Shown here one piece after another: positions 1 through 64,000 of a stretch of DNA of 64,000 nucleotides (positions are counted from its first letter, which is position 1; each line of letters begins with the position of its first letter). Below the pieces are notes generated by a model. That model was not told the origin of the DNA and searched no databases. It worked only from the letters and a program-made list of their open reading frames with translations. The DNA comes from the human T2T-CHM13v2.0 reference genome, Homo sapiens: the NCBI RefSeq assembly GCF_009914755.1, contig NC_060925.1. One strand, 5' to 3'. A program made the position numbers and the translations under genes.

Positions 1-610
1 CTGAGCCCCAGGATTCTGTCCCCAATCATGGCTCCAGTAAGTTTTGTGGCTTCCTTTCTGGTATTGAACTTGAAAGATCAAGGACACAAAAATAGGATGA
101 TTTCATAGACTGAAAATATGCTATTGACAAGTATTTGTAATAGGTTTCCAGTCCAAAATGAATGTTCTCTCACTTGTAATATATATCCCATAACTAGAAA
201 TACAGTTTGAAACCATTGGATAAAATTATTTTTTTCCTAGGAGAAGCTAAAGAAGCATTCAAGATCCAATCAATAATTCTGTGTACGTACACTGGGAAAA
301 AACAAAACAAAACAAAACAAAACTTTTACTAGTGCAGGTGACTTGGAAGTTACTGTCACTCTTCCCTCCCCTCTAAAACCATCCTATACTGTGAGCTGGT
401 TAAAGTTTACCTTTCTGCAAGAGTAAGTGTTCTTACTAATAAATAACTCATTTATACTTCAGAGACAAAGCTAAAAGGATTTCAGTTCTGCAGGAATGAG
501 GTTTTCAGCCCCCATAAACCTTGCCTGGAGGTACATCGCTGCTTTTGTTTGAGGCTAGTTGGTCTACAGTGCCAATAGCAACATATGTGCATAGACAGCC
601 TGTGTTCTAG

Positions 611-992
<382 letters not shown>

Positions 993-1992
993 TAATCCTC
1001 ATTATATAAAAAGAAGAAACGAGCATAGAGTGGGAGGTAGGCGGATAAGCTGACTTGCCCAAGATCACCCTGTCGATTGATCTGACTTCATCTGCAACCA
1101 GCCACATAGCTTCTCCAAAGCAGGTCGCCAGACAAGGAAAAGTGATTGGGGGTTCAAATAAAACAAATGACTACTCATGCTATAGTTAGCACGATGTGCT
1201 GTTCTGAACTCTGCTGTGGAACACCTGTTGCACTTTTTATACTATTCACATACATTACCTGGAATACTCCAGTTTTCAACATTGTCTGCTTCAGTCCCTT
1301 AAACCATAGAAGTATCCAGACATGCCAATATCATGAGAACCAAACTATACCTTAAACTGTTTTTCCTGTTGAGGAATATGAAAGAACTCTTCATTGTAGC
1401 ACAGATCCCAATTTTTGGTGGAATATAGTCACCACAATTTTCATTGTCAATAAATATTGCTGGCTAATTCAGAGGTGACCTGTGGAAGCAACACGTGCTC
1501 TAAGAACTCCTGTTTCCACTGTCTGGTATTATTAGTGTGTCCTTACTTAGACTTAGCTCTCCCAGAGAGAGAGCCATCTCCTTCTCTCATTGCACAGTGA
1601 CTGTGCAATGGTGTTGACTTCTAGAGAAGAGTAGCCCAAGAGCTAAATATTAGAGGTCTTATTGCTTCCCTTAAGTGCATGGCAAGAGAAAGGAAAGCAA
1701 GGTGAGAAAAGGACTGACTTGCTTTGCCAATGGCCCAGGACTGGTGATTTTATAAGGTTTAGCACAAAAACCACTCTTTTGAACTAGATACTGTGTATAT
1801 CCTGTGTACTTCAAGTCACACCAGCATTCCCTACAACAGAGCTTAGGAATGCTATTTATCTTGTACTCAGGCCAACTGTGTGGCTCTCTACCGAACAGCT
1901 GGTTCCCCATCCACCTCTAGGACTATCTAGTTGATGTATAAACAATATTTTTGCCTCAAAAACGCTAACCCCATGGAAACTAACTGTTCATC

Positions 1993-1993
<1 letters not shown>

Positions 1994-2024
<31 letters not shown>

Positions 2025-2034
2025 TACACACACA
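1994..2034 (+). repeat. (CA)n microsatellite
   Basis: Direct observation. Confidence 0.95.
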
Positions 2035-2439
2035 CGAAGGAAAAGAAAGATGGGGTTAATTAGGTCAGAAGCAGGAGGAAAAGACAAAACAGGGGGAGCT
2101 TGGGGTTTGTAACTGAGATGTGGCATGCATTAGATTTGAAGTCAGGTTACTGAAGCCCCAGATTATGTTCCAAGGTCTAAACAGAACGTCCATTGAGTCT
2201 TTGATTCCTAAAGACATTTAGTGCCTTATAAAAGAGCTTAGCTATATCATTATTCCTGATTACCTTAGAAGTAAAACGATATTTTTAAAGTGTTTAGTAT
2301 TTGTATTCCTCTAGGCTGAATTAGTGAACCACAAGAGACCCAATTTATAGCCACAAAATGAGGATCCAGTGTGGGTCACTGTCTACACACTTCTTGGTAA
2401 ACACCAGTGTTTCACAATCTATTTTTCGTTATTTCTTTT

Positions 2440-2727
2440 TATCTTTTAAGAGACAGGGTCTCATTCTGTCACCCAGGCTGGAGTGCAGTGGTGCGATCAT
2501 AGCTCACTGCAGCCTTGAACTCCTGGGCTCAGGTGATTCTTCCTCCTAAGCCTCCCCAGTAGCTGGGATTATAGGTGCATGCCACTATACACAGCTAACT
2601 TGTTTATTTTGTTTTTGTAGAGACAGGATCTCACTGTTTTCCAGGCTGGTATGAACTCCTGGCCTCAAGCAATCCTCCTGCCTCAGCTTCTGAAAATGTT
2701 GAGATTACAGGTGTGAGCCACTGCACC
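2440..2727 (-). mobile_element. AluJ
   Basis: Alu consensus with J-type positions. Confidence 0.85.
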
Positions 2728-4769
2728 TTATTTTTTGTTAATTATATTACTACACACGTTCAGTTCTTTATGGATGAGACACTTCTTACCAGATAACCAA
2801 TCAGCTAGGGTTACCAAATTGGTAGTTATCATATCCTAAAATTTAGGCTATCATTTTTCTTGGATCAATGACTTTCTATCTCCTTCAGAGCCTTACTTTA
2901 CCCATCTACCCTAATCTCTTATAATCAGGAGAGCCCTGACTACATATAGACTGTGTATTTGTGTTTCTTCCCAAGATGGAAAAAGTATAACTATTACACA
3001 CATTGCTTTGTACATCAGCCAAGGAGGTGGTCTTACACATTCTAATAAAAGGGTTTGTGTATTCAACTTAATAGCTAAAACATTACCAATAATAATATAT
3101 ATGTGTACTCTTCCTTGATCAACCTGTTCCTTAAAGTTAGATTTTTAAACAAATCCCTTCTGGGTGCCAGCTTACTGCTAAATCAAGGCAAACAATTATT
3201 TCCAACATTTTGTTATCATAGTTTAAAGTAATTATTTGCTTTATTAGGATGGGAACTCTGGCTGTACCCTCTCACTCCCTGACCCCAGAATTAACACAGC
3301 ATTTATTTCACAATATTTGTGCAGGGTTTACTATTGAACCAGGGGGCACACCCATGAATAATACTGATTTCTCTTGGTGGTGACCCAGCCAAAGCATGTC
3401 AAAATGAGTACCTATCTATTCTAGTAAGATAATGGAGGAAAAGAGAAGCAAGTCATCAAGATAAAGGAACACAAACTACCATATTACCTTGAAAACAAAT
3501 CTAAGTATTTGTTGTGTGTGAACACATATCAGTGCTGATTGTACAAGAAACAAGGCTTTTGAGCTGGAAGGCAATTTCAAAGACAACACCTGTTTCAAAA
3601 TAGGGCAAAGAGTTCACAGCTGCATTTTGAAATTTCAGTCTGCACTTCTATTTCGGGATGTTATCCACATAGGCTTAGGAGATATAAAGAGGGAACAACA
3701 CAAGAAGACAGATGTGCATGAATCAAGAAATTCTATTTCCTATTTAAAATTCAGAAAAGATTGCTGCTACATACATTAGGATGTTAACTGGGTACACTGA
3801 TCACAGGGCTTCGATAACCCAAGTAAGTGGCAAGGTGTTGATACACTTGCAGAATATCAACTGAGCCTAGCCGACAGTATCTAAAAATGTCCTGAGCCTA
3901 GTCTGATAGTATCTAAAAATGAGATGGGGAGAGCAAGCATTCCACTACCTATGGAGGACAAACACTGCCCTCTACTGGCAGACTGTAACTGCTATACAGT
4001 CAACATGACGAACATTTTCCTCAACAGTCACTATCATGAGACATAATCAGAAAATAAAAGCTTTTAAATAATTTGAGGCTTTGTGTCTAGGGGTCACCAG
4101 GATTTTCAAGCAAACCGAAGTATTCAATGAGAAATCTCCTTACTCATTGAAGTTTCCGACTTTCCCCATTAAATCTTTGATGTAACTCATTGGACTGGTT
4201 CAAGTATCACTGTTACTGGGAGATGTGAGAGAACAGCAAAATGCTCAAAAGCTCAATACCAGGAAGAAGGCTTAAGGGACCCATGTATACCAAAGGGAGC
4301 TGGCTTTAGAACGAACAACTGTGATAACTTAAAGCACACAGCACTGATTCAAACCCTTGTTGTACTACATACTAGCTACATCAGGTACCACATAAAACCT
4401 CATCTTACCTGAACCAGGTTATTCTTTACAATATTGGAAGAACAAACACTTGCCGATCTCACAGTTGTTGGAAAAATTAAATGAGGTAATATGTGTTGCA
4501 CAACTACAGTGTAGTACTGTATACCGATGTTCATGGATAGGAGTCTAGGTAGCTCCAAGTGTGTTTTAACCTCTCTTCATCTGTTTATCCACTTGTTGGT
4601 TTTTGAAATCCTTTAAATCAGACTGCATTTCTTCAGCACTGTCCTGAAACATAAAATTGTCTATGTTATCCATAAAATACTTAAGGATTATGAGGAAAAG
4701 TAGATGGTTAATGCTCATCCAAATTCAACTTTAACCTGAGACAACTCATTATATTAAGAAATAAATGTA

Positions 4770-5217
<448 letters not shown>

Positions 5218-5506
5218 TTTAAAAAGTTAGCTAGTCACTGACGGATAACAGGATGCACAAAGCATTTAATTTCAAAGCCAAATTTGCATTTCAATTATAG
5301 TATTTGGCTGACAAGGCAAGTATGTAAACAAGAGGAAAAGTTAAAAAGAAAAAAGCCCTAATAGCTACAATATCAGCCCAGTTCTAAAGAGGGATCTTGT
5401 ACCACATTGTCCACCTAACAAGTAATCTTTAATTCAAAATTCAGCGTAGTTCTTATGGGTATTTGGAATTGAATGCAAGTGTGTTCTGTGAGTATAAACA
5501 TTATCT

Positions 5507-5512
5507 TTTATT
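5507..5512 (-). terminator. Distal poly(A) signal AATAAA of NUCKS1
   Basis: tttatt on the plus strand. Confidence 0.6.
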
Positions 5513-5741
5513 ATATATGATTGTTAAACTTTGCTTTCCACAACACTTCATAACCTTGGATGTAAACATGAGAAAAAATGCTAATTAAGAATCCTTACGC
5601 ACCCAGTCCAGTGCTCCCTTAATTAATCAAACTGGTAAGTCTACTGCTTCTTGATTCCATCCTGAGGTATTAACTTTTGAACCAAGACATGTTTATCTTT
5701 TACCAACAACAGGGATGGTCACTGTTAAAGTTTCTAAATAA

Positions 5742-5747
5742 TTTATT
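5742..5747 (-). terminator. Poly(A) signal AATAAA with GU-rich downstream element
   Basis: tttatt on plus; downstream on minus reads CCCTGTTGTTGGT. Confidence 0.7.
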
Positions 5748-8700
5748 AGGGAAATAAGTTCCCACAAAGTCAGGCTGAACTGGGAGCTGATTAACAAAGC
5801 TGTGTAAGTTAGTGTGTTTGCTTTAAGGTATTACAAGAAGTACACAGAGCACACATCTGGGTTATAAAAGCCCTTTTATAAAGCCATTTTTAAACAAAAC
5901 AAAAAAAAAGTTTACAAAAGAAAAAAAGATACAGAAAAAGAATAACTTGCTTCATATGTCCCAAAAAGAGAAAAAAATAAAGGGGACAATGCCAACATGC
6001 TCAACAATAAAGGCTTCTTTTTCTTATTTTTTTAATACAAAATACAAGCAAAGGATACACATACTTAAAACAGAGCTCAGGAGCAGACACGCAGTCCTGG
6101 AAACCCTTCAATAAAAGCAAAGCAGGAGTTTGTTTTTTCTTTGTCTATGCAGATACATACAGAGACTGGGATATGTAAAAATTAAGTATCACAAAAGACC
6201 ATCACACGATTCTACCAATGCATGTTGCATCTGTAATTCACGAACATGGTCAACAAAATCATGTTCACTTCAACCCCATTTCATTTAAATTAAAGAAAAA
6301 AACCTTTTAAATAAAGTGGTTACATTCAAACTTTAACTTCCTTAGTACCATGCTGCAGATTTCAGCACTGTTAAGGTATTGCAAGAATGCCCAACCCTCT
6401 GGTGTCTGATCATGTATCTAGCAACATTGCAGTATGAAGAAAAGAGATGCCCCGGTCTCAGCCCATGGACTAGTTAATACAGTGAAGCAGGTTCCTGTCT
6501 TTTACCCTTCCTGCTCAGAACATAAAAGATTAAGGACTAAAATCAAGGAAGACTGGGAGTTTTAGAGCTGGCAAAATGAAGTCTAAAAGATAAATCAAGG
6601 CAAACAATTACTGAGAACTTGGCTGTTGCTTAACCTGGCAAGTCTAAAAGCCTTTCTTTAACCTTGTAGGAATTAGATGCATAAGGTTTGCTGCAACATG
6701 TTCATGGTAAACAAACTAAGTAGAGCTCTTATTTACAAATCTTGTAACAAATACTTCTGGAGGAAAAAGAGAAAAGAATTCACTAAGTTCCAGAAGACAA
6801 AGCTTTAATTGCCAGACGTATACAAACACACACTCACACGTACACACCCACACAATACTTCAGGGGTTTTTATACATGTTATTTTAGGGCATAAGCTGAG
6901 TACTATACCCCCACACCCCATCAAAAAAGGAACAACAAAAAAATCCCAATTTTACCCTCCCCCAATAATCTAGAAAACCCTCCCTTCACCCCTGATGTAC
7001 AAAGTGTATGCACAACGGTGGCATTCTACCAGCCACACAAAGCATGCTCAAACAGATGTCACCAGTTCAGTCACTCCATTGGCATGGCAACAGGCAGGTT
7101 TACGGGATGTTTCCCAATAGTGGTTATTACACAGTCAGCACCACTGTGAATTTTGTGAATTTGAAAAAAAAAAGTGTAATTTATGGATTCAGGATTCAAA
7201 AAGAATCATTTTGTATCGAATTTACCCCAGACAAAGGGAAAACTGGTTGCGACTGAAACTTGGCTATAGATAGCTTGATGTCCCAATATTCAAACAATAA
7301 GCCAACTCTCCATTTTCAAGTAAATCCAGCTTCATCCACAGAGAAACAGACAATTTTCTAACCTCAAGAGCAACCAGCTTGTTACATTTTCCCTATCCTA
7401 TGGCAGGAAATGCGTATTACTTCTGTTCTGTTTAAGCATCTCAGTCTAAATGCCATGAAGACCAGAGCCCAGGTTTCTTCCTTTTCAAATTCTTAAGGTG
7501 AAAGTTTTTTCCTTTCAGTGCAGCTACCAATGATGCAGGCAAAGAACTGTTCAAGCCAGCACTCATTCTTCAAAGCTGCAACAGTGGCCACCATGATCTT
7601 TTACAAAGCTTTCCCCGTTGCTCCTGATATTTATTTCTGCTTTTGCCTAACGCTCTCAAAGCATCTCGTAAACTGAAGTTTAAAGAAAAGCACGATTCCC
7701 ATCCCCAACCAGTACTTGAAAATCCACTTATCTGAATGTTCACAGATAAAAAAGCCATTAAAAAAAAGAGTCAAGTTTAGTCTAGCTGACCATATTCACA
7801 AGTGTTAAAAACTTTACTGGAGTATAACCTCAAATTTCACTCTTGATTTGTTATCTGTAAGAAAATGCTATTTGAGCCAGTACCAAATTAAGTATTAAAA
7901 TGAGGATTGAACTGGGGCAAACAGGTTATTGTGAAAACAGTCAATATGTAAGCTCCTTCAAGGGAAATCAACTACTGTTCCTCAAGATTAGAAGATGTCC
8001 ACACTCTTTGCATTACCTCCCTAAAGGAGGAAACACCCATTAATTTTCCCTTATGGAATCAATATGGAGTGGAAATATGAAATGAGGAGATGTTTTAGAA
8101 AGCAGGACAAATCTACCTACCATTACTGGAATTAAAATGTATCCTCTGGGCCCACTCCATTGATTCCGATCTGAGGTGAGGAGGACTAAAAGCAGCAGCA
8201 GGTTACAGAAAGACTGAATAAGATGAAAGTATGCTACGTATGTCTAGCTGGGGAAGGGGGGATCTGGAAAAAAAATCTTAAGAACTAGAATGTAGTGTCA
8301 GTCAGCATAGCTGCTGAAATCTACGTTGTAGAGGTAAACCTAGCAGAGCTAATACAAACAAGCACCTTCAAAGTTAACGTCCCACTTCCTGAGCACTGCA
8401 AAATACGACAGTGAATGCTATTGCCATTTCACCATAGGCACACTAGAGAAAAAGAGGAAGGTTAGTCAAGGATGGTGCCAATGGCCAGTCAGTATCGGCT
8501 TACAGCTTGTAATGCGTCCTGACATCACTATCAAGCCTGACTATTGAGCACCTGTATCCAGTTGAGTCACCACCACTGTCCTCCTATTTGCATGCATGAT
8601 TTGAGGGGAAGACTAGAGTGTTTTAAATCATCAATAAAAAGTGGAGAAAACAAAGGTTATTCAGAGCCTGTCTCACTTGGGGACACAGATCCTTCTGTCC

Positions 8701-9392
8701 AGTCTATCAGAAATATAGAATACATTTTTCAATCTAATGAATTAATTTTAAAAGGGACCCTAAACAAGAAGCCCAATCAAATGCACACAAGTAATCTAGA
8801 AGACATGATTACCTCTAAAATATGTGCATATATCACAGAGATGTTAGTGCAGATTAATATATTAAAGAGACTGTTAAACAACTGAGGCCGAAGTTTTAAA
8901 AGAGCCCTCCCCCCAAATCTTCACGAAACATAACCTAAGAAAAGCCCAAATGTTACTAGGAATGTAAGACTTAAAATTATAAACTCCTAAAAAATAGAAG
9001 TGCATGGTGGAAACACTGATAGGTCTTTTACTATATGAACACAAACTTCTTTGTTAAAAATGGATACCTGAACAAACCCATTTAGGCAAATAGATTAATC
9101 TTTAACACCCTCATTACAAAGTTCACACCTCTGAATTTAACCGTCATGAAAGAGAATGATCCAACTGCTATTTATGTTCAAGTCCTGTATTTTTGGCCAT
9201 GTAACTGAAAACTCCTTATTCATTCTTTAACACACAGTGCAATAGTGAAATGACTCTGCCACTGTGTGTTTTTTAAAAAAAGATCAGAGTAAGCATGTTC
9301 CTAGTAAACCACAAAGTAGGATATTGAGGAAGCAAATCTAGATTAAAAGGCAGGAAAAAAAGGCAGAAGTTTAAATTTCACTAATTTTTCAA

Positions 9393-9398
9393 TTTATT
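9393..9398 (-). terminator. Proximal alternative poly(A) signal AATAAA
   Basis: tttatt on plus, followed on minus by a U-rich tract (CCTTTTTTTCC). Confidence 0.5.
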
Positions 9399-9974
9399 AG
9401 CATACCAGGACCCTTTAAACCTTGTTCCCATTAGCGCCTGGTATTAGATGTGAAGGATCAAACCTACGGATCTATCTCCTGACTGCTTTTATAAGGCGTG
9501 TAAAAGTCGGTTTTCAACTGCACACAGGCCTCCTAAAATGCCTTGTTTCTCTAGTCCCTCCTGCTTTAAGCAGCATGAGCAGTAAAGCAGGGGTTGGACC
9601 AAATAAAAAGACAAGAGCTAACTGAATTGTATGGGAGCAGCATTTAACATATTCCTAGTCAAGGACAGGATGGGAAGTAAGTGAAGAATAGGGCCAGGAA
9701 AATAGTGTCCTATAGCAGAGGTGGTTGGCACTCGGGGTAGGGTGTGCAGTGGTGCTCTACGAAGCAGCAGGATCACAGGGATGTACTTCTTATCACATTT
9801 CCATGAAGAAATGGGAAGATCGGGATATGAAAAAGAAAATGTTCTATCCCCAAATAAAAGCAGAGCATGGTTAATGGGACCTGAATGCACATTTATAGCA
9901 TAAAAGAATGTCAATTCTATTTCATAAAGGAAAAATCTCAACTCTTTGTGACTGAGTTTCACATTAACTGGAAC

Positions 9975-9980
9975 TTTATT
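9975..9980 (-). terminator. Proximal alternative poly(A) signal AATAAA
   Basis: tttatt on plus; U-rich downstream on minus (GATTTTTCCTTT). Confidence 0.55.
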
Positions 9981-10944
9981 TGCTTAAAACCTAAACATTG
10001 TCAGTTTGAAAAGAAATCCACTGTGACCTGTAGACTGATCTTGTTGATTAAATTCTAGGGTTTTTTTTTTTTTGGATTCTTGGTAAAATTTTATCCAAAA
10101 AACAGGATACATATATATTTAGAGAAGGAAATATGAAATCAAGAGTTTTGGCAGCCCCTGCTTTTTTTTTTTTTTTAGCTCCCTAAAGACTGTAGCAGGA
10201 TAAAAGGATCACTGGCTCCGAGTCTCTTTGAGATAACAAGTGATGAAATAAAAAAGAAAGCCCATACCCTCAAATAAGGTCAGGTAACCCCATTGCCCAC
10301 CCTCCCTACAAGGTAAAAAATGAGTACTTTTAGTAACAGTTCAGAATTCATCTTTATCTCCTACCTGCCTCATCGGTGGAAGTTTAAAGTCATGATTTTT
10401 TTTAGACATTGATACTTGTGTCTATAGACAAATAAACTCATATTAGATGACAATTGATTTTTTAAAAGTCCAGGTAGAGAAAGGAGCAATCATTTTGAAC
10501 TAAAATCTTTCTATGTTTTTTGATTACTATTCAACTTGCTATTTTTTAGCAAAAAGCGAAGTTTCAATAGTGTTCATCTCAAATCTTATTGCTTTACAAC
10601 CGTGGTACACCTTTCATTAAAAATAAAAAGATGAAGCAGTCAATCCAGTGATTAATTTGACATGGCTTTCATTGGGAAAGGGGAGGGCTGGCAAAGAGAC
10701 CAATAGACAAAAAGGTAACTTAAACACTTACACATACAATGGTTTGCTTTAAAAAAAAAAAAAAAAAAAGAGAGAGAGAGAGAAATGTTACTTTCAACAA
10801 ATGGAAAAAAGCACTGAAAGCCCATGAGTCAAGCCATAGCCAAAACCATGTTCTATCTTAAGTAGGTTCTTTTTTTTCCTCCCTCTTTTTTCTTTTTTTT
10901 TCTTTTTTTTTTTAATAAAATCTCTCCCCAGACCATCATCACTT

Positions 10945-11144
10945 TTAATCCTCCCCAGAAGGGGCTTCATCTTCAGACCCTTCATCCCCAGATTTCTCGG
11001 GTGGGGGGCTTGTAGATGTTTTCTTTTCTGGCGGGCTTTCCGGTTCCTCATCTTCTTCTTTGGGAGAAGGAGTCTTTTCCTTTGATGCCTTTGAAGCTGT
11101 GGGGCGACCCACTTTCCCTTTGCCTTTCACTGGACTTGGCGTCA
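10945..11144 (-). CDS. NUCKS1: NUCKS1 exon 7 coding part ([19 protein letters not shown]...EAPSGED*), with the GRP AT-hook-like motif
   Basis: ttttcag|TGACGCCA...GATTAA; stop at 10947-10945; matches track ORF 10945..11145. Confidence 0.97.
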
Positions 11145-12191
11145 CTGAAAATAGAAAAATAATTTGGGGAAGGGAAGAGAAAAAAATGTCTTTAATAAAA
11201 GTCAGCTACAAAATACAACAATCTGTAAGAATAAAATCTATAAAGACAATATGCAACTTACTAAAAACCAAGGTGGGCACAAGGGAGCACATATATCCCT
11301 AGGTAAATCTATCTCAGTTTCTAAACTGGTCATAAGTTACTACACTATGCTACAGTATTTCCCATCAGTTTTTACCAACACTCTATGATGTTAGCAGTAA
11401 TACCTGTAATGAAGAAGCACCATGCTATAGAATATGCACAACATCCTTAATTGCTTGGTAAACTAACAGTTGTTTATGATAAAAGTTGTTTATAAAAAGC
11501 AGGTCAAAAAGACGGAAGGAAAAGAATTAATCTGATCAGAAACTAAAGCCATCAAATAACATTTGATAGTTCCATCATTCCTAACAGTAGGAAGTGATAA
11601 ACAGAAGCTTAACAATGACTAGTTCTACCTAACAGAATAAAACCACCTACACAAAAAGCAAATTGATTTCTGATTTAGTTAACAAACTAGCTCCAACGAG
11701 GAGAAACCATTAGGGCTCAGAAAAAAATCAACTCATGTCATCAAGTGTGGTTTTATTCTGATAGCACAGAGGATGGGGTAGAGTTCAGAACGTGGAACTT
11801 AAACGTATTACTCTAGGTTTGTGCATTTTCACAATTAAGTCTTTGCTGGCTGCTGAGACTGTGATACCAGTGAGGAAAAAAGAGCAGTAACAACTATGAT
11901 GACACAGTGTTTCTACCACTGTGTCTGAAACAAATAGATCATTCTGAAATCTTGCTCAAGTACTGGCAGTAGTTGAAGAACATGGCTAAGCCCACTAGAC
12001 TCTTAAACAGGCTAGTGTCTTTATTAATAAGAGATACTTCCAGTTGCAGAATACAAGACCCTTTTAGATTTCTTGTATTCCTGCTAAACATCAGGCCAAT
12101 GCCAAATCCTAATGAGGAATTTCTGTATTGAAAATAATGATTCTCAAAATTTTTAAAGCAGTAAATTTAATTTCACTTCTGCAGAAATTAC

Positions 12192-12341
12192 CTGTAGCCT
12201 TTAGTCTGGGTTTGGGCATTTTCTTTTCTTTTCTTTCAGGTTTGGACTTCTTAACCATCTTTTTGTTTTTCTTTTTCGAACTGCCATAGTCACTATCGTC
12301 ATCATCTTCCATTAGGAAATCTTCATCGCTGCCGGAATCTT
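12192..12341 (-). CDS. NUCKS1: NUCKS1 exon 6 (150 nt; [50 protein letters not shown])
   Basis: ttctcag|AAGATTCC...GCTACAG|gtaatt; matches track ORF 12109..12312. Confidence 0.96.
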
Positions 12342-13165
12342 CTGAGAAGAAAGAAGAATTTCAACATCTAACTTAATGTACACATCCTTCCAAGTAAAAA
12401 AGGAAGAGAGTGCTAAGAATGACTAGAGGATGGGATTTGGGAGTCAAACACCCTTGGATTCTATTTGGAGCTGTACTACCAATTTGACTGGAGTCATCAC
12501 TGGCCTCATTTGTCAAATGGATTTTGCATGCACCTTACATGAGAGAGTTACATGAGTGATGTGTTTGAAAAGTAGATTGAAAACAGGAAGGGTAAGAGTT
12601 AATCTGAATAAAAACTGAAACTATCAAATAACTTTTGGTAGTTCCATCACTTCCAAGTAGTACTGGTTGAGACCAGGGAAACAAAACTGAACTGACAGGG
12701 CCTTTTTGGTCCAATTATGAATAAGTGAAACAAGAAAACCAAACACAAAACAAAAATACATAGAATTAACTAATCTGAATAACCTGTGAAACACCTAAAT
12801 TTTATTATTAACATGTTTTTTTCTGTGAAAAGAGGTCTACAACCTCCTCCACCAGGGCAAAATACAAATCTCAATCACAATGCCTAATGTGACTGTTACT
12901 TAAGCAAATTGTTCATTCAGTGTTTGAACACAGACATCATTAAATAAAGGGTGCAACCATTACAAATGGTGGGCAATCGTGAGAATCTCTGAACCTTTAA
13001 AAATATTAACAGGAACCAATACAGTCATCTCTTTTAACACGGAGTATCTACCCAATTTAAGGGACTGGTTGTAACATTTAGCATCCTAGAAAATGCCAAA
13101 GTAACCAAGGTCACAAACTACAATTATGACCAAACAACCAAAGTACACAAAACAACTTCACATAC

Positions 13166-13318
13166 TCTCCTGGAATGGTGCCTCATCCTCCTCTTCTTGT
13201 TCTTCCTCACTGCCCACATCTTCCATGAGCATCTCTCTCTGTTTAGAAGCTGCTTTAGATGCCGCCTGCCGTTGTTGGCGCACATTTTTATGATCTTCTT
13301 TTTCATCTTCACTATCCT
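13166..13318 (-). CDS. NUCKS1: NUCKS1 exon 5 (153 nt; [51 protein letters not shown])
   Basis: attgcag|AGGATAGT...CAGGAGA|gtatgt; phase 1-1. Confidence 0.96.
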
Positions 13319-13510
13319 CTGCAATATCAGAATTACCATGATATAATGATTAAAGAATTTTATATTTGACAAGATAGTGCAAAAGATTAATAATTGACTG
13401 AAAACATAACTGACTGAAAAGGCCAACACAGTGGCCAATATAGGATATAATCTGCAGCTTTATTTCATTGTAAAAGGGCAAATTCTATCCTTCAACATTT
13501 CTGCAAAATG

Positions 13511-13955
13511 ATGGAATCAACTCAAATGCCCATCAATGATAGACTGGATAAAGAAAATGTGGTACATACACACCATGGAATACTATGCAGCCATAAAAAG
13601 GGAAGGAGATCATGCTCTTTGCAGGGACATGGATGGAGCTGGAGGCCATTATCCTCAGCAAACTAATGCAGGCACAAAAGACCAAACACTGCCATGTTCT
13701 CGCTTATAAGTGGGAGCTGAACAATGAGAACACATGGACACAGGGAGGGGAACAACACACACTGGGGCCTGTGGCGAGGGAGGGGGCAGGGTGGGGGGAT
13801 GGAGAGGGAGAGCATTAAAAATTAGCTAATGCATGCTGGGCTTAATACCTAGGTGATGGGTTGATGGGTGCAGCAAATCACCATGGCACACATTTACGTA
13901 TGTAACAAACCTGCACATCCTGCACATGTATCCCACAACATAAAAAAAAAAAAAA
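13511..13955 (+). mobile_element. 5'-truncated L1PA 3' end, antisense in NUCKS1 intron 4
   Basis: L1 ORF2 end and 3'UTR (gactggataaagaaaatgtgg...gcacatgtatccc), A tail, TSD ttct(g/a)caaaatg at 13499 and 13956. Confidence 0.92.
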
Positions 13956-14341
13956 TTCTACAAAATGTATAAAGGGGACCTAAATTCACAAAGAATGAAC
14001 TTGGACAAGACTATGTAACCACTATTACATATAAAGTAACAAGGGAATGTAATTTTAAGCAGTAGACAAGCTGAATTAAAGCGTGAATACATGACTCCTA
14101 TACTTTAAAGTTACATCATTGCTTTGCTCTACAATTCTCAATTACATTCAAATCTATGTTCACTGTTTTTGAAAGCTAAAGTTAGAAAAATATCTTAACA
14201 TAGTATGAGAGAGAAAGAATGTCTTCCAATAATCTTTATTCTAAGACATAAAACACGAAAACCCTAAAATAATGTCAAACTGTTACCCTTTACAATGAAT
14301 GGCTTGTGACCATTTCAATTTAGAGGGGATTGTGGAAAACC

Positions 14342-15391
<1,050 letters not shown>

Positions 15392-16590
15392 TGAATAAAT
15401 TTGGTTAAAGGGTAGGCTGCCAGCCTACTGCCTCTAGACTAAACCATATTTGCCTTAGTCTCTACCTACAGCCCTTTTCTGAAAACACTTCTAGTCCCAT
15501 GAGCCTTGCCATAGTCAGTGTTCAAGTCATCTCTTTCACTTTTAAAAATCTCATCTAGAGACAAACAGAATAAAGCTGACATGGCCGACCCAAAACTAAA
15601 CCCACTTGGTAGAAGCTTAGATTAATACTAGTACAGAGTTATTTATCTAGAAGTGCTCAATAAACTAGCAAGTGTAAGAGATTCAAACTAGGATTTACAA
15701 GGCAAATGACTGAAAGCATATACTCTATTATCACAGGATCACCAGATAGTGCAAAAGATTAATACAGTTTCTTTTCAACTTAGGTAGCCAGATAGTATAC
15801 TTGAATAGGAGGGAAAGCAAAACAGCTAAGCAGAGTGAATTTAGCAGAACTTTGTCTCTCCCCTTTGTATTAGCTAAACAGCAGTCTCATTTAAAGGGAG
15901 ATCCAGGGAGACAACAGCAAGGGAATGTAGGTCAAAACTAAAGTGGCTGGAAGTAATATGGATTAAAAATCTCAATTCTTAGAAGATTAAATTTAAAAAT
16001 AAATACCAACAACAAGTAGAATCATCAGGACTGAACATTTTATTTGGCCATGGAGACTCCCCATTAATTCATATTAATTTAAGTTAAAATTTTTACAAAA
16101 AAAACTTTCTCTATGGCTACTGTTACAAAAGGCTATGTCTCCACTAAAAAGAGTGGGAATGAAACTTTCATTTGCTTTTCCACCCAGAGTCCACCACTCC
16201 CCCTTTTTATGCCCCTATTTTACCAAGTTTTATATTTATATATTATTCTATTTAGTTTGATGTCTTTTGTTTACGTAAATGATTTCCAATATTGACTGTG
16301 CATAAGAATAATGTATAGATACTTAAAGAAAACCAAGCCCCAACATCCCACTTAGATCTATTTAATCAGAAATTTTGGGACAGGACCCAGAATATGCATT
16401 TTAAAAAAGATTCATAGATGACTGTAATAAGCCACCAGGACTGACAATCATTAGGAGCTCTTTGAAGATGGAAACGTCTTTGTAATCCCAGATTTGCAAC
16501 AGTGCCTGGCATAGAAATCACTTATTAAAACATCTAATAAAATAATATACAAATATAATTATACCTCTTACATTTAAAATAGTTTACTAC

Positions 16591-16646
16591 CTGCTGAGTG
16601 AGAATCATCCTTCTTGGTCTTCACATCTTTGTCTTCTGAGTCCTCA
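16591..16646 (-). CDS. NUCKS1: NUCKS1 exon 4 (56 nt; EDSEDKDVKTKKDDSHSA)
   Basis: tttatag|TGAGGAC...TCAGCAG|gtagta; the same peptide appears in track ORF 16574..16768. Confidence 0.95.
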
Positions 16647-16943
16647 CTATAAAGGGAGGCAAAAAAGCAAATGCATAAAAGTCTTAGCTCAAAATCTAAG
16701 TGAACATAGATCTCTGATTTCTGACTTGAGAAGAAGTGAAAAATACCTCTTCTATATAAAATCTTCAAACAAATGCTAAGGAGTACTTTATTTCCTTATT
16801 TACAGGGATGCTGGTGAATAAGCACAATTTTATTTACGTTACAAAACACTGCTTCCAAAGACTCAAAGGAAAAAAAGAAGCTGTCTCAACACAGGCTGGA
16901 ATTTTTTCACCTATGGATAAAGCTTGGTTCACAAGAATATTTA

Positions 16944-17390
<447 letters not shown>

Positions 17391-17589
17391 TTATCTTACC
17401 TAACTTATAATATGCCTAAAAATTTACCTAGAACAAAATGGAAAATAAATTGATTGAATTATCCCCTATTAATATTTCCTTCCAATATTTCTTTGCATCA
17501 GAAACATCAACATATAGTCCTGCCTGGTGGTACCATGAAGAAAATAAAATGAGCTCAAAATCACTCCACAAAGTAAAATAAGAAGTTAA

Positions 17590-17931
<342 letters not shown>

Positions 17932-18584
17932 TGAAAAATTCTGAAGAACAAAAACCAAAAACTCGCACATAAAAACTGCCTTCAAAGCTTTCCTTTCTCA
18001 AATAGCAGGTCTTATAAATCACTTTTGGTATTCTCCATAATCTAGACCACACTCAAATGAGAAATTACTGAACCCATGATTCCTAAGCAAAGAGAATGAC
18101 CAAACATATTCCTTTACTAAGCAACCTGAGTCCAAGACACTTTATAATTCTGAAACCTGTGACTGTTCTGTATAAATGTTTTTTATGCAAAATAAGCACC
18201 AAATTCATAATTCTAACACAATGATGAATTATATTATTTTTTCCAGCTCTTTTATCAAGTTTATAGACTACATTAATCTTTAAGTACCACTACAGCAAAG
18301 TTAAGTGAAGGCTGAACTTTGAAAACAGAAAAATCAACAGAGCACTGGTCTGAGAATAAATACACAAGGCATACAGATAGCAATAAAACCTGTATTTATT
18401 TCAATCCTTCCAGCACTCAGAATAATAAAATCAAATGACTGCAACAAGAAAAACTGTAAGCTAGATGTTAATTATGTCAATGAGACATTATAACATGCCA
18501 CAAAGCAGGTCTTTCCTAGGAGAAATAAGATAATGAATATAATGAAAAATAGTTCTGAGTTGGGCTGCCATCTAAAACTGTTTG

Positions 18585-19035
<451 letters not shown>

Positions 19036-19634
19036 ACTATGTTAGACATATACCAAGAAGCTCTAGAAGACTTGTTTCCCAACAGTATAATTCTGTATTA
19101 TTTTTCCTTAAAAGCACACTTCTGAAATGCTCCAGCAAAAAAAGTATTAGAGGTTGTCAACATAAATAAAACTACTAGGTAAATACATGAATTTAATAAT
19201 GATTTTGGTGCTCCAAGATTCTTAGAAGAAGTAGTGAGAAATATTTCATTTATTTGAACTGCTCATTTGTAATAGTATTATTTGGAAGTGGTATAGAGCT
19301 CCAATGGTTAAACAATGTACTTTGGAGTCCAACAGACATGGTTTCATAACCTGTTTGTCCATTTGCTGGATAACTTTGGTTAAATCACAGAACCCCTCTA
19401 AGAAGTTAATATTTACCCAAATAGAGATGATGTAAGAATTAAATGATAGTGTACGTAAAACACATAATAGAGATTGTCACATAATAAACAGTAGCCATCA
19501 CCATCACTATAATCACCATTATCACCAAGAAGGTCTTGTTACACCAAGTGTAACAAGTTCATGTTACATCAAGTGTGAGAGTGTGTATAACTTTACTAAC
19601 AAGGCAGAAATTACAATATCCTCGTCTTGTTGTT

Positions 19635-19925
19635 GTTTTTTTTTCCCAAGACAGTCCTGGCTCTGTCACCTAGGCTGGAGTGCAGTGGTGCAATCATAGC
19701 TCACTGCAGCCTTGAACTCCTGGGCTCAAAGGATCCTCCTGCCTCGGACTCCTGAGTAGCTGGGACTACAGGCAAGTGCCACCATTCCCGGCCAATTTTT
19801 AAATTTTTATGTAGAGATGTGGTCTCCTTATATTGCCCAGGCTGGTCTCAAACTCCCGGGCTCAAGCGATCCTCCTACCTAGGCCTCCCAAAGTCCTGGG
19901 ATTACAAGCATGAGCCACCATGTAC
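19635..19925 (-). mobile_element. AluJ
   Basis: Alu consensus. Confidence 0.85.
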
Positions 19926-20364
19926 TCCTAATATCCTGGTCTTATGAGGCAAAATTATAGTTAAAATCACAACTCATTTGTAAAACTAAGGGAAAAGAAA
20001 CTCTCCAAAATGGTTAAATTATTTAAACAAAGGAGAATTGATTATGAGACAGCAAAATGCAGCAGGCTATACAACTTAAGATTCTACAAGCTTTAGTTGT
20101 AATTAATTGTGCCAGTGATTTGTGACTGAATGAGATATATCACTTATTTTTTGTTATCACTACAATGAAAGTGTCAGTATTAACCTTAGATAACAAATTG
20201 TATACTCAAGCACAGCCTGAGATAATATGAAATATGCAAAATATTAAGTGGACAGTAAGTACTTTTCAAAAGTATATGAGATTCCAACAATTTAGAGATC
20301 AGAGACTGCTCTCATCTCAGAGTGGTAACAGTGTAAGCAGGAACAGAAAAACAATGCCTCTTAC

Positions 20365-20470
20365 CTATCTTCCTGTGAATTCTTTCCAGATCGCCTCTTA
20401 TTTTTAGCTTCTCGGGGAGATGATCGAATTTTCTTAGTGGGAGGGCCCGAATCTCTTCCATAATCTTCAT
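20365..20470 (-). CDS. NUCKS1: NUCKS1 exon 3 (106 nt; [36 protein letters not shown])
   Basis: tttag|ATGAAGAT...GAAGATAG|gtaaga; frame maintained. Confidence 0.96.
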
Positions 20471-20978
20471 CTAAACAGTGTTTTTCAAACTTAATTAACT
20501 ATGATTTTTACATGTTAAAATCACCACTATATTTACTGACATAATTATCTCTCATGCTGTTTAAATGGTGAGAGGAGCAGGATTTCCCAAATAGTTTCTT
20601 TCATCTTTAAAAAACTAAATTATTTCCCAACGCAGTCCTATCACCTTCACTTCGTTTTTGCATATTACCCTCTAGTCCTTATGATATATATTTCATCTTT
20701 CTATAGCTAAACCTCTCTCATCATTTTATACCCTCCCCTTTTGATTTCAACATCTTCACACTTATTTGAAAATTATTGTAATATGGTTATATTACAAACA
20801 TTTTAGGAAGTAAACACAATTACTATTACTAAGCAAATTACTTTTAAACTAAAGCATTAAATACAACATAATCTTGCACTTGAAGAAAATATCTCCAATT
20901 TCAAAAGCCCTATAAAACTAAGGAAAATGACTCTACCTTAAAAGGAAATTATTTCCAAAACTGTTTACTGCACCATTT

Positions 20979-21010
20979 GCACACACACACATGCACACAC
21001 ACACACACAC
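20979..21010 (+). repeat. (CA)n microsatellite
   Basis: Direct observation. Confidence 0.9.
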
Positions 21011-21616
21011 GATGGCGAGATGCTGGAAGTAGTCTGGAGCGTCAGCAATTATTAAGTGGTCAGAAACATTATAAATTCCATTATGGGATATTATATAACC
21101 ATTGATAGGAATTTTTCAAATACCTTTTATTAACAAGATACTCAAAATAGAAATAATAATAGTATATCACACATTAACAGATTATTCTAAGTAAATATTA
21201 AATACAAACATTTGAAACAATTCCTGACATGTAGCAAGCATTTAATAAATATTAGTGCTACATATTATTTTTTTTCTCTTCTTCATATCTTTCAGTATTT
21301 TCTAAGTCTTCCCAAAGGGCACATATTATCTTTATAAAGAAAAGTTAGAATAAAAAGAAAGAAAAAAGAATAGTAAACATATCTGGAAAGTAATGAGATT
21401 AAGGAGACAACTCTGAAAAAACCTCTTATGGCTAAGACTTAGCTATACAACACTCATTCCTTGATGAATTAGTTCATAAATATAAGTTGTTTCACAAAAC
21501 AGACTCTCATCTTAGTTGCTTTATTATGTAAAAACATAATACAAGGCACAAGTTTTATTGTAATAACAGCAGGAGATTTTTTTTCCCCTGCAAAGTGCTG
21601 GGATTCATAGGCGTGA

Positions 21617-22042
<426 letters not shown>

Positions 22043-22236
22043 TGATTTACCAAGGAAAAGTTAAAATCCATGTAAGTTCAACTTTTGCTTTGGTTGACAC
22101 AGATCATGACATGGTTTTGGTAAATGATCTAAAAATAAAAAAGTAAAACTTATTCCAAAAGCATAATAAAACTATATAAGCTGGTAACCTCCACTGGTCA
22201 GTCCAACTTAAAATTTGTTGAAACCACAAAACTTAC

Positions 22237-22286
22237 CTGCATCATCAGATTCCTGAAACTGTGAGTAATCAACAACCTTCCTATTT
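22237..22286 (-). CDS. NUCKS1: NUCKS1 exon 2 (50 nt; NRKVVDYSQFQESDDA)
   Basis: ctttctacag|AAATAGG...GATGCAG|gtaagt; in frame with exon 1. Confidence 0.96.
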
Positions 22287-22405
22287 CTGTAGAAAGAAGA
22301 GACTCTAATTAAAATCATAAAACTGTAGGATTTTTCTAAGACATCAGAACACACATTTCTCTTTCATAAACAGAACTGAACTAGCACTTTGAAAATTATT
22401 TAATT

Positions 22406-23447
<1,042 letters not shown>

Positions 23448-23885
23448 TCAAATACCATTCTTTTCTACAAAACAATCTCCCGTCTCTCAAAACAAATATA
23501 CATAAAACAGCAAAATGAGCCAAATCACCATGTACCTATGTATTCATTATATACAAAGATGCCCTATTTATAAGCTAAAGTTGTAAATGATATTTTACTC
23601 TTACTGCTACACACATATATATGTATACTTGATAAACAAGGTTATTACTAAGCTTTTCAAGGCAAAAGCAATTTTTAGGTATAGTACAGTTACATTATAA
23701 TGCACAAAAATTATGGTAATGTTAAGCTTTATACAGAAGGGGAAGGAAACAAATTAATTGGTCCAGTCAAAAGATGCTTTATTTAAAAAACTATGAAAGC
23801 CTCACAGATTTATGTACATCTATGTATTTGACTCTATTCTTTTGTTTCTAAACTTTTTTTTTCCTTTTCCAATTTTACAGACCTG

Positions 23886-24017
23886 GTTTATCAGCAACAT
23901 TTATAAAACTAGACCTCAGGAAAGAACTAGTTCTGGGGATATATGCATGGTCTTAATAAAGTGAATGGTTAGCCTGTCCTGACTATTACAAAATCAAAAC
24001 AGTGAGAATATCTGCAG
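23886..24017 (-). ncRNA. SNORA72: SNORA72-like H/ACA snoRNA retrocopy in NUCKS1 intron 1 (sense)
   Basis: Minus strand CTGCAGATATTCTCACTGTTTTGATTTTGTAATAGTCAGGACAGGCTAACC...AGACCA...GATAAAC matches recalled SNORA72. A-rich tail near 23838-23868; TSD tatttgactcta at 23825-36 and 24022-33. Confidence 0.85.
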
Positions 24018-24274
24018 AATCTATTTGACTCTAAATGACTTTAAGTACTCCCTATCAAGTAACGTATCTTTAACATCTCAAACAAATCTTCATTTCTATT
24101 TTTGTACTCTGCACTCTAAATCTAAAAGTTTAATACTTCTTCTCTAGAGATATACATGTAAGCTTCCATGTTAGTACCCAAACAGCCTACCTGGCAAAAG
24201 AGCCTTAGATTAAAAAATGCACTGTTACTGTAGGCCTAAATTGATCAAGTGAACTTAAAAAATTAAGAGAAATA

Positions 24275-24576
24275 GGCCAGGCGCAGTGGCTCACGCCTGT
24301 AATTTCACCACTTTGGGAGGCCGAGGCGGGCAGATCACGAGGTCAGGAGATTGAGACCATCCTGGCCAACGTGGTGAAACCCCGTCTCCACTAAAAATAC
24401 TAAAAAATTAGCTGGGTGTGGTGGCGGGCGCCTGTAGTCCCAGCTACTCGGGAGGCTGAGGCAGGAGAATGGCTTGAACCCGGGAGGCAGAGCTCGCAGT
24501 GAGTGAGCCAACATCACGCCACTGCACTCCAGCCTGGGCGAAAGAGAGAGACTCCGTCTCAAAAAAAAAAAAAAAA
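24275..24576 (+). mobile_element. AluSc/Y-like
   Basis: gatcacgaggtcaggagattgagaccatcctggcc; A tail. Confidence 0.9.
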
Positions 24577-24964
24577 TTTAAGATAAATATACATTACCAC
24601 CTATACTTAAACCTGAGCAGAGGGATATTCTTGGCTGTATAGATTAAGACACCATTTAAATTCAAAGACAGGATGGTCAGACTGCAAACACTGGTCCACC
24701 TTCTAGTATAGTATGTGGAGATGGTATGGATGGAGGTGAATTCTGGAAAAAAAGGCTTGGGCTTATATGTAGAGGAATATATAGTTACATACTCAGCATT
24801 AGAAAGAGAAAAAACAAGGCTCTTAAGGAGTTCCACCTTCTGTTTTTCTTTAGTTTAACAAAACTATAAAATATACTCCAACTATATATTTTATTGTAAG
24901 AAGCTGAGTTTATATTACCAAAGATACTATATTATTAGGAAAGCTAACTTTAAATATGACTATT

Positions 24965-25515
<551 letters not shown>

Positions 25516-26569
25516 AAAATATATTTTCTTTCTTAAAAATATGACTATGAAAAAATCTAATATTTTTGGGCTACTATGGAAATGCCTGCCATGTTCTGGC
25601 AAAACAGTGATTTTTTAATGACAAATGCCATGAAAAATAGTATGATGATCATAATGCAAACACGACCATTTTCTGTATTATTTAGGATAAAAAAAATGGG
25701 TCATAGAACCAGGGGAAGAAAGGTATCTAGAAGAGGAACTCTTACATCTTATCCTCTAATAATTAAAATACAGGTTCCGAACTTGTAGGTATAATTCTAG
25801 CTTATCCCATGCTTGTGGGGTGGCAACTAACATATTATTACCCCATTTCTGGGTACGACGTAGCAATGGATATATCCTATGAAACTACATAAGGATGGAC
25901 AACCAGAATGGTAAACGGTATATCATATGAAGAACAAATGAATAAATTGAGAATATTTAACTTGTAAAATGGGAAAACATGTTAGCTACTTTAGGGCTTT
26001 GATGTGAAAGGAGTAGTAGAGGTACAGCTTAGCTTTAGCAATCACATTAAGTGTAGGTTCAACATAAAGAGCTTTAACTGTCTGCTAACAATGGCTACTT
26101 CCTTACTCTATCACTAGAAACACTCAAGAAAGGAATTAGTATGGACTCTTTGTACTAGGAATCCTGGGTTCTGGTTCTAGAATGTCAAGAAAATCATGTA
26201 ATTTCTCTGGGCCTTAGTTCTTCCTCTGTTGGAACTGATAACCTAAATTGCTTGACAGATCTAAAAGATATTCTATAAAATTAAATGTTTAAATAATAAA
26301 TTAAATAATAAATAAAATATTTAATAAATAACATAAATGGCAGGCATTATATTAAAATATAATATAGAAAATGGTCACTGCAAATGATCATATTGCATTA
26401 TGATCACAATACTGTTTTTCATGGCATTTGTCATTAAAAATTAACTGCCCTCCACAACAGAAGAAAACTTAATCTCCTCCTCCTTCCCTGTATATCTATC
26501 TGTATCTATCTAGACAGACCTACCTACCTATCTTCCATCTGTCCGTCCACCCATCCATCCATCCAACAA

Positions 26570-27630
<1,061 letters not shown>

Positions 27631-27830
27631 TCAAAATAATATAAATAACATACTATTTCCACCACTTAAAGGCTTGCTTTGTCTGGGGTTGAAATACATT
27701 TTTGATGAATTTGTTCCTAATGAGATGATAGGACAGAAATCCAGCATTTAAGAATTTCATTTAAGTCCCAGGGCATGAGAGGTTCTATTTCTAGGTGAAA
27801 ACAAAGAAACATTCTAATTTCTTCAAAATA

Positions 27831-28136
27831 CAATCATGTGCTGCATGACATTATGGTGAACTGCATACATGACAATGGTCTCACAAGATTATTATAGCAT
27901 ATTTTTACTGTACTTTTTCTATGTTTAGATATATAAATACCTACCATTGTGTTACAATTGCTTACAGTATTCAGTACAGTAACATGCTATACATGTTTGT
28001 AGTCTAGGAGCAATAGGCTATACCATACAGCCTAGGTGTGCAGGAGACTACACCATCTGGTTTTGTGGAAATACATGCAAATCACCTAAAAATGCAGTTC
28101 TCAGAATGTATCCCTGGTGCTATGTGACACATGATA
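27831..28136 (+). mobile_element. Tigger3a/MER7-type DNA transposon
   Basis: cagtattcagtacagtaacatgc...taggagcaataggctataccatacagcctaggtgtg matches the recalled consensus; degenerate TIRs. Confidence 0.8.
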
Positions 28137-28625
28137 GTTAAATGCCAAAGCTAAACTAACTCTTCAATGTAAAATGAGTATCAATAACTAGAACTGGAGG
28201 ACAGCATAAAATTTCAATATAGCAGAGAGGTTAAAAACACAGATTCTTGAATTTACGTCCTGACTCTTACTAGTTGTATATCCTCAAGCAAGTTACTTCC
28301 CCTGACTGAACTTCAGTCTCATCATCTGTAAAACAGGAATAACAATACCTGTTACAGGAATAACAAGAGTGTTGAGAACATTTCAGAACATTTGTGCAAG
28401 GTATATAAATATCAATAACAGCTATTATTACTTATAAGTATTAACTTGTTCCACCCAGAATACCACTGTAATTTTGAACACATAACTAACTCTTATTTGG
28501 ATATGATGATTAAGTCACTTTGTTGAAAAATATGTAAGTCTTAAAAGTATTGGTTCTAGTATCATTCAGAAAGATTGTCTTTGTTTTCTTGTTCATCTCA
28601 CTAAAATGTAATACCAAAATATCTC

Positions 28626-29533
<908 letters not shown>

Positions 29534-30607
29534 TTAAATAGTTCTTTACAAGGAGATGAATCTGCCTCTAGTGTCCACTCACTGGTTCTATCTAGTTCCA
29601 CCTCCTGGGATTAGCATGGTCTAAATCTAACCCCTCCTCTTCAGAGCATTCCTTAAATTTATATGACTATTCCCACTTTTTCTCTGAAGCTAAATACTAG
29701 GGCTCCTTTTTAACACTTCCTCATATTTCAAGTACTCGCTTCATGCTCTAGCTGCTTTCCTCCATACCACCTTGGATTTAGTAAATACTAAAGCAGCACC
29801 CAGGATGAAACATAATATGATTATAAAAAGATGGGGAATGGGGAGCAAATCAGGATTATGACCCTCCTCTTCCTATTCTACTCTATACTTCAATGCAATC
29901 CAAGATTTCAGTTCCCTTTTGGACTGTTCCATCATTCAGTGGACTATATATTGTAATTCCAATGACTAAAACCTCCTTTTCCATAATCTAAGACCGTTTG
30001 GTATCCTGATCCTGCCATTTCAGCATATTATTTATCTTCCCCAACTTCTTAACATCTGCAAATTTAATCAGCACACCATCAGTGTCCTCATCTATATCAT
30101 TAATTAGAAGATATGCCAAGAACAGAATCCTTTCAGGCAACAGTGCAAACAGTCTTCCAGGGTAACAATCTATTTATTTGTCAGCCCTCTCCGGGTAAGG
30201 CTGCTCAGGCAAAGTCCCTCACACTGAGCTATCATTCTGCCTGTATTTCTCCATCTTACAAGGACCTATGTGAAGCTGTCAAAATCCTTGTTGAAATAAA
30301 ACCTCGGTATTTTCACAGAATTCTTTTGCTCTAATAAATTTTTAAAAAAGGAAATTAGTTCATTTAAATCAGTGACAGTTAAACTTTTTAGCAGTAAACA
30401 CTTTTTGTTCAAATAAAATCTTCCCAGGAATCATAAAATTAAACACAGCTAATCAAAAGTATTTTAAAAGTATACATTTGTCTTATAGTATCGTATTTTA
30501 AAAATTATCTCATTACAGAATTGTCCAACCTGTGTTGTCAAAATAGGTTTTCTAAAGATTTACTGGTAATTATCAGTTGGATATTATCAGTATTACCACC
30601 CCAATAA

Positions 30608-33310
<2,703 letters not shown>

Positions 33311-33699
33311 ATATAAAATTCACAACAAAGCCACAAGATATGAGAAAGCAAAAATAAAACCAAAATCCCCAATAGCATTATAGAAAAGAGCTCCTAATTT
33401 TTTCAAATCAGATGTTTCTAATTTCTGCAGAAAACGGAGGTGGGTAAAGGTGTTCTGAATGACTGAGCCAGACACATTTACTAGATCACAATCTCCTACT
33501 AAGTATATATATATATATACTTAGTATGTATATATATATAAAACCAATATATTACCAACTTGTTAATGGTTTAGCCCCATGAACAAGTATTAACTCTTAT
33601 AAGGCACTCCTTATTCCCAGGACTCAAGTTACTTTATTTCACAACTTACCATGTTCAGTTTCACCATATAGGAAAATGTTTTCTTTTAAAGTCACACAC

Positions 33700-34031
<332 letters not shown>

Positions 34032-35220
34032 TCAATGAGCATAAGATAAAGTATTTGATAAATAAAGTCAGCTAGGTTAGATTTTTCCCAGTGGAAGTTT
34101 AGTGTAAAACCTATGCAACTGGGGACAGAGAAACCTCTAATGTGTGAGACTGAAGGGGTCTCAGATGCGAAATTACTGAGTAGAGTCCCATGGTCTTGGA
34201 AACCTCGGTGGTGTCTTCCAAACTGTGTAACTCAATCGCTAGGGACAAACCTGTAGCCTGACAAATTTAGGTTTATTGACTGAATACAATGAAGGACAAG
34301 CACATCAGAGAAGTGTGAAGCATCTCATGTAACAGAAAAAATTACAGAATTTTGGAGAAGGGTAGAACTAAGATAAATGAAGCAGTATCTTGATAGACTA
34401 TAAGCACAGAACTGTGTTAAAGGGATCAATATCAGGTCTGGACTGCAGAGTGGAACTAGGGTCCTATTTCCTGGGAAAGAAGTTAGGGTAGATGCAGAGT
34501 TTTGTGTTTAACAACCCCTTATCCAAAGCTCTGAAGTTGTAAATCAAAGCTAGTTCTCTGTGTCAAAATGACTTAGATCTTCCTGACAAAAGTGTGACGT
34601 TCATTTTTACTCAGAGAATTCCAAACAGTAAAGTTTCTGATAGTCTCTGATTTTATAGAACCAAGTTTCTCTGTAAGAGAGCAGTAGTCACTCAAGGAAG
34701 AGGGGTTGTTAAGAATCTCTAGAGCTGCAGCAAGTCCTTGGAAGACAAGCAGCTGTATGTTATCCCAGTGTAAGAGATAGCAGCACGGACTTTTACTCTT
34801 TCAGTGGAGCTAATATTTAGTTTCTTGAGTAGTTCATTTTCTAAGTCATTTTATTGTGACCTAGAACACTCCAACCAAAGGTAGCTGGAAGGGAAATCTC
34901 CCTGAAGATCGCCTTGCTTAGCACAGAACTGAACAGATACACAATTCAAATAATAGTAACACCTAAGAAGCACCTGAAAACTGCAATACCTAGTTGAAAC
35001 ACTCTTAAGCAGCCTGTGATCTCTTCATCTAAAGTGTTTCAAAGACCTACAATTAAGACCATTTAAATAGTAGTTATTTTAAAACATGGCAATATAACTG
35101 TATAACGATTAGTTTCACTTCCTAGAATCTAGACAGCAATAATTTTTTCCCAACAAAATAAAGGGGCGCCCAGTTTGACCGAAGTGGTCTTGTGCTAAAA
35201 AATAAAAGGTTTCCTCCTGG

Positions 35221-35597
<377 letters not shown>

Positions 35598-36334
35598 TCA
35601 ACAATCCAAAAAGCTACTTCTGAATTTAGAGTAATACGGTCACATTCCTTTTACAGCTAGGAATTGTTTTTAAAATGCAAATTTAACACTTTTCAGCATG
35701 CTCAATACTTTTTAAGTTCAAAGTTTGCAAAGTAACCCATTTGGCCATGCAGACTGTAAGTCATACAACTCTAGAGGGACAACCTTCATGTAGAATGCGT
35801 AGGCGCAGTATCCCAGCGTTACACAGTATGGTGACTGTTACATTTTTGGGAAAAAACAGGCCAAAAAAACCCCAAAAACCAAAAACTTTTATTCAAAATT
35901 AGCTTTCTTTCTTAACTAACGGTGTTTTTTGGGCTGGAGGAAGCCAGTGAGAAAAAGTTTTGAAAATTGTAAAATGCTTTGTGACTGCAAGATACTATTA
36001 CTCCAATGGAGTTCAACATCTCCACTATATAAACCCAGAAGAGGCTGAAATCCGTTTCCTGATACCCAGGGCTTCTTTTGTTGTGCCAGGATTATCTCTC
36101 CCCAATAATTAATCACTAATCGACTTAAAACACTAAAAACTCAACCACTTAACCTATTTGTAACCTCAGTCAAGTTAATCATTTCCTTCTAATTTTAATG
36201 CATTAAGTTTTACAATAGGCGTTAAACCTTTTTCAAATGCAATGGTTTTTCCTTTAGTCTTTTAATACATTGACTCACAGAAAGATTGTTTTGTTCTTGG
36301 GACAAACCCTACTTGATCACATATATTTTTAATA

Positions 36335-36515
36335 CAGTTCTCACTTAACGTCACTGATAGGCTCTTGGAAAGTGGAGCCTTAAGTGAAATGTTGCAGTAG
36401 ACCTTTCTCATCGACCTTGTAACACAACATTATTAAAAAACCTGTTTACTGTATATCATGTTGCTTAAAGTTAGAAGTTTCCAAGAGCCTACTGATGACA
36501 GTGAGTGAGTGTACT
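36335..36515. mobile_element. Tigger/MER47-like non-autonomous DNA transposon
   Basis: Inverted ends taggctcttggaaa / tttccaagagccta; ctcacttaacgtc terminus. Family assignment tentative. Confidence 0.6.
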
Positions 36516-37309
36516 CATTGGTTTCAGTTAGCTAATTGTCTGTTTAGCATTTTTGCATCCATATTTTTATGTAAAATGAGCCCCTCATTCCCTTTTTGTC
36601 CTTTAGGTGGCTTTGGAATCACCTAGTTAAGGGGAAACGCCCTCATATTTTGAAACGTATAAACTTAAAACAATGCCACCTTTTTCTCAGCAAAGGTTCA
36701 CACTAAATACTCCACTGGTTTTTCCTCCTGTCAGGTGTATCTCCCCTTAATCTCTTCACATTTTCTCCTCTTCCTCCCTAGAAAATTAGGCCTCCCCACA
36801 ACAAAAGTTCTATTATGAACTGTAACTTGCTCCAAAGAAGACAAAATGTGCTAACACCGTGACAAAGTGTACCCTGTGACAATGTCACATTGAAAAGATC
36901 ACGAACTGGCTTTGGGTTGTTCACAGTAGGATACAAATTCCTGCTTCATCTCTTAATAGTTAGGTGAACTGTGTAGTTACTTTTTTTATCCTAACCTCAG
37001 GCCTAACATATGAAATGAGGATAACATATGCCTTTAAGAGTTGTGCATGATTTTGAAATATGTATAAAGTACCTGGTGGAATTATTTGGCATCTAAGAGT
37101 TGCTCAGTAATTGCTAATTCTACTAAGTGAGGAAGTGATTTTTTTTCAGCTCATGCTGTTAAATGTCCTCAATCCACCAACCCACAATTTAGAAATCCAA
37201 AAAGTTCTGAAAATTAAGTATTTTCATAACTTACATGGTGGCAAAATATGATGACCTAAATGTGAGGCCTTTCATATCTCAGTGTGAAAATTCCTAAGTT
37301 CACTAGAGT

Positions 37310-38990
<1,681 letters not shown>

Positions 38991-39119
38991 AACTCCCCCA
39001 TTATTCAGGCATTGTAAATTATGTATCTTTGATGGCATGTCTTTGAAGGAATTATGTCTTTTTAGAGGAAACTGACAGGTAATTTTAAAAAGTATAGATC
39101 CAAGGTTAATAAACTCACT

Positions 39120-39120
<1 letters not shown>

Positions 39121-39169
<49 letters not shown>
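39121..39169 (+). repeat. (CT)n(CA)n microsatellite
   Basis: Direct observation. Confidence 0.95.
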
Positions 39170-39172
<3 letters not shown>

Positions 39173-42100
39173 AATAAGAGAATGAGCCAGTCTCATCTAC
39201 AACCATATTAAACTTGTGTCTTCATGTGCACATTTGGTAACACATTTTGAACTACCTTGAATTTTCAAGTTTCTAGTTTTTCTCTTTAGCTGAGGACTTC
39301 TTGAAACCAATTGTTTTGGGGGAGAGAATATTTTTAGAATCCAGGCATGGCCCAAACAATTCTCTTTGAAAAGAAAGCAAACTGGAATCCTGGGAAAGCC
39401 GTTAATTCTCAACACTACTTATAAACATGACAAACAATAAAATAAATTCTATAACAACTTGTAAGAGCTTATGTTTTCACATCTAAATTTTCAATGGTAA
39501 GGTTCCTTACAATCTCAAGTGTTAAACAAAAGGTATCAAGCACACTTAGGTTACAAGGAGAAGCAAAAAGATTGGTTTGAGCAACCTGGATCACTTTCAA
39601 TAAGGGAGGAGGATCTCTGGAGAGTGTAACAGCTGAATTTCAAGAAATCTGGTTTCTAGTTTGGGCAAGTCAGTAAATCTGAGCTTTCTTTCTCACCTCT
39701 TACAAGTAATGGCATTTTCCTTCCTTCCTCACAAAGTTGACTCATGAAAGCACTTAAAAAAGTTAAAAATGTTACATACTATGTTCTTTAATCAGCACTA
39801 ATAACATTAATATTGATCGGGCAGAAGGTACAGCGATCATGCGGGTGGGGACCAGAATTGGGAATTGGGAATTGGGAAATCTAGGTTCTCAGCCCAACAT
39901 TTGCACCTGCTAGTTCGTGATGCAAGGCACCTCACTTATCCAGGTCCCCATTAAACTAGGTTTAATAAAGTGAGTTTGCCTAAACCTCTTCCTAGCTCCA
40001 AGGCTAATTTTAAGCTATTAATTTGAATCCAAGGCCTAAAATATTTGAGCTCTCATTTAACAGTCGGCCACTGCAAAGGGTAAAGACAGCAATCTTGTAT
40101 GAACAAAGTTAAACATAACGTGCTAGACACAGGTCTTTGCAAAACCATGCAGTAGCCAATAGGTCCACCATACCACCCTTCATTTGGAAATTGATGCTAA
40201 GGTGCCATAGGTACATTTCCAAATGCTCTTAAAATGTTTAGGTTCATATTAAAATAAAAATGGATATTTATGGTACAATGAGAACCAGAAAAACTGCAAA
40301 ATTATACACAGGCCTAAGGGCAGAAATACCCCAAAAGACGACACAGTGACAATATTTTCCAACTTGTGCTTTTTTGTTTTTAAAACAAGGCTGATGATTC
40401 TGAAATCAGGTCAATGTCTATCACTTTTTTCGTTGATGTTAAATGCACTAAGGGAATATAGATTCTTCAATTATACTTTGAAACAACATCATTTCCCTAA
40501 GTCAGGACTTTTTTATTGCAAAATTTAACAAACCACCAAACTCAAGTTTAATTATTTCTGCTTTATTATTGGTCATGAATAAAGACTTCTTTTAAAAAAT
40601 AATTACAAAGAATTTATGACTAAAATATACTCCGTAACCAACTTGCTCTGAAATTAATAATTTGAAAATGGCAAAGAAAAAAAAAAACAGCCCACAACAT
40701 ATTAACTTCACTCTTCAATTAGGGGAAATAAACAAGGTCAAAATTAGTTTAAACAACATACTGAGTAATAAAAAAGTTGTGCAGAAGTCCCAATGCCTCC
40801 AAAAAACTGATAGAATGTGCTTAATATATATATCCCCACATGGTAACATAAAAAATCCAAGTTTTCCAGTAAAAATGTTCTGTTCATGTTCCAATACCTA
40901 AATCTGGGAAAACAAATTCAGGCAGATGAGATAAGAACGTCACCACAATAAAATAAAGTCATCAAAACTTAGTGAACTAAAATTTAAAAGGTAGAGGAAT
41001 TATTTTTCCTAATTTGACCTAATTTGACCACACAGTAATTACTTCCAGAAGACAAAAGATCCAATCCAGGTAAAATAAATCTTTATTTTATTATTTTACC
41101 TGATCCTAAAGAAAATATTCTACGTGAGTTGATGGATACATTGGTCAAGTTTTATGCCAAAAAAATTACGCAAACTATACTCTGAAAGAGCTATCCAGAC
41201 TCCTTGCCAAAAGGCCAGCATAACTTTCAGAGTAGAGATCGTGAGTTACCACAGATGCTGATTGAAACAGAGCTAACAGCAGCTTTCTCCTCATTCCCAC
41301 CCCGTGTGTAGGAGTACGCAGTCTCATACCACCACCAGTTGGAGGATGATCTAGTCTGGAGACAGAACGGTGTCGAACAAAACCCTTGCCAGGGTCCCAA
41401 ACCTCTCTTTAGAACTCTAATTAAAGGTACTTCCGTTTCCCACACAACTTGGAATGAAGGGGAAGCAACGACTGTTAAAACATTTAAAAACTAAGCCTTT
41501 ATCTATTTATTTAGAAAACACACTATGCAAAGAAGCCAATTCCTTACATTAAAAATATTTATTTGCAACAGCTCTCCTTTTTAAGGCCTCAACAGATTGG
41601 ACTAAACCACACCCCTCCATAAATGGCACATTCCATACAATAGCCTGGAGAATGGCATAGGACGATTCCACCGACAGCTGGGGGAATAGCAAACTTGTTG
41701 AAATTCCGAGAATGAAGTCTGATGGTTACCCGAACCTAGCCCTTTTATTACTAAAGTCACTCGGGGACAAGAGGGTTACAAAAATATCCCGAGACGCGTA
41801 CGCGGGTGAGAGTGGAACGAGAACCACACGGGATTTGGGCCGTGCTGTTAACCCGCACCTCCCTGAGTACGGACATTTCCCCGAGGAAGGACATTTCTAG
41901 TCGGAGAGAAAGAGCGAACTTTGGGGTTAACTCTCTCAAAACTCTGAGGTGGGGAGAGAGGCAGCAGCCCATTATTTTCCAGGATCCAGTCCCGAACTCT
42001 CACTTTTGCCCGGGGGGAGAAAAACGGGTCCCGCCCACGCTCGGCCCGATCCGGGAGGCGGGGCCTGCAGCGACCCCGAAGGACAGAGGCGGGGCCGGTT

Positions 42101-42635
42101 GGCAGTGCTGCCCCTCCCCCTTTGCCAGGAACACCCCCGTCCGCTACAGAGAGGGCTCAGGGCCCCCACCCCCGCGCCAGTCGCTGGGGGAAGGGGCAAT
42201 ACGGGTGCCTCCGCCCCTCCTCGCTGAAGGTGGGGAGTGGAGCTCGAGTCCGCCCGCCTCCCCGCGCTGGCTCCAAGGGGACGGCCCCGAGGAGGTGGGG
42301 CCTCTTGGGGGCGCTGACTTCACACCCCTCCCCCTCCGGCCGCTGGCGGCTCAGGGACACCCCGCCCGCTCTAGTGCGGTGGGTGGGGGAGGCAGCTGAG
42401 CAGACCGGAGCCCTGCAGCGGCGCGGGGCGGGGAGGGGCGCGCGCACGGGCGCGCAGCCACCACCCCCGCGCGCCAGCAGGGCCCCCCACGCTCAAGGGT
42501 GCGCGCGGGCCCCGAAAGGGAGGAGGCCGCGCGCGGCACCGGGGATGGCGGACTCTAGCCTTCTGTCCCCCACTCTTTTCACCACTCGCCCCCATCCCCC
42601 TCCAACCCGCTCCAGGCCTCAGACTCCGCACTGAC

Positions 42636-42652
42636 CTGACAGGCCGCGACAT
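42636..42652 (-). CDS. NUCKS1: NUCKS1 exon 1 coding part (MSRPV-R)
   Basis: Minus strand reads GCGAAC ATG TCG CGG CCT GTC AG|gtcagt. A at -3; donor at 42635-42630. Confidence 0.95.
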
Positions 42653-42849
42653 GTTCGCTGTCGAAACAGGACCGAGTCGAGAAGCCAAAGACCAGGACCC
42701 CCCCCACCCCGCGCGCTCGGCGCCCCACCCCCCCCGAACTTCAGCCGATGGGACCGCTGCTGCCGAACCCCGAGCTGCTGGCTTCTCAAACTCCGCTGCT
42801 CTTTGGTTCAGGGCTCCTGGAACAGACGAGCCCCCCGCTCCCCCGTCTC

Positions 42850-43106
42850 TTCAAAATGGATGAATCAAACCAGCCGAAAATGCGCCAAAGCCGCCGTGCA
42901 ACCAAACCCACTAGGGTTTGTGCGCTCCTCCCCAACACGCCTGCTCATTGGAGACTTCTGCCAGATGCGCCCAGATCATTAGTCCGTTTGAATCATCACG
43001 TCTTCCAGGCCCCGCCCTGCTCTCTGATAGGCTCCACCTTCACCGTGGGGGTCCTGTTAGTCAAGATGCTCTGAGAGCGCACGGCCGCAAAACAAAAATG
43101 GTCGCT
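42850..43106 (-). promoter_or_regulatory. Cell-cycle-type proximal promoter: CHR TTTGAA (42850-55 minus; 42987-92 plus), E2F TTTGGCGC (42882-89), CCAAT (42947-51), CRE/E-box-like GACGTGAT (42995-43002), GC box (43010-17), YY1-like AAAATGG (43095-43101)
   Basis: Motifs read directly from the sequence; function inferred from known consensus sites. Confidence 0.65.
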
Positions 43107-43559
43107 GCTTAGCCCGCCCCCTGGTTTCCACTCCAGAGTTGCAGATTCGTCTGGGGTCGTATCTTAGAAAGACTAGAAAAAAAGATTTATGTAGGGTTCA
43201 GCGTTGCTCAGTGTTAGTTTAATGGTGTTTCATCTCGTCTGCCTTGATCACCTTGAAAATCCTCTAATAGCAAAACCCGTGGGAGAGGCAGCAGATTCGT
43301 CACTGCGGGGCTGCTACAGAATTGGAGGGAAATTCCTTAGGTTCAAAAAATTTGACCTTAAACCTACAAGCCCCTTACCCTGGCTTCGGCATTAACCCTC
43401 AGGGACCTAATGAGGCTGCTGGAGTAGAGAGGCAGGATCATAATCAAGGAATATCTTCACCCCCAATTACCATTCTCCATTCTGGACCTTGAGATCCACT
43501 TCAGGGTCATTAAAGTCCCAGTCTGGTGCATTACTATTTTAAGAAAAGAGTCAGGTGTA

Positions 43560-43790
43560 CAATAACTAAGAGCATGAGCTCAGGGGCCACAAGGTATTTC
43601 AGGTGGAATCCCAGGTCCACTACTTAATAGTGGTATAACTTTCCTTCTCTGTGCCTCAGTTTTCTCATCTGTAAAATGGGAAACAAGGGTACCTAACTGC
43701 ATAGGCTTATTAGTATTAAATGAGTTGATATATCTATCAAAAGTCTTTAGGATAGTCTCTGGCTCACAGTAAGTGCTACGTAAGTGTTAA
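43560..43790 (+). mobile_element. MIR, inside the spacer of the promoter inverted repeat
   Basis: ctctgtgcctcagttttctcatctgtaaaatggg core and ggctcacagtaagtgct end. Confidence 0.8.
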
Positions 43791-44064
43791 ATCCAAGTTT
43801 TAAAAGATGATTCCGTCCCTGGGTAGAGATGGGTGGAGCTGGCTCAAGACCCTATGAATTCTATTGATTTACCCTTGCACTTTGAAAAACAAAACAAAGA
43901 CTCTTCGAAGTCATATAACTGAAAGTAACGCACATCATTTCACTTAAATCCGTGAGCATTTGTTGGATGCCTAATACTCTCAAAGGCAGAGCTCAGGATT
44001 CCTATGTGAATGGCTAAGGCTGAGTCTGCTATCGAAAATAGACGTCAATCCCTGTCACAGTCAA

Positions 44065-44229
44065 AGCGATCATTTTTGTTTGGTGGCTGTGCGCTCTCAG
44101 AGCATCTTGACTAACAGGACCCCACGGTGAAGGTGGGGCCTATCAGAGAGTAGGGTGGGGCCTGGAAGACGTGATGATTCAAACGGACTAATGATCTGGG
44201 CGCATCTGGCAGAAGTCTCCAATGAGCAG
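44065..44229 (+). repeat. Inverted duplicate of NUCKS1 promoter segment 42941-43106
   Basis: Manual reverse-complement alignment gives 158/166 identity (7 substitutions, 1 indel). The track ORFs 42918..43112(+) and 44097..44288(-) share the peptide CSLETSARCAQIISPFESSRLPGP. Confidence 0.97.
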
Positions 44230-44237
44230 TCAGTTAA

Positions 44238-46056
<1,819 letters not shown>

Positions 46057-47971
46057 TAAGTGTATTACCATCCCCACTATTGTCAGAATGCCAGGGCAGA
46101 AACTTGGGTGGCAGAGTGATCACCAAGTGGCTTTGGTGGAGGCTCTTTTATTAGGCCAAATTGTTATTATTTTAGTAAACATCATTATTTGGTATTGTGA
46201 GATGGGGCAGAGGAATTCTTGTTACTCATTTATTAGGTAGTGAACAGAAATGACCATAGTCAACATTTGCAGGCAGGTGGAAAGTTCAGAATAGGTCTTC
46301 AGGTTGTTGGCCTGATAGTGTAGTGCAAGGCCAGTATACAAATGGCCACTGAGTGAAGACTCTCCTCCTTCCAAGTTCAGCCTCATATCCTACCTTTCTC
46401 TTCACTGCAGCTTCAGCTAACATCTTCCTTCCATTTGCTCATTTATTCACTTAGTATTGCAATCAACATCGTCTCTCAGGGAAGAAATAACTTAAGACTT
46501 GAACTTTGAGTTTACTTTTTAGTGGACAAGTACAGAACTATGGCCAGTAGTGCCAAAAGAACGTGGAATGCAGTCTCCAAGGTCAGTTCCCTCTAATCTG
46601 TACCCCAGTGATCTGCCCTGTGTACCTGTTTTAACCACAATCAGTTTGCTGGAAACTGAAGAAGGACACTGATCATAGGATAGGTCAGGTTTTAGAAGCA
46701 CTATCTGATAACCCCGAAGGGACAATATGTGTAATAAAACTAGGAGAAACTATGAAAACAGAAAAGCCTCAGGAGACAGAAAAGGCGGAATTATTCCTTT
46801 TCCCTGGAAATGAAATCTCATGGCCTTTTAAACACAGTGCTTAATTTTCCCCGTGATTTTTAGTTATGTTTTGAGAAGTACCATTTTCCTTCTCCTTCAC
46901 ATATGTTAGACAGTAAGAACTGGCAGTGCTGGGATGGTAAGACTGATGGGTTTTCCACATACCCAACAAAAACCCATTTCCATCAAGGGCTACACTATAG
47001 CAGCTGAGAGCTTCATAAAAATTTTTCAGCATTGTGTGCTGGGCACTTCCAGTTCTGTGAACTCATGAAAGTCAACCAACCAGGTCTAAAGACAGAGACT
47101 GCTTCCACAGAGAACAGGACCACAGAAGGGTACCACTCTTTGGAGATGCTGCCAGGAAGTTAAAGACACCTCCAACTCTTTTTTTTTAAATTTTTTATTT
47201 TTAAATCTTCTACCTCCAACCTGCTGGCTCTCTCTGTACTACCACTCTAGAAGACAGGATGGGATAGAAGAACTGTGTGTATTAGGTCTGTCTCTCTACA
47301 ACCCCAGAGACTGAGTAGCCTGCTTGGAGATAGATCCGTGATTAGAGGAAATTTTCCCTTGTCTTCTTTTTCTCAAGTGTGTATTTCTTTGCTCCAGATT
47401 CCCATCTTCCTCTCTACTTTGAATATTAAGAGCTAAGCTTAGGTGATTTGTACTACTAAAACAATAAAGATGTACAACTCAATATCCAGTTTAAATTGAA
47501 GAAAAATACAACAAGACTAACTTACTGTTTTGCTGGACACAAAATCCATAGAAAACTTGTCATTGTAACACTGAGGGAGAGACAGCTTTATCTATGTAAA
47601 CCACTGACAAATATTGTGAGGTGAACACTGCTGAAAAGCGAGGCCCCAAGGTAGAACAAAAAGAGCACTGAACTTGTAATCAAGATTATCTGTCTCTGAG
47701 CTTGTAATTTACTACCTATGTCCTTTAGCAAATTTCAAACTCCCTGTGCCTCAGCTCCTTCATCTGTGAAATGGAGATAATTATACTGGTCCTTACCCAC
47801 TTCACAAGGTTAGCATAATAACAAGAAAAAAAAAAGGGATCACTTGCGAAAGTAGTTTGTAGACTGTGAAGCACTATGAGCGGTAGAATGGGATCACATT
47901 CGCTTCACTAAAGGAAAACCCCAAATTCCGATAGCTGACTTATTCCTCCAACAGAATACAACCATCCCTGA

Positions 47972-48305
<334 letters not shown>

Positions 48306-48659
48306 TTACAGCTTCCAGATGAGATGAAGAAAAGGTGCAGTAATGAGGAGTGATGACCATCAGCTTGCAGCACTGCGATACACTTTCTGTTTCATATAGA
48401 GAGACAATGACATTCTCTACCTCCCAACTATTCCTAGGAGAATTAAGCTGCTCCAACCATGACCATATAGGCATGATTTCACCAACTAGTGCCAGCCTTT
48501 CTACTTCTGTATTGGTTCCAGCTCGGTATCCCTAACTGCCTAACAGGTATTTCCACTTGGATGTCCACAAGCTTAATTTATTTATGTCAAAAAAAATCAT
48601 CTTTCCCACCCACATTATTTTCCTGACTCTATTCCTGTCCTCTGTATCATTTTCCCCTG

Positions 48660-50080
48660 TCAGTTTTATTGAGGTATAATTGACAAATAAAAATTGTATA
48701 TATTTAAGTTGTACATTGTGATGTTTTGATACATTATGAAATGATTATCCAATCAAGCTAATTAACATGTCCATGGCCTCAGTTATCTTTTTTTGGTGTA
48801 GTGAGAATACTTAAGATCTACTCTCCAAGCAAATTTCAAGTATATAAAATATTAACTATAGTCACCATGCTGTACATTAGGTCTCCAAAACTTGTTCATC
48901 TTATAACTGCAAGTTTGTGCCCTTTGACCATCATCTCCTCATTTTTCCCATCCTCTGACCCCTGGTAGCCATCCTCTACTCTCTTTTTCTATGAGATCCA
49001 CTTTTCTGAGATTCCACACACTGGATAAACGAGATCATGCAGTATTTGTCTTTCTATGCCTGGCTTATTTCACTTAGTATAATGTCTTCCAGGTTCATCC
49101 ATGTGGTTGCAAATAGCAGAACTTCAAGAAGGCTGAATAATATTCTGTCGTGTGTATGTAGGTATATAAACACACATATCACATTTTCTTTATCCATTCA
49201 TCCACTGACAATCTGATTCCATATCGTGGCTATTGCAAATAATGCTGTGATGAACATGGGCATGCAGATACCTCTTTGAGATACCAATTTCATTTTCTTT
49301 GGATATATATCCAGAAGTGGGGCTGCTGGATCATATGGTAGTTCTATTTTTAAATTTTTTGAGGAACCTCTATACTGTTCTCCACAATGGCTGTACCAAT
49401 TTACATCCCACTAATGATGTATAAGGGTTCCCTTTTTTCCACCTCCTCACCAACACTTGTTATCGTTTGACTTTTTGAGAATAGCCATCCTACCAGGCGT
49501 GAGGTGGTATCTCATTGTGTTTTGTTTTTTTTTGTTTTTGTTTTTTGAGATGGAGTTTCACTCTTGTCCCTCAGGGTGGAGTGCAATGGTGTGATCTCGG
49601 CTCACTGGTTCAAGAGAGTTTCCTCCCTCAGCCTCCCAAGGTAGCTGAGATTACAGGTGCACACCACCACATCTGGCTAATTTTTGTATTTTTAGTAGAG
49701 ACGGGATTTTATTACGTTGGCCAGGCTGGTCTGAAACTCCTGACCTCAGGTGATCCACCCACCTTGGCTTCCCAAAGTGTGCCCGGCTCATTGTGGTTTT
49801 GATTTGCATTTCCCTGATGACTGTGATGTTGAGCACCTTTTTCATATACCTGCTGGGTGTTTGTTGGGTGTTTGTATGTCTTCTTTGGAAAAATGTCTAT
49901 TCAGGTCCTTTGTCCATTTTTTATTTGGGTTATTTGGGTTTTTTTTTTTTTTTTTGCTATTGAGTTGTATGAGTTCCTTATATATTTTGGATATTAATGC
50001 CTTACTGAAAACATGGTTTGCAAATATTTTCTCCCATTCTGTAGGCTGCCTTTTCATTTTGTAGATTGTTTTCTTTGCTG
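48660..50080 (-). mobile_element. L1MA-like fragment with inserted Alu (49520-49787)
   Basis: ttttattgaggtataattgacaaataaaaattg start; ORF2-like peptide [14 protein letters not shown] in the track. Confidence 0.88.
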
Positions 50081-50476
50081 TGCGTTATCACCTTCCTCTT
50101 AGCTATCTGTATTCAAATCTTGGTACTACTGACTCCGTCTTATGCCTCACTGTTAGTCTTCAAAGTGGAAACCTCTTGATTCCTTCTTCATTGCATTTGT
50201 CAAATTCATTTTTCACTTGCCATTTACATTGTCACCATTCATGCTTAAACTACTATAACAGTCTTTCTTCTTTCCTTTTTCTGTAATCTGTAGTAGACAC
50301 AACAGGCAATACTACCTTCCTGTGGTTTACAGTACTCATATCATTCTCATACTCAAATTTTCAATAAGTCCATACAGCTTCCACAATAAAGGCTAAACTG
50401 TGCTAGCATTTAAGCTACCATCAGACAGATTTCTCAAGCCCAAATCTAATATTACTCTACTTAAAATACCTCCACG

Positions 50477-52462
<1,986 letters not shown>

Positions 52463-52589
52463 TTCCTTTTTAAAAATGTCTATAATTTGAATTTTAAAAA
52501 ACAGTGTTTATTCTTGGCCCTACTACCAACTAGCTGTGTGACCTTGGGCAAGTTCCTTAACCTTTCTACTACTCAGTTTTCCCATCTTT

Positions 52590-53722
<1,133 letters not shown>

Positions 53723-54062
53723 TTATAAAAGAAGTAATGTTTATGTTTTTCAATAAGAAAAAAAAAGATTAAAAATGCCCTTTCAATAGTTCTCTACAAC
53801 AGGGTGAAATCCAGGCCAGATGTGGTGGCTCACACTTGTAATCTCAGTACTTTGGGAGGCCAAGGTTAGAGGATCACCTGAAGCCAGGAGTTCGAGGCTG
53901 CACTGAGCTATGACCACATTACTGCACCCTAGCCTGGGTAACAGAGCAAGTCCCTGACTCTTAAAAAAAAAAAAAAAAAATGGAGCCTAAACACTTCAGC
54001 ATGGCATACAGACTCTCATTAATTTGACCCAAACTCCAATCTCATTTTCTCACCTCTACCTT

Positions 54063-55040
<978 letters not shown>

Positions 55041-55651
55041 CGCTACAGTCCTCCTGCCAGCTCCAGCTATAATGAATATCCACTATTCTCCAAATTTCCT
55101 GTAATCTTCCATTTGGCAAGCTTTTACCCAGCTTGAGCACCCTCTCCTTTACAAGGATTTCCTTGACCTCATCCTCGCCCTCCATCACTACAAGAAGTAA
55201 AGACTTGGCGCTCTCTGCACTGAGACACAATTCTTTTTACATGTCCACCTGCTTTCTGGACTGCCCTTCCTAGACAGGAACGTTCTTTTCCCCAGCCCTG
55301 CATCCTACATACCTAATGAAGTACCTGGCACATGGTAGGTACATCACTATTGCTTATATTAATGACCTAAACAATCTGCCAATAATCTAAGCTTATTTCC
55401 CACCGCTCTAAACATAAACCCTGGATTCTACTGGCTCCTTCCCAAACCTGCATAAGAATTCCAAACTTCTTTTGCCCCAACCTGAAATTCTATCTCACCT
55501 CTTGATTTTTATCCATCTTAAATGCTACTTCAAAAACTCTTTCTTGACCTCCTTCTTCTTTGGACTTCAGTGGCATAGGCCTTTATATCCCCTACAACTC
55601 CTACTGTAATCATGGACACATAAAAGGTGTGTAATAAAAAATACTCTGTTT

Positions 55652-56230
55652 AGGCTAGGTGCAGTGGCTCATGTCTGTAATCCCAACATTTTGGGATGCT
55701 GAAGTGAGAAGATTGTTTGAGGCTAGGGGTTTGAGACCAGCATGGGCAACATAGCAAGCCCCTGTCACTACTAAAAAAAAAAAAAAAAAAAATTTTGTTT
55801 AAATATGAATACAATTATGTGAAAAAATATTTGCATAAAAGTTGATTGAAGGCAAATTTATGAAATGTAAATAGAGGTTTTGTTTGGGTTGCTGGGCCCT
55901 AGGAGGTTTGGATTTTCCTTTCTTCCACCCCCTCCCCCGCCTCCCCACCCAGATGGAGTTTCACTCTTGTTGCCCAGGCTGGAGTGCAATGGTGCAATCT
56001 GGCTCATTGCAACCTCCGCCTCCCAGGTTCAAGCAATTCTCCTGCCTCAGCCTCCCGAGTAGCTGGGATTACAGGCCTGTGCCACCATGCCCGGCTAATT
56101 TTGTATTTTCAGTAGAGATGGGGTTTCTCGATGTTGGTTGGGCTGGTCTCGAACTCCTGACCTCAGGTAATCCGCCCGCCTTGGCCTCCCAAAGTGCTGG
56201 GATTACAGGCGTGAGCCACTGTACCCGGCC
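55652..56230. mobile_element. FLAM(+) 55652-55790 and AluS(-) 55950-56230
   Basis: Alu consensus. Confidence 0.82.
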
Positions 56231-57288
56231 CATTTTATTTAACGAGTAGGTTTTTCATCTTTCATTATAAAAGTATTGGAAAATTTGTATACCCTTTAAT
56301 ACATTACTGTTTCCACCATATTGAAAACTTGTTAAATGGAAAAACTTCAAGGAGGCAGTGTAGTAGAGTAAAGGGCCCAGTTTCTGGAGCAACACCACTT
56401 AAGGTTAAAAAAAAAAAAATCACAGTTTGCCACTTGCTAGCTGTTTCATCTTTGAGCAAAGTCTAAATTTTTTGTTCCTCAGTTTCCTCACATATTTATC
56501 TCATAGGGTCATTGTGAAAATAAAAATAATCCATGTGAAGTACTTAGGTGAGTACTTGGTTTATACCAAACACTCCGATTAACATTAGCTATTGGCCACA
56601 ACAGTTGAAGCTGGAATGGCTGTCAAAAATCTCTGCACTTGCAAACAAAAAGCTGATATTCAAAATTAAATGACAGTCACTGAGGTGACATATCTTAGTA
56701 AGTGGAACTTGTCAATTAAACAGCTTGGGATATGTCTGCACTGCATGCTATTCTAACTGCACCTAATTTGGCCCCAAATTTAATTACATGCATGTCTCTA
56801 TTTCACACATGAACATGTTCTCAAAAGATATCTAACACAAACCAAGAGTTTCAAAACCCAAAGGGCTCAGTTCTGTTTCTCTAAATGTCTGGGCTTATTT
56901 TCTAAAATAGGTTTTTCAGGCCAAATGTTTCCCAGAAACCTAAATGACAGAATGGAGACAGAGAATGAGAAGACTTGCAGTTATGCCTTGGCTGTATTAC
57001 AAATTCAACCAGCTGCCTTTCAGTCAAATTTCAAGACATTTGTTCCCTGAAACACAGAATGGGAAGAATTGCTTACTTTCTTATTTCAAAGATAGTGTAA
57101 GAGGCATATACAACTCACAGATCTGAGGGACGAATTCTATACAAAATAAATCATAAAATACCTCTTTCCTCTTCCTATCTGCTTTCTTTATTCCCACTAA
57201 CATATAGTTCTTAATCAGATGAACTTTAACTTGATTGCAAATTAAATTAGACTATAAAAAAAAGGAATCAAAACAGTACCCATCATGA

Positions 57289-58058
<770 letters not shown>

Positions 58059-58219
58059 AACAATAAATACCATTATACCAAAACTGCAGCTAAAACTTCA
58101 GAGAATTCAGGTCATGCTGGAAAACTAAAGGCAGGCAGGGTTTTTCTAACAACAAAGGTCATATATTCTGACTATATCCTGAAGTCTCTGGTATTTATGG
58201 CAGAATAAAAAAATATGTA

Positions 58220-59313
<1,094 letters not shown>

Positions 59314-60316
59314 TTACTAGATTTTACAGAATTCCATGGAAATTTTTACATCCTCTAACCATGGCCTTAGCCACTGCCTACAAAAGTATCAGGCAAGACA
59401 GGCCTCACGTTAGATGAGATAGTATCCTGAGGACCAAAGAGAGACCACCTACAGAAAAAGTTAAATCTGGAGATAACAGGAAACAGTGAGGGACCCTACC
59501 TGGAGAAAGTGAATTAGGGAAACACCTTGGGGTAATTCTGGCGCAATAGTAGTGATAAAGCAGCAGACCATTCTTTACTGCTAAAGGGCCTTCCCTGACC
59601 TACAATCTCCTCTGCTCCACTTATTTGGTCACTCAGCTAAGTGACCAAATTTCTTCTGTTCAAAGAAGAAAGTCAGGGCAGACACTACCCCACAGCTGTG
59701 TTCTCAGCCCTCCCTTAGGGTTTCTGAGAACACTCTGGGGGAACTGTTTTCTTTTTTGACCAAAAGCCACCTGAGTGGTTGGAGAGGCATCTTGTCTCAA
59801 ATGTAGGACCTCCTCTAGGGAGGGGCTACGATATCTACGTTCCAAACAATTTTGGACGCTACCTCTTTTGAATGCACCAAAGAGGTAGCATCCGAGTGAT
59901 AAGACCTAATTATTTTTAGTAGCATCGCATTTCCATTCATGTAAATATTTTATTTTTCCTAATCATAATTGCTTTTCTCTTATGGATAGGGGCACGAAGA
60001 GGAATTAGGTATATTTCAGTTCCTTCTTTAATTAGTTTCAGGCCTATAATGTTCACCAGTTGGGAGAGAATATCCAGAAGGGCTGGCTGGCTGGCCAGCC
60101 TCTAACAGTGCTTGAAAAGGCAGGTAAATCCTGAGTCAGCAAATGGGAAAAGCAAGCACATTCAGTTTTTCAAAAAGGTCACGTTTCCAAGTAGTATTTG
60201 GCATGTAACATCAAGTACTGAATTGGTACTAGGCAGATGGATCTAAGCAATTGGTATTAGTAAGTTAACAGGTAAACAGAATAATATTTACCTTCATTTT
60301 AAAAGAAGGTATTTAA

Positions 60317-60550
60317 CCACATTTCTCACTTGTAAGTGGGAGGTAAACATTGGGCACACACATAAAGATGGGAACAACAGACACTGGAGACTCCCAAAAG
60401 TGGGGAGAGAGGGAGTAAGCGTTGAAAAAGTGCCGACTGGGTGCTATGTTCACTACTTGGGAGACAGGCTAAGCAGAAACCCAAGCTTTAGCATCACACA
60501 ATATATCCATGTAACAAACTTGCACACGTACCCCTTGAATTGAAAATTTA
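60317..60550 (+). mobile_element. Short L1PA/L1PB 3' fragment
   Basis: ttctcacttgtaagtgggag...gtaacaaacttgcacacgtacccc; TSD-like aaggtatttaa on both sides. Confidence 0.82.
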
Positions 60551-60676
60551 GAAAAAGGTATTTAAAAAATAAAGTCTCCATTTCCGCAATCCTCTTGAGC
60601 TATCAGTATAAAACAGCACTTTGACAAACTCACATTAAAGGCCAATAACCACCATGAATACAAGACTTAGTTCTCA

Positions 60677-60682
60677 TTTATT
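60677..60682 (-). terminator. RAB29 poly(A) signal AATAAA
   Basis: tttatt on plus; GU-rich downstream on minus (CATGGTGGTTATTGG). Confidence 0.75.
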
Positions 60683-60944
60683 TGTGATTTTGCAGGTGTT
60701 CAAACCAATGAATGAAAATCAATTATCTCTTCATATCAATGAAATTCACTATTTCACTATTATCTTCAGAATCATAGTGATCAAAACCCTACCTGAAAAT
60801 GGTAATACAAAAGAGAACTATTAATACAAGGTTTCAGAAGACTGTGCAAGTTAAAATAATTGGCATTAAAACGACACACAACAAACCACCGAAGGTTTGG
60901 TCCCTTTTCTCTCTGATATGTGGCCTCTGATCTCTTTCTTAGGG

Positions 60945-61592
<648 letters not shown>

Positions 61593-62033
61593 GACTTAGG
61601 ACACTTATTTAAGGTCTATCACAGAACTTCAGGCCTCAGAGTTTAGTAAGAATATCGATAACTTTGGGTAGGTTATAAATCACCATCCTAGAGATAATTT
61701 AACAAATTAAACGGTCTAGTAGTGATTTGATACTAAAAAGCCCTGCCCAATTTAGTACTTAAATTACCTAATGATTTTCTGTCTATCTACTTTCCTACCC
61801 CAGGCTAGGACCTGCACATAATATGTTTCCTATGACTAAGTGCCTACGTGTTCACAAAGTTGCCCCAGTGGAGGTTAACTTCTCTCTTTTCTTCTTCCAT
61901 TCAGATTCCCAAAGCTGTGAGGAGCAGACCTATTTCGAAGCATCACAGCCAGCTGATGTCACTTGCAGTATTATGCATTAAGACATCAACCCAGAAACCT
62001 GCAAATGGGAGACACTAGGCAATCCTATCATGA

Positions 62034-62439
<406 letters not shown>

Positions 62440-63011
62440 TAATTATGACGTTAGAAGTTTCAAAAATACAGTGACTTCTGGGACACTTCTAGTAGCCAAA
62501 AATCCACAGATGCCCAGACCCCTCCTTCTGCATTCCAGAATCAGATGTTTACATTCCAAGACAGAAAGAATCTGAAACAACGGCCTACAAGAAATTTGGG
62601 AAATGACATTTGATCTCATTTTCCTCTCAATTGGAAGTCATGATATCAATGAATATCAAATGGAAAAATAAGCTCAGAAGTAGGTGAGAATTATGATCTC
62701 TAAAACGCAGGTGCTGATTTCTAATCCTTCTCACAAAATTCCGGATCACAAATTGAGGGCTGATGAGAAGATCTTACACCGAAGGCACTAACTGGCACTA
62801 ATGTGAGCCAGCAACATGTGAAAGGCTAATCCAGGAGATGCAGAAATGCACATGGGTTCCAGGTGTCTTTTCTAAGTGACAATGGGCCTCCTTACTGGAC
62901 AGTAGTCAGGAGACAATTCAAATGTACTTAATAAAATGGTCAGGTGGGCAACCAAAGGGAAGAGACTTAAAAGACCTCCCAGAACTGGGATGGAAAATAA
63001 GCCAAACACTA

Positions 63012-63123
63012 CTAGCAGCAGGACCAGCTGGAGGACTTGGTTTGTAGATTGATGTAGTCCCCTTGGGTGGACAAAGACATGATATCTTCTGTGGAATTTC
63101 TCATCATCTTTTCAATGAGGACT
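63012..63123 (-). CDS. RAB29: RAB29 last coding exon (VLIEKMMRNSTEDIMSLSTQGDYINLQTKSSSWSCC*)
   Basis: ttttag|AGTCCTC...TGCTGCTAG; C-terminal CC prenylation motif; in frame with the previous exon. Confidence 0.95.
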
Positions 63124-63402
63124 CTAAAAGACAAAAAATAAGCCTGAGAAGCTTATTTTGGAGGAAAAGCAGAAATGGCAGATGTAGTCTGACTTATCAT
63201 CAGAGAGTATTTGGTAAAGCCAGAAGGTTTAAATGCCCCTTTGTCCCCAGTTATCTCAGGAAAGACAGTATCCCTGACCTTTAGGGGCTAGCATTCCAAT
63301 GGCTCAGTCTGTCATTGTTGGCTCAGAAATAAGAAAAGAGGGTCCACAGGGCCACAGTGGAAGATGGATACATCTGCATGCCTATCAGCATGAGCTACTT
63401 AC

Positions 63403-63524
63403 CTCATAGCCTCATTAATATTTTTGTTCTCCTTGACTGATGTTTCTGTCCAACCTGTGAAACCGTTCTCTTTACTGAACCGGTCAATCTGGTCCCGGCT
63501 CACTGCCCAAGGGGACAGATCACA
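63403..63524 (-). CDS. RAB29: RAB29 (RAB7L1) penultimate coding exon (CDLSPWAVSRDQIDRFSKENGFTGWTETSVKENKNINEAM-R)
   Basis: ttgctag|TGTGAT...ATGAG|gtaagt; 122 nt; completes the G4 (NK)CD motif and carries the G5 ETSVK motif of Rab GTPases. Confidence 0.95.
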
Positions 63525-63686
63525 CTAGCAAAGAGAAAAAATAAAAGGCAGTATCATAAACTTCCTGCAACTAAGAAAGAATATGGCTCAGATACTGTGG
63601 ATTTTAAACATATTTCCACCAATGGATAAGAACACCAGCATCGGAAATCTATAATCAACATTCTTCCCAAAGAAAGTCTCACCCTT

Positions 63687-63994
<308 letters not shown>

Positions 63995-64000
63995 TCACTC

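What the first reader, a model, noticed from the sequence alone, without database searches (positions are those of the whole stretch)
42941..44229. Mirror-image duplicate of the NUCKS1 upstream promoter: two 166-bp inverted arms around a 958-bp spacer
Seen: 42941-43106 and 44065-44229 are inverted copies (158/166 identical; not Alu or any TE I recognise). The arm carries the CCAAT box, a CHR-like TTTGAA, GACGTGAT, a GC box and a YY1-like site. The copy points away from NUCKS1, is followed by a second CCAAT (44241-45) and has a near-CRE AGACGTCA just inside it (44040-47). It lacks the E2F/initiation segment at 42850-42940. Inference: it could act as a duplicated outward-facing promoter driving a divergent plus-strand RNA, as a shadow enhancer or decoy for NF-Y/DREAM/ATF factors, or as the arms of a DNA stem-loop. 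The gene pair lies in the established PARK16 association region, which adds relevance. I do not know whether this duplication has been described.
Basis: partly seen in the sequence, partly recalled or inferred. Interest (0 to 1): 0.8.

Follow-up and report, generated by a model that had tools for sequence, protein, structure and literature searches.

The report
Mirrored copy of NUCKS1 promoter piece
A 166-base piece of the conserved NUCKS1 promoter was copied backwards about 1 kb further upstream. The original copy holds the Parkinson-linked variant rs823114 at one of the few bases where the two copies differ, but nothing yet shows that the copy does anything.

Summary
Arms 42941-43106 and 44065-44229 are inverted copies, 158 of 166 aligned columns identical, around a 958-bp spacer. 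They are the only two copies in the whole assembly, they have sharp ends and no target-site duplication. This is a single-locus inverted micro-duplication, not a transposon and not an assembly artefact.

The proximal arm is the parent. It lies 80-245 bp upstream of the RefSeq start site, and three published motif sites in it score 0.986-1.000 for placental conservation.

The distal copy lacks the start-site segment. Its GC box, E2F-like site and YY1-like core are mutated, and it sits in CpG-poor DNA with no annotated RNA. Its outer 73 bp (CCAAT, TTTGAA, ACGTGA) are still identical to the parent. All 8 differences lie in the inner 93 bp (simulated P 0.017-0.077), which fits gene conversion or constraint.

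New here: published genotyping probes place the PARK16 and NUCKS1-expression variant rs823114 at window 43083. That is inside the proximal arm, and its A allele equals the distal arm's base.

A cruciform is unlikely with a 958-bp spacer. Function, age and ancestral spacer orientation could not be tested here. My best reading is a decaying relic copy with possible residual factor binding.

The parts
42941..43106 (-). Proximal arm, the parent copy. It is the NUCKS1 upstream promoter segment, -80 to -245 from the RefSeq start site at 42861.
   Evidence: Alignment. Three motif sites in it have placental PhastCons scores of 0.986-1.000 in the Mueller 2014 supplement, mapped to the window.
44065..44229 (+). 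Distal arm, the derived inverted copy. On the + strand it reads in the same sense as the NUCKS1 promoter.
   Evidence: It is the only other copy in the assembly (2 matches).
43107..44064 (.). 958-bp spacer, single-copy except for one old dispersed repeat.
43631..43788 (.). Dispersed-repeat fragment inside the spacer. I recall the family as MIR-like; no tool named it.
   Evidence: 39 other genomic loci match spacer positions 525-682 at 71-98% identity (40 of 81 candidates were scored).
42941..43013 (.). Outer 73-bp block of the proximal arm, 100% identical to 44157-44229. It holds CCAAT, TTTGAA and ACGTGA.
   Evidence: all 8 differences lie at arm offsets 73-160. Simulated P is 0.017 for an end run and 0.077 for any gap of this length.
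44157..44229 (.). Outer 73-bp block of the distal arm, identical to the parent.
43083..43083 (+). rs823114 (G in this assembly; alleles G/A). It is a CpG site and one of the 8 differences between the arms. The distal arm has the A-equivalent base at 44088.
   Evidence: Published allele probes and common probe (PMC8265546 Table 1) map to 43062-43083 and 43084-43104. The hg19 position and sequence context are in the PMC10845915 supplement.
43084..43090 (-). E2F-type word TTGCGGC (conservation 1.000), directly next to rs823114. It is changed at two bases in the distal arm.
43012..43017 (-). GC box, in the proximal arm only. The distal arm reads GGGTGG at 44153-44158.
42850..42889 (-). Core promoter elements that were not duplicated: TTTGAA at 42850-42855, TTTGAT at about 42864-42869, and the E2F site at 42882-42889.

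Best explanation
One local mutational event copied 166 bp of the placental-conserved NUCKS1 upstream promoter (-80 to -245) in reverse orientation, 958 bp further upstream. From the divergence I infer the event is tens of millions of years old.

The copy took the CCAAT box, a conserved TTTGAA (CHR candidate), an ACGTGA word, a GC box, an E2F-type word and a YY1-like word. It did not take the start-site segment with the E2F site and the start-site-proximal TTTGAA. The copy therefore has no core promoter of its own.

Its inner 92 bp have since drifted: 7 substitutions and 1 indel, which altered the GC box, the E2F-type word and the YY1-like core. Its outer 73 bp are still identical to the parent. 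I attribute that most simply to gene conversion between the arms.

I read the distal arm as a largely neutral, partly decayed relic that may still bind NF-Y-type factors. I do not read it as a working promoter or a DNA hairpin.

Shown: the structure, its uniqueness, the parent/copy polarity, the motif losses and the rs823114 position. Inferred: the age, gene conversion and lack of function.
For: Structure and sharp ends.

Uniqueness: only 2 matches in the 3.1-Gb assembly. All four flanks tested are single-copy (apart from the dispersed repeat).

Parent polarity: the proximal arm adjoins the start site. Three of its motif sites have placental PhastCons scores of 0.986-1.000, mapped with one consistent offset for 8 of 8 motifs.

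Decay of the copy:
- All 8 differences lie in the inner 93 bp.
- The GC box, E2F-type word and YY1-like core are hit.
- The distal arm has 6 CpG against 9 in the proximal arm, and all three differences read CG in the proximal arm and CA in the distal arm.
- CpG observed/expected falls to 0.14-0.39 just beyond the arm.
- There is no TATA in 42800-44500.
- There is no gene between NUCKS1 and RAB29 in the supplied RefSeq table, and no NUCKS1-DT or NUCKS1-AS1 name in the paper library.
Against: The perfect 73-bp block that holds CCAAT, TTTGAA and ACGTGA is unexpected under uniform neutral decay. P is 0.017-0.077 by simulation. At the inner block's rate, 5.5 changes would be expected in 73 bp, giving P(0)=0.004; that figure is post hoc. 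Selection on the copy explains this as well as gene conversion does.

NF-Y is reported to bind outside promoters too (abstract of PMC3730095, seen in the search listing).

One of the three CpG differences is the polymorphic site rs823114 itself, so the asymmetry of CpG loss rests on 2-3 sites (P=0.125 at best).

No chromatin, transcription or cross-species data could be consulted.
Confidence: 0.55

Rival explanations
1. The distal arm is a selected shadow module. Its intact CCAAT/TTTGAA/ACGTGA block binds NF-Y, MuvB/DREAM-type or bZIP/bHLH factors. It acts as an auxiliary enhancer or as a sink for factors of the NUCKS1 promoter.
For: The outer 73 bp are identical while the inner 93 bp carry all 8 differences (P 0.017-0.077). 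The parental TTTGAA is a conserved CHR candidate, and the NUCKS1 promoter is reported as DREAM-, MMB- and FOXM1-bound. CHRs are reported to work in both orientations.
Against: Gene conversion gives the same pattern. Three other parental sites are mutated. Mueller 2014 finds working CHRs on or very close to start sites, and no start site is near the copy. Hume 2021 found that NUCKS1 repression after DNA damage does not depend on p21-DREAM. The supplied table has no RefSeq functional element over 44065-44229.
Confidence: 0.25
2. The arms are the footprint of a small inversion made by staggered breaks. The 958-bp spacer was flipped, and the segment between the staggered nicks (the 166 bp) was filled in at both ends. 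This concerns origin and is compatible with any functional reading.
For: The pattern matches the model of Ranz 2007, in which unique sequence is duplicated in inverted orientation at the two ends of a segment, with no repeat family involved. It has sharp ends. The arm is longer (166 nt) and further away (about 1.1 kb) than the short-range template switches catalogued in great apes (median 12 nt, maximum 128 nt, tens to hundreds of nt away).
Against: The model was derived from large Drosophila inversions. No outgroup sequence was available to show the ancestral orientation of the spacer. No interspersed repeat spans a breakpoint, so there is no internal test either. Longer-range replication template switching would give the same end product.
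Confidence: 0.3
3. The distal arm is an outward-facing promoter that drives a + strand RNA.
For: It carries the upstream promoter half in + orientation and is followed by a second CCAAT at 44241-44245.
Against: It lacks the E2F site, the start-site TTTGAA and the initiation region. Downstream DNA is CpG-poor and AT-rich and runs into an antisense Alu-type repeat from about 44415. There is no RefSeq gene in the supplied table. A CAGE eQTL study of frontal lobe reports its PARK16 antisense cluster at SLC41A1, not here (passages only).
Confidence: 0.07
4. The arms form a DNA cruciform or stem-loop, or mediate recurrent flipping of the spacer by homologous recombination.
For: As a single strand, the 1289-nt unit folds with the arms paired (minimum free energy -312.6 kcal/mol). 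Widely spaced repeats can interact in long single-stranded DNA.
Against: In duplex DNA, widening the spacer from 12 to 20 bp already cuts Alu inverted-repeat recombination about 40-fold; here the spacer is 958 bp. The inverted repeats listed in Table 1 of that study of human repeat-mediated inversions measure 1.6-32 kb (22 candidate inversions, not all validated). These arms are 0.166 kb with a 73-bp perfect tract. The fold result is trivial for any inverted repeat, and no shuffle control is given above 1000 nt.
Confidence: 0.04
5. The arms are terminal inverted repeats of a transposon, or an assembly artefact.
For: None beyond the inverted-repeat shape.
Against: Only two copies exist in the genome. 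There is no target-site duplication at 42940/44230. The spacer is single-copy apart from an unrelated old repeat. The arms differ at 8 positions, 6 of the 7 substitutions being transitions; an artefactual duplicate would not show that. The proximal part is colinear with hg19 for 8 of 8 published motif positions and 2 SNPs.
Confidence: 0.02

Closest known systems
Inverted duplications at staggered-break inversion breakpoints (Ranz et al. 2007, PMC1885836; passages read)
   Same: Ancestrally unique, non-repetitive sequence is present twice in inverted orientation at the two ends of a segment, with sharp ends and no transposon.
   Different: That model describes large Drosophila inversions, whereas this segment is 958 bp in a primate genome. 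Inversion of the spacer is not shown.
Short-range template-switch mutations in great apes (Walker et al. 2021, PMC7954356; passages read)
   Same: A nearby sequence is copied as its reverse complement, which creates an inverted repeat.
   Different: Catalogued events have a median copied length of 12 nt (maximum 128) within tens to hundreds of nt. Here 166 nt were copied about 1.1 kb away.
Inverted repeats that mediate human polymorphic inversions (Aguado et al. 2014, PMC3961182; passages and Table 1 read)
   Same: Two inverted homologous arms flank a unique segment.
   Different: Arms in that table measure 1.6-32 kb and the inversions 5.1-226 kb. Here the arms are 0.166 kb and the segment 0.96 kb. 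No chr1 entry appears in that table.
[quoted passage not shown] 2014, PMC4176359; passages and one supplement row read)
   Same: NUCKS1 is on the paper's list. The arm's TTTGAA is one of the conserved CHR candidates in its supplement, and a CCAAT box lies in the same duplicated arm.
   Different: The distal copy has only the upstream TTTGAA and the CCAAT. It lacks the start-site TTTGAA, the E2F site and any start site.

Membership tests
DNA transposon with terminal inverted repeats | Multiple dispersed copies of the terminal sequence in the genome | tested here: not met
   the arm matches only itself and its partner in the 3.1-Gb assembly. The tool warns that repeat counts are lower bounds.
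DNA transposon with terminal inverted repeats | Target-site duplication flanking the unit | tested here: not met
   the junction sequences outside 42941 and 44229 share no direct repeat.
Cruciform-prone palindrome | Short spacer between the arms | tested here: not met
   The spacer is 958 bp. One search reports a roughly 40-fold loss of activity from 12 to 20 bp.
Repeat pair able to mediate inversion by homologous recombination | Kilobase-scale arms with long tracts of high identity | tested here: not met
   The arms are 166 bp and the longest perfect tract is 73 bp. The set has arms of 1.6-32 kb.
Staggered-break inversion footprint | Inverted duplication of unique sequence at both ends of a segment | tested here: met
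Staggered-break inversion footprint | The segment has the opposite orientation in the ancestral state | not testable with these tools
   No non-human vertebrate genome is held. No repeat spans a breakpoint.
Short-range template switch | Copied length and distance within the catalogued range | tested here: not met
   The copy is 166 nt at about 1.1 kb, against a maximum of 128 nt at tens to hundreds of nt.
CpG-island or bidirectional promoter (distal arm) | CpG-island context and core initiation elements | tested here: not met
   CpG observed/expected is 0.54 in the arm and 0.14-0.39 beyond it. The E2F site, start-site TTTGAA and initiation region are not copied.
CpG-island or bidirectional promoter (distal arm) | Transcripts starting there | not testable with these tools
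   No expression data are held. The supplied RefSeq table has no gene there. One search found no named divergent RNA.
CHR/DREAM-regulated promoter (proximal promoter) | Conserved CHR near the start site, and DREAM binding | tested here: met
   Met from the literature only. The Mueller 2014 supplement row gives DREAM 1111, MMB 1 and FOXM1 1, with TTTGAA scores of 1.000 and 0.986. Against this, Hume 2021 reports p21-DREAM-independent repression.

The most novel reading that the evidence does not exclude
The distal arm's intact CCAAT/TTTGAA/ACGTGA block is kept by selection as a primate-specific mirror module of the NUCKS1 promoter. The two arms also exchange sequence, so variation at rs823114 (G in the proximal arm, A in the distal arm, A/G in people) reflects arm-to-arm conversion or parallel CpG loss that tunes NUCKS1 expression at PARK16.
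Probability: 0.12. Interest if true: 0.7.

Novelty: new member of a known kind. Interest (0 to 1): 0.45.

Why it matters
rs823114 is a PARK16 variant. The PMC10845915 supplement gives p=4.3e-9, OR 1.105 and an A allele frequency of 0.574. Satake 2009, as cited in PMC3166909, associated it with NUCKS1 transcript level at p=2.7e-34.

This work places rs823114 inside a duplicated promoter segment, next to a fully conserved E2F-type word. It sits at a base where the two copies differ, and its alternative allele equals the paralogue's base.

This has three consequences.
- Reads shorter than about 73 nt from the CCAAT/TTTGAA block cannot be assigned to one arm. ChIP, ATAC and methylation signal at the NUCKS1 promoter may therefore be lost or split.
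- Allele-specific analyses at rs823114 should check for cross-mapping from the distal arm.
- The ancestral allele and any gene conversion can be settled cheaply with primate alignments and long-read haplotypes.

Otherwise the structure is an ordinary product of local rearrangement.

Tried and rejected
- Transposon origin: rejected.
- Assembly artefact: rejected on the divergence pattern and on colinearity of the proximal part with hg19.
- Breakpoint test using repeats that span a junction: not possible, because the inner and outer flanks are single-copy and the only dispersed repeat is central in the spacer.
- Homology beyond the arms: none.
- Known RNA families in 42500-44800: only sub-threshold SRP and miRNA-type hits at 44448-44735, which are Alu-type, and nothing in the arms or spacer.
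- Tandem repeats: only a T-rich tract at 44421-44448.
- Named divergent RNA: NUCKS1-DT and NUCKS1-AS1 have 0 occurrences. AC119673.2 lies at PM20D1, not here.
- Prior description of this repeat: not found. I searched 'NUCKS1 promoter' (6 papers), NUCKS1 + 'inverted repeat' (6 papers, none about this locus structure), NUCKS1 + palindrom + promoter (10 papers) and rs823114 (19 papers). Subscription papers, such as the original NUCKS gene characterisation, are outside the library.
- The NUCKS1 review PMC5830027 says nothing on promoter structure.
- I considered scanning the prokaryote contig collection for stray human copies of the distal junction, but did not run it.

Full report
**1.

Alignment gives a proximal arm at 42941-43106 (166 nt) and a distal arm at 44065-44229 (165 nt) in inverted orientation. 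They differ by 7 substitutions and one single-base gap, so 158 of 166 columns are identical. The spacer is 958 bp.

In the window, the arm's only other significant match is its partner (E=2.6e-72). The next hits are 11-16 nt. Of 142 inverted pairs of 100 bp or more within 5 kb in this window, this pair is the most similar (95.2%; next 86.6%). It is also the most similar of 749 pairs at any distance (next 88.6%). The 25 longest pairs listed by the repeat finder are 76-85% complementary, and many of their positions coincide with stretches masked as repeats in the supplied annotation.

Homology ends sharply. The 300-nt outer and inner flanks align no better than shuffles: scores 10 and 11, against shuffle means of 9.4 and 11.4.

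**2. It is neither a transposon nor an artefact**

The arm has exactly two matches in the 3.1-Gb assembly, namely the two arms. The tool warns that repeat counts are lower bounds.

The sequence just inside each arm and just outside the distal arm is single-copy. Only spacer positions 525-682 (window 43631-43788) belong to a dispersed family. They match 39 other loci at 71-98% identity among the 40 candidates scored of 81. I recall this as MIR-like, but no tool named it.

No direct repeat flanks the unit. An assembly-made duplicate would be identical. Here 6 of the 7 substitutions are transitions, three of them at CpG.

**3. Which copy is the original**

The proximal arm lies -80 to -245 from the RefSeq start site (42861).

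The supplement of Mueller et al. 2014 lists motif sites for NUCKS1 with their average placental PhastCons scores. I saw one row of it, plus the method passages. Using the offset fixed by rs823114, all 8 listed motifs fall on the matching words in the window. Three of them lie in the proximal arm:
- TTTGAA at 42987-42992, score 0.986
- the E2F-type word TTGCGGC at 43084-43090, score 1.000
- AAACA at 43091-43095, score 1.000

The proximal arm is therefore old, conserved promoter DNA, and the distal arm is the derived copy. The conservation of the distal arm is unknown to me.

**4. State of the copy**

All 8 differences lie at arm offsets 73-160, and the outer 73 bp are identical. That block holds CCAAT, TTTGAA and ACGTGA.

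The inner part of the copy has lost three sites:
- the GC box (it now reads GGGTGG)
- the E2F-type word (two changes)
- the AAAATGG core

The copy has 6 CpG against 9 in the parent. It never included the E2F site at 42882-42889 or the start-site TTTGAA at 42850-42855.

Beyond the copy, CpG observed/expected is 0.14-0.39 and GC is 40%. There is no TATA word. An Alu-type repeat on the minus strand begins near 44415 (sub-threshold SRP hits; supplied annotation).

Random placement of 8 differences leaves an end run of 73 or more in 1.7% of simulations, and any gap of 73 or more in 7.7%. At the inner block's rate (7 of 93), 5.5 changes would be expected in 73 bp, giving P(0)=0.004. That figure is post hoc. 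Constraint on the parent alone cannot explain this pattern. Either the outer part of the copy is constrained, or it was homogenised by gene conversion.

**5. Age**

Seven substitutions in 165 nt give a Jukes-Cantor distance (K) of 0.044, with a Poisson 95% range of 0.017-0.087. With recalled rates of 0.5-1e-9 per site per year, this is 22-44 My if both copies drift, and more if only the copy changes. The inner block alone gives K=0.079.

This is a rough inference, and conversion would make the pair look younger. I expect the duplication in apes and Old World monkeys. I could not check this, because no non-human vertebrate genome is held.

**6. The PARK16 variant**

Table 1 of PMC8265546 gives ligation-assay probes for rs823114.
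- The allele probes map to 43062-43083, with the allele base at 43083.
- The common probe maps to 43084-43104 with 0 mismatches.
- The PCR primers map uniquely to 42858-42880 and 43135-43156, outside the arm.

The supplement of PMC10845915 gives hg19 chr1:205719532, REF G and ALT A, and the same sequence context.

So rs823114 is window 43083. It lies in the proximal arm, 222 bp upstream of the start site, in a CpG, next to the conserved E2F-type word. It is one of the 8 differences between the arms, and the distal arm carries the A-equivalent base.

The common probe covers the neighbouring differences at 43087, 43089 and 43101 in their proximal form. Genotypes in that study were in Hardy-Weinberg equilibrium, with A at 57%. 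The A allele is therefore not part of a long conversion tract. Three explanations remain open:
- A is ancestral, which needs only one mutation.
- The same CpG was lost independently in both copies.
- There was a very short conversion.

If A is ancestral, the fixed differences fall to 6 substitutions plus the gap.

Reported associations:
- PD GWAS p=4.3e-9, OR 1.105 for A (supplement row)
- strongest PARK16 SNP in an Ashkenazi set, and NUCKS1 transcript level p=2.7e-34 in Satake 2009 as cited (passages)
- open, active chromatin in microglia (passage)
- called a regulatory SNP from allele-specific data (passages)

**7. Function**

- Promoter binding: Mueller 2014 lists NUCKS1 among late cell-cycle genes with conserved CHRs, all bound by DREAM. 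The supplement row gives DREAM 1111, MMB 1 and FOXM1 1. CHRs work in either orientation but sit on or near start sites. Hume 2021 reports Rb-E2F and p53 ChIP signal near the promoter, but p21-DREAM-independent repression (passages).
- Hairpin or cruciform: as a single strand, the unit folds with paired arms (-312.6 kcal/mol, no shuffle control). In duplex DNA, a spacer increase from 12 to 20 bp already lowers Alu inverted-repeat recombination about 40-fold (Introduction of PMC10164571).
- Inversion by recombination: Table 1 of PMC3961182, which lists 22 candidate human repeat-mediated inversions (not all validated), gives repeat arms of 1.6-32 kb.
- Plus-strand RNA: none is annotated or named here (supplied table). 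The frontal-lobe CAGE study places its PARK16 antisense cluster at SLC41A1.

**8. Origin**

Two known routes fit. The first is a staggered-break inversion with fill-in (Ranz 2007). The second is a replication template switch, although the copy is longer and further away than the catalogued great-ape events, which have a median of 12 nt and a maximum of 128 nt. The human-chimpanzee microinversions described in PMC8755829 are 17-33 nt (abstract). Only outgroup sequence can decide between the two routes.

**9. Verdict**

This is a real, unique, old inverted micro-duplication of conserved promoter DNA. Most likely it is a decaying relic whose outer block is kept identical by conversion (confidence 0.55). 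A selected shadow site is the main rival (0.25).

The useful new point is that rs823114 lies in the duplicated segment at a copy-distinguishing base. I found no prior description of the repeat in four searches.

Noticed in passing
window 42409: Using the hg19 offset fixed by rs823114, rs7536483 (A/T; the second NUCKS1 regulatory SNP in PMC10845915 and PMC5998904) maps to an A in intron 1. That position is inside the RefSeq silencer 42035-42634.
   Followed up: partly
window 42923 vs 42861: The UCSC start site used by Mueller 2014 (hg19 205719372) maps to 42923. That is 62 bp upstream of the RefSeq-selected start site and only 18 bp from the arm's outer end.
   Followed up: partly
window 44415-44787: An Alu-type repeat lies on the minus strand (sub-threshold SRP RNA hits at 44448-44599 and 44619-44735). 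Its T-rich tail at 44421-44448 starts about 190 bp beyond the distal arm.
   Followed up: partly
whole window: There are 142 inverted pairs of 100 bp or more within 5 kb, almost all at 65-87% identity and many at masked-repeat positions. Long imperfect inverted repeats are therefore common here, and only the NUCKS1 pair is unique-sequence and above 90% identity.
   Followed up: yes
window 43800-44064: CpG observed/expected rises again to 0.49-0.76 in the 260 bp just inside the distal arm, although GC is only 41-50%. I have no explanation for this.
   Followed up: no
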